Assembly (NCBI RefSeq): GCF_006345805.1
Contig: NW_021832226.1
Coordinates: 124,001 to 188,000 of the forward strand
From: Octopus sinensis
Taxonomy: Eukaryota
DNA: 64,000 nt
Reading direction: 5' to 3'
The position numbers and the translations under genes were made by a program. Positions 1-64,000 of the stretch are shown one piece after another; position 1 is the stretch's first letter, and each line of letters begins with the position of its first letter. Below the pieces are notes generated by a model. The model was not told the DNA's origin. It saw nothing but the letters and a program-made list of their open reading frames with translations, and made no database searches.

Positions 1-291
1 TTATATGACGATAATTAAAGATTAATTTGGTAAATCGAATATAGAATATAACTTGCATTGTATTTTATTTTGCTATTTAAATTTTTTTAATTTTGACTAT
101 CCCTATCAATTTTTAATTAGAATAAAAAAGAGATGTTTCTTGAGCGTTAATTTATTGGGGTTATTTTTATACCACTGTTGGTTTTATATAATCAAACATT
201 CCAATCTTTATCGAACCACAAAATCGAAATTAAACGCCCAAATTGATAAAATATAATTTTAATTGCGTTGTTGAGTTGCACTTTATTAAAT

Positions 292-1664
292 ATGAAAAAA
301 GAAACAATTTATGACATCCAGAATACAAATTTAGCTTTATTCGGATCTGACGTTGAATATGAAATTAAAAGTATAACTTAAAATTATTTAACAGAAACTT
401 CGGCAACAAAAGAACCATCTTGGAAAGACAGTGAGAAGGAGGGATTAAAAATATGGAGAATTGTGGTTAGTTTTATATCCAATTTTTGTAGAATTTTCAA
501 GTGACAGCCTGGGATCCAAATTTATACGGGAAATTTTATGATGGAGATTCATATATTGTTCTAAATGTAAAAACAATCCTTTTGATTTTCTCAGGTATAC
601 AAACCGATGAAAAACAGTGATAAATTGGCTTATGATGCTCATTTCTGGATTGGATCTGCTAGCACAGCTGTTAGATTAAATCTTAATTTGTATCAATATA
701 GGATGAATACGGGACAGCTGCTTATAAGACAGTAGAATTAGACACTTATCTTGACGATAAAGCAATCCAATATCGGGAAATTCAGGGGCACGAATCTAAT
801 CTTTTTTTGAGCTATTTTGATCAAATTATGTTTATTATGATATTATATTTGAAGAATTCTTTCAGGTGGAGCTGATTCTGGATTTAATCAAGTTAAGCCA
901 GAAAAATATTGTTCTCGATTATTACATTTCCATGGCCTTAAACGTAATATCAGAGTGACGGAAGTTGAATTTTCATTTAATCTTAAGGTTCTACCCAGTA
1001 AGCACAGTTTGGATATCACGGACGCATTTATTCTCGACGAAGGAATGCTTATTTCAATATGGTATGGAAGAGAATGTAATACCGGAGAAAGAGTAAAGGT
1101 TTATTCGTTTCGATCTTATCTTTCAGGCAATGGTATTTGCCAATAAATTAGCGCAAGAAAGACACAACGTTAAAGTCGTAGTTTTCGAAAGTGGTGATGA
1201 TGTTATTTTTTGCTAATATAAAACGCAGAGGGAATTTATTCGAAAACTCTCCGACGATGTGATATCTGCAAAACAACAACATTTGCATTTGAAGGACGAA
1301 ATCTATAAGTTTCATTGACAAAACATAACGAATTTTAAATAGAGTCAGCAATGAGTCAGGACGCATAGAATATACGAATTTGAATATTGAACGGTTATCT
1401 CGTGATTATCTTGACACGAATGTTTATTAACTGTCAAATAATATTTAAGGATGTGTTTATAATCAATCATTCTAGTGGAGTTTACGTTTGGATCGGTAAA
1501 GGAGCGAATCAATGCGAAAAGAGAAATGGGATCTCATATGCTCAGGTTTCAAAAAAATTATTTTGTAGAAATATATTCACGGAATACCAGACAAACTAAA
1601 GCCAATTACAATTGTTAAAGAAGGACTAGAAAATCCCATATTTGATGAGCTATTCCAACAATAA
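292..1664 (+). CDS. Gelsolin/severin-like actin-binding protein (3 gelsolin domains, 11 micro-introns)
   Basis: Manual splicing at GT-AG introns of 23-34 nt gives an open frame: [20 protein letters not shown]...GLKIWRIV...[10 protein letters not shown]...[24 protein letters not shown]...REIQGHES...DVFII...VYVWIGKGA, ending at TAA 1662-1664. These are hallmark gelsolin/severin motifs. Confidence 0.92.
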
Positions 1665-2336
1665 TAAAATTCTAAATTACATCTACTAATCCACTGATTC
1701 TCTAATCTACTAATCATATTAATTTTCTTCGATGTAACTTAGATTCACTTTTTTTTATAAAAAAACAAAATTAAAAAGTCCAGATAAAATTGATTTTTAA
1801 TTATTGCGTCTGCTTTCAGTCGATTCTCCTTCTCTTCGAGCCCAAGCTAATGTCTTCGACGGTACAATTATCCATTTTACAGGGCAGGCCACTTTTGGAG
1901 TTGTTCTCGAGTCCGATTCTAAAGTCTCACTCTGGATGCTTCTGCCGTCGAAAATTTACGAAATTATACCACTAGTATATTCTTATCTAATAATTTATTA
2001 ACCAAAACATATCAAAATATCAAAAGATAAAAGCCCAGTATTTTATCCAATAATACCTTTCGAGTAAAAATCAGTCATGTTTAAAATCCTTAAAAATTCT
2101 GTATCATTTTAGTTACAAAGCTTGAATTTTTTGTTAAATATGGTTTGGTTAACTAGATTAAATATCCAAAGAATTAAAGTACTTTTTAGAATAATTTCTA
2201 ACCAGCAAACCATATAAAGGTACTAAGTGCTATTAGTAGAAATCAATATAAGTTGTAAAAATAAAAATCAAATTCGTTTTTTGAATTGCTTGTTTCTTTT
2301 AAATAATAAAAAACAAAAATATTAATAACAACCATG

Positions 2337-3060
2337 TTAGTCAGAATTTAAAAATTCATATTTTTTACGATCTTTAATGCGATTTCTCCGTTCTTTCCGC
2401 TGAAGATATTTGGACAAAGTATTTTTCGATTTACTAACAGATTTCATTTTTTCTTGTTTAACAAGTTCACTTTTTTCTTTTTTAGTAATAAAACGAGGTT
2501 TCAATCCCTTTTCATACATTTCAATCTGCATCTTCCTCAGATCAGAGTTAACTTTTTTTTCATAAGACAAATTCTTGTCCGTCGCTTTCTGCTGCTTTCT
2601 CCGTGAAAATATTTCGAGTATTCCTTCACGTTCTTCTTGAGATATTTCCTGATCTTTAAGTCGATTTTTTAATATTTTAGATTCTTCCTTCATCAAATCT
2701 CCCACAAATTTATAAGCATTTGCTGTAAGGGCTGGTCCATATTGTGTGGAATTTTCGTGGAATCGAGGATCTATTCCGCCTTTGTGTTCAACGTTGTAAT
2801 CAGGCACTCGTTTTTTAGGTTTTTTACTAGACATTTCAAGTGGACCTTCATTTTTAGAATTTCCGAGGTTTTTTATTGGTTTCTTACAGCCAAGCATTTC
2901 GTTGAATCTTTAAATTTAAAAATATTCGAATTTACTTTTCTTTTCCGATTAGTTCTTGAATACCATTGATATCTTCAAATGAAACAGTAGAAAATTCTAG
3001 AATAAAGAATATTTTTAAAAATAAACTTGAATTTTCTTCCCATAATACATTATTGTTCAT
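2337..3060 (-). CDS. RRP36: rRNA biogenesis protein RRP36 homolog
   Basis: ORF 2337-2897 extends upstream through two micro-introns to ATG 3060 (MNNNVLWEENSKFSTVSFEDINGIQELIGKEKFNEML). It contains GPLEMSSKKP and IDPRF motifs and a basic C-terminus typical of RRP36/DUF947. Confidence 0.8.
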
Positions 3061-3265
3061 ATTAACTTAATACAAATGAAAACAAAGAATAAGAGCAAGC
3101 AGCACACGTAAAGTAATTTATATTATATTAGTAAACGCGTATTTGTAAAATTATAATTAAATTATAAAAATAATTAACAATATTAATTCCATGTGGACAA
3201 GTTTTTAAAGTTTCTGTAGTCTTGATTGCATACAATGCAACTAACGGATAACATCAAATAGTATA

Positions 3266-3907
3266 CAGTGGGTCAAATTAGTCTTGAGACACTTGTTTTT
3301 TAATAAAATTTTATTTTCTATAGCATAACTGTTTTTATTTAAGTTTTTCTTTAAAAATAATCCAAAATCGATTTATATAAAGAAAACTTTGACATTTTAA
3401 ACAAACAGTGATAAAATCAAGTTCTAATTGGTCTTGGGACAAATTCCTGAATATTTTGTATAGTATCCTTTATTCTCCAAAACTGCATTTAAACGATTTC
3501 TGTATTTGCTCACAAGCTTTTTACAAGTTTCTACTGGAATTTTATTATATTCTTCTAAACAAAATGATTCTAATTCCGTGATATTTTTTGGATTATGTGC
3601 GCATACTTTGGCTTTTAATTCTTTCCAAAGATTTTCAATTGGATTTAGATCTGGGGACTTTCTTGGCCATTCGAGGGTATTAATTATATGTTCTTCTAGC
3701 CATTTTTGAGTATTTTTGCAGCATGTTTCGGATTATTATCCTGCTGAAATGTCCAATTTCTCACAATACCACATTTATCAATTGATGAAAAAATATTGCT
3801 TTCTAAATTATCACAGTGTACAGAAGCATTCAATATTCCGTCTATTACATAAAAATAAAATTTTATAAAAAAATAAACAAGTGTCTAAAGACTAATTTGA
3901 TCCACTG
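3266..3907 (-). mobile_element. Internally deleted Tc1/mariner element (642 bp)
   Basis: TA-flanked imperfect ~55-bp TIRs (CAGTGG[G/A]TCAAATTAGTCTT.AGACACTTG). The minus strand carries the transposase C-terminus (FQQDNNPKH; WPRKSPDLNPIENLW). Confidence 0.9.
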
Positions 3908-4329
3908 TAAATCATACTATTAACTAGTATTACCAAAAAAAATCATACTAATTGAACGGTCACACTAGTTAGTCGTACAATCATACAAAAACATAAACGA
4001 TTGATAAAATAAATTTATTCTCTCAACATAACTAACATAACATGACATGCTTCCATGTACACCATGCTTAGAAATGTGCCAATCTTCAGTCAAGTTTGAG
4101 AACTATGATGAATTAATAAAATTTAAAATTGTAGCATTGCTTAAAGTATTTCAAGAAGATTTAGCACACCCTTTTACTACAGGAACACTGGGTAGTTTTT
4201 GATTTCCATTTTTACTATATTTAATTTCTGAGGCGTTTTTCCATTCATTAATAAGAAAAATTATTGGTTCGAATTTACGAAAATAAAAATATTTGCTTAA
4301 ACTAAATGAATATATTTGTTTAAAAATAA

Positions 4330-4918
4330 ATGTATTTTGTTTTGAGGAATGGAATAAAATTTCCAAAGAAGAATACTTTAAATTAATAGAAAAAAGAATT
4401 AAAGGCCACGTTGGTCACTTGATAGCCAACGCCCCGGTCCAGCTTCTCTTGAAGACCTCATCAAGCTGAACCTGGGCCCGTCAGCGACTGCTCCGCCAAA
4501 AACGGCCTGCCGCCCTGTGCGATCTTGTGTGGGCTCGTGGGAAGACCACCGAGCGAGGATGAGGTCCCTGGTTGAGTGCATCGGGATCACGTGACATTTG
4601 TTCGGTTTTTAGCGTGGTCTTGGTGATTTAATAAATAAATAAATAAAATTAAAGGCAGTAATTGTTGTGAAAGGTCATGCAACAAAATATTAATGACGTA
4701 CCATGCAACACTTTTTCCCATTAAATAGCACCAATAAATTAAAAAATGGTCATTTCTTAATTAATTGTTAACATTTTAGAGATTCAAGATTATTTTCTAT
4801 ATCCTGAAACTTTCTAATTCTGTACAAAATGATTAAAGGTAGCTATTTTATATTTTATAGATAAACATATAGAATATTAAAATTTATTAGATGGTGCCAT
4901 GACTTTTTGACCCCACTG
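4330..4918 (+). mobile_element. Tc1 3' fragment interrupted by a LINE tip
   Basis: Reads CFEEWNKISKEE..[insert]..LKAVIVVKGHATKY*. The right TIR end GACTTTTTGACCCCACTG is followed by TA at 4919-4920. Confidence 0.7.
4407..4646 (+). mobile_element. 5'-truncated LINE (GIT-stop family, subfamily A)
   Basis: 10-bp TSD AATTAAAGGC at 4397-4406 and 4647-4656, and a (TAAA)n tail. It encodes ...RPVRSCVGSWEDHRARMRSLVECIGIT*. Confidence 0.88.
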
Positions 4919-5706
4919 TATAAAAGCTGGACGAATGAAAGCAAATGAAAATATGATAACTAGACGTCATAATGGTTTTTAAGTGGTTTAACATGAAGCT
5001 CTATATAATTGTACTTATTAGTTAATAAATAAATTATTAGTTATTAGTATCGCTTGTTTGTGCATTCTAGACATTATATAAAATTTATTTTTGTCGATTG
5101 TGTCAGAAAAGCAAAATATACAAATATTATGACGTAAAAAAGCGGTTTAATTAGTTTGGTGATTAAACTCAATTAATTTAGCAGCGTTTCTAATCCAAAC
5201 CGAAGGAATTTAATCCTGAAAGGATTTTTATCTTAATTAGTTTTCCGAGTACTTTATAAAATAAAGGCGATATTTTTATTTTTCGCATTATCATAGAAAC
5301 ATAATGTAATGCAAAGAAAAGCCACACGAGACCACTATTTGGATCATATTTTTCCAGCATGCGTTGTTGCGTGTTATACTTCTGAGAGTTTTAGGATCGT
5401 CTTCAGTTTCCAATCCATCTTCGAATGCGTTAAAGGTTTTTTGAGATAACAATAGGTGATATACAGTTAAATAAAGTTGTAAAAAGGATATTTGATATAA
5501 AATAAACTAATAGTATAATTTTTTAGCAATGAAAGCCAGTAAAAATAGTTATTTGTTTGTAAAATAAATATTGATATAATGAAATCAGTCGTTTCCATGG
5601 ATTTCACGATATAAAGATAATTAACTTGCTAGCATAATTATTGTAAAATCGTTTCTAAGATTAAATTATTCGAAACTGCAAGCATATCTAAATTATTAAC
5701 TCAAAG

Positions 5707-6900
5707 ATGGGGAATCACAAAGAAGAAATATTTGGTTTATATCCCGCAGCCATAAATACTTTTGAAAATTCAAAAATTAAGCAAAACGGTCTATAAATAA
5801 AATATAATTTTAGAAATTGCATACATGTTGTCATATTACACAGAATATATTGAAAATTCTAAAACTGAAACAAGGCCAAAAAGTTCTACTTGCACAAAAA
5901 GTGAAATTTGGAGACCAAAATCTTCAAGACAAGAAAACAACCAAAGTCCAGAACTGTTTCATGAAAATATTTCTGCTGAGTTTTCTGAAAATAAATCCGA
6001 CTCTCTCAAAGAAATGACAAGTGACAATTCAGATTTGGAAACAATATGCACTGAAGAGTCGTCATGGAAACAAAAAAGTAGTCAAACCACATATATTCAA
6101 AATGAAAATCCTACTAAATCTTTTCAATCTACAGATAATATCATCGAATTAAATGAAGATAACAATAATATAAAGAAATCAAACGTAAATTCTCCATGTA
6201 GTTATAAAGTGGAACAAACATTAAATATCAGTGAAACCAATTCCGAAAGAAAATGTGATATAAATTCACGACAAAATCGATTAGAATCAGCAAAAATATA
6301 TTCATCGAGACAAATTCCTAACAATAAATTAATACAACGATGCTCCACTTCGATAAGAAATTCTGATTCAAATTCGTATAACAATCACAAACAAAGATTG
6401 TTAACGGTTTTTAATATAGGAGAGAAAAACGAACGCAATTTTCGAGAAGAAATTAATGATTGTGACGAATTTCAAAAAAAATATGACAATAATCTAAATA
6501 AATTTGGATGGAAAGCACAAATCCCAGGAGATCCATTATTCATAAAGTTATATTTTTTCAAAAAATTATTTACAGAAAAACCTTAACGAGGAGACCCTAC
6601 AATGTTAGAATTAACAACTACAAATGGGACAAAAAATACATATCAGAAAATCCCGTGAAAAGACACGATTTGTCAGTTCACTTCCATAGTGTTTCTAATA
6701 ACAGAAAAGATTTTTATGATATCACTCCTGACTTTGTGTCGGAAAATTTTATTGTTAAAAAGATTCAAATGGATCGAGTCAAAAATCAAAATTATCGTTA
6801 CTTTTCATTTCTTTACTAACAAACGATTATTATTTTCTTATGTCTTGTTTTTGAAGAAATTCCTTTCTGACGTAAATTTAATGAATGGAATTTCTCTGAA
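5707..6900 (+). CDS. Hypothetical Ser/Asn/Glu-rich protein, multi-exon
   Basis: ATG 5707 splices through a 25-nt intron into ORF 5825-6586, then through a 29-nt intron into the 6508-6819 frame. No recognisable domain; the 3' end is uncertain. Confidence 0.55.
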
Positions 6901-7090
6901 TTAAACCATTTAGATCATCGTTGTATTTTTTCATATATTTTCGAATCTATTTTCAGGTTTTGAATTATTTTTTAAAGAAATTGTTATTCATTCTAAATAA
7001 AATAATTTAGATAAAATTCCTTTTTACGTTTTTTAAATATTTTAGAGAAATTCAATTTGCTAATATTTTATTGGATTATTAAATTAAAAG

Positions 7091-7448
7091 CTCCATCTCC
7101 AGTACTTCAAACCTTCTATCGCCTACGCTTGCGGATCATGGGGTCCGCGGTTATCGTGGTCCAACAGGAGGCGAATCGAGGAGGCCCAACAAAGGGCCCT
7201 CAGATTAACCGATCGTTGGTTGCATGATAGCGAACGCCCCGGTCCAGCTTCTCTGGAAGACCTTATCAAGCTGAATCTCGGTCCGTCAGCAAATGCCCCG
7301 TCAAAACGGTCTGCCGCCCGGTGCGATTTTGTGTGAGCTCGTGGAAAGATCACCGAGCGAAGATGAGATCCCTGGTTGAGTGTATCGGGATCACGTGACT
7401 TTTGTTTGGCTTTTATCGTGGTCTTGGCGATTAAATAAATAAAATAAA
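7091..7448 (+). mobile_element. 5'-truncated LINE (GIT-stop family, subfamily A)
   Basis: RT thumb motif LQYFKPSIAYACGSWG...IEEAQQRALRL. The 3' part closely matches 4407-4646 and ends in a TAAA tail. Confidence 0.85.
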
Positions 7449-7519
7449 TTTTCTCTGCAATATGTATGGCTTGAGACGGTTTAGATAATTGCGAACCCAT
7501 CGAGTTCAATCGGTGTGTG

Positions 7520-7960
7520 GGAACTCAATGGTTTGCATTAAAGTGGATATCACAACAAACCCAATATTGTGGTCCACGATAAGGTCACTTGGGAGATCGC
7601 TGTCATGAAAATAGGCATCAAGTGCTTAGATCGTTTGCAGACAGTGAAAATGGAAAAAAGGAGGAAGTATGATTTTTTTGCAAACGAGCTAAGCTTGATG
7701 CACCAGTGAAAAGTCTATGTGTAATGACATGGGATGAATTGGTCACTAAATACTACAAGGGGTACTTAAGACAGTTGAGTTTAGATAAGTCTCTACAGGC
7801 TTATATGCATTCACATGTTCTTGAGTGGACTCTGGAGATTATCTTGTTTGATGCTTGCCAATCCAGTCCTTTCCTGACAGTTAGTCAGCGAGAACCGCTG
7901 GACTGCACTTTTTTGGAAATCTACAGTGCCAGAGAAGAAAAAGAAGAAAAGAAGGAGGCG
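7520..7960 (+). mobile_element. R2/NeSL-group (RLE) non-LTR 3' fragment
   Basis: NKPNIVVHDK...EIAVMKIGI...RKYDFFANEL...MTWDELVTKY: degenerate restriction-like endonuclease C-terminus, same family as the copies at 10.4, 16.0 and 50.1 kb. Confidence 0.7.
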
Positions 7961-9505
7961 TGAAGTGCTATCCCCTGTTCACTTTGAAGGTTCTGGACTT
8001 AGTAATTAGTTAATTAGTTTCTTTTTATTAATAAAAGTTAAATTAAAATACATGGAACTAATAAATTATGAACTATTAAACTAATAATTTTAACTATTCA
8101 ATTTTTTTAAAAACTTCTTTTTCAAAATATAAGCATTTTGTTCACCCGCATAAAACTTACCATGAAGACAAGAGTTTGTCTTTCCAATGCCCTTAAAACT
8201 CACACTCCTTTACAACTCTGAAACCCGGGCTTGTACAAGACAGGAATCAAAAAAGATAAACTCTCTTCACGGAGATCAAATAAGACTAATCCGGTCTTCG
8301 CAAAATCAATCTATAATGTCGTACGGAATCCTTTATATCAAGAACAGGAATATGCCAATTTCGTGGAAAATTCTGTTTAATCAAATCTTCTTAATAGATA
8401 TAAATGAACCCGCCACTCGGGCATTGTGGACCATTTTGTTTTGGACGCAGCACGCTTCACTAGCCGACCAAAGACAAAATTGTCGGTTGTCTGTGATACA
8501 AATCCCAGAAGGATTGGAAAGCGCCTTAAAGTTGGCAAAGATCTTGGCATGTTACGTGACGCGCTGAATAATGGAAGCTGTTTGAAAAAGGACTTATTTT
8601 GTTGCGAATGCTTTGTGACGACCGATGAAATTGCGCTAGTGCAGATAGTAATATCAAAAAGAGGCAATAATAATACTCTTATTATTTTTCCTATGGAATT
8701 ATTAATTTATTTTTATAAGTATTTTAAAATTAATTTTGTTTATTTCGATTTATTTTAATCACGAGATTTTCGATTTCTGAATTTAAGTTTTTAAAATTCT
8801 AAATAACAGTGTAAGAGATAATTACAGTAAAACTGATTTCTTCATTTTCAATTTCATTTTTTATCATTTTACAATATTTTTTATAATCTTTTAGCATCAT
8901 TTTAAACATATATTCTAACTTAATCGTTAATAATTGTTCATCAATATAACGATTTCTCCACAGTGTCGTATCTAAGTTTAATATATACTGAATTAATTAA
9001 TACAATTTAGATTATATATCTTTTTGTTTTTTAAAATATGTTTTTCTTTTTCTAACAATTTTTGAGTAACTCGAGAATCCTCGAAAACTTAAGCATTTTT
9101 AAAGTAATAAATATTTTATTAAGTAGTAAAATTACAGTTTAATTTATCGTCTTCATTTATATTTATTTTAACACCAAGAGTATCTTCATGCATTTTTGAT
9201 AAATTTCGTTTAAATTATATTATGTAGTCAAAAAATTCATTCGTCATTATTAAACCACAAATTATACAAAAATATTATTTTATAATTTGAAAGTAATCAA
9301 CCATATTATTTAATCAGTAAAATAAATTTAACATTCAAATTGGTATTTCGTCAATTATTAAGTACACTTAGATTTTTTGATTTGAAACACAACTTGGGGG
9401 ATGGAACAACCTAATTTTGATAATTGAAAAAATTTATGATTTAGCATGTTTAAATGTTTCAAGTTTTGCCGCAATGCTCTAAAAAAGAATAACAATAATT
9501 TAAGT

Positions 9506-10320
9506 CAGGGTTTCTCAAACTTTTTCTTTCGCGACACCCATAAAAATGTTAACCTTATCATCGACATCATTAAATAATACTTTAAATAAATATTTTTTTA
9601 AACTTTATAACAACAAATATCAACAAAAAGAACTCTTTTTAAAAAATTAGTGAGAATAATCTAATTGTTTTTTTACTTTTACAAAGCCGTTTAATATCAG
9701 CAGTTTAAACTTGAGTTGGACTCTCATGTCAACCGACGCATCTAATCGATTCTTGTATTTTGTTTTGGTCGCAGTGTATAATGAAAATGCAGATTCACAT
9801 AAATATGTCGTCGAAAATAGTAAGAGCGCATGGACACCTTGTTTTGACAATGAAGGATACTGATTTTGTATTTTACTCGAAAAACTGAATAATAATTGAG
9901 TTTTAAATCTAAAAATTATTTAATTTTTATTAACAATTCTTTCAATTTGTGATCTGTTGATATTTCAAAAATTTGTTGATATTCAGCGAAGAAATATTTT
10001 CTGGTTTATTGACTACTATGAAAGGATTCTTAGTCCAAAAATTGTTCACTTTTTTGTCAGGAAAATATCTTTTTTGATTCACTTTTAATTGTTCCAAATG
10101 ATCTACTAGTTCACCAACAAATTCCTCGTTCAATGTTGTATTGAGGGTGGTAAGAATTCAAGTGACGTAAAAGTTTAGAAGAAACAAGAGAAACGTTTGC
10201 ACAATATTTTGTGACAAAACATACATTTGGCTTTCGATAAAGGCTGTTCACAATACTCTGAAAATCCATATAACAGATATTCGTTCAGTTATCTTTGTTT
10301 CTTTATCCTTAATTGTAATT
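9506..10320 (-). mobile_element. hAT (Buster/Charlie-like) remnant, one end only
   Basis: Terminus CAGGGTTTCTCAAAC at 9506. Minus-strand hATC motif LLFSTTYLCESAFS...KTKYKNRL and an N-terminal YLLYGF..KCMFC fragment. The other TIR was not found. Confidence 0.75.
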
Positions 10321-10390
10321 TTCCAACGCATATCAATAGCCATCCTGCGTGGAAATTGCCATTCCATCTTATCCTCTGCTGCTAATTAAA
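10320..10390 (+). mobile_element. CRE-like non-LTR extreme 3' tip
   Basis: Translates FQRISIAILRGNCHSILSSAAN*, the terminal motif shared with the CRE-like copies at 42.3 and 57.8 kb. Confidence 0.6.
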
Positions 10391-10392
10391 TA

Positions 10393-11170
10393 CTATGTTA
10401 ATTTTAGCAAAAAAATTGTAATTTTTTTATACTTTCGAATGATCGTCTCTAAAGTTATTTCGATTGAACTTTTTATTAAACAAAGTATTCTTGATTCAGA
10501 AGAATCCTTCGGTTGACACTCAATCACTGCTTGCTTCTCTTCGGGAACCGATATTTCATGTCTTGTCTCCACCTGCATAGTCTCCAATGTTTTTCTTAAA
10601 ACAAATGTTTGGATATATGCCTTCATTCTGTCTTCCACTGCGATAGAATCCAGATGACTTTTGATGAATCTTGAGACAATTTCATCCCAAGTAAGTACAA
10701 CAGGGATTATCTTCACTTTAGCCGATGAATCGCCCCTAATTCATTTGCCAAAAGGTCATATTTGTGAAACTTTTCCACTTCAACATGCTTTAGGCAATTT
10801 TGTGAGGTAATCCCAACTTCAATAAGTGTAATTGTATTCCTCATTTTGTCATGGACAAAAATATCTGGTTTATTGTTTGAAACAGCCGTATCCGTAGAAA
10901 TAGTTGTGTCCATTCGAATTTCCACAACTTCATTCGTGACAACAGATTGAACTGAGTGAATTTCGATTGAATATAATAAATCTACAAAAAGAATTTTTCG
11001 TGAATTTGCCGCTGCACCCACTTTGGGAAAGGCTGATTTACGTTTTCCAAACAAAAAAGTAGTTGGAAGAAGCATTGTGTACTTGATGCTAGTGACAAGT
11101 TTATTAAACTTGATTGACTATTTTATGTTCGACTGTCGCTGCTGACGAAAACAGAAGCATGTTGGAGAAT
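10393..11170 (-). mobile_element. R2/NeSL-group (RLE) non-LTR 3' fragment
   Basis: NNKPDIFVHDK..ITLIEVGITSQ..VEVEKFHKYDLLANEL / KIIPVVLTWD: PD-(D/E)xK endonuclease region, with frameshifts. Confidence 0.85.
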
Positions 11171-11301
11171 ATTACTTTATAAAATAAATTTCTATAAATT
11201 GATCTGAATCATTATTAGTTAAAAACCTATCTTATTTTGAAATAGTATAAATAAATCAAATCCAGTTCCGTTTTAATTATCTTGCGAATTAACTTTACCA
11301 A

Positions 11302-12802
11302 ATGGTAGAAAAAAATGACAATGTTGTATCGAGAAAATCTTTTGTGGCTCCATCCCAAAAATTTTTAGGTTTTTCAGCAAATGAATCTCTACAAATCGTG
11401 TCACCAGGCCAAGTATATTCAATCTATTAGGACAGGACGAAAACTGGGTGACAGCAATCAACAACGAAGGGACACGTGGATTAATTCCACTAAGCTATGT
11501 ATGGAAACGAGGCGAAGTAGTCACAAATATGGAATCGTATAAACTAGTTAATATAGCTAGATGTTACCACGGGAAAATAGACAGAATGGAAGCTGAGGAG
11601 ATTTTGAGCTGTGCCTGTGAAGGGAGTTATTTACTGAGAGACTCTTCGTCTCAGTCTGGGACATATGTATTGTCTACGTTTTCTGGAGAGAAAGTAATCC
11701 ACTATTGCATATTCAAACTGGAGACGGGGTATTCAATTGATAAGATATTAATATTTACCAATATTCGAGAACTGTTGCACGTTTGCTTTGAAATAATTTT
11801 CAGTATTATTGTGAAAATGCAACTCTGGGGTATTTTCTTACAAATGGAATCATTCCGGAAAACAGGGAGAGTGTGATTGATAGAGTGGCCTTCCAATCTC
11901 AAGGATGGTTCATCGATCCTGGCAACTTGGTGATTATTAAGAAAATAGGTTCTGGAGAATTTGGAGGTTGATTCCATCTAACTATTATAGACGTATACTA
12001 TGGAAAGTATCAGGAACAAGAAGTAGCACTTAAACAGCTTAAAGACAACCGAGGAATCAACGACTTTCTCAAAGAGGCTTTGATGATGACGTAATATCTT
12101 AATTCATAATTAGGGCGATTTGTGATGTTCATATCGTCCGTTTATTTGGAGTTTCTATCGGCAAAGTAGTCACAATTGTTACTGAATTCCTCGCGAATGG
12201 AAGTCTTTTAAATTACCTTCGATCGCGAGGGAAAACTGAGATTTCTGAAACCGACCAACTTTCATTTTCTTTGTATATTGGTAAAATTATAAATGATAGA
12301 GATATCGCTTCTGGAATGGCTTATTTGGAGAGACATCAAGTTATTCATCGAGACGTTGCTGCCAGAAATATTCTTATTAGCAAAGAAAACTGTGCTAAGG
12401 TTGGTTTAACTAACATAATCATAGGTGGCTGATTTGGGAATGGCAGCTCTCAACACCGATGCTCATAATAAAGTCAAGCTTTCAGTACGTTGGGCAGCCC
12501 CTGAGACCATTAGCAAACGAGTATATCTCGATGTTTATTTATAGATTTATACCACTAAATCAGATGTCTGGAGTTATGGAGTTGTTTTATGGGAAATTTA
12601 CTCTTTCGGATTAACTCCGTATGCCAAATTATCAGTCGATGAAATAATGTCGGCAGTTCAGTCAGGTTATCAACTGGAGATACCATTAAACTGTCCAAAA
12701 GCAATATATTCTCTTATGCATCGTTGTTGGAACATTGACCCTGCATCCCGTCCTTCCTTTGAATCGTTATTTTCACTTATAAAAATATTAAAGACAATTT
12801 AA
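11302..12802 (+). CDS. CSK: C-terminal Src kinase-like tyrosine kinase (SH3-SH2-TyrK)
   Basis: Eight introns of 23-27 nt give an open frame: SH3 (ENWVTA..GLIPLSYV), SH2 (YHGKI..GSYLLRDS), kinase (IGSGEFGDV, VALKQLK, GSLLNYLRSRG, HRDVAARN, RWAAPE, SDVWSYG, WEIYSFG). There is no myristoylation site and no tail Tyr, as expected for Csk. Confidence 0.85.
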
Positions 12803-13239
12803 TTCTATTCGTGATTAATTTATATGTTGAGTACTAAAACTTGAGATTAGCATATTTTGTTAAAACTAGCTTATTCCTTTTTCCTTATTTTTTTGTTATT
12901 AAAAGAAATTTTTTATTCAAATATGGCTCACATTAAACCCAAATTGTTAAATTTATTTTTATCAAAATACAAATAGGAGTGTTAATGAAATTGTAGTAAA
13001 GTAATGGTTCGGAAAGAAAGTAACACGTTTAAAACGATTTTTTCAATCAATCAGTCAATGAACCACAATATTCTGAAATTTAAACATAAAACCCTTTATT
13101 CACTAATCTTCAATAGACGTCCATCTTAAATAAAAAAATATTTTTAATAAGTATCTATAAATCCACAAATATAAATTAATTTTTTGCATTAAAAGTACAA
13201 AAAAACTATTTTTAATCAAACAATTTTATATTAGGAACA

Positions 13240-13643
13240 TTATCGAGAATATGGAGAAACAAGTACGACTCCGTCACCCCTTATAAACAGCATTGGAATT
13301 TCTCTTCGCTTAATCTTAAATATATTTAGTAGAGAACATCACTCGAGAGACTTCTTCTAATGAATCTGGCTCCATTTCGACATAAGTCACTTTTTCTTCT
13401 GCTTCTGATAATACCATGTTAAGATGTTGATCAAAAGCCTAAAATTGTTGCTTCATTTACAATATATTTTAAACAACAAAATAACATACATGTAATCGGC
13501 CTGCAATTTCTCTGTTGTATCTCATTTTAATTGATATTTTTTCATTTAAACATATTTTTAAAAAATCAAAAGGTTCTTCTATACTTCCAGAATTAATTGA
13601 CTAATTATATTAAACAAAAAATAACAACATCATTATTCGACAT
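13240..13643 (-). CDS. LSM3: U6 snRNA-associated Sm-like protein LSm3
   Basis: Not in the ORF track. Splicing 3 introns gives [57 protein letters not shown]...[18 protein letters not shown]. Confidence 0.92.
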
Positions 13644-14032
13644 TGTACAATCTATTTTAACACGTTGAATAATTTCATTAATATTGGATATTATATTAAT
13701 ATTTTATTTGCAAAAATAGCCAGATAAGTCATATTTAAATATTTACCGAGTCACCATATCGTTCAAGTCGGGAAACAACGTGTCGGGTGCTTTGTTTGCA
13801 TTTTTTGCCTGAGAAAGTTAATCCGCTTGATTTTGGAAGAGGAAAGACGGATCTCTAGACGGAGCAGACATGAAGAAGAGAAATGACTTTAATATTTTTA
13901 TCAGATCTAACTTAAAACCTATAAGATTTCTAATTTTAAAAATATTATATTTAGTTCATAATTATTTATAAAAATATATTAATACGCCCTATTTTAAGGT
14001 TGTTTGTAGTATATTCAAATCAGTTAAAATCA

Positions 14033-14557
14033 ATGGAAACTGAACAATCAGAACTATACGAACACTGGCCCACTGGACTTGGGCTTGTTCAAATAATCCT
14101 TGGGTTCTTCTCAACAATAGTCGGTTTCATAGAATGTGGAACACTTCAAATGCTTAAAAATCCAGAAAATAAGTTTTCCTTCGAAATTTCTAAAGAAAAT
14201 TCTTTTGGAGTAGCAATTTGGTCTGGAATTGTACTTATTTTGACTGGGGCAACCGCAGTGAGAGCTTCCCTCACTCGTCGCTTGACAACTGTTTACAATT
14301 TTTTTCTTTTGAACGGGTTTTCGCTAATCGTCCATGCCATTTCTATAATTATTCTTCTTTATGGATACGGAAAAGGATGGTTTGAAGGCCAGAATTTGTT
14401 TTTGGAAGTTCATTCTGCTGCGATGACAGCTGTATTCTTCGGATTCGTTATTGGAGTGTTCACAGTCGTTAAATATCTACCCGATATAGGGTATGGAGAG
14501 GTGCGGATGTTCAAAGACCTTTATTCAAATTTTAATATTTTTAGTTCTAAAGTTTAA
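14033..14557 (+). CDS. MS4A/CD20-like four-pass membrane protein
   Basis: Four hydrophobic segments, with the LGLVQIILG and AIWSGIVLILTG motifs characteristic of the CD20 family. The exact 3' end depends on a possible terminal intron. Confidence 0.65.
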   Translation: METEQSELYEHWPTGLGLVQIILGFFSTIVGFIECGTLQMLKNPENKFSFEISKENSFGVAIWSGIVLILTGATAVRASLTRRLTTVYNFFLLNGFSLIVHAISIIILLYGYGKGWFEGQNLFLEVHSAAMTAVFFGFVIGVFTVVKYLPDIGYGEVRMFKDLYSNFNIFSSKV

Positions 14558-14929
14558 TCTTATTTAATGACTAAAAATTTTGACAAATATTTGGAAATTT
14601 AGTATTCATTTTTGCTCTATTTTTTTAAAAAAGATCGTTTTTATTTTTCTAAATAAAAAATAATGTCATATTTTAGTTTCATTCGATTCAGCTAAATGAA
14701 GAAATTTTTCTAAAAAGACTCTATTTGAACAATAAAATGCACAAAATTATTAATACGGATTGATAATTTGACTATTTGTTAACAGCCACTTTTATTTAGT
14801 TTAAATTTCGTGAAATGAACTAGTAAATTCGATTGTTTATTTTTTGAGGCGGCCTACTGCAATTTAGTAAATTTGAATTTGTCTATAATTACTTTTTCCA
14901 TCGAGTGGAAGATTTAAACCGTTTAATGT

Positions 14930-15850
14930 TGTCGAAAATTGTATAAAAATGAGATAATTAGTGCTAAAACACCTTCCATCATCTTTGATCGACATTTTTC
15001 CAAATTGACCAGTAAATACTACTCGCCGGTTTTAGACAGAAAAAGAACAGCAATGGAGAAATGCTTTTGCTGTATATGTCTAACCTCGCTTATATCCCAT
15101 TTGTTAAAGTGTAGATAAACATTCCACCTGTCCATCACAGATAGAGCAAATTTGATAAACCACGAAGCCAACCTGAGTCTTCACATCCACCCACATTGAC
15201 AGTAGTTAGTTTTTGTGGGCTCTCGCGAGGAATTTGTTAACCAATGCCTGGTTCTTAGCTGTCTGGCAATTTCATCGATTGCCTAACTGGTTTTCGGACC
15301 GAACTCCATTTACCTTTAAAAATTCCTGATCTCAGTAGCCATCATCTTAGTCATCAACTTTTATAGCTTATTAAGTGATATTCTTAATAGCGGACGGAGT
15401 ATCTACTTTAGGAATTAAGTAAGTGGCCCCAATAAATAACTACACTAAAATCAACGCAGAATTCATTGTAAACTGTTTGATTGTTAACTTCGTCCAACCA
15501 TGGAATAGTTCGCTATTTTTATACACTTTATTGACACCAATTGTCTTCCAGACAGAAATGAGTTACTGCCGATGTCAGAGACATCAGAGAACTTGATCAT
15601 CGACTGTGTATCGGATCCACCAAACAAAAAACAACACACAGTTGTGATGCGAGGTTTTACTTTCCACATACTCCACCCATGTGTGAGGTATTTCGGTCTC
15701 ATACTGGGTACCCTCCTTAGCCTCTCCATGCAGCTCCCAATATAACAATCGACAATTAAACTCAAATAGGTTTTTTCGGCTGCATGGATACCGAGATTCG
15801 TGAGTTGAAAGTCCTTTCAACTTCTGCTCAGATACGACTCAAATCATTAA
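14930..15850 (-). mobile_element. Degraded RLE-type non-LTR element, RT and upstream region
   Basis: Fragments LIPKVDTP, KL*KLMTKMM, SENQLG..AKNQALVNK, MWVDVK, SPLLF and KNLFEFNCRLLYWEL, broken by stops and deletions. Confidence 0.65.
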
Positions 15851-15859
15851 GGTCTAATA

Positions 15860-16380
15860 TGGTAATTCTTGTTCGACGAAATAACTAAAGAAGAATAGGC
15901 CGCAAATTTCTGAGCATCCTGGGAACTCTTCCCAACACTTAAGAAAGAGGAGATTTAACCGAGTGCTGGACTCAGTCCCTTCTACTATGTCCCAAATCAA
16001 CCTCACTCTCTTAAGGCCCATTTTCAGTGCACGAATGGGCAGATTCATGTCAACGCGCAGTAGATTCAGGGGCTACCTCCTCAATAGGCATCGATAACCC
16101 GTGCCTTGTCTCGGCTTGCATGCTCTCTAAGGTCTTCCACAACACCAGTGTCTGGATATATGCCTTCACCCTGTCCTCCACGCCATGCGCCTCCAGATGG
16201 TTTTTGAAGAATTTTGACACTATTCCATCCCAGGTCAACGACAGGGACGATTTTTTTACTTTTGCCCGGTGGATCGCTTTCAGTTCATTCGCCAAAAAGT
16301 CGTATTTGTGGAACTTTTGCACTTCGACCTGCATGGATGTTTCTACGGAGATTGGGGAAAAGATCACGTTTTTTGACAAG
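15860..16380 (-). mobile_element. RLE-type non-LTR 3' fragment
   Basis: QVEVQKFHKYDFLANEL...LTWDGIVSKFFKNHL...KAYIQTLVL. Close DNA match to 50270-50540. Confidence 0.85.
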
Positions 16381-16399
16381 TTAGAGTATTTCTAGATTT

Positions 16400-17260
16400 T
16401 ATTTTTTTCAGTCTTTTTAGGGGCTGACCTTGAACTGATTACGAGTCGACTATATTCGTCTTCAAGAAAGTGTCCATGCAGTCCCACACGAGGCATTTCT
16501 CATTAATCCACTGAAAATGATGACTCCATCTAGGCGTTTCCCTTCTCCACGATCAAGCTCAACAGGTTCAAGTTTGGTAGGAAATCCAGTAGTTTGTAAC
16601 GCAGTCGAAATAATCTTGTTGATAGCGGAATGCCTGGGTGCACAGCCAGCACTCATTCTGCATAAAAGGGGGTGTAGTCCTTTGGTATCGACTTTACTAT
16701 CACATCGGCATTGGCCCCCGAACAGACATTAAGTCCCAAGCGCATTACAACGCCAATCCTCACAGTCTTTATCGAAAAAAGTTCCAGACTGAGAAAAAGT
16801 GGGAATTAAACCACGTACCATTTTCAGGTCTAGTAGCGGCAGCGAAACAAGCAAGGCGGTCCTGACCAATGTAGGTCTAATTGGGTCAATTTTAGCTTTG
16901 CTGGAGATATCATCCCATTCCCATTGGCGTGAGATGCTAGCTGGAATAGCCAATCCGTATCCCTTCCAGAGTTCGCAAGCTCCAGAAAAAATCCGGTCCT
17001 CTTCCAATCTGCGAGAGTTACGTATGATTTGGATAATAAGGACATGGAAGCTGACGCGTAAGAAGAGAAACGCAAGAAGGGCCATGCCCAGTGGAGAACG
17101 TAGTCCAACTCCACCAAGGCGTAGAAGTACTTTGCAACAAATCCATCCAGCTCATCAAAGCATATGTTTTCAGCGACCAACTTAAAAGAAGTATCGAGCG
17201 ATTGAAGCATGTCAGATTGTATTGAGGAGCTTGATGTTCGCAGCAAGTCTTGCCAGAATC
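16400..17260 (-). mobile_element. CRE-like (RLE) non-LTR fragment
   Basis: SAGCAPRHSAINKII..LEPVELDRGEGKRLDG and RLGLNVCSGANADV..GLHPLLC: zinc-knuckle plus RLE motifs, with frameshifts. Confidence 0.8.
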
Positions 17261-17329
17261 TACATGTTAATTATTCTATAAATGTTTAGTAAATTTTTAG
17301 TAAAAATCCTAACATACTAGGATGGAAGC

Positions 17330-17620
17330 CCTAAGTGAAAGCCCTAAAAAAGAATTGTATCAAAGTACTACAAAGGCCACCAAGAAATGAAACCAAGGCA
17401 TATATTCAGTCAGTCATTGTTCGGAAAACACGGAAAAGCATGCAAGTGGACCAAAAATAAATAGAAGAAGCCTGAAATAGAAGCTCAGTTGCATGAAACG
17501 TCAAAATCTGGATTGCAAATGATCAGAAAATATAACTCATTCTGGCTTCTCTTGGTCGCTGTAAAGAAAAAGGTTATACACAGAGTTGATTAATACAAAT
17601 CAAATCAATTAATTAGTTAA
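17330..17620 (+). mobile_element. RLE-type non-LTR 3' remnant
   Basis: KAYIQSVIVRKTRKSMQVD matches the C-terminus of the other RLE copies. Confidence 0.5.
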
Positions 17621-17703
17621 ATAAAACATTATTAATATATTTTATTAGCCAATAAACTGTTACAGCTGTGTTGTTATCCTGTTGGTAAAATTTAGTAAAA
17701 TAA

Positions 17704-18986
17704 ATGGAATATTCATATGATATTGAATGGCTAGAAAGTACATTTAATAACGTGGATTTTTTTAATCACGGAAATTTATTTAATAATCTGCTAAAGAAAG
17801 AAATATTGAATTTGATTATAAATAATTTTGAATTACTCAAAGTCCCTACAATATTGAATATATTCTCTGGGTTACTCTTATTTCAAGAAAATAAAATAAC
17901 ACAAGTTTTCCAATTTTCAATATTAAAATAGTTTTTTGAAGAAATTAAAATTATTATTGAAAAGTGCCGTACAAAGTTTCAAAAAGAACATTGGGCTTTT
18001 CTTTTCTCAGAATTACTCGAAAAAATTTCTGGAAAAACGGATATTTTTGAATCAGAAATTAAAGAAAAATTCCTGAATATTCAAAGTTTAAAAAATCTAA
18101 TTATTTTATTGATCTCACTCCGAGTACCTCATGTCTTGAGGCTGTTGCGATGGAGAGTTCTCTTCGGTCAAAAGAAGAGCAAGAATTACTACAAAACAAA
18201 CATTTTAATTCTGTTTATAAAACAAAGGACTCTTATTCGAAACAAGTTCTCGACGAAGGTACAAAAACGATTATATTTTAGCATATAAGTCTGCCAAAAA
18301 CACATCTGAAGAAACACATGAGAACAACCCTTTTAATATGGGTTTAACTTTTTGTTTAGAAATATAATTTGTAGAAATTATACAAACTCCAGTTATCCCA
18401 AAGATAAATTCGTCTATTCCATCATCACCAAAAGTACTTCACGAGAAGAGACATGGAGTCAAATTGCTCGATATGTGTGATCAGCCTGCCATCATCGACA
18501 GAAATAAACGAAAGAGACCATCTCCAGGTATACAAGTGATTAAGACATTCGTAGAATTGGAGGTCACTAAGCCAAGGGAAGATTTTCCACGAAATAAATA
18601 TTTGAATATCTTACCTCGAAAGAGCTGTCAGAACACGCCAGTTTATGTCGAGTCTTTGCTTTCAAATCGAAATGCAGTGATATCACGGACACAGGTTGAC
18701 GTCTCCGTGATCAAACACGTGATGGAATTTTGTAGTCAACTACCAAAAACTCAGAAAGCTCTTGTTATGAATTTTATCACTCGAGACCCTTCAAAATGTA
18801 TTTTTGAGTTTATTGAGTCCAGGCTCATTAACGGGACTGACTCATATCAAGTTGTCGGAGTCTATAAGGAATGTGCGTGGTATTGATGGCACTATGAGGG
18901 CCTATAAGGTTATAAATCGATTGGAAATGGACTATAATACAGGGATTTGGGAAGTCGTCAGAAGTTCCCAGCCAATGTTGATTTGA
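17704..18986 (+). CDS. NELFA: Negative elongation factor A
   Basis: Multi-exon gene with HGVKLLDMCDQP..RKR, KALVMNFI and, after a 25-nt intron, HIKLSESI...RLEMDYNTGIW. These match the NELF-A motifs GVKLLDI, KALILGF and IKLSE..FEMNY.TG.W. Confidence 0.78.
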
Positions 18987-19473
18987 TTTTGTTATTATGA
19001 ATAAAGTATTTTTAGCAGTGAAAATGTATTGGTAGCCTTAAAAATATTACCAAAATTTCTTAGTTTGTTTACTACTTAAAATTGGTTCATATTTGAAAAC
19101 TCAATGCTTTGGTCTTAATTAGTGCCAATGTGGGTAATCATGTTAGACTCTAATAAAAAAATCGGTTAAGGTTTAAGGCCTCTTTGTGCCTAGTTGTCAG
19201 GATAGGACTGAATCTGGGAACATCAGACCAGATACACTCCAGATTCCGCTTAAGAATATCGACACACATAATCAACTTATAACGACTATAATAATATCTT
19301 TAACAAATTAAAAAAACACTCAACAGTGGATGGCCAATTTTACTTATTATTCCCCATTCTCATATCAAAAATTCCGTTCAATATTGTCAGTTATTTCCAC
19401 GTTAAATCAATCTTTAGACAAAATTACGCGTCTAACCAGAATACACAAAGCTGGTGAAAAATAAATTAAAAAA

Positions 19474-20778
19474 TTATAAATTTAAAAGTTCATGTGTGAA
19501 TCTGTCAAGATATGAACTGTCTGTATTAAGCTAAATGTAATTTAAAACATAATACAGTTGTTCTCATCAGGTTTTGGCATCGATAACAATAATGAAATAA
19601 ATTTTTATTTCTAAATTCAATTCTCTTAGAATAATACTCAGTAATATTCACACTGGAATTTATCAGTTGACTGCAGTAATTAAGATACCCCATAACAGAA
19701 GATTCCTTCCCAATTACATTTTTACAAAGCAAACAAAATTCGTCAGTCTCATTCTTCTGTGGAAGAACCAGTTTTTTGAAAACACTATTAAATATAAAAA
19801 TATATTTTAGTTATTTAATATAATAAATACTAACCCAAAACCCGCATTTGTGGTGCATGCATATCCCTTTTGAGTACTGTTCAGGAAATCAGAAACCATA
19901 TTTTGTAACTTAAAATCCACCGAATTTTGAATCTATAAATTAAAACATTAAAATACATAAATATCCTCATCCATTCCAATACCAAATATGTCTGCATAGT
20001 CATTTATCTCTGACTGAGTTAGTTCACACAAAGCATTAACAAAATAAACATCAGCTGAACTATCACATTCGATCTATAAATTTAACACAACTGCAATACA
20101 GCCGAGTAAATGCTGTTGTCCCCATTTCCTAAGGTCATGTCGTATAAAAGATTTTCCAAACAGCTTGTCTTGCTTTCGGCCATTAAAACACGAGTAGCCC
20201 CAAATTTGAGAGACAGGTGAAAAAGAATTCTTTTTCTATATTTTAATGCGTTATTAAGTAAACTTTAATACTTTTCTTAGACCATCAGGCATCGTAGAAA
20301 CTCTAAGAAGACCTTCAACGATATCGTTTTTTGAAATATTATTTACAGAAAAGGAAATTAAGTAAAAAAACTAAACATCAAAGATCATTTATTACTGAAT
20401 TTAAATTAACGGTAATTTCATTTTCTAAAATTTCAATTTCTTTGGATGAATTATTTTCAATAAAATTTAGATAAATTGGTATGAATCTGTTTGAGTGATT
20501 TTTCTATACAATTTAAATCAAGTGAATATTTTTGTTCTTTACAAGTTCAATCATGTGTTTAAGTACAGCGAAAGATTTGTTTTTAATGCAGTTTATTAGT
20601 ACTTTTGTATTGTGATTTATCCCATTTCTTTTTCCAACTACAGCTCTGACCTTCTTTTCACAGTAGTTAACGAAACATTTTCTTAAAGGTGATTAGTTAA
20701 CTAGAACTTGCAAAATCCTACATCCTGGCACAAATAGAGTGTTGAAAAAATCCTACAACGTCGGCAATTTCCTTCCAT
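19474..20778 (-). CDS. CTU2: Cytoplasmic tRNA 2-thiolation protein 2 (Ncs2/CTU2)-like
   Basis: N-terminal CRRC..LC and KVRAVVGK; central ILFHLSLKFGATRVLMAESKTSCLENLLYDMTLGNG and DVYFVNALCELTQSEINDY; C-terminal CLLC and CYRC. Motif order resembles CTU2; not all exons were resolved. Confidence 0.6.
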
Positions 20779-20869
20779 CACATGCTATTTTAAAATAATT
20801 AAAAAATAAAAAGTTTAACTATAAAAAATTTTGATATTAGAGTTTTTAAATATTTAGGTCCCCAGACGG

Positions 20870-22340
20870 GGAAAATAACTTAGCCAAACCTTACACTGCC
20901 ACTGATCACATTCTCTTGAAGATCTCGAACCTTCGGAAAGACAGGAAGATCCCAATAAAAATCCCTAAAGGAGTACGAATTGCCGCAGCAACGTATTTTT
21001 CAGATGCCATTGATCATTGTACTGACAGTCGGGAACCCTGGCTAAAACTTATATGCCTTACACCTGTCGCATTCAGAGTATTTAGAACGGAATTTGATAA
21101 CAATAATAAAGAAACTCCCGGCTCAACTCAACCGGGAAATTGAAAGGAAGCATAATGAATTTTTGCGTCATTACCTTCACGCAATACTTGAACAGCCACT
21201 TAATGTTAATGAGGTCGAAACCAGAGGTGCATACACCAAAGATATCCCCAACAAACTGAAAAAGATAGTAAACCGGAAACTTCTGGAGGGCGATGTGCAG
21301 ACAGCCCTACGGGTTATCACTTCCGATGATAGAGTATCCCTAAGGTCCTGAATACCTTAATACTGAAGCACCCAGATGCACCGACTGACTATGAAAAGTT
21401 TTTGAATCTTGAAAGAACCCCGGAGATTATCATTACCGAATCAGAAGTGTGTCACGGAATTGCTTCCTACGCCGAGTGCTGCGGCAAAGGCTTGGAAGGG
21501 CTACTTTCTGGCTATATAAAGGACCTTACGTCCACTTACACCTTGGAAGCTGGACGCTCTCTTGTCAAATCAATTACGGGCCTAATCAGAAAAATGATCA
21601 ATGGCTAAATCAATAATTTGACAGAGAATTGCTCTTCCCCGCAAGGTTACTTGCTTTTAAAAAATCCAATGGAGGAATCAGCCACGTTGTGATCGGAAAC
21701 TATTTTAAAAGACTTACTGCAAAGGTTTGGAGAGGAGTTCTTTCCTAAAAATGGGTGTTCGTATCCAGAACGGATGTGAGGCTGCGGTTCATGCTGCAAG
21801 ACGTTTTTAAAGAGAGAAATATTTCAAACGAATGCATTGGAATCAAGTTGGATATTATGCACTCAATTCTCTCAGAAGGGATACTACAAGTGAAGAGAAT
21901 AAAGCATAGCTCGGTGCAATACCTTGCCCAAACCTCAGGAGTTTTTGAAATCGGGCAAAGGCTAAGATTAGACGTTTGCCAGAAGCACCGATGCCACAGT
22001 CAATGCGAAGGGATTGCACCCGCTATCCTGCAGAAAAAGCTCCGGAAGAAAACAACCCCACGCTTATCTGAACGATGTGATCTTCAGAACTCTGTAGGCT
22101 ACAGGCTTCCCAGCACAGCGTGAACTAGTTGGTCTTGGTCAAAAAGATGGAAAGAGACCAGACGGGATGACCCTTTTCCCTTTCACATCCGGAAGATCTT
22201 TGGGATAGGACGCAATTTGTGTTGACATGTATTAAAGAATAACCTCCTTAAATTGGTTCAGACTCCTGGAGTAGCTGCTCGAATCGCGGAAAATCTGAAA
22301 TGACTGCTACAGATTTACCCCTGTGGTGGCCGAGTTGACA
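20870..22340 (+). mobile_element. CRE-like non-LTR element with large internal deletions
   Basis: IPKGVRIAAA, LLEGDVQTALRVI, AFKKSNGGI..IGNYFKRLTAK, QMGVRIQNGCEAAVHA, then a jump to HRC..HPLSCRKSSGR and DGKRPDGMTLFPF. The RT core is missing. Confidence 0.82.
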
Positions 22341-22449
22341 CTTTTGGTCTTTAAAAAATTACAATTCTAAAGATCAAAAAATGAATTGGTAGAATAATAG
22401 ATAAACCCGAACTAAGATTGAATCAAAAGTAGAAAAGAAAAACTACAAT

Positions 22450-23270
22450 TTAATCAACAAAGTAATTTACAACAAGCAATGGCTCGAAATAATCTCGATA
22501 CTTTTTTAAACGGACAAATTTAATTAGAAGAGGATTGGTAAGCCATATATGATCAGTGTACGGTAAAGGACTCATATAAACGGAATTATTAACAAATCCA
22601 CGCTCAATCGTACTACAATAACTTATACCGTCCCCATCAGCAATACCTAAAAACATAACACATTAATCAGACAACATAAAATAATGCAAAAACTAAAATT
22701 TACTTTGGTTAGATTCCAACTCTGCTTTTTCTACCACAACTTGAACTAAAAATATTAATTATAAATACAAAAACCTGCTTCAAATGAATCATCAAGTATT
22801 TCGTTATTTTGTATGTTAGTTTCATCATTTTGCATTGGACTGGAAATATTAGCATCACCTGAGTCTGAGGGATTTAAACTATCAACAATTCGGTCATCTT
22901 TAACATAATAAAAAGTATACTAACCAGACTGTAATTCCATACTTGAATTCTCATCACTTATATCAGGTGTTTTAATCTCGTCGGTAAGATCCAAAGAATC
23001 AACTATTATCCCATCAATTATAAGATTACCCCTCATCACATTATCCTGTTCCACATTTATCGACATTTCTATTACACAGCTTTCCGAATACGACTCAATT
23101 GGTTCACTTACTGACTGCAAACTGGGATTTGACTTAATAGGCTGCTCGTAGTGCTCTGAATAAGTATCATCCAATATTTGAATTGGTACAGAACAATCTA
23201 AAACTAAGTATTTTGATACTCACCATCCGAATCAGATTTGTTTTTGTACGAATGAGTTGGAGTTGCCTAC
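22450..23270 (-). CDS. Acidic low-complexity exons, probably the C-terminal tail of the ankyrin gene (or a separate gene)
   Basis: Asp/Glu/Ser-rich exons joined by GT-AG micro-introns, ending at TAA 22450. The link to upstream exons was not resolved. Confidence 0.4.
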
Positions 23271-24329
23271 CATTGTGATCAATAAGCATACAAATGTATT
23301 ATTAGGATATATATGTCACAGGCCACAACTGTTACTCCGCCAGATATGTACACTAAAAATCATATAAATAGAAATAAAAACTTTTAAAATTAAAAATTAA
23401 TACAAAGCATAACCTAATTGTTCGCAAAAATATGCTTTTCTGAATAGAAAAAATTTGGACTGAAACATGAATTTTTTCCCAAAAACAACATACCGTGTAA
23501 AATATGAGTTTTAAATTATTTAGCAATCTATTTAATTTTGGCTTATCCATATCTTTTTTTTATTAAATAATTATTCTTTTTTTTTAATAAAAAAAATTTT
23601 AAAAGCCCTCTTATTAGTTTTAAAACGTTTTCTATCAAGGAATCACAAAAAGAAGGATCATTCCCAATTTTAATTAAGCGTGACGTGAACATGTATTTTC
23701 TCATACATGTCACCTGTCTCACTTTGTATTGTTACTACAAAATCGTTTTTGCCACAATTGTGTATTTCACCATCTCTAATCCATCATAAAGTGGATATTG
23801 TCGTTTGTTAGCGTCATTATCTTGCCTAAATTACATGTTTATACATCCCAAATACCTTAAGATTACTATCTCTCCTACACTAAAAGTAGCCTCGTCATAC
23901 TTCCATTTTCTTCTCTGAGCCATTTTATCAGCTGCCAACAGAATATTTACATACGCTTCATCCTTTCCTCTTCCAAATATCTATGTCATCATTTGCATTA
24001 ATAAAAAAAACTAAAACTGGCAAGAATACATCGTTTTATGACACGATTGATCTCTGCAGTGATATTCCGTGGTATAAGCGCGCCAATTTTGAAAAACAAC
24101 CGGTCTCGACCAAAATGATTCAAATTATGTTCAGCCAATTGAAATAAACATTTATTATGCAAACTTCAATATATTTATCTTTAAGTTCAGTCATCGCTGC
24201 AGAAAAATCTAATTTAAGTCCATCTTAGTGATATATGGAGCTCCATCCAAAAAATCAAATTTATTTGCTAATTTCAGTAGTCTTGATCTTTGCATCCGCG
24301 AAAGCGTCCTGCTGACGAATACGAGCTCA

Positions 24330-27300
24330 GGATTGCTCTTAAGTTCCTTAAGTAATTCTAAGTCTTCCTTTGTTACTGCACTAAAGCATTTTTAAAAGTG
24401 TATTTGTAATTTAAAAAAACATCAATATTTTTTAAAAATTTTAAGTTTGTTTTTTTGATTTCAAGAATATACCAAAGGATTCATGTTTTAAGTTTTTTCC
24501 AACTTGACAATTTGATGTTGTGTAACACATGGCGGAGTAACAGTTGTGGCCTGTAGGACATATAATAGTATGTTTTGCGAACGTTCTGGATTTGCTATTG
24601 TTATGAAATGACACCAATGATGTCTGAAATGTTGACTCATCAGACCTGGAAGGAAATTCTATATACATTTTCAGCAAATTGTCGAAAAAAGGGTCGAAAT
24701 AAATAAAGCAAAGATCATCATGTTTAATTGAATAAGACCCCCAACCAGAAACAGAAACGTAAACACACTGATATCCAGGGATCTTTAAATATCATATCAG
24801 TATTTAAATATACTTGAAAATAATTTGAATTCATAACTTTTCGATATCCGGCGTTCTCAAATAAGGAAAATGATTGTTGAACGGCATCAGTAACACAAGC
24901 ACATATGAGATGACATACTGTTGGTGAACATCGAATAGCATAAACGACAAAACGGGCCATGTAATCTAAAGAAATGACCCGCTTATAGAGATTCCCCATA
25001 TTATTATAGTAAATATTTTCATCGGTGTCTATTGCAGCGACAACCCAATATCTATCATCGTTATTTACTGTTTATTACTTTGCAGTTCGAGATGCAGAGA
25101 ACACCACGTTCCCGTCTTCTTGGAGGAGAATGTCTGCAGAATAAGTCACATCTTTCCACAAAGATGACTTGTCTACTGATTAAACATATAAATCTAAACC
25201 GTTTGAGGATGAGAAGATGTAAATGTTGTGTTCATAACCCATCAGAGTGTTATTGAAATCAATTAGAGGCAGTTTACATTTGAAATTTTCACAAAAATCG
25301 AGATTTAATGGTTTTATAACAAAGACAGGACTCACGAATATTTTACTTCCAAGAACATCTTTAATATCGGCATTTTCCACATCAAGAATCTATTCGAATA
25401 ATTAAAGAAATATAAAGCACCTGAATTGCGACATTTGACGAGTCCTTCACAGAATTGGCAGGAAAAGTAAGAGAACAGAGAGAATTAAGATATATAGTCT
25501 GTTCTTTCGAGTCCACTTTGTAAACATCCGTTTTTGGTGCTGAAATGACGGCCAATGTGAGAGGAAATGATTTTATGCATACCCTCACAACATTAGCAGG
25601 GACACTCAATAAATCTACAATTGCTAAATATACAGACCTTGTTGTTTCTCTACGTCAAAAGAGGACGAGATAATCTCATTGAGAATTTCCGTACAATCAT
25701 CTGTAGGATAAGGCACCCATTTCTCAGCATGATTAAAATACAAAATATTAATCGAACGACTAGCCTTATTTACAGAATAATAAGGAATGTCAATCGCCAA
25801 AGGCCTAAAATAGACAATTCAATGATAAACTTCCTGAAATTGGCTTGCTGAGAACTAATTTGAATAATTTTCGTAGCAAAGTATTCCCCATCCGTTAATT
25901 CTGGCCCATGTACAGCTGAAGGATGTGATAAACTAACATTCATTCTCGTTGGACGTACGACAGTGTCAACCCCAACAAAAATATGCATATTTTTGAGCTT
26001 CTTATTCTCAAACACTTTCGGATTTGCGTCGATCATAAAATTGATTCGGAATCTGAAACTGTTTCCTAACACAAACTTTAATGAAGTAACTGATTTAGAA
26101 ATATTTGATTCACAATTATCATCAAATGAACATTCCATCTCGTTTGTAGAATCGCCAAATAGAACGGCTGGGGCATTCAGATCAGTAGCAGCCCAATCAG
26201 TCTCTTCTATTACAGACGAGTCGACCTTGTAAATGACCAAAAACAATAAAACCACTTTGACTTTTTCTTTACATGTTATTGGGTTATGGTTGTCCTCGTA
26301 AACAAGAATAAGAGGATTTCCTCCAATTTGGGACGTGAACAAAAATTTCCCGTCAGACATTGGCCTTAATCTTCCTGGAGAAATATCCAACAAAGGCATT
26401 CCATTTGAGTCAAATAATATGCCTCGCTCTCCTGGTTTGACATATGACTTTGTATCATCGCACATTACGACCGAACTAGAGGGATCAGTAAAGGGAGAAG
26501 TAGAATTTTTATTATAGATTGCAGACGATTTCTTATTAATTGTTGAATAATGGATTAATTCTTTGTTTGAATTATAATAGAGAGCTTCTCCATATCCATT
26601 ATCAACAAAAGCATAAGGGAGCCCACTAGCCATATAAACCGTATTCTCGTCCAAATATAAATTTCCATCAGGTCCAGGAAATATTTTCCTGTATGGAATT
26701 TGGCCATACTCCTGGAAACCAGACGAATTATAAAAGTAATCTTTATTCTCAACCAAAGTAGGTGCTGGAATAGGCACAGAACAGTCGGCATCGAGGTATA
26801 AAGGAATGGAATTGGCTGCTTCGGTAAAACATAGCGTATAATCTTCATTTCTTTGCATTATTGATCCAGTGGTTGTATCGTTAGTAATAGGAATTCCCCT
26901 CCAATTATATAAAAACGAAGAATTGTATTGAGATGACAAATAAGCAAATCCATCTCCTCGTAGCACAAAGGAACCTGGATGTCTCAAGGGGATACCATCT
27001 TGATCACAGACTACCAAATTATTGTACATAAGTTCGCCGGAAGCATCATATCTTAATAAGGACTGATCTAAATTGCAAACTAGAGGACATGCAGAGTCAT
27101 CATATATTAGCCCAGTTTGACTTGAATAGTTCAACCAATAGTTATTATCGACCATCAAAAGATTTGCGTCATATTCATTTGGATTTATCAATTTTCCATG
27201 ATAATTGTAAACAAGTGAACCCAGAGGAGTACGCCGCATCACAAATTTTCCATAAGAATCAATAAGGAAATAATTAGACTTTACGGCATTCCCGTCAACT

Positions 27301-29230
27301 ACACATACTCGTCCATCCTCATTGGCAACCAAAACAAGAGAAGGAGACTCAAAGTTCACCAACGGCATTCCAAAACAGTCGTATGAAATATCATCCACAG
27401 AAGTAACATAAGCATTCTCACGGAAATGAGCGTTAACAGACACCCTGCCGATTTGTTTCATATCACTGTTGAGAACTGGCTTGAGTATTTCCCCACTTTC
27501 ACAATAAAGTAGATTATCATTTCTATACAGCATTGATGAAGAATTATCAGTATTGCAAAGAGGTAATCCATTAGGTAAATATATCACATTTCCAGTATAA
27601 CTGTCACAGTTTATCAGCACACTATCATCTGTTATTTTTAAGGGTCTCATAAACGACGAAAGATCAAAGGAAGGTAGAGAAATACCCTTACAATCAAAAA
27701 TCATATCAGAATAAGCCAACGGCCACACCAAAGGTTTTTTGGTGTTAAAATCACACAAAACTTTTGAGTTTAGTTCCAACAATCCATTTGGTCGAAAATC
27801 TACTGCTTCTTGTCGATAGTCTCCAAAAATGATAGGAAAGCCATAGTAATTATACTGCACAGACTTGTAATTGGAACAACTAATATATATTGCATCATCA
27901 GTTTCGTTTATTATAAGAGACGTTGTGTTTATCGGAGGGGAATCTTTTTTCTCTATTAAAGTCGTCGTAGACTGTTTTGATCCATCCACTGATACCAATT
28001 CGCCGTTTTCGTCAGAATAGAATTGGGGATTAATGTTAATCAGTGGAATTCCATACTTATTCAATATGAAAAAATCTGTACAATTTGAAAACAAAGAATC
28101 TGGTAGTAGACCAATCAGTGGGTTTCCGTTATGGTCAAATGTTGTCAAAATCTCTTTGGGCTCTCTTTTAATTTGATATGTTCCATTGTAGAGAGGTCTC
28201 ACTTTATTCATTTTTTGGTCCATATAGTACAATTTTCTGTGAGAATCGGCGTAAATTGCTCCATTTCCTTCGATAATAGGAAAACCCTGAAAGTCGTAAA
28301 ACATCGTTCCATCGTATTCAATATCATAGCAATCGTCGTTTCGTGATTTAACAGCAAAACTTGGCTTCTCTAACTGCTTCCCATCATCAAACGTTTCATC
28401 TTCATAATGTACTCGATACACCTTGGAATCGCCAGATTTAGCAAAAAGAAATTTAGAAGAGTCGTAGTAGAGCAAATAATTGGTCGAATCCACCAAAGGA
28501 ATCCCTTTAGCGTCATAACAAATGTTGGAATTTGGTGAAACGCACAATCGTAAAACGTCATAATCGATCTTGTCAGCTCTTAATGAAGATAAATAATTTT
28601 TGCAAAAATATGGATTCCCGTGGCTATCAAATGCTAATATTTTAGAATTTCTGTCTTGAGACAGTCCCTGGTTCAAAGTTGTATAAATTTTATTTTCTTT
28701 TTGGTTTGTGTCTTTTCTTTTTACGTTCGATTCAGATATACCACAAGTGGAGAATAAGGAAACGTTAGAATTGACATTGGGTTTGATATCAGTTTCATCT
28801 TTTCTTTTTAACTTTCCTTCCTAAAAAATATTATATCAAAAATGACAATTGTGGCAGATTCTTCATCAAATGACTGACCAATTGGATGAATACTGTTTAG
28901 GACAATAGACGAATTGTCAACATGTTCTAAATTATAATCAGCTTACCAATATTTTTTAAGTAACAAGAAACAAATAAATATTAATAATTAAGGGATTAGT
29001 ATACTGTTTGCTTTTTTGAAGCTAAAAAGCCGTTTGCACCAGTTTTTCTCCTTTGAGCGAAACGGGCAACAGCAATTCATTAATAATTAGAAAATGATGC
29101 AGTAGAATCATTAAATATAAAAGCGATGACAACATATGTCATATACGCGATATCATCATTAGATATAAATATTTATTGACACTTACTTCGGAAGTTTAAA
29201 AATCTTCTTAATCTGTGAGCATCTCCTAAA
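24330..29230 (-). CDS. Ankyrin-like protein, intact part: novel repeat exon + ZU5-ZU5-UPA
   Basis: Open frame through micro-introns: FRINFMIDA..PTRM..GPELTDGEYFATKIIQI..KPLAIDIPYY (ZU5A); FPLTLAVIS..TFPANSV..SPVFVIKP..WKDVT..SRTAKYWVV (ZU5B); LYKRVISLDYMARFVVYA (UPA). Preceded by a 2565-nt exon (26256-28820). Confidence 0.8.
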
Positions 29231-29425
29231 AATGTTATTAAATAAATAAGACAAAACAAATACAATAATAATTGATCGGGGAATGCACAACAGCAACAAA
29301 AATTAAATGATGCTGTCAACTACATAAATTATTTCAAGCTTATATATCAAAATATGCCGATTAACAGCCACAGAAAATTGAATATTTGCCTCTTCTTCAG
29401 ACTCCGTGTGCATGTTTTCATTGAT

Positions 29426-31263
29426 TCATGAAAGAGCTCCAATAATTTTTTTATCCTGAGATATTGCGCCAGATGTTTCAACAGTCTTACAAATTTTAAG
29501 GACATTAGCAATCGCGTGATTATCAAACAATCTGGCAATGTCAAGAGCAGTTTGATTTTCATAGCACAGAAGATTAGGATTAGCTTCAGCCTCCAATAAA
29601 AAATGAAGAAACTCGAAAAATCCCTCCTGGGTTTCCTGGTGAAAAGCAGTATAATCAATCTGTGTCAAAATTACTCAAAATTAAAAGACATTAGTTTGCA
29701 TGTCAAATTACGCCTTATTTTTTAAAAGAAATAAAATCATTTTTACACTTCCGTAGTAACAGGCAATCAGCAGAGAGGTGTATCCGTCCTGTAGATTATC
29801 AAATCATAACTACTTTATTCTGGACGTTGATAGAAGCTCCGTCAGCGTAAAGCAGCTCAGCGCATTCAACACAATCTTCTTTAGCACAGCAATGGATTGG
29901 AGTAATTTCTTTCTGTCAATATTTAAACTAACAACAGACATTCGAGTAAAGAATATTGAGAGCAGAATACTTTAAAAGCAAAGTAACCCCTTCAACTGAA
30001 CATCTGCTAATAACTAAGTGAAGTGTGGCGAATACAACCTATAAGCATAACAAAAATGAATATTCCTTAGAAAGAGTGTCGAAGCAATTCAGCAATGGAA
30101 AAGTTATTATATAAAATTGAAATATGAAATCCCGTGAAATTATTTTCAAACATAAAAAAGCCAGAAATAAACCGAGGCAGCACATGTCATGTTAACACCA
30201 CAATTCACTGATGTTTCTACAACTTTATAATTCCCATAGTGAGTTGCAATCAACAGGGGAGTTAGTTTTCTCTATTTATTAAAGAATATTTTATTACAGC
30301 GGCTAAAGTGTTTACGTCGTCGCCTACACTGAAAAATTATTCGACATTTTTATAGTTTGCGTACTTACAGGCAGTATAAATTGAACAAAATCATTTCTAA
30401 ACTAAGTTCAATGATTGATTACGTAGGTTTTCTTTGTTACGTTAAGATCAAAACCATTTTGTTTTACCACATTTTCGTGGACAATTCTCATCAATTCAAC
30501 TAATCCATGTTTAGCACCCATTGTCAATTAGAATTTTACTGCTAATAGCAAAAGAGCCTCTCCGTTTAATAACTTTAAGAAAAGAATCTGAACCAAACCC
30601 TTGCCGGGAGATTGACATCCAAGCCCAACTGAATGATATATTCAAGAATAGAAAGATTTTTATTGGCAGCTGCAAAGTGCATAGCCTCAAGTCCTTGCTT
30701 ATTTACAATATTTAAATCTGCTCCTCTATTAACCAAATACTTGCCAGTTCAAAATTTCCCATATAAATAACAGTGTGGTGCTGACTCCACCAATCCAAAT
30801 CCTTAAATATTTATAAACAAACCAAATCAGTCACATCTATTATCACTTGGTCAACCGAAAGCAGTGTTTCAACGACTTGAATAACTGGTCATAAACAGGC
30901 GATGTGTAGAAGAGTATAACCATTCTAAAGTATTATTTACGTTATAGTCTGCACCACGAATAATTAATTGGTTAATTATTGCCACATTTCCTTAGTGGAT
31001 TGCCGTGTGGAGAGGAGTCAAGCCGTTTTAGAAAAGTAGTATTTAGGTTAATTAAAACATTTGTTTTGGCTTAAGATTAAATAAAATATCGATAATTAAT
31101 CAAGTAATTAAATTTGTAACAATGAAAACAATCAATTCAGCAGCTGACAAAATCTCAATTAGAAACCGTATTTGTTGAGTTGATACAAATGTCGTATTTT
31201 CAGGCAAAAATTGACCAATTTTAAATCATTTGTGGCGGCTGCCTTTAACAGAAATTCCTCCAT
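29426..31263 (-). pseudogene. Disabled ankyrin-repeat (membrane-binding) exons of the same gene
   Basis: ANK motifs (NGLTPLHTAI, GYTLLHIAC, LTPLLIAT, ITPIHCCA, YTAFHQ..QTALDIA) interrupted by stops at 30992-30994, 30889-30891, 30337-30339, 29708-29710 and 29426-29428. AA replaces AG at acceptors 31028-31029 and 30145-30146, and there are apparent 1-nt indels near 31200 and 30740. Confidence 0.75.
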
Positions 31264-31464
31264 CTAATAAATTAGAATTTATAAATAATTTAAATTATTA
31301 AATAGAATCAAAAATACTAATCAATTATAAAGCCAAAAATAGGAATGAATCAACTTTTTTAAAAAACGTTTTATTTTAATTAAAATAACAAATTACATAA
31401 ATCAAAATATAACTAGGTAAAAAAAATTAAAATAAAACAAAAGGAAAATTTCTCAAAAATATTA

Positions 31465-32628
31465 TTATCCGCGCCGATATGTATTTCCCGACCCTGTCCT
31501 GTGATCTAACACATAATCCATAATATCAAACAATCCTTATAATCGTCAAATTCTCTCTGCCTCTTCAGTTCCTCCTCCTCTGTTAGCTCACTGGGTTGTG
31601 GCTGGACAGTCATTTTAGACTCATTCTGAGAGCGATTCATTTCAAACCACTGCTCCACTGTGTACACAGGCAAGGACGGATATCCTTGACCAAACACAGC
31701 CTTCTGTGCGTCCTGTCTTGTTAAAATAAAATTCCAAATTATTCAATCCAATAATACTTTTATTCTATTTGATGTGGGCTGAGGTGGAGGAAGGTCTTCT
31801 TTCTTGGTATTCAAAATTTCGATTTCGGCTAAAATTGAAGTTTTTTTAAAAAACTTTGTGCGAATTCTTCTAAATCTAAACATTTTTGTGCAAGATTTTC
31901 TGCATATAAAATCCAAAATTTTCTCTGAATTTACTAATTAAATTGTTGTCTAACTTTAATTTCGTCGTCCGAAGATTCCAGATTATTTCTTAAATTTTCG
32001 ATTTGCTCTTTTCTGGCTTTCATTGCCTTGAAATTTTCAATTTTTGCGGTTCTTTTTGATTCAGGAGTTTGCTTACTATATTAAATAATAATATAAAATT
32101 TAATAAATAATATAAATATAATATATATAAAAGAATTTAAGGTCACATTTGGTTTCTTGTAGTACTCTCAAGTGCTTCAGAGTTACAAATTTCATAAAGT
32201 CGGCAAAGTTTAAGAAAATTATTAGAATATTCCTAATATAGCAATAAAATAAGAATATTATGAACTATGGACTTGTTGATAATGTCTAATCTGCTACTAT
32301 CGGCAGTAGGTTGAACTGCGTTTGAAAAATGTGCAAGAAGTCCAGGTAGTAAGATTAGTCTAAATATTAAAAATAGACAACTTGATATGCTCTGTAGCGA
32401 TTTCATCAATACATTCATTTTTGCTAAATAGTTCTAGTTTGTTGACCATTTCTATCAGCGATGTGCAGTCAGAGGTCGCCTTAGGGAGCAATTTCTGTAT
32501 TTTGGATTATAATAGTACGGATAATTCACTAGATGATGTTGTTTCTATTTTCTCATACACGTCTAATATGTTGAAAAATATGGTGCTGATATTTTCCTTT
32601 GATTTTATGTTAATGTGAACAAAACCAT
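31465..32628 (-). CDS. IGBP1: Immunoglobulin-binding protein 1 / TAP42 (PP2A regulator alpha4)
   Basis: LELFSKNECIDEIATEHIK and FGQGYPSLPVYTVEQWF...REFDDYKD.HRTGSGN match the TAP42 N- and C-terminal motifs. Confidence 0.88.
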
Positions 32629-33344
32629 TTTAAAACCACTAACTTAATATATAAATTCAAAATTATCTATTTAAAAATTAAGAATCTTTTAATAAATAAA
32701 ATTTTATAAAGTCGTGAAAGAGAAATTTTATAAAATATTCGACTTCATACGAGATTTTCTTTTTATGCAAAAAAGATTTGTAGAACTGAAAAATTGTATA
32801 AAACAAATAAAATTTATTCAAATTGAATCAAATCAGCACAGAACCTACTATCTTATTGGTCAGTTTAAAGCTTAGGAGAAGCCGATATCAGTTTGGATGA
32901 TGTTTCCTAATAATCACTTTTTTAAAGTATAATCTTCAATTTATAAAAACGATATGGACACTGAACAGCAAAGCATTTTGTCAGAATAACACTGATGAGG
33001 TAAAATCCGTGAAATTTGAAGTTGAGACGAAAACTACTATGAAATGAAAGTCAATTTCAAATAATATAAAAATTTCTTGTTTGTGTTGCCCACAGATCAG
33101 TGTAAAATTGTTTTTGTTTCTATTTTCAGAATTGAATGAAATTAAGATGTTGAATTCAGCAGCAAGATAATTGCAATCGCATGTTGATTCAGTAAAAATT
33201 ATTCATTTGGTTTTTCCATTTCGCTAAGAATCATTTTTGAGTATCTGAAATAATTTTTTCTCAATTGTTGCCAACTTTAAATTCTCAAAGAGCTCGTAAA
33301 TTTATAACTGTTACCAAAGATTGTTCTCTTTTTTAATCGACTAA

Positions 33345-35090
33345 GTTTCGCAGAAATGCCTCTCTGAACTCAATGTATGGTACTTCAACGATGCCACTAT
33401 CGCCAGCCCCGCACAGATAGTTCTTGAGGACATTAATAACATCATTCCTGCGCTTTCCTTTCTCGGTCTATATGTGAATCGGTCTATATGTTGTATTTTA
33501 CCTCCTCAAAAACTTTTTATCGTATCCGCGCCTACAGTACTTCCTTCGTGTTTCCCCTTGTCATGTCTTTCCAAAGAAGCTTGAGCGATTTGACAAAATT
33601 CTAAGAAATTTAATCTTCGAAATCTGTAATCTCTTCTTTGACGACTTCGGATGGTCCCAAGCTATCCTTCCTATTAAACATGGTGGGATTGACCTTCAAA
33701 CACAATCCATCCACTGCTTGCCATCATTTCTGTCATCGAATTCCCACTGAAAACTTCTTTCTCCTTCTTTTGAATCGATCCCAGACGTAGAGTTTTCTAC
33801 TGCAAATTCCATTTGGATCTCCAGGGGCCTCAAGATCCCATCAGATCCCACCCCCCGCTTGTCAAAGAACTGAATGAACATTATTTCCTCGAATTTTTTT
33901 GATTTCCTATTATCACTATTATTATTATTTTAACCCAAGAATCACCAACAGTTAATTAGGGTAATTAATTAGGTGATTCCAACAATCCTCAAAATCTTTC
34001 TCAGCTTTTCCCGATGTTGGACTCTGGACCCAACGCAAGTGCGGGACGGGCGGGGAGCAGTTTTTGTGAGGAATTGGATCGGGGTGATGTGCTTCTGATT
34101 TTTGAATTCTTTTGGCAGGTGGTCTTGTTGGATGGCTAAGAAACCCTTTCCATCTTTCTTAATAAGTTGGTCAAGCGGAGTTGGGGTAATGTTGTTCAGT
34201 TTGGAAATTTTCGTTATGCTAGCCGCGGCTCGGCATAGTGTAGTCTCAATTTTAAGGCGGTTAGACCATGAGAGATTAGAACCCCAAGCGGCGCAGGCAT
34301 AGCCAATTGTTGGTTCGATGAATTGTTTGTAGAGAGTCCCGAGAGCCGGGAACGGTGTCTTTAGTCCACCAAAAATCGATTTGATTAGTCCAATCTTTCT
34401 CTGACTAGATCCGATGGCCTTCTCTAAATGGGCAGTAAAACACATGTGGGTGTCAAAAGTGACCCCCAGAATTTTAGGGTTCTTCGTGAATGGGATCTTT
34501 TCGTTGTCCAGAAAAAGGTCAATAGTAAGGCTTCCAAGTCTTTTGTCCGACGTAAATAGGGTAGTAAACGATTTTTCGGGGGAGATGTTCATCCTGTTTT
34601 GATATAGCCAAGTTCGAATTTGTAATAAGAGACAGACACTCCTCTCTGCTTTCCTCCGCGTCTCAACGAAGCGGTAACTGGCTGAATGCGTTCCGTCATG
34701 CAAAATCGGAAACCTTTTAGACCCCATGTGTTTCAGAATCGGGATCTCTCTGCGTCTCGGTTTGGACATTTGCACCCATCATGAATACCGATGCGGGGAT
34801 ATCGTCGACGTAAAGGGCCTCCACCCTCTTTCTTGCCGAATGTTTGCGAGCCTCCATTTTCTCTCTTCCCGGATGAGTGCAGGCTTTCTCGCAAAAAGAG
34901 CAGAAGATCAAAAGCTCAAAAAGTACTCTTTCCTCGTAGACCGTTTCTCTTTGTGCCGGTGTCGGTATAAACCTCGGGGGTTCTCGGCTTAAGAACCCTT
35001 TGATTATTCCAAAAAATCGGGCTGGAAATCTCCAAACGGAAGCAGGGCCCCCGCGATAAGACTCAATGAGTCTTCCTGATGAATTCAGTT
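33345..35090 (+). mobile_element. CRE-like non-LTR element interrupted by a LINE
   Basis: LNVWYFND (RT), WSQAILPIKHGG, then the LINE insert, then WLNAVPS..CFRIGISLRLG..GLHPLSCR, a deletion, and AEDQKLKKYS..VPVSV.TSGVLG. Confidence 0.8.
33918..34640 (-). mobile_element. 5'-truncated LINE (GIT-stop family, subfamily B)
   Basis: KILGVTFD, LYKQFIEPTIGYACAAWG ... RPSRTCVGSRVQHREKL..VGIT*, with a (TAA)n tail at 33918-33931. Highly similar to 62684-63300. Confidence 0.9.
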
Positions 35091-36757
35091 TTCGGGCATT
35101 TATCTTGTCGACAAAAAACAAAATGACTGGGCGAAGAGTAGATATATCTCACTACAGTGATTATAAACACAATGCTTACGTCGAATACTATTTCTAGCAT
35201 TTAAACATGGTGATAGGGATGTCTATTGGGTTTTTCAAACTCATTCATCTAACTTCATAAGCCATCGCTTCACAAACACCTTTACAAGTAACACTGAATC
35301 CTTGTGATATCAGCGTAATCTTTAAGCAGAAACGACCCCTTTAACAAACTATTTTTGAGGCTAAACATACAGCGATACAAATAAATAACGGAACACTCAT
35401 TTTCTCGATTTTTTTCTATTGAATGATTGATTTATTTTAACAAAAATAGAATTTTTAGAAGACAAACATAACTTTAGCCTTAAAAAAAATAAAAACAACT
35501 TATATTTCGGACTGTAATTAAATCCAGTTTTGTCCAAACAAAATAAAAAAGAGAACAAAACAAAATAAAAAAGAGAACAAAAGAGTTTTTTAAACCATTT
35601 TTTATTTTATTACACGTGTTGATTCTTGTTACATGGTTTTACAACTTACATTACAAGAAAAAGCAGAAATTATTACGTATTATAAAGTCGGAAAGTCATA
35701 TCGGGAAATAAGAAATTTGACCGGAAGATCTTTGAGTGCCATCTCGAGAGTCATTCGAAACTTCACCATGAATGATTCCTTTCAGAGAAAAAAAGGCTCA
35801 GGACGAAGATTTAAACTTAACTCTGATGATCTCGGAATAATTCAACGTGAACAAAAAACTGACGTATTTCAATTCCGTAAAATGTTCAAAAATTTTACGT
35901 TCTGAAACGGGAACTGCTGTCACATCACAGACAGTGAGGAACTATTTGAAAAGACTGAACATATCGACGTTTCAGCCTACGAAAAGGCTATATCTGTCGA
36001 AAGAACACAAAAAGACTTGACTTTCTCAGTGCATTAAGTGGAACATGTTGCCGAATGTGTTCTGGAATCGAGTTATTTTTAATGATGAATCGAAATTCAA
36101 TCTATTTAATCCCGATGGAAGAAAATTTGTCTGGAAAAAAAGGGGACAAAGGCTTTTAAGCGAAAATGTTACTACAACAGTCAAGTTTGGAAAAGGGAAC
36201 GTAGTGGTTTGGGGCGCATTTACATCGGAATGTTTTTCGGAACTTGTTTGGATAAAGGGAATTATGAATGGGAACTTATATGTAAGTATCTTGGCGGACT
36301 ATTTGTTGCCTTTTTTGGAGAAAACCGGAATCCGGTCTCCAATTTATCAGCAAAATAATGATCCAAAGCACACATGCAAGGTGGCTAAAGATTTTTTTAA
36401 TGAACACCGAATTGAGTTATTAAAATGGCCTCCTCAAAGTCCCGATTTGAATCCAATCGAGCACGTGTGGGCCTTCATGAAACATAAAATAAAAGGGACT
36501 GAATTAAAAAAAAGAGTGACCTATTTGAGGAATTAAAAAATATTTGGAATGATTTTTCAATAGAATGCGACATCCCTTGTTGGAACAATGCGGAACAGAA
36601 TTTTAAACGCAATTAATGCTCAGGGTGGTCATACTAAATTTTGAACTACCATTGTTCTCTTTTTATTTTGTTTGAAAAAAAATTTGGTTTAAATCTTAAT
36701 AATAAAATGGTATGGTGTGTGTCTGTCTGTGTGTGCACACCAACTTCAAATTGGCAA

Positions 36758-37735
36758 TACGATGTCCTCGACTTACATGATGAGGTCCTTAAAACCTTCC
36801 CCCCAAAAAAATCAAAAAAAAATTTTCTGCATTTTGGTTAAAATGAACAACTACGATGTCCTCGACTTACATGATGAGGTCCTTAAAACTTCCCCCAAAA
36901 AAAATTAAAAAAAAATTTCTGCATTTTGGTTAAAATGAACAACTACGATGTCCTCGACTTACATTATGAGGTCCTTGAAACCTTCCCCCCAAAAAAAATT
37001 AAAAAAAATTTTCTGCATTTTGGTTAAAATGAACAACTACGATGTCCTCGACTTACATGATGAGGTCCTTAAAACCTTCCCCCCAAAAAAAATAAAAAAA
37101 AAAATTTCTGCATTTTGGTTAAAATGAACAACTACGATGTCCTCGACTTACATGATGAGGTCCTTAAAACCTTCCCCCCAAAAAAAATCAAAAAAAAATT
37201 TTCTGCATTTTGGTTAAAATGAACAACTACGATGTCCTCGACTTACATGATGAGGTCCTTAAAACCTTCCCCCCAAAAAAAATTAAAAAAAAATTTCTGC
37301 ATTTTGGTTAAAATGAAGAACTACGATGTCCTCGACTTACATGATGAGGTCCTTAAAACCTTCCCCCCAAAAAAAATTAAAAAAAATTTTTCTGCATTTT
37401 GGTTAAAATGAACAACTACGATGTCCTTGACTTACATGATGAGGTCCTTAAAACCTTCCCCCCAAAAAAAATTAAAAAAAAAATTTCTGCATTTTGGTTA
37501 AAATGAACAACTACGATGTCCTCGACTTACATGATGAGGTCCTTAAAACCTTCCCCCCCAAAAAAAATTAAAAAAAAATTTTCTGCATTTTGGTTAAAAT
37601 GAACAACTACGATGTCCTCGACTTACATGATGAGGTCCTTAAAACCTTCCCCCCAAAAAAAATTAAAAAAAAATTTTCTGCATTTTGGTTAAAATGAACA
37701 ACTACGATGTCCTCGACATTCATGATGAAGTCCAT
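36758..37735. repeat. Tandem array of ~95-bp units (10 full + 1 partial) inside the Helitron
   Basis: Units start (TACGATGTCCTCGACTTACATGATGAGG) at 36758, 36852, 36944, 37038, 37133, 37228, 37322, 37417, 37512, 37608 and 37703. Differences lie mostly in homopolymer run lengths. Confidence 0.97.
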
Positions 37736-38084
37736 TAAAAATCTCACGTATTAAGAATATCCTTGATGAAAACGACAGCGAGAATATTAACAATGATGAA
37801 CTCCCAATTATTCGCGATAAAGAAATTCAATTCATCTTATGATTTTCTCTTTAAAATTAAATGCATATACCATTCAAAATTAAACCTATTATCATATTTG
37901 ACTTTGACAGAATGTGCAATTACAGATTGCACGACCTTGAATAGAGTGTGCAATTAACAGATTTTGAAAAACACTTTGATAGTTGAAACCACATTAGCAA
38001 AATCATTAACACAATTTACCACCAATTGACAGCGCAATTAGAAGAATTTGCGTAAAAATATTAACTATTTAGTTAAGTTTTTCG

Positions 38085-38290
38085 TAAAGATAGAATTTAT
38101 TTTCGGTATGCCTCTTTTCCTAAACTTTTTTATTATTCAAAAATAATTTTTTCAATAGATAACTGAAGGAGGGAAGACGACCTTAAGAAAAGAAGTTTTT
38201 CGAAAGATAGAATTTATTTTCTGTATGCCTCTTTTTCCTAATATTTTTTATTATTCAAAAATATTTTTTAAATAGATAACCGAAGGAGGA
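38085..38290. repeat. Two diverged ~115-bp direct repeats inside the Helitron
   Basis: AAGATAGAATTTATTTTC.GTATGCCTCTTTT...AATAGATAAC.GAAGGAGG occurs twice. Confidence 0.75.
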
Positions 38291-40386
38291 AAAACGAAGC
38301 TGAAGAAAAAACGGTCAGCTTAAGGTAATTAAATCTTTTTTGTGTGTCGCTTTTTTGCTGCTGCTACTACTCTGCCTGCCGCATCTCCGGCTGCCCCATC
38401 TCCGCCAGTGGTTTGTCTAATCAAGGTCACTAAGCTAAATCTCCGGACTATAAAGGCTCTTAAGCATTATCTTAACTGGCTGTTAAAAATTAGACAGGTT
38501 GTTGCCGTGGCGGCAGAGATTTTTTTTTGTTTATCTCTTTTTTACAAATTTTTAAAGTTTTTTTTTGTTTTTTTATTTTTTTGTTTTTAAATTATTGTTT
38601 TTTTTTATTTTTTTTTTTATTTTCTACAAATTCAACCGGATTGAATTTTAAACTCCTTAGATCCCTCGGGAATGCCGAATCATCTTTTAAAGTAAAGATA
38701 GGCGTTCCAGTGGTTTATTACGAAATCTTGCGCCACCTAAATTATGCAACGGAACGAGGTTAGTTATCAAAAATGTGATGGCTAACGTAATAGAGGCGAC
38801 GATATTCACAGGTAAGTATAGAGGTGAGGATGTTTATATTCCACGAATTCCGATAATTTCTGATGAATTACCATTTAGATTTAAAAGGCTGCAATTTCCT
38901 TTGGGATGAGTTTTGCAATGACAATAAACAAGGCCCAGGGACAGTCATTAAAGGTAGTTGGGTTATTTTTAGAGAGTGAGTGCTTTTCACATGGACAGCT
39001 GTATGTGGGATGCTCGAGGGTAGGCAGAAGAGAAAATTTATTCATATATGCCAAGGAAGGACGGACGACAAACATCGTTTATCAACAGGCGATAGAATAG
39101 GGTTACATTAAACCAGGTAGTTTTATACATCTACATAAACTTATAGTTGTTTGATGAAACAGGCCCTCCGCAGGAGCTAGGTCGCGGTGAGCGAAGCGAG
39201 CTGCCGAGCTAGTACATATTAAAATCTTTGACGTTTGGATTTTTATAAAAGGCAAAAGTTAAGATTATAGCTTGAAATTCGATTTTTTATTAAAATAAAT
39301 TAACCATTCAATAGAAAAAAATCGAGAAAATGAGTGTTCCGTTTTTTATTTGTATCGCTGTATTAGGATTTTTTCAATTGCAATTTGGGGGATTTTTTGA
39401 CAGGCTTGTTAAAGGCAGTTTATTAGTTAAGCAAAAGAGATTCTGTCCTTAATAAAGATTAAAAGACTTGCCATTCCAGAAAATTAACAGGGATAAAGTT
39501 CCTTATGTGGATCAGGTTTAAACAATCGATCCTCTTAGCTGTTAATGAATGGCATGGAGATGAGAATGGTCAGTATTTAAGCCTCAGAAGCGGGTTTAAT
39601 TATTAAATGAAGGGGTAGCTGCAGTACGTGATTTTGGTGATGTTGATAAGTGTTTGTTTTAAGGCTGCTCATAAACAGAAAAAATGGAAAAAAGAACCTT
39701 TAGGGTTTAGTTGAAAATTCAATTTCAAACGACTACTTTTGATATTTATCTTTTTAATTTGGTTTTTTATTCTCCCTCCAATGGAACACAAGAAACGGAA
39801 CAATAAAGTAACGTGATCCCAAAACGCTTAAAGAAAGTTTCCATCCTTTCTCAATTTTCTTCGCGTGAGCCAGCGCAAATGCGTATTGGACTTGTAGGTT
39901 AAATGTCGATGGTCGTTTGTGTTGCATCAAAATCAAAAAAATTATCAAATAAATTTAAAATTGGTTTTTACAAGATTTAAAGCGATTAAATCCTCAAAGT
40001 TGAAATAAAATATTTCGAATAACCACAATTCATTAATTGTTTTGGTCATATGTGTCTCATAAATTCAAAGTGCCAAAATAGTAAGTTATCTCGAGTTTAT
40101 ATCATTTAAAGTTAACTGCATCAAAAAAGTGAATTCAATCAAACAGGCAATCGCTACTACTCAAAAACATGCTTTTGATTATAATTCAGGTATTTAAATT
40201 AAAATTTTCCCCTTTTGACGGAACATGAAATAAAATTATTAGCTTTTGCGGTTTTATCGCGACGGAAAAAAGCACTTATATAACTCTTAATGGCAATAAT
40301 AATGAGGGAGATGCTATTTGTATAGAAAACCGCGATATTTATAGCTTATACGTGTTATAGTGACCACAGTTAATAAAAAAAATAAT

Positions 40387-41724
40387 ATGGTGGAAATCCG
40401 TAAAATCAAGTGCAGAGATGCTGCCAGAGTTCGTCGCGAAGAAGAAAGCTTTTATCACAAACAGCTTTTGGCAATTTTGCCAATTCCTAAATGTCTGAAC
40501 ATAAATTTCAGCAAAATTATGAATCTCAGAATAGCTATTGCCTATATAAATTATCTAAAGTTCATTTCTGGTATGTTTTTAGTATATTTGTAAATTTTAA
40601 GAGATTAATCCTTATGAAAACCGTTTTTCTTCTATTGACTGTAATTTATTAACAAATTTTGAATTTATTTTCCTGTTATTGAATCAATCTGGAAACGTGT
40701 TATGCCATTTTGGAGGAGACGTAGAATCCCAGATATCATCTTTTTATGTTTCCCATTAATGTCCCATTATTTTATTAGTTTAATGTAATAGGAAATCGTA
40801 TTATCGATATAATACATCCAAGTGATCATCAAATTTTCGACTTTACTGATTCAAAGGATACAAATTTGTTCTTTTTCATAAGGGTGAAGAGCAACATTTT
40901 TTCCAAATCAAAATATATATGCCCTAGACAACCTGCTTATAAAGTATTGGCTCTTTTTAAATCGCAGGTGATGAAACTTACTCTAAAAATTATAAACACA
41001 AAAGCCAATTCTTCAAAAGATTTACAAGTCTCGAATGTTTATGCATTCGCAATGTTAGAACCAGTGTGCAATTTTAAATCAGATTCATCTCTAATCAGTT
41101 TTAACTCCGATCTACATTCAATACATTCTTTAAATATGGATTTCTTGAATCTCTCCACATCGTATACTTATTGGCGTGATAGTTTATACTAGGCTTGCAG
41201 ATTTGTTGTACTACGATCAGGATTTTCTTATTGGAAAAAATTTTTATCACTACGTTTTCCCAGCAGACGTCAATTATATTTTTATGACTTTTAGAGACTG
41301 TATTAGAGTTAAAATTTTATTATTTAGTTTTGAATAAAGGAATGTCAGAGACACTACCTTATAGAATTCTTACTGGTAATAATAACTATGTCTGGGTTAT
41401 TACCGAATTGTGCTGCTTCAATGAAGATTATAGCCCTGCAAATCATTTTATTCTCTGCATCCACCATCCCATTAAGTAAATGAATTGAAATTTATAATTT
41501 TAATTAGTTTTAAAAATTTGGAGAACAAGTCGGTTTATAATTTTGAAAATGCGGTTTCGAAACAACCAAGAAATACAACAAACATTTATAATAAAAAACG
41601 AACAAATTTAACAGTATATATTATTAAAAAATATTTTTATTAGAATCTGACCATGTCTATCCCATCATGGAATAACCCAAATATTAATCCAAATCGTTAC
41701 AGCCATTCTATAGATGAACAATAA
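40387..41724 (+). CDS. Class I bHLH-PAS transcription factor (HIF-alpha/SIM/Trachealess-like)
   Basis: bHLH RKIKCRDAARVRREEES..LPIP..SKIMNLRIAIAYI; PAS-A IIDIIHPSDH and FFIRVKS..PAYKV; PAS-B SIHSLNMDF..YHYVFPADV..KGMSETLPYRIL..YVWV. The 3' exons and stop at 41722-41724 are tentative. Confidence 0.72.
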
Positions 41725-42300
41725 TTGACGCCATTTTTATGAAATAATTTTATTAAACAATACCTTTTGGATACATTAGATATCTTAGACAAAGTCCCCA
41801 TAGATATGAATAAAAATAAAATTACTCTCGTCGAAGTGCGAATTACATCCCAGGATCGTCTAAAACAGGTCAAAGTTGGGAAATTCCATAAATGCGAGCT
41901 TTTTGCTGGAGAGTTGTCGAGACTCTGTAACTTCAAGTCAAAATAATTTCACAGGTTATGACTTGGAATAGAGTTGTTTTAAAGTTTTTTAAGAACTACA
42001 TTGAAAAGTCAACTATAAGAAAAACCTGTATACAATCAGTCATGTTTAGGAAAACATTGGAAAGTATATGGTCGAATAAGGTATAGGATCAAAATTACTA
42101 GAGACGATATAAATTCAGCCAGTAGTTTCATAATTAAAGCAAGTCATAATTTATTTTGAGACAAAAAATGAAGAAAAAAAGCCTTAACTTATTTGGAGAC
42201 AAAAGATAAAAGAGTGGTGTTAATTATTTTCTTTTCTAAAAGAAGATTAATCTCTAGCGGATAACAATTGAATTAATATTCCAAAATAACTATCTTAAAT

Positions 42301-42910
42301 GTTATTTTTGAAAGTAACCACAACGAATACGTGTTAATAGATTAATCGATGGGAGGGCCAGCGGCCTGACGGATCGCCAAACTGTTCCCCCTGAGAACGG
42401 CGATCGAGAATTGCTGGAAAAGCCAGGATGTCCCGCACGTGTGTCGTTGTAGCTGCACTGTTGACACTTTAGGTCTGCATCCTTTATCGTGCAGGAGGAG
42501 TGCCGGACGTTTTCCAAGGCACTCGGCTATGAATGACATCATAGGGAGGGCCCTCGACTCGGCGAGATTTTCTTCGGTTCTCGAACCACTGGGTTTTGAC
42601 CGCGGTGACGGGAAACGTCCTGACGGAATGACCCTTTTCCCTTTGGAGGGCGGAAAAAGTCTCGTATGGGACGCAACCTGTTGGGACACATTTTCTGCTT
42701 CACATCTAACTTCGTGTGCTCTGGAAGCTAAATCTGCTGCTAAGAAGGCTGAAGATTTAAAGCTGACTAAATATTCCGCCCTTATGGATGAGTTCTTCGT
42801 GATGCCGATAGCGGTGGAGACGTCGGGTGCTCTCGGTCCAAAGACGAAAAACTTCCCCTGTAAACTCGGGGCCAAAATCTCCATGTGCACTCACGATCCT
42901 CGGGAGGTGG
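42301..42910. mobile_element. CRE-like non-LTR insertion with inverted 5' segment
   Basis: 12-bp TSD ACTATCTTAAAT at 42289-42300 and 42911-42922. 42301-42435 is the 3' end on the minus strand (SWLFQQFSIAVLRGN..*). 42433-42910 is the upstream RLE segment on the plus strand (HVCRC..HPLSC..DGKRPDG..WDAT..ETSG). Confidence 0.88.
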
Positions 42911-43579
42911 ACTATCTTAAATTAGTTTTGAAATCATTAATCCCTTTGAACATGCTCAAGTTTTTATTTTACTATTAACCAGACAAATAATCTTTTTGTC
43001 AGCTCCTACTGAATTATTCCACTACGTTATGTTTTAATATTCAATGATAATGTGAAGAAAATCGTAAAATTTTAAATCCATGACACCGATTTGAATAATT
43101 CTTCCAAATTTAGCACAATTTTTATAAAATTGTGCTAATTATTCAGAAACCAACATTATTCAAAAACGACGAAAATATTAGTTTTCTATTATAAATCATA
43201 CAACTTCAAAAAACATTTGAGAATTCAAGACATATAAGTTTAAAATAAAAATTTTTTAAAATTCAATTCAAAAATTACTCTAAGTAGAGTCAAAATTTCT
43301 TTTTTATATAAACTATATGCGAATTATCATGTTTATTTAGTTTTAAATAAAAAAATTTGTGTGAACTGTCTGTATAAGTAAATTTTTATTCAAGCTCGAT
43401 TTGAAATTTAAAAAATTGAATGTTAAATTCTTCATAAAAATGATTTCAAAGCATGTTTCAATTCAACAGCCTTATTTCATGATTAATTAAGAAAATTTAA
43501 GCTTTAAAACCAAAGGATTCGTTTCAAGGAAAATACTCACACAAAAGATCTATTCCTCAAATATTGATACGAATCTAAA

Positions 43580-44485
43580 ACTATGGCTTGGGAATTTCCT
43601 GAGCGGCCGTCGGGGAAGGGCTTGCTGTGGAAACAGATCTTCCATATCGAGACTATTACCAAATGGGGTCCCTCAGGGTTCTCCACTATCTCCACTTTTA
43701 TTCAATCTCATGATGAACGACATACCACAGCCAGAAGGGGACAACGATCTGTTATTACTATATGCAGACGATATTATCGTCGCATCAAGGGATGTGAGCA
43801 TAATAAAAGCAACGAATAGAATACAGGATAACCTCAACAATCTGATTTCATGGCTATATAAAAACGAACTGGAGGCAAGTCCGGAAAAATCTATTTTGAC
43901 TCTGTTTACGAAAAACAGAAGGCTTGGGAAAGTCTCAATTGAAGCGAAGCTAGACGGGGAAATTATACCGCAGAGCAAAACCCAGAAGATTCTTGGAGTT
44001 ACATTCGACACCTTTCTAACCTTTTCAACCCACGTCGAAAATGTAGTTATGGCGGGTGCAAGAAAGGTTAACTTCCTGAATGCCTTCCTGAAGAACGCAG
44101 GAGAATGCAAAGGCCTATATGGCCTAAACAACATATATAATCAATACTTGGAACCTACGATCGGCTATGCGTGCGGAATCTGGGGAACAAACTTAAGTGC
44201 AAACAATCAATCAAAAATCGACAAAATTCGGTTGAAAGCGACAAACCTGCTAAATACTTTTTCCGATAAAGAGATTATCCCAAAAGCCTGGAACAGCATC
44301 ATAAAGTCATCTGCAATCCATCTACGAGATGTTCGTCCTGTAAATCCACGTCCGTACCGAAAATGCGTCGGGACAACGGCGGAACATGGGAGAGGCTGCG
44401 CGAACTGCTGAGGGAGGCTGGGATCACCTGAATTCTTCTTTCTTTTGGCTATGACGGTGGTTTTCTGGTTCAAATAAATAAATAA
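43580..44485 (+). mobile_element. 5'-truncated LINE (GIT-stop family, subfamily C)
   Basis: GVPQGSPLSPLLFN, YADD, KILGVTFD, YLEPTIGYACGIWG ... RPYRKCVG..H..LLREAGIT* (one frameshift), and a (TAAA)n tail at 44472-44485. Confidence 0.9.
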
Positions 44486-44597
44486 TTCGTTTCATGTAAA
44501 ATAACTCTAGGCGTCATTAAAAACATGCAGGTATGTTCCTTTGATTTCATAATTAAACTAATTAATATAATTAAAAAATATAATAAGATTTTTAATA

Positions 44598-45243
44598 TTA
44601 AAAATGAGCAAAATTATAATATTTGGTCAAGGTTTCGATTTTTTTATTTTCTTCAAGATTTTTATAATCTTCTGGACAGGAGTTTCTTCCGGAAAATTTA
44701 TGATTAGCACAAAAACAGTGTCGACAAAATCTATGTTTACAGCTACAACAAGCTGTCATTCTCCAACGAATGTCTACTGAATTTGTTGTAAAGCACAAAG
44801 GGCACTCAATAGACTCGGGAACCTAAAAATCATTAACAACGAATCGATAAAAATAAAATATTTTAACAAGAATTTAAAATTAATTAATTTCTGGCTTAAT
44901 AATACTGAATTGTTATTGTAATCTTGTCCTGTTACTGATTGTGAGTTTTTTTCCAAGACAGTGTAATTTGGATTGATGTTTTCCTATTGGTGATTTATTT
45001 CCAATTTATTATTACTTTATTACTTTGGTCAAAAAAACTAATTTCGTTATTAGCAATCATAGTTCCAAGTTCACAAAGAAGCCTAACGTTATAAAACTTA
45101 TGCGGAGTCCGGTAAAAACGATATTTGTAGTGAGAAGAAAGCGCAATCGTGTTTCGTTTTATAATCAATAAGTTTTGCGATTGCTGCGAATATTTTAATA
45201 TTAAAATGAACTGAAATTTAATCCAAAGTAATAGTGGGTTCAT
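44598..45243 (-). CDS. Small hypothetical protein with C-terminal Cys/His cluster (IBR-like spacing)
   Basis: Last exon CPLC-x14-CCSC-x4-C-x2-C-x4-H-x7-C follows a good AG acceptor near 44822. Upstream exons are uncertain. Confidence 0.4.
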
Positions 45244-46024
45244 CTGTCAAGTAGAAACCTCAATTTTATTGAACGAATTAATTAATGACTAAAACGTCCT
45301 TGTTTGACAGAATGCTAGTTATACATATGGACCTACCACTAAAACGAAGCTAAAATGTTGTCGAATTAATTGTAAAGAAGAATAATAATGTCAAATCAAA
45401 GTAAAGTAGAAAATAGGCACTTGAATTAGATTTTAATTACATTGTTTGTGATTAGATTTGACATAATTTTTTTTATACTTCAAATAATGGCACCATCAAG
45501 GTTATAGAGTTTAGTGGATTTTTGTATAATGGCTTAAGTTGAATTTAGTTCAAGTGCATTTCTCTTTGATCTACTAAGAGAAATTTTAGATCGATTATTA
45601 GATACTCTGTTTCATTTCATTAACATAATTAGTCATATAAATGAAAAACTTTTCTCCTCTTCATATTTCTTTAGTTTAAAAATGAGAAGTATAATAAAAT
45701 TATTAAAGTCTTTTTAAAAAGCCTCTTTTCGCTATCTTTATTTAGTTAATACAATAGCTAATAAAGATAGGTCCCTTCAGCACTGTCACGATTATTATTA
45801 AAAACAAACTTCGGTTTAGTTTGAATATTGACATAAAATGTGCCTACATTTGATCAACTGATCTGACCTACTGTGGACCTCATGCTTTGTAATGACCCAC
45901 GACATAGTTCTAATAATAGATCATTTTACTTAATCCTCGAGATTATTTAAAAATTAAAAAACCACATGATTTAGTAAAAGTATAATTTTGTGTTAAATAA
46001 TCAATAAATTAAGATCCAAGAATC

Positions 46025-48571
46025 TTAACTTCCACCAGTCACAACTTTTGCAAGAGTGTTCTTATAGTTTAATGCAGCGGTTCTCAAATGCGGCCCCCGG
46101 GGCCGCATGTGGCCCCCAGGATTTTTTTTGCGGCCCCTCTAGAGTAACTAACTTTTTAAATTTTTTTAATAATGTTTAAATTTAATTATTCATTCTTAAG
46201 GTTAAACATATCCATAATTGGTGATTTCGAAGCACGTTTTGGGGTACATTTATATAAATTTAATTTTTAGAATTTTAAAGAATTCCTTCCTTTAATGAAA
46301 ATATTCGAACTCCATTCAGCGTGGAAATTAAGGATGCGCCTGCAAAGTTTCAACTAGAACTCATTAATTTACAACATGATATAGAACTGGCGGCATTGTT
46401 CAAAAATGCGTCCATTATTAATTTTTACGAATTAATTCCTCAAGACAAATTCAAAAATATAACACACAATGCATATATGAATCTACATATTTATGCGAAT
46501 CAATATTTAGTAAAATTGAAAATATAAAAATATATAAAATATTTTTTGTGCGGCCCGCGAAGCTAATCTTAATTATCGATTTGGCCCTTGAGCTAAAAAG
46601 GTTGAGAACCCCTGGTTTAATGCAAGAACATACAAACTTTAATACTCTTTTCCAGCAAATGTAGAAAATATTCAGTAGCTGTAGAATCAACTCCCCTTTC
46701 AGTTGCATTAGCCAAATCCTTTTTGACTGAACGATATGTAAAATTAAAAATTTTTTTGATCTAAGAACTAAGTCAGAATTTTAGAAAACCTCTTCGACAG
46801 TGAAATTGTTGGTGTTTAAAGAATCAATTTGAATTGCATTTTGTTGAAGCTCCTTCTTTTGAGATTTCAACTGTTGATTTCTTTCTAACATCTTTTTTAC
46901 AGTAGATTTGTGGAGATTTGCAACAACTATGAAACTCAAAAATATTTTTCTAACAGTTAAAGCGAGTTGCAAAAAAATCAACTCTGGGTAATAAACTTTT
47001 TGTAGATTCCATTAAATTTCTTTCAAGAACTTTAACCATTTCACGCTGACTTGAAAGTGCAGACTACACAATAAACATAAGTTATAAGACAAACTCGATA
47101 CGTTGTCAAAAGACGTTGTTTGTTATCAGAAGAAAATTGTATTTGAACTGATTTTCTTTTTAAATTGTTAAACATATTAAATAATACCTTTCTGGTAAAA
47201 TTTGAGGAGTCCCGCGGGTTTGATTAACCACAAACTTCATCATTTTTTGAATTTCTTCCAAGGCGGATTTTGTTTCAGAATAAGCATTTCTCGAATCTGC
47301 GATAAAATTTTGTAGTTCTAAAAGATTAATTTTCAAGAGAAACCGATTTGATTTGAAAAATTTGGATTTATTGTTACTGGTGCAATGGCAACTTCATTAG
47401 TTCTTAAATTTTCTGTCTCGCAATCAGCATTAATTTCAAAGTCAGCTAGAATTTACAATAAACTGTTACTTGAATATACAAAATCCGTAATCAAAGAGGA
47501 TGGAACGATCTAAAAATACAAATACAGTAAAAGTACTACTGAGGGGACTGAGTTGGGTTGTTTCTTAGATTCTAGAAATAATGTCGGCTTGCCTACTAAA
47601 GCTATTCTCTCTAATAAAGACTGTTAATAATTTTTAAAGATTATGACCTCTTTTGCAGGCTTTACTTTCACTTCACTTGACTGGACAGATTTTGGATCTA
47701 TAAAGTCCAACTAAATGATTAAGAATATTAAATTTAATAACTATATAGAACAAACCAGGCGAATATCAAGTCCCATAATTTCGGAATGCTTAGGGATATC
47801 CTTAAAGGACAAGTGGCGACTATCAAAAACGACAAGAACATGATCATCGCAGAGCATTGAAAGTAAATATGTTATTATAAGCTATTTTATAATGCCTAAA
47901 AAAATGAACGTGTTCCAAATCATTTTTGGATGGTTGGACTATATCTATAATTTCATTTTTTGAAAAACACTAAAATAAGAATTTCCAACATTTACTGTTT
48001 TCATCCCTGATAAATCGCATTTAAGCAATGAATACTCTATTCTAACAGAGTTACCAATTTCTGGTCTCCGAAAAACGGCTGCCTTTCTCATGTAACATTT
48101 CCCCACGTGCCAGGCATCGATGGGTGTTCGAGCATAAAAGACACAAAGAAAAATCTAAAAGTTTTATCAAAATAATCACTTGTCGAAATGCTTCTACAAA
48201 AATTTTTAGATTGGGGAATCTTATAATCCATTGAACCTCGGCATCGTCGAGATAACTAATTTCGTGTTCCTCGCAAATCTTGTATATTAAAAATCCTCTA
48301 AATATACGGAAAATTCAAATGCCAAATGAATGCTAGCAACTGAGATGTGTTGAGTTTTATTAACATAGACGAGGATTCGACACTAATTATTTACAAAATA
48401 TAATCCAACTTTATGCCTGTTTTGATCGCCGAGTACAGCCAGAGATAAAGATTTTGGTGGTTCGCGCACGTTTTCATTGCTTTGTTGAGGTTAGAATGGG
48501 AAAGATATTAATTACCATTTAATTGCTAATATTTTTGTTGCGAAATAGAGTTTTGATGCAGCAGATGTCAT
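46025..48571 (-). CDS. FKBP15: FKBP15/WAFL-like protein (WH1-like domain, degenerate FKBP domain, coiled coil)
   Basis: AVLGDQNRHKCRILVYVNKTQHISVASIHLAFE and SYLDDAEVQWIIRF match the FKBP15 N-domain. The C-terminal IKKIFNFTYRSVKKDL..LEKSIK|NTLAKVV matches the FKBP15 coiled-coil end. The start is tentative. Confidence 0.68.
46075..46614 (+). mobile_element. hAT deletion derivative (MITE-like) in the last FKBP15 intron
   Basis: Ends CAGCGGTTCTCAA / TTGAGAACCCCTG with 8-bp TSD GTTTAATG (46067-46074, 46615-46622). Internal hAT remnant FQLELINLQHD. Confidence 0.92.
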
Positions 48572-49309
48572 AAATTCTTGCTCTAATGACTGTTAAGACA
48601 TATTTAATTAATCAAAACATTCTAGTTTTTTGATATTCAACAAAAATTGGAACTCTTAAATTAATAAAAAATATTCAAAAATATTTTTAATAAATTATTA
48701 ATTTAAGCTAAATAAAAAATATTTAAATACATTTTTAATGAAAAATTAATACATTTCTAGAAAGCAAAAATAAATGTACATCCGTTTAATATTTACACGG
48801 TTTTGTAGAAAAACACAACCCTTCGACTTCAATACTTAAAAGCCTATAATGTAAATTTATCTAATTATATATAGAATCCTTTATCGCAGTGGTTCTCAAC
48901 GGTGAGCGATTCGCCCCCTAGGGGGCGATTTATTTTATTAAGGAGGAGATGGTTAATTGCTAACATTTCAAAAAATTAAAATCTTATGTTAGAAGTCGAT
49001 AATCTTTGAAAAAATAAAGATATATAATCGAATCTAATTATTATATTTACATTTCTACGCGTGATTTCTAGTTATCTTGATGGGTCGTGTTCAAAAAAAG
49101 TCAGAATGTATAAAGATCAATATATTTTTCTTGGATTTGTTTAAGATCCTCAAGAGCCTAATAAACCACTTTTGTGAAAAAAAGACAGACTTTTTCTAAA
49201 ATTAAAAAAGAATTTTGAAAATAAAAACACCTTACCTTACCGCCGATCTTTAATAAAAATATATATACTTTTTATCTTTTTATGGACGATAAAAGCTATT
49301 TTCACTTTA

Positions 49310-50580
49310 CAATGAGGTAATGGAAATGATGGTAGAAGTTGAATCATTTTTTGACCTAGCTGAATTGGAAAGAAATGTTGAAAAATCTGCGACGAATTTC
49401 AAATCCTTGTCTATGAAAGCTTGCTTACTCGATGGGCTCTATGGGTACCGATATCTAGAGGTTCTTGAAGATAAAAATTCTAAAAATAAAGTTATGGAGA
49501 GACTTTATCTTCCAAGAAAGGAATTTGGGAGAGGCCTGGAGTCAGTTAGTAATAAGTCGGAGAGAATGCTTCTTCAATTTTATAATGATTTGAAACATTA
49601 GGCAAACTACTGCCTAAGAAAGCAAGAATTCTGCGGGTTATCAATTCAAAGAAAACGCATATGACCACTATTGCAGAAATCTTGTCTCGAAAATAAAATG
49701 AACTGAAAATATCGGACCTGGTGAAACTTCAACGTGAATATCTATGGAAAAAAATCGAAAAGAAGTTCTTGCACTCTACTTTGTTTGAATGTCTAAAGAA
49801 TACTAAAGTTGATGTGTATGAGGCTTGCGAGTGGTTAATTCATAGAAACAATTCTCCCCGGACTGAAGCAAATCTGTGCCTGTTCCAAGACCGGAACGTG
49901 TTTTTCACCAACGGAGAGAACAAATTCAGCCACTGCAACTCATCCAACAAGACCGTCGATCACCTTGCTACCAGATGTGGGCGATGCTTAATGGTCTCTA
50001 CCTTAGACGCCATAACGAAGTGATCAAATGCTTGAATTTACATCTATGTCGCCAATATGGAATTAAAAAGTCGAAAAAATTAAAAACCATTCAGTCCAAT
50101 CTGTTACCACCAATGAATTTGTGGAAATCCGAGTCAATACAAAACTCCTGACTGATAATGCTATCCCGAATAACAAGCCAGACATATTTGTTCATGACAA
50201 ATCAAGCAACACAATTACTTTTATCGAGGTGGGGATCACTTCACAAAATTGTCTCAAGCAGGTCGAAGTGGAAAAGTTCCACAAATACGACTTGCTGGCA
50301 AATGAACTGGGAGCGATCCACCAGGCGAAAGTAAAGATCGTCCCTGTCGTCATGACCTAGGACAGAATAGTGTCAAAATTCTTCAAAAACCATCTGACGG
50401 TGCTTGGCTGGAGGACAGGGTGAAGGCATACATCCAGACATTGGTGTTGCGAAGGCCTTAAAAAGCATGCAAGTCGAGACAAGGCACGGGTAGTCTCTGA
50501 ATCTAGACTGCGCGTTGACATGAATCTACCCATCCATGCACTGAACGTGGGCCCTAAGAGGTTGATGGAATAAAACAATA
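49310..50580 (+). mobile_element. RLE-type non-LTR 3' half nested in hAT
   Basis: RLYLPRKEFGRGLES, LFQDRNVF, CSHC-like TVDHLATRC zinc knuckle, RRHNEV, and NNKPDIFVHDK..IEVGIT..KFHKYDLLANEL. Confidence 0.88.
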
Positions 50581-51299
50581 CAAATAACGGAAACGGAAAC
50601 TGAATAACTATTAATTATCTCTCAAAAAAGATAAAGATATTTTGCAAGAAGAGTTATTATTTGCAAAATTTTTTGATGATGATTTTATTTTGGAGGAAAA
50701 TTTTTTAAGAATCCAGGAAGAATTTAAATTGCTTAATTCCTGCAAAATTCATAGAAAAAATATTTTCTATTCAAATTGGATTTTTATGACCACACTTTTG
50801 ATGACAACGATCTGAAAATTTATGAATTTTATTTTATTTATAGATTCTTTGGAAAAAGATTTGAAAAAAAGATTTGAAGATTTAATTAATTTGAACTTCC
50901 CTGATTGGATGATTACTCATTGGGTGCCCATTCATTATGATTCTGATGATGAATGTCAAGAAGAATTGATAGAACTAGAAAACGACGAAGAACTCAATAT
51001 ATAATTAAAAAATGAAAACCTGACACAATTCTGGAGAGAAAAATCTATAAAAATGAAATTCCCGAAATTATGGGAAAAAATTCGAAATTTTAGTTGAACT
51101 GCTGACGTGATTCCTAAAACAAATGTCTTTTTCACACGTTTCGAATAATGAGTTCACTTTGGCGTCATTCAATGTCTGAGGTTTAAAAGAAGAGCTGAAA
51201 AGGGAGGATTTGACACATGATTTAACATCATATAAGACTAAAGTGAAGGATGCAGTTGAGGATAATTACGGAGAGTATAGAGTCATACTGATAAACTCC

Positions 51300-51540
51300 G
51301 AATGTAGCCACTACGGACTTAGCTTTGCTATACATCGCTGTCTTGATGGGAGAGTCCACAGAGTATGGAGGGTCAATGGAAGGCCCAGGGTCACTCTCCC
51401 TGTTGCACTAAACAAGGATCTCAACGGAATTGGAAGAAAACTTGGATGTGCTGACGACCTTGAAGACCTACGACCCCGATGGAGACGCCTGGTGAACAAG
51501 ATTTCTGAACGTGCGGCACAAACGGGTCCTTAGCTAATTT
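51300..51540 (+). mobile_element. Possible RTE-like LINE 3' tip
   Basis: GRPRVTLPVALNKDL...LEDL..RWRRLV resembles the C-terminal motif of RTE-clade ORFs. GC is higher than the flanks. Confidence 0.45.
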
Positions 51541-51977
51541 AACATTTCTTTGGTTCTGTGTACGTGCTATTAATAATGGGAAAAAATGATGCCAATAATA
51601 TTATGTTTTCCTAAATCATACGGCGTAAAGAGAGGATTCAGTACCCTGAATAGTATGATCGGAAAAAAGAAACAAACTAAACATACATTTCAGTACTCTG
51701 AATAGTATGATGTAGAAGAAAGAGAATTACAATTACGAAAAGAAGTACAAATTTTGTCAATCTTCATTAACCGCAAGGATCTTATTAAAAATCTTATTTT
51801 TAAATAAAAAATATTTCTAATCTAATGAAATAAGGGGGCGATACAAAAATAAAAGTCGAGAACCACTGCTTTATCGTATGATCTTTAAAGATTGCAACCG
51901 AACTTTAAATTATAAGCAAACAAGGCTAACGAAGCCAATTAATAAGCTAACTTTAAAATAAAAATAAAAAACAAATA

Positions 51978-52969
51978 TTAGACAAGTAATACAGAATTAA
52001 TACACCCATCATTTTCAGGATTGTTAGTAACCTGTGCATATTTTCCTAAATAACTAGAAAACAGCATTCAAACCCCAAACAACTTTCCCCGACTGAGTGA
52101 CAAGTCCCAATTCCGAAACATTGACTTCCAGTATTGTCCCTTTAGTAATAATGCCCAATGATGTATAAGTCAATGAATTCGGATTCTTCTTCACTCCAAT
52201 AATGGGTAAAAAAAATGTAGTTTTTAGTTCAGGGTGAGTCACGTGTGCCTTCTTGTACCGAAGTGCCATCGGACGAATAAATCTTTCATATTTTGGAGGT
52301 TTTCTGGTAAAATCCTCGGGAACGAAACACGCTTTTGTCACCATTCGTTTCCACGATTTTTCTAAAATATAAATACAAAAATTGCTTTTTCTTTTCCCCG
52401 TTCGAACGACACGAAATGTCTCGGAGTCTCCAACTGCGGCGACCTTAGGCAGAGGAACGTTCCATTTCCCCTAAAAAAGATTTACCTCGAATATTATACA
52501 GCTTTTTCTTTTCGTTTTTGTTTGACCATATTTGAAAGGCCTTTAGACATTGACTGGGTCCCACGATCAAGCAGATAATTAGGAATGGCGCCTTTTTCAG
52601 TTTCTGGAGGATTTGTGTGTTTAGAAAGTTTTTCTTGATGTTTTTTAATTCTATTTTAATCAATAATTATAATTTAAATACGTTTTTTGTAGTTGTATTT
52701 TCTCAAGTCTGCGTTTCCGATTGTATAATTTTGCTCTAATAAATAATATAAATTCACAATATAAGTGAACTTGATTCCACGTAGATTTTTGGCTTTTTTT
52801 GATAAAGTATGAGCTTGTCTCGCTATTTTCTTTCGTCTGTATTATTAATGAAGCTATTTTAATACTTTCGTTCATCATAATCAAGTTGTTTCCCGTATCT
52901 TTTTGTGTATAACTCGATATGGTTGTTTTGACCCTAACAGCAGTTAGTATTTTAACAATTTAAAACCAT
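51978..52969 (-). CDS. NSA2: Ribosome biogenesis protein NSA2
   Basis: M|[22 protein letters not shown] ... [41 protein letters not shown] ... [21 protein letters not shown]. Confidence 0.96.
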
Positions 52970-53089
52970 TATCTAAGTTCAACAAAGACACGTTTTTCAC
53001 GTTAAATTTAAAATTTTATAAACAAATTTAATTGATTTATATAATATCAATAAAAATATTTAATTAACAGAAAATGAATAAGGGATGAT

Positions 53090-53800
53090 AAACCCTTTTT
53101 TATGTGATTTGAGGGCGTATGGAGGACTCACTATTGACAGTGACCACAGAATTGGCATCTCAATATTCAATTATTAAAGTGATTGTCAGACTTTCGGCTA
53201 TGTAATTCAATACACCAAATTCAGCAGGAGATTCTTCTTCCCAAAACATTTAATGGGAATCCCATAGAACCAAGAAAGCCTGCACTTATTACCAAAACTA
53301 CGGGCAGAATATTAAAACTGTGTTTTAGAAATATAGGAATCGAGTCACATCCTACAGGTAGAGCATGGCTTGAAACTGTAAGAGAAATACTTTCCTCGGC
53401 AAATAAGCATTTTGGACAACCGAAACACACTATTTCAGCCAGATGAGCCAATCCTTTCGAAATTACAGAAGGAAATGAATATCAGATCTGAAAATACTTG
53501 TTTTAAACAGAAACACGGATGAAAACTAGTCTAAAGATTGTTTAATAGCTTGATTGTGAATTACTAAAGGGATACTAATTTATGTCCAGAAAGAAAATAT
53601 ATCCGCAGAGAACCCTCTTGAAAAGATTATTCTCCTAGTTGTCATTAATCGGTGAAAGGCCCAGCGGACGAATGCTTAGTTCAGAATCAAAGTGGTATGG
53701 TAATTGCATATGATAATGATGTGGATTTTGCTTTAAATGACAAGGATCTTCAAGTTGTGCCAGAACAACAGGCAAAAGACTCTTGAAAGTCGACAAGAAA
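53090..53800 (+). mobile_element. Possible heavily degraded Gypsy-like pol (protease-RT) remnant
   Basis: LRAYGGLTI..FGYVI and VIAYDND loosely recall protease-end and RT YxDD regions, with many stops. Weak. Confidence 0.25.
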
Positions 53801-54416
53801 GACGATCATTTTCAAAATTTTTTAGTAATGACGTTTTTATATTTGATCAATAACCCTACCATTTGTTTTCTCTACGATTTTTTTTATAAAGAGTAAAAGA
53901 CACACTGTAATTTTGTAATTGAAAAAGTTTGCAACTGGTTACGTTGATATCCGTAAAGAATCTTATATTTTGTTAAACAAAAAATAGAAAGTAAAAGCGC
54001 TAAAGCCCATGCCGTAAAATATCTAGTCAACTATTTCTCAAAGGAAATTTTCGTATTTAAGAACTATTAATTCAGCTGAAGCAAGTTTTATCCTTTTTTA
54101 GACTTGCAGTTTAAAAAGTTTAAAAATAAACAAAGGCTAATACAAAGACGAATTTACCTATGAGATTTATTAAGTAATCGTTTATTTAGAAAATAGGATT
54201 AGAATTGATTGTTTGATATTTTTTTAATGTAACGATAGAGTTTTCTTTTTGAATCAAGTGAAGATACAAAAATAATGAGTTCAAATAAAAGAAATAGTTT
54301 TCTTCCCGTTTTCATCAGAATTGATTTTGTCTATAAAATTATTTAAATATTTTTATTTTTTCTATTTTGGGTATTTCATTGCAATACGCCGAATTATAAA
54401 CACCTTTCTTGTGGGT

Positions 54417-55387
54417 ATGCCTCGTCTTTGCACTGAATCGTTTGGATATAACTACAAAATTCGCGAATTCCTGCTAAAAGATTTTGAAAAATTATTATGT
54501 GATTTCGAAAATCAACAAGATTCACATTCTTTTAAATCTTTTGCGAATCTTTGGAAAACCCACGGCCTTTCTCAGATTTTTGTTGGCGACTTTATGCGAT
54601 CCGAATTACACGAAGTTGTTATTAACTATTTATTAAGTTCATTGAACTATGTTTTACTTCTACATTCAAAATTATGAATTCTTCTGACTCCTTCGTCTTA
54701 AAAATGGGAGCTGCCTTCTTGCTATATTCTCTGTATCATCAACAACCACCACTACCTAAAGCAAAAGTAAATTTTATGTGCTTTTTAAAATCAGATTCGC
54801 ATTAGTCCTTACGAAGTTTCAGCTCTTCTAAATTTATTAGCCCAGGCCACGGAAACGGGATACTTTGAGGCCGTGTACATAATCAACAAACTTAGAGTCG
54901 AACAATGTTTCATGATATGTCACACAGTCAGTGAAGTTATTTTTTGCGTTCAAATTACGATAGAACATTATTGAGACGTTTGACTCTAAGGCCTATAATA
55001 AGGTAGAACAGATTTCTCAAGCTTTCGTTGGAATGGACTTTTCTGCTCAAGCTGTTTTTGATGTATAGATATATTTGGACTCTTCGTAGGAGATTACTGC
55101 AGTTCATGATAATTATAAATGTGCTAAGGATGCTCTTACAGGTCAGAAGGATGATCTACTAAGAGTTGAATCGTCGATAGTTGATCAGCTTTCCGAGTAT
55201 TTTATTATAATTTAAGTTATTAGGATATATCAGGATTCCAATTCCAAAAGCTCAATTACAAAAAATAAAGTATTTGTTAATTTCAATTTAGCTCTATAAA
55301 TTATTTCGGGACGATGCTGACCTCGATGTAAATTTTTTTCCATCAGAAGTTGTAAATATTGACGAGAATCACTCTAATGAGTCATGA
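54417..55387 (+). CDS. SNAPC1: snRNA-activating protein complex subunit 1 (SNAP43)
   Basis: DFEKLLCDF..FKSFANLWK..IFVG..KMGAAFLLYSLYHQQP..KIRIS..FEAVYIINKLR matches the SNAPC1 N-terminal domain. Micro-introns splice to an open frame. Confidence 0.85.
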
Positions 55388-55946
55388 TTTCAATTTTATT
55401 ATAATTTTTATTAGTGTTATTCTTCTTTGATGAGTTAAATAAAATTGTGTTTTTTGTCAGGACTAAGTTAAATTAAGGCAAAAATAATTAAATAAAAACC
55501 TCCAAACCTTCTTTAAATTTCATTGAATTGTAATGTATCATATTTATTTTATGAACATCGGTTTTAACAATTTATATAAACGTCGATTTAAGTTTACAAA
55601 AAATTTATTCTCAAAAATCAATTTATTCAAGGAAAAGGATCAAATTAACATTTATGTGCATTCTTTTTGATACTTTTTTTGTAGAAAAATCATTACGTGA
55701 TCAACGTGTACAACGTGAATTCATTATCTTATTGTTTTTGATACTATTACTGTTTTCAGTCTTTTGTGTAAAAAAATAAGCTTCTGACGTTTAAATAAAG
55801 TAATACTTTCCTATTTCGCATAGCAAATTGTTTCCAATTGAATATTTTTTGGTTTCCTTAAAGCATCTTTAATTTTTTAAATTTTCCATAAATGTTTGAT
55901 TGGAGTGAGGTCTGGCAATTTATATTTGGCCATTCGAAAACATTTA

Positions 55947-57417
55947 CAGTAAAACCTCTGGTGCTCGCCATTTTCGGGACCAAAGAAAAAATGGCGAGCA
56001 ATAGAATTTGGCGAGCAATGGAAATAATCAATAAATTTTTTGATTTTGAAATTTTGAAAACATCTCGGTTTCCGATACTTTTCGATCATAAGTGAGCCTT
56101 CCAAGTCATATTTGAGTAAAGCAACAAAGAGAATCGAAGGAAATTAAAAGGAAAAATTAACTAAAAAATCTTTAATAGTTTTTTTAATTCAGCCATATTT
56201 CTAATAACGGTGTCGATTAGTTCCAACGAATTTATATCAAAATTTTCATTTTGATAAAAGAATGACTTTATTCTTTTCAACATTTTCAAAGCCTCTTCTG
56301 AATTCACGTGAGATTCGTCATTATGAGTATCTTCATCGTCATATTTTTGTGGGAAAGAATCTCCAGCAACATTAAGGTAATCTTCAATTTCATATATTTC
56401 GGTAAATTCATGATTATTAAAATCATCTTTATCCACCGGGTCCAATATTTTCAAGATATTTACCATTTGATCATAATTATCAATTTCAACAGTTTGTCTT
56501 TCGAGTTGATTTTCACATTCGATCCATTTTGAATGTCCGAAACAATTTGTAATTGTTTTGGTCGTTACTTTTTTCCAGGCAAAATATGTAAAAAGAAGAC
56601 CGTCTTTTAAGGTTAATTTTTTATGAGCTTCCAGTGGATTTTCTCCATTATCAATTTTTTCTAACATAAACTCAAATTTAAGTTTATTAAAATGTCCTTT
56701 GAAGGATCTAATGATTCCTTGATCCATTGGTTGTAGAATTGTTGTAGTCTTCGAAGGTAGGTAAAGAACTTCAATTGACTCTAAATCAGCGTAAAGTTTA
56801 TGGGATGGGCATCGATCCACAACTAAAAGAATTTTTCGTTTTTTTAGATGCCTATTCCATGTTAAAAGCCATTCGTTAAAAATTTTTCTTGTCATCCATG
56901 CTTTTGGTGAATGACAGTAATCGACAAAATTTTCGACTTAAAAATTTTTAAAGCAGCGAGGTTTCTGGAACTTTCCAATCATAGGTGGAATTTTTTTTCT
57001 CTGTCCCAGTCATATTTGAGCATAGCAACAAAGAAAATCTAAAAAATAAATAAATATTAAACCGTTCTTTAAGGATTTTATGTCCATATCGAACCTTCTG
57101 ACAAACACTTTTTGAAGGGATAGATTTGTAAAAAATCCCAGTTTCATCAGCGTTATAAATGTTTTCAGCATTATATTGTTGAATCTTTGCAGAGATCAAA
57201 GAAGTAAATGCATCAATTTCTTGTTTCTGATCAACTTTTATATAAAAAATAGTTTAACCAAAAAAAATATTTTTAAAAATTAATGGCGAGATTTAGAAAA
57301 TGGCGAGCAATAGAATATTTATCAAAATTTACTAGAAATGTTTAATTTTTTAAAAAATATGTGGCGAGCAATAGAGGTGGCGAGTAACAGAGGTGGCGAG
57401 CACCAGAGGTTTTACTG
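55947..57417 (-). mobile_element. pogo/Tigger-like element (DDE_1), 5' internally deleted
   Basis: Perfect 24-bp TIR CAGTAAAACCTCTGGTGCTCGCCA with TA on both sides and subterminal TGGCGAGCAATAGA repeats. IYNADETG, VVDRCPSH and LQPMDQGII motifs are present. Confidence 0.93.
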
Positions 57418-57779
57418 TATTTCGTTTCTTGGTAACTATTCAATAGTCATTTTTGAGTTTTATTTTGGACTGCTATCATGCTAGAATGTTCAGTGTTTTT
57501 TCAAATTTAATTTATTAACCGAATGTAATTCTTCCAGGAATTCTCAATATTTGAGCAAATTTATTATCCCATCTATTACGAATAGTTCATCGACGATTGT
57601 TGATAAAAACCTGTCTGAAAAGTTGCATTTTTGATTTGACAAACTATAAAATATTGTATATGAATTTATTTTTTAGTTACAGAAATATTTGGCATATTTA
57701 ATTTGTGCAGAAACGTATATTTCTTTAATAACGGGACACAGGACAGGATAACCCGCATGCTTAAACCATTTTCTCCGGA

Positions 57780-57895
57780 CAATAACCAGAAGAGAGTATT
57801 CTTGGCTCCTGGAACGTCTGTCGATTGCTGTGATCCGAGGGAACGGCTTCGCCATTCGCGAGGCTGGCCGGTTGTCTCGTGAGGCCTTTAATTAG
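57780..57895 (+). mobile_element. CRE-like 3' tip
   Basis: REYSWLLERLSIAVIRGNGFAIREAG..*. Confidence 0.65.
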
Positions 57896-57959
57896 CTTGG
57901 CTATCTTTTTACTTTTAGATATCGTTTTTCGTGAAAAAAAAAATGTTTGGTTATTTCTA

Positions 57960-58362
57960 CATACAGATTACTTCCAAAGTGGAAATAACCAGAAGAGAAT
58001 TCACGACTTGGTAGCTACGAAGGCAATCAGATGTCTTGGAATAAACAAGCTTCTGGGACGCATTCCGCCACCAATAAACAACAACGAATCCTCCCTCTCG
58101 AGAGAAGCCCGAGTGAACTTGACCCGTCTCCCCTGTGTCCATCATATTGGACTACGCAATTATCGTCGAAAAATAGGCCTTGCCGAATCCACGCATTCCC
58201 ACTCTCTCAGTGACTTTTTCTTGTGTCCAGGCCCACCTTCCGCTTCCTCAAAACACCGGATCGCGATTGGGGACCTTGGGAGCGTCCGACATTGACAATT
58301 TCGTTCTTGTTAGCCACCGGTTTCTTTCAATTGACGGGGCCGGGGGTAAATAAATAAATAAG
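57960..58362 (+). mobile_element. LINE 3' fragment (I/Jockey-group-like C-terminus)
   Basis: IHDLV..AI..NKLLGRIPPPI..E..LSR.ARVNLTRL..LRNYRRKI..H...FF.CP. A GC-rich 3' hairpin at 58315-58347 precedes a (TAAA)3 tail. Confidence 0.65.
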
Positions 58363-58751
58363 GATAGATTTCTTTTATTGATACCTTCATCGCGCAGTAT
58401 AGAAATAATTATACAAAAGAACACTTATGTCTCTTTAATCTTTAAACCATCCGGCAAGTTTTATCAAGTAATTCTTGGTTGTTTACCGACTATTCTTTGT
58501 ATTAAAAAGCAAGAACGTTCAGTTTTTTTCCTCTGAGCACCTGATCATGCTAGATTAATAACAGTTCCGTGCTGATTCCATCGGGTAATAATATCCCAAA
58601 CAGTACTTTTTGGCAATTTCAGCAATTTAGAAATTTCTCCTAACTTTTATTTTTTTAGGCCGTTAAAACTCGTTGTTTTAAGTCCAAAATGCTCTTCCCT
58701 TACCGGTATGATACTTTATCAAACATTTTTTGATGAAGTGTATTATTATTA

Positions 58752-61700
58752 TGTGACATGGGCGGCTGGATACGTATGGGCAACCGGTTACCTGACGTGA
58801 CCTTGAAGCTTAACTTAATGTCAATATTGTAATTAATATTAAACTTCAAAGAATAATAACTTGTTAATATTTTTTAAGTCTGGACATTGGCACAATCGAA
58901 ATTTTGCTCATCGAATTTTTTATCTATTAAATTTAAATGTTTAAACTACCTCAACGCGATTGTTCGATAAAATACTGATAATTTCTGCAGATGGATAATA
59001 TGGAGATTCAAACTTATCCAGTCGCAACGAAGGATTTGTTCCAAAGTCTTTTTTAACTCGAACCTAAACATTAATTTTTATGCATACCTTATCACCAACA
59101 CTAAATTCATACTTACTATTGTGAACATTCATTTTTCTGTTCATCGCTTTGTAATAATTAGAATTAGGATCAATGGGGTTGATTTCGAACTGAAATCTTT
59201 TCGGACTTGTAAACGAATAATTACAGTCATCTACATATAGAAATTCAAATTACATGAATTTTCAATTGGACTCGGACAATTGTTTGCATCATCGACTTGA
59301 TCAGGACTCACAAATCATTACTTGAATTATCTAAGGAATAATTTTATAATTACAACCATAAAATATTGTATTTATTCCACTTATTCCACGGTATCTTTCA
59401 AAAGGGCTCTCATTAGAAGATGAGTGGACAGAAATGTTATAACTGTACACTGCATTTTCTAATTTTTCCAGCCACTTTTTATTATCATTGTCGATCATTT
59501 TTGCCATTTTTCTTGTAATTGACTGGTTGAAGCGTTCGACAATCCCTGTGAGCGGGGATTGTTTGGCCTTCCGTGAATTCGTTTGATATTGAATTCCTCA
59601 CATAGATTGGTCATTTCACGATTCTTGAATTCAGTCCCATTATCGGACTGAAGAAATTGACACGGACCATTTAAGAAAAATAATGATCTAAGGTTTTCAC
59701 AAACTTCATTTGAGGACTTAGTGTAGAGCAGCCTCGCAAATGCAAATCTATAAAAATTGTTAAAAAAACTAACCTGCTATATACGTCAATGACCGTTAAA
59801 ATCCATTTAAAATTTTTATTTATAGTAGAAAAACTTTTCAGATCTATAAGATCTATCTGAAATCTTTCATTTGGGCAAGATGCAAAGACATAGTTATTTA
59901 TATCTCCAATCTAGGATTTAAAAAAGTTAAAACTTTTAAGGGTCGCGCAAATTTACAAATTTCACAGTTTCGAATGACTTTTCGAATAATCTCGTTTTTA
60001 ACTGTGAAATATCGTTGTCGACATTCATATTCAATTTTGTTAACTCCTCCATGCGAGAAGTCATGCAAACTATTAGCAACGATCTCCATTTCGGGTTCAT
60101 TGTCTAGACCAGTGGTTCTCAACCTTTTTTGTCCGCGGACCCCTTGTGAGTAAATGAAAAATTTCGCGGACCCCCTACATATTTATTAAGTTGTTTGTCA
60201 AAAAAAATTTACTTATCTAAAAACAAAATTTATTATTAAATCAATAGAGAAAATTAGTGAGAAGGCTGATATTGTTTTTTCGAGGCAATTTTTTCAATAA
60301 GAGGCTCGGTTGTCGACAAGCAAACCCTGATGTCATCTTCAATATTAAGTCTTGCGCGATTATTATTTTTTATATTGGGAAGTGCTGAGAAGCCATGTTC
60401 GCATAAATATGTTGTCGGGAATATAAGCAACAAATTTAATGCATTTGCGCTTACGGAAGGATAATGCTTACACATTTCGCACCAAAATCTTGATAAAGCA
60501 AGTTTTTCATACAAATCTCTTGCGTTTGAATTATTGATCATGTCAATAAAAGCCTCTTCGATATTTTCATCGACCAAACGTGGATCAACACTGAATGGTG
60601 TACGAATGAATTTCAAATCAATTTCGTTCAATTCTGGAAAGTATTTATTTACTTCTTGTTGAAGATATGTTAAATGTGCATAAATAAGTTCGGTTATTTT
60701 TTTGATTTCAAATGCATCTATATTTACAGATTGTTCTTCAAAAGATTCAAACATAGTAAAATTATTTAGTTTTACTTTTTCTTTCCACAGTGTTAACTTC
60801 ATCAAAAAAGCACTAATAATTAATATGAAACAGTTAACAAACTTAATTTTATCCACAAATCAATTATTGTTTCATGTCTTCCCTGAAGCGATTTGTTGAG
60901 TGAATTTATACGAGAGAAGACATCTCTCAAGTAAGCAAGTTTAGATAGCCATGAACTATCCATTAATTTCGAAATAAATTTCGATGATTTGGAATTGTTT
61001 TCGCGAATAAAATATTCAGATAATTCATTCCTCAAAGAAAAAACTCTGGCAAGAATGTTTCCCCGAGATAGCCATCTCACCTCAGTGTGGAATAACAAAG
61101 CCTTTCCATCCTTTTCAAATTCTTCGCAAATAAGTCTGAAAATGCGCGAATTTAAAGCACTCTTTTTAATATAATTTATGATATGTACGACATCATCGAG
61201 AACATATCTTAAATCTGAAGGTAATGTTTTTGCAGCAAGTGCATATCGATGTAGCATACAATGCATATGTTTCGTTTCCTGGTTAGCAAGTCTAACTTGG
61301 CCTCTAAAGCCAGAATGAAAGCCAAGCATTTCTGGAGCTCCATCGGTTGTGCAACAACATACATTATTCCAAGATAACCCAACACAGTCAAAAAACATAG
61401 AAATTGCTTAAAAAATATCTTCTCCTTTAGTGGTCGATTCAAGCGAATAGGAAAATAAAAATTCCTTTTTCGTTTTTCGGCAATATTATGAGGTTTCTTT
61501 TCTTTCGCATAACGTAATGAGATCATGTAAGATGCTAATAGCATGGAATTATCAGAAGGCAAAGTTTGTATGAAACGAGTCAATACTTGATTTTTCATCA
61601 TTTTACGCAAAGAAATAAAATAATCCTTATTTTTGTGGATTAGATGGGGATTACATGTGCGCAAGTGTCTCACAAGAGTTGTTGGTTTCATGCTATTGTG

Positions 61701-62683
61701 TGACAGAATTTTCATGCACACAACACATTTTGGGCTTGCAAATCCATCTTTATCAATACAAATAAACCCATATTTTATATAATCAGGATTATATTTGCAT
61801 ATCTTAACAACATTCGAGGAATTCATATCAATAGCGTGCTTAAAAATTTTATTAACTTTTACTAAAAAATAAATATAATAATACGATTTTTATAAATAAT
61901 TGAGTTACATTCAGCTTTAAAGTAATTTAGCCTCCTCAGTATTATTGAATATTAAAATATATTAATTTATTTAGCCCCCTCAGTATTTTTGAATATTAAA
62001 ATATATTAATTTATAATATATCTAAAAGAGATATTATTAATTATGATTTAATTCTATTATATATTAATTTAAAATTATTATCATTAAATAGAAACATTTA
62101 AATAAAGTTTCAGAAAAATCTCGCGGACCCCCTGGAATCTTTCGCGGACCCCTAAGGGGTCCGCGGACCCCAGGTTGAGAACCACTGGTCTAGACAAATC
62201 ACTAGCTTGTGATCTGAATTCGCACATTTAAGATACAATCTATACATTACAATTTGTATGATACCTTTCATTAATTACAGTAAAATTTTCAATTTTCTTA
62301 ACTAGTCTATATTTTTTTGCTTTGTAAGATGTTCAGGAAATTTATCCTGTAAAGCATCTTTTAAAATTTGATATTCCAAACTATTCTTTACATAACCTTT
62401 CTACGAGGACATTGCTGCAAAATATACTTGCACGCTAGAAATAACTCAAGAAATTTAGGTTTTCCACCAAAAAAATTAATTTCTGATAATTAAATTCCTA
62501 CAAATATAATTTTTTGTCAAAATGAGAGAGTCTTTAGCTAATTTAGTAAATTATTAAATGATAAGAATGAGTCGCGGTCTAATTAAAAGATTTATAATTT
62601 AATCCCATCAATGTCATAATTGCACATTTCAAGGTCACGTCAGGTATCGCGCGGCCCATAGGTATCGCGCAAACCATGTCACA
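58752..62683 (-). mobile_element. Ginger2/TDD-type integrase DNA transposon (defective)
   Basis: TIRs TGTGACATGG...ATACCTGACGTGACCTTGAA at both ends, with a TATTA duplication (58747-58751, 62684-62688). Minus-strand H2C2 (HDFSHGG..CEIC) and rve core (IDVYSRF, QSDNGTEF, SQGIVERFN); no RT or LTRs. Confidence 0.82.
60110..62187 (-). mobile_element. Buster/Charlie hAT element nested in the Ginger
   Basis: TIRs CAGTGGTTCTCAACC with 8-bp TSD GTCTAGAC (60102-60109, 62188-62195). Fragmented transposase (YIKYGF..CVVC, TTDGAPEM, HCMLHRYALA, HTEVRWLSRG, FPTTYLCEHGFS). Confidence 0.95.
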
Positions 62684-63332
62684 TATTATTTTAACCCAAG
62701 AATCACCAACAGTTAATTAGGGTAATTAATTAGGTGATTCCAACATCCTCAAAATCTTGCTCAGCTTTTCCCGATGTTGGACTCTGGACCCAACACAAGT
62801 GCGGGACGGGCGGGGAGCAGTTTTTTTGAGGAATTGAATTGGGGTGATGTGCTTCAGATTGTTGTAGTCTTTTGGCAGGTGGTCTTGTTGAAGGGCTAAG
62901 AAACCCTTTCCATCTTTCTTAATAAGTTGGTCAAGCGGAGTTAGGGTGATGTTGTTCAGTTTGGAAATTTTCGTTATGCTAGCCGCGGCTCGGCACAGTG
63001 TAGTCACAATTTTAAGGCGGTTAGACCATGAGAGATTAGAACCCCAAGCGGCGCAGGCGTAGCCAATTGTTGGTTCGATGAATTGTTTGTAGAGAGTGCC
63101 GAGAGCCGGGAACGGTGTCTTTAGTCCACCAAAAATCGATTTGATTAATCCAATCTTTCTCTGACTGGATCCGATGGCCTTCTCTAAATGGGCAGTAAAA
63201 CACATGTGGGTGTCAAAAGTGACCCCCAGAATTTTAGGGTTCTTCGTGAATGGGATCTTCTCGTTGTCCAGGAAAAGATCAACAGTAAGGCTTCCAAGTC
63301 TCTGATTTTTCTCTGTATCGTAGTATTTCACA
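62684..63332 (-). mobile_element. 5'-truncated LINE (GIT-stop family, subfamily B); tail split by the Ginger
   Basis: Close paralog of 33918-34550. The remaining (TAA)n tail lies at 58741-58751. Candidate TSD AAGTGTA at 58736-58742 and 63333-63339. Confidence 0.88.
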
Positions 63333-63468
63333 AAGTGTAGATACAAATATCGTTTTTATTTAAATAACTACTAATTTTAACTTTTCCCAATGGTATCGAA
63401 TATTCACTAATATTGATTAATTAATTTTCTAATTAAATTTTGATTAAAAAGAGGTGAAAACATATTTA

Positions 63469-63831
63469 CAGTGGGTCAAATTAGTCTTGGGACACTTGTA
63501 TATTTTTAATAAAATTTTCTTTTCTTAAACATACCTGTTTTTATCTCATTTTTTCCAAAGGCTAAAAAATTAAGCAAAGTTTTTTACATAATAAAACATT
63601 TAAAAATAATCCAAGGAAAATTTTATTTGAAAAAATTTTGACATTTTAAACAAACAGTCACAAAATCAATGCTAATTAGTCTTGGGACAAATTACTTAAT
63701 ACTTTGTAAAGTATCCGTTATTCTCCAAAACTGCATTTAAGCGATTTTTATAATTGTTAACAAGCTTTTTACAAGTTTCAACAGGAATTTTATTCCATTC
63801 TTCAAAACAAAATGATTTTAATTCCGCAATA
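63469..63831 (-). mobile_element. Tc1 end, same family as 3266-3907
   Basis: TA + CAGTGGGTCAAATTAGTCTTGGGACACTTG, followed by a transposase C-terminus remnant matching 3420-3590. Confidence 0.85.
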
Positions 63832-64000
63832 CAGTATAACCTCCATTTGGGGCAGACCTCTGGCTTGGGGAACCTCTATTTTTGGGGAAACCTCTATTTT
63901 TGGGGTAGTTTGAAAAGGATATAATTTTTATGCGGTAATTTCCAAATTTAGAAATTACCGAACCTCTAAGTGGGGCACAGGATTTTTAATTTATATACAT
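63832..64000. mobile_element. Start of a pogo-like element inserted at TA in the Tc1 (runs off the window)
   Basis: TA + CAGTATAACCTC terminus, followed by repeated AACCTCTATTTTTGGGG subterminal motifs. Homology to the 3266 Tc1 copy stops exactly here. Confidence 0.6.

Follow-up and report, generated by a model that had tools for sequence, protein, structure and literature searches.

The closest described relatives of the gene analysed here are the canonical ankyrins (ANK1/2/3, Drosophila Ank and Ank2, C. elegans UNC-44), adaptors that bind β-spectrin and membrane proteins, in which 24 ANK repeats lie upstream of a ZU5N-ZU5C-UPA tandem. Giant ankyrin exons, such as the 7.8-kb exon of 480-kDa ankyrin-G and exon 37 of 440-kDa ankyrin-B, are very large, intron-free, lineage-specific and alternatively spliced, and those described so far code for extended polypeptide that is largely unstructured. 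Their place is after UPA and before the death domain (PMC12798937; PMC12681835), while ANK repeats and ZU5 are normally joined by a short, unstructured linker of ~113 residues (PMC3663501). In ankyrin-B, the exon for this linker is small, and its unstructured product binds back into the ANK groove. Within the tandem, the R977Q substitution of AnkB weakens β2-spectrin binding (PMC12681835). Outside the family, the YD/RHS repeats of teneurins, bacterial Rhs proteins and Tc-type shells consist of a Tyr-Asp-x-x-Gly β-turn that recurs over ~800 Tyr/Asp/Asn/Gly-rich residues, spaced by ~20 residues. Their consensus is YDxxGR[LIV], with Arg-Leu following the Gly-x.

On the minus strand of the window (the whole stretch of 64,000 nucleotides analysed), a gene with the ankyrin ZU5N-ZU5C-UPA tandem carries 855 residues of unrelated sequence at the place of the ~113-residue linker (Table 1). 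The exon encoding them resembles the giant ankyrin exons in being very large, intron-free and lineage-specific. However, it lies upstream of ZU5N, and its product is order-promoting and aromatic-rich, with a recurring hairpin motif; sequence searches found no similarity to the giant exons. It shares its gene position with the ankyrin-B linker exon but comprises 855 codons, and the accompanying ANK domain looks defective. The earlier note had called this position unusual, and the described location of the giant exons after UPA (PMC12798937) and the short normal linker (PMC3663501) bear this out.

Table 1. Features of the locus (positions within the window)
Feature	Coordinates	Strand	Basis
855-codon single exon, 2565 nt	26256..28820	-	open frame, acceptor, GT, motif statistics
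Motif copy 1, LAFDSHGNPYF	28605..28637	-	iterated HMM
Motif copy 2, ICYDAKGIPLV	28491..28523	-	iterated HMM
Motif copy 3, MFYDFQGFPII	28272..28304	-	iterated HMM
Motif copy 4, TTFDHNGNPLI	28113..28145	-	iterated HMM
Motif copy 5, FILNKYGIPLI	28038..28070	-	iterated HMM
Motif copy 6, VQYNYYGFPII	27828..27860	-	iterated HMM
Motif copy 7, MIFDCKGISLP	27672..27704	-	iterated HMM
Motif copy 8, VIYLPNGLPLC	27555..27587	-	iterated HMM
Motif copy 9, ISYDCFGMPLV	27357..27389	-	iterated HMM
Motif copies 10-12 (LIYDDSACPLV, VVCDQDGIPLR, FLYNWRGIPIT), tightest part of the array	26883..27110	-	spacing of 32 and 33 residues
Motif copy 13, ILFDSNGMPLL	26388..26420	-	iterated HMM
Putative 30-nt intron, T-rich, GT..AG, GTGGTTTTATTGTTTTTGGTCATTTACAAG	26226..26255	-	sequence; length and T-richness like the other 23-31-nt introns
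Linker of ~58 residues, then first part of ZU5N, same open frame	25831..26225	-	frame continuity, ZU5/UPA matches
Six further exons (rest of ZU5N, ZU5C, UPA): 25804-25638, 25614-25421, 25389-25200, 25175-25079, 25051-24814, 24782-24441 (stop TAA)	24441..25804	-	all splice joins in frame
ANK-repeat region: N-terminal cap and ~10 repeats	29429..31263	-	starts at ATG 31263; Pfam Ank pieces, three-frame reading
Three intact 99-nt one-repeat ANK exons	29814..30271	-	30271-30173, 30038-29940, 29912-29814
Stretch between last ANK repeat and the 855-codon exon	28821..29428	-	several stop-free GT-AG routes

Introns are ultra-short in this animal genome, and the 855-codon segment is a genuine coding exon of an ankyrin-family gene. 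The exon belongs to an open frame of 1016 codons (28820..25773) with zero stops. Across the window's six frames, stops have a frequency of 0.063 per codon and the next longest open segment, within a reverse transcriptase, has 306 codons, so chance is excluded. An acceptor (tttttttag before GAAGGA, at 28822-28821) stands ahead of the exon, and a GT at 26255 directly follows it. Both ends are in phase 0, and the length is divisible by three. The other modelled exons in the window measure 97–342 nt and the introns 23–31 nt; the exon is a single multi-kilobase exon within the ankyrin gene, adjoining exons of the smaller size class. No ATG occurs before codon 173, and the 5′ end, start codon and all splice junctions of this gene are those predicted from the DNA. 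The long uninterrupted exon reported in the earlier note is therefore real and indeed a size outlier. Its claim that no transmembrane segment is present also holds, as the maximal 19-residue Kyte-Doolittle mean is 1.27, and neither a signal peptide nor a transmembrane segment was seen.

Codons 1 to ~57 form a basic/polar, linker-like lead-in rich in Lys, Asn and Ser, and codons 58–855 hold an array of a hairpin-like motif. The 11-residue core, h-h-[YF]-D-x-x-G-h-P-L-h, reads as a strand, a D-x-x-G turn and a strand. The strict pattern [YF][DN]xxGxP[LI] occurs seven times against 0.01 expected (2000 shuffles), and a relaxed pattern 13 times against 0.2 expected by chance. An iterated HMM, with a threshold allowing 0.1 false matches per shuffled sequence, recovered 13 robust copies. 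Together with ~4 weaker copies (FLIDSYGKFV, LVYNYHGKLI, YFYNSSGFQE and TVYMASGLPY) the total is ~17, in line with the 15–20 proposed before from the sequence, and all 11 instances quoted there were found in the exon. Copies follow one another at irregular distances of 24–165 residues; the tightest units, 32–33 residues apart, fall at codons 567–664. Only positions -2 to +8 are conserved; the flanks of different copies resemble one another no better than randomly drawn exon segments do, BLAST found no internal repeat, and no repeats were found at the DNA level. After the motif, hydrophobic positions recur at +15/+16 and +23 to +25. The codons vary among copies (ggg, ggt, gga and ggc for Gly; cca, cct, ccg and ccc for Pro), and these synonymous differences indicate that the motif is conserved at the protein level. 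As a structural repeat, the array is not proven, with no measurable sequence similarity beyond the 11-residue core.

Downstream, the frame continues from the exon into ZU5N, which begins at FRINFMIDA (coordinate 26051). The putative intron between them (26255-26226) keeps the frame whether spliced or unspliced, and would encode VVLLFLVIYK if retained. One stop-free frame leading from the exon into ZU5N means that the new region and a spectrin-binding-type module belong to one polypeptide, so that the exon is physically joined to ZU5 and the suggestion that the two might not be spliced together falls away. From the exon onward, the introns separating the remaining exons measure 26, 23, 31, 24, 27 and 31 nt, and the ~1,400 codons through UPA contain zero stops. 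Pfam matched ZU5 (1.1e-8) and UPA_2 (1.1e-7) in this gene, and phmmer aligned the whole of its tandem with structures 6m3q, 6m3p and 4d8o of ankyrin-2/3, at 3e-29 over 445 residues. After UPA the frame ends at the TAA at 24441. In contrast to canonical ankyrins, neither a death domain nor a C-terminal regulatory tail was detected: the downstream open segments gave no Pfam Death match, although exons missed by the model are possible.

At the level of sequence, the 855-residue region has no detectable relative in any database searched, in agreement with the earlier view that it matches no described domain. Pfam and NCBIfam gave no related family, the PDB sequences gave no match, and three word-index searches found no relative. 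Neither did a HMMER (phmmer) scan of 1.84 billion representative proteins yield a credible one; its lone borderline match (E = 2e-4) was a perfect tandem-repeat protein sharing only 'YDADGTPW'. Scans of 32 million prokaryotic contigs and of 241 million metagenome records likewise turned up nothing related. When the unit profile was compared with the PDB, a hairpin of PBP2x, RGTIYDRNGVPIAED, ranked first at a non-significant E = 0.63; the core is thus a common strand-turn-strand sequence solution. Such generic h-Y-D-x-N-G-x-P-h hairpins resemble the exon core but are found as a single copy in unrelated proteins, with no array and no homology.

The residue composition (S 9.6, L 9.5, N 8.7, D 8.4, Y 7.3 and G 6.2%) looks foldable and β-rich, and the exon lies on the folded side of a charge-hydropathy plot, its first 95 residues excepted. 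Two AlphaFold2 runs gave pLDDT values of 31.5 and 36.3, an unusable confidence, and both models consist almost wholly of short strands and hairpins. Of the β-hairpin repeat domain proposed in the earlier note, the recurring hairpin-like motif thus stands, whereas a folded domain is, at these pLDDT values, still something we infer.

The likeness to YD/RHS repeats noted previously did not hold up. The exon shares with them the recurring Tyr-Asp-x-x-Gly turn, the length and the composition, but has Pro-Leu after the Gly-x and irregular spacing, and its ZU5-UPA part is of cytoskeletal ankyrin type. No RHS_repeat (Pfam) or YD-repeat family (NCBIfam) matched up to E = 10, with the proviso that HMMER filters drop most matches above ~0.1 and could hide very weak ones. 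The 1.84-billion-protein scan agrees, although this library is nameless and its YD/RHS content is presumed from its breadth. A YD/RHS kinship of the exon is therefore not supported.

Upstream of the exon, the conceptual translation of the ANK region matched ankyrin-1/2 structures at 1e-80. It contains about 10–11 ANK repeats, the best-matching of which are the counterparts of R18–R24 of ankyrin-1/2, and the three intact 99-nt exons encode one repeat each. Introns of 134 and 27 nt lie between these exons, and one of 25 nt follows the third. The full set of 24 intact repeats that makes up an ankyrin membrane-binding domain was not found. Eight in-frame stops (31030-28, 30994-92, 30927-25, 30891-89, 30530-28, 30339-37, 29710-08 and 29428-26) interrupt the region, as does a 1-nt frameshift at 30742, with one or two frameshifts in all. 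Because a TAP42-like gene is located directly upstream, at most ~10–11 repeats fit. A deviant genetic code does not account for the stops, since the neighbouring CSK-like gene reads cleanly with the standard one; they could be assembly or haplotype artefacts. A dynamic-programming splice search found a GT-AG path that avoids stops and retains ~72% of the ANK-like codons, and a shortened ANK domain could thus still join the exon. Across the stretch between them, one route uses an open 32-codon piece (28941-28847) and a 26-nt intron before 28820, and another a possible start ATG at 28866 and a 43-nt intron before 28803. The exon was previously described as inserted after the ANK repeats and before ZU5 of an ankyrin; it does lie between ANK coding sequence and ZU5, but with eight stops and one or two frameshifts in the ANK frames, insertion into one protein is not supported. 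The host gene is not a canonical ankyrin, and part of its ANK domain looks dead.

The explanation that we consider best as a whole, and to which we give an even chance, is that this paralogue is losing its ANK solenoid to decay, or has only a few repeats left already, and that the product under selection, as judged from one sequence, would be a new β-rich repeat region followed by ZU5-ZU5-UPA. This product may have its 5′ end near 28.9 kb or begin with a few ANK exons that have survived. Its β-rich region would fold as a β-hairpin-rich scaffold and offer a repeated binding surface, the role played by the ANK solenoid in ordinary ankyrins, while the ZU5-UPA part would serve as the putative tether to the spectrin skeleton. 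The region most likely arose in situ, by ancient internal duplication and subsequent divergence of an intron-free coding stretch.

A full-length protein, with ANK repeats, the 855-residue insert and ZU5-ZU5-UPA in one chain and the apparent stops either spliced out or assembly errors, seems possible but clearly less probable. ANK coding sequence directly precedes the exon on the same strand; the repeat at its end matches ankyrin R24, acidic linker-like sequence comes next, and the three 99-nt exons are intact; moreover, the exon lacks an early ATG and so needs upstream coding exons, and its phase and length are those of a cassette exon. However, the eight stops fall where the ANK consensus and the ankyrin-1/2 alignment expect a residue (for example KNKA-TAA-FDMQTN against QHQA-D-VNAKTK), and the TGA at 29428-26 closes the ANK frame 16 codons past the last repeat. 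The stop-free path, although it covers most of the ANK-like codons, has its price: the sole paths of this kind omit half-repeats, use a 2-nt exon and require introns of 52–299 nt, whereas the confirmed introns of the gene measure 23–31 nt. The number of repeats that fit is ~11 at most, not 24. The same stops and frameshifts, together with the missing death domain and C-terminal region after UPA and the loss of the DAR arginine in ZU5N, might mark the whole locus as a dying paralogue whose long open frame has no function. We regard this as very improbable: an open run of 1016 codons has a chance of ~e^-66 at the observed stop frequency, all eight stops lie in ~450 ANK codons with none in the ~1,400 downstream (a probability of ~1e-5 if they fell evenly), the six tiny downstream introns all keep the frame, and the motif has been kept while its codons vary synonymously.

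The nature of the exon itself can also be read differently. It would be an unfolded multivalent array, with 13–17 copies of an 11-residue linear motif in variable sequence binding one partner domain in many copies, in the manner of DPF/NPF/FG arrays, if the restriction of conservation to 11 residues, the irregular spacing, the inter-motif sequences no more alike than random exon segments, the empty internal BLAST search and the very low AlphaFold2 confidence were taken at face value. Such an array appears unlikely, since any orphan lacking an alignment can be expected to give low pLDDT, the sequence between motifs has a high content of Tyr, Leu, Ile, Phe, Cys and Asn and plots on the folded side of the charge-hydropathy boundary, the hydrophobic motif reads as a buried β-hairpin rather than an exposed peptide, and hydrophobic positions recur beyond it. 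Capture of the exon from a donor without introns, foreign or retro-copied (such as a bacterial YD/RHS-like β-hairpin protein), would account for an intron-free exon in an otherwise intron-dense genome and for the YDxxG turn that resembles the YD-repeat consensus. We give it little credence: besides the absent YD/RHS families and the single borderline match, the prokaryotic and metagenomic searches were empty, the frame is continuous with ZU5, and GC1/GC2/GC3 of the exon (0.41/0.35/0.31) equal those of the adjoining ZU5 part (0.41/0.34/0.31), so that the donor suggested in the earlier note has left no sign. Equally doubtful is a derivation of the units from hyper-diverged ANK repeats, which is invited by the 32–33-residue units near the 33-residue ANK period, by the resemblance by eye of D-x-x-G-h-P-L to the ANK D-x-x-G-x-T-P-L-H, and by the setting in an ankyrin gene with 99-nt ANK exons. 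Comparison of the unit profile with the gene's own ANK units by hhalign gave a probability of 0.06%, an ANK HMM that scored 1e-17 to 1e-49 on the ANK region was blank in all six frames of the exon, and the Pfam ANK models had no match there. Furthermore, the post-motif sequence is rich in Asn, Asp, Ser, Gly and Tyr, and both low-confidence models show strands and not the two ANK helices. A diverged-ANK origin of the units is therefore not supported.

The phase 0 ends of the exon and its length divisible by three would permit exon skipping, in the manner of a cassette. In the ZU5N of this gene, the DAR arginine, which contacts β-spectrin in ankyrins and is probably R977 of AnkB, is replaced by Asn (FMIDANPK, aligned with FMVDARGG of the ankyrin structures). 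If the two residues correspond, the spectrin tether itself may have changed its partner or affinity.

The large exon is coding sequence under constraint and is joined to a ZU5-ZU5-UPA module of the ankyrin type. Its frame is open from 28820 to 25773 on the reverse strand, a run of 1016 codons, and a T-rich acceptor (ttttttag/GAAGGA) directly precedes it. Since the six frames of the window have 0.063 stops per codon, and the second-longest open segment, in a reverse transcriptase, reaches only 306 codons, this frame is not open by chance. Immediately 3′ of the exon comes a GT, with a T-rich GT..AG element of 30 nt that resembles the tiny introns of this genome and preserves the frame whether spliced or unspliced. 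The exon therefore has phase 0 at both ends and measures 2565 nt (855 codons), as the earlier note had observed, while the other modelled exons in the window are 97-342 nt long and are separated by introns of 23-31 nt. The first ATG does not occur before codon 173, and several short 5′ routes into the exon are possible, for example from an ATG at 28866 with a 43-nt intron. Within the first ~57 codons are two clusters of basic residues, KLKRKD and KRKD, separated by about 25 residues and surrounded by polar, disorder-like sequence; this stretch may be a linker or a bipartite NLS-like element.

Beyond the exon, the frame runs on through a linker of ~58 residues into FRINFMIDA at 26051, so that the linkage to ZU5, which the earlier note had postulated and whose failure it had named as a refutation, is written in the DNA as one continuous frame. 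Six more exons join in frame across introns of 26, 23, 31, 24, 27 and 31 nt and end at a TAA at 24441. The joined product matches Pfam ZU5 (1.1e-8) and UPA_2 (1.1e-7), and a 445-residue alignment pairs it with the ankyrin-2 and ankyrin-3 ZU5N-ZU5C-UPA structures (3e-29). No death domain was found after UPA. In the alignment with the ankyrin structures, Asn takes the place of the arginine in the 'DAR' motif of ZU5N. This arginine probably corresponds to R977 of AnkB. The R977Q substitution in ZU5A of AnkB reportedly weakens β2-spectrin binding (PMC12681835). Further open segments lie on the same strand 3′ of the UPA stop, among them an acidic, Ser/Asp/Glu-rich piece of 99 codons; they may belong to another gene or to a C-terminal part of the ankyrin-family gene that has gone unrecognised.

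The exon carries a recurrent hairpin-like motif that is maintained at the protein level. All eleven peptides quoted in the earlier note were recovered from it. The strict pattern [YF][DN]xxGxP[LI] occurs 7 times, as against 0.01 expected from shuffled sequences, and a relaxed pattern 13 times, as against 0.2. An iterated HMM likewise delineated 13 copies between exon residues 58 and 813, and with about four weaker copies the total comes to ~17. Column-wise comparison defined a core of 11 residues, h-h-[YF]-D-x-x-G-h-P-L-h, in which the Gly and the Pro are present in 12 of the 13 copies, with weaker recurring hydrophobic positions at +15/+16 and +23 to +25. Beyond the core, the resemblance between copies is no greater than that between randomly chosen stretches of the exon; blastp detected no internal repeat, and tblastn found no paralogue in the window. 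The motifs are spaced 24-165 residues apart, most tightly in residues 567-664, where the units measure 32-33 residues. Because tandem and direct repeats are absent at the DNA level and the synonymous codons of the conserved Gly, Pro and Leu vary from copy to copy, the motif is kept by selection on the protein. GC contents at codon positions 1, 2 and 3 are 0.41, 0.35 and 0.31, which are also the values of the ZU5 coding sequence downstream. This is a candidate new repeat motif, seen so far in a single sequence.

The ANK region on the 5′ side of the exon is degraded. Translated conceptually, it matches structures of ankyrin-1/2 (1e-80), the best stretches aligning to repeats R18-R24 of canonical ankyrin, and three repeats are intact 99-nt exons, with introns of 134, 27 and 25 nt between and after them. 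Since a TAP42-like gene ends ~200 nt upstream of the ATG at 31263, no more than ~10-11 ANK repeats fit. The ANK frames are broken by eight in-frame stops (five TAA, two TGA and one TAG), located at sites where ankyrin-1/2 have residues, as well as by a 1-nt frameshift at 30742 and probably by another. The stops far outnumber the indels, which is odd for ordinary pseudogene decay. Reassignment of stop codons is not the explanation, because a CSK-like gene, whose GT-AG introns of 23-27 nt splice cleanly and which was our control for the standard genetic code, and the exons from 28820 onward, including the 1016-codon frame and the ZU5-UPA exons, read without an internal stop. Removal of the stops by splicing was also rejected: dynamic programming yielded stop-free GT-AG paths only when half-repeats were discarded and a 2-nt exon and implausible introns of 52-299 nt were admitted. 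All eight stops fall within ~450 ANK codons and none in the next 1,400, a split with a probability of ~1e-5 under even spread. Taken together with the code and splice-path results, this split indicates that constraint is relaxed in the ANK part and acts from the large exon onward.

Among animals, introns of 23-31 nt have been reported in just two lineages, myxobolid myxozoans and Dicyema japonicum (PMC13644364). The latter genome has 36.7% GC, 49% repeats and a mean exon of 198 bp (PMC6736024). With ~33% GC, LINE and Tc1-type debris and exons of ~200 nt, the window is closer to these published figures for D. japonicum, a likeness that is suggestive only. Short peptide blocks resembling transposon debris recur at ~10.4-11.1 kb, 16.0-16.4 kb and 50.0-50.4 kb. 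The conserved C-terminus encoded by the TAP42-like gene, ...DDYKDYHRTGSGNTYRRG, is recovered once a 26-nt intron is removed. No non-coding RNA was found in the window by Rfam or tRNA scans.

Coordinates of the ankyrin-family gene, its parts and its neighbours in the window
Feature	Coordinates	Strand	Match
Large exon	28820-26256	-	
Stretch with KLKRKD and KRKD clusters	28650-28820	-	
GT..AG element after the large exon	26255-26226	-	
ANK region (to the last stop)	29426-31263	-	
ANK-region stops, first four	31030-28, 30994-92, 30927-25, 30891-89	-	
ANK-region stops, last four	30530-28, 30339-37, 29710-08, 29428-26	-	
Open segments 3′ of the UPA stop	22450-24391	-	
Three of these segments, the last being the acidic piece	24391-24212, 23980-23834, 23219-22923	-	no significant Pfam match
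TAP42/alpha4-like gene	31470-32510	-	Pfam TAP42 2e-11 on last long exon
CSK-like SH3-SH2 tyrosine kinase gene	11385-12799	+	Pfam SH2 2.9e-15
Two open segments, possible gelsolin/villin-family gene	853-1596	+	Gelsolin repeats E = 0.007, 0.003 (weak, below Pfam's cut-off; locus at window edge)
200-codon open segment, CD20/MS4A-like four-TM family	13955-14554	+	Pfam CD20 1.8e-8
Non-LTR reverse-transcriptase fragment	43491-44408	+	Pfam RVT_1 3e-17
269-codon open segment, RT-like by eye	33972-34778	-	unmatched
Tc1/mariner-type DDE transposase	36021-36533	+	DDE_3 2.3e-18

Searches for relatives of the exon gave no convincing match. Pfam and NCBIfam returned nothing, phmmer against the PDB returned chance matches only, and the best PDB hit of a motif-unit profile was a hairpin of PBP2x (E = 0.63). 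Word-index protein searches with the exon, the ZU5-UPA part and the unit profile were empty, a result that suggests the absence of the host organism's proteome from that collection; these negatives are weak for divergent sequences, because the ZU5-UPA query missed ankyrins that phmmer easily finds. A HMMER scan of 1.84 billion protein representatives produced a sole match, a perfect tandem-repeat protein (P0001) that has only 'YDADGTPW' in common with the exon (E = 2e-4), and it was rejected as a relative. AlphaFold2 models of the whole exon (pLDDT 31.5) and of a 200-residue piece, given a pseudo-alignment from other parts of the array (pLDDT 36.3), were strings of short strands and hairpins, too low in confidence to trust. 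By composition the exon falls on the folded side of the charge-hydropathy boundary, apart from its first 95 residues, and it has no TM segment, as the earlier note had observed.

The expressed protein would consist of a β-rich repeat region followed by ZU5-ZU5-UPA. The new region may be a binding scaffold made of repeats that takes over from the ANK solenoid, and the ZU5 part would tether this region to the spectrin skeleton, possibly with a changed affinity. In its full form, the proposal is that a reduced-genome parasite has an ankyrin paralogue whose decayed ANK solenoid was replaced by a β-hairpin array of a kind not seen before, arisen de novo within the gene from the h-h-[YF]-D-x-x-G-h-P-L-h motif and now a cargo- or membrane-binding platform on ZU5-ZU5-UPA; we regard this account as rather unlikely.

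The earlier note envisaged a full-length protein with the exon inserted between ANK repeats and ZU5. The exon is real and linked to ZU5, but the ANK repeats are interrupted by stops, and the proposed YD/RHS likeness is unsupported, no YD/RHS model being listed in the family scans. A multivalent array of linear motifs in a poorly ordered region would suit the irregular motif spacing and the low-confidence models, and less so the foldable composition. The units might also be taken for hyper-diverged ANK repeats, given the 33-residue period and the D-x-x-G-x-P-L signature, but hhalign gave 0.06% and an ANK HMM did not match the exon in any frame. A dead pseudogene would explain the broken ANK frames, and the uninterrupted frame from the exon onward argues against it. 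Capture from a foreign donor could be suspected for so long an intron-free exon; the evidence is against this too, as scans of metagenome and prokaryotic genome contigs found no relative.

Ankyrins are a standard, conserved adaptor, with 24 ANK repeats for binding membrane proteins and ZU5-UPA for binding spectrin, and their known innovations are giant disordered exons 3′ of UPA. Each giant exon is a single, lineage-specific one, with UPA on one side and the death domain on the other (PMC12798937). The vertebrate ANK-ZU5 linker comprises ~113 unstructured residues, and the part of it that is active comes from a single small exon, highly divergent, which regulates the ANK groove (PMC3663501). 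The large exon shares with the giant exons the theme of one big lineage-specific exon, and with the vertebrate linker its position, but differs from the known systems in its size for that position, its composition and its motif array. It is a large, relative-less exon of foldable composition on the opposite side of the spectrin-binding module, next to ANK repeats that are apparently dying, and such a constrained new repeat exon beside a decaying ANK domain is unusual in an ankyrin gene. Orphan sequence is common in highly derived parasites, and if the exon is a fast-evolving orphan with no partner, it would be one more lineage-specific sequence in such a parasite. If the proposed replacement is true, a conserved cytoskeletal adaptor has exchanged one repeat scaffold for another that is unrelated to it. 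Should transcripts confirm it, the gene would offer a natural experiment in repeat-scaffold replacement, a candidate new protein repeat fold, and a case for the origin of long intron-free coding sequence in a genome with exons of ~200 nt and introns of ~26 nt.
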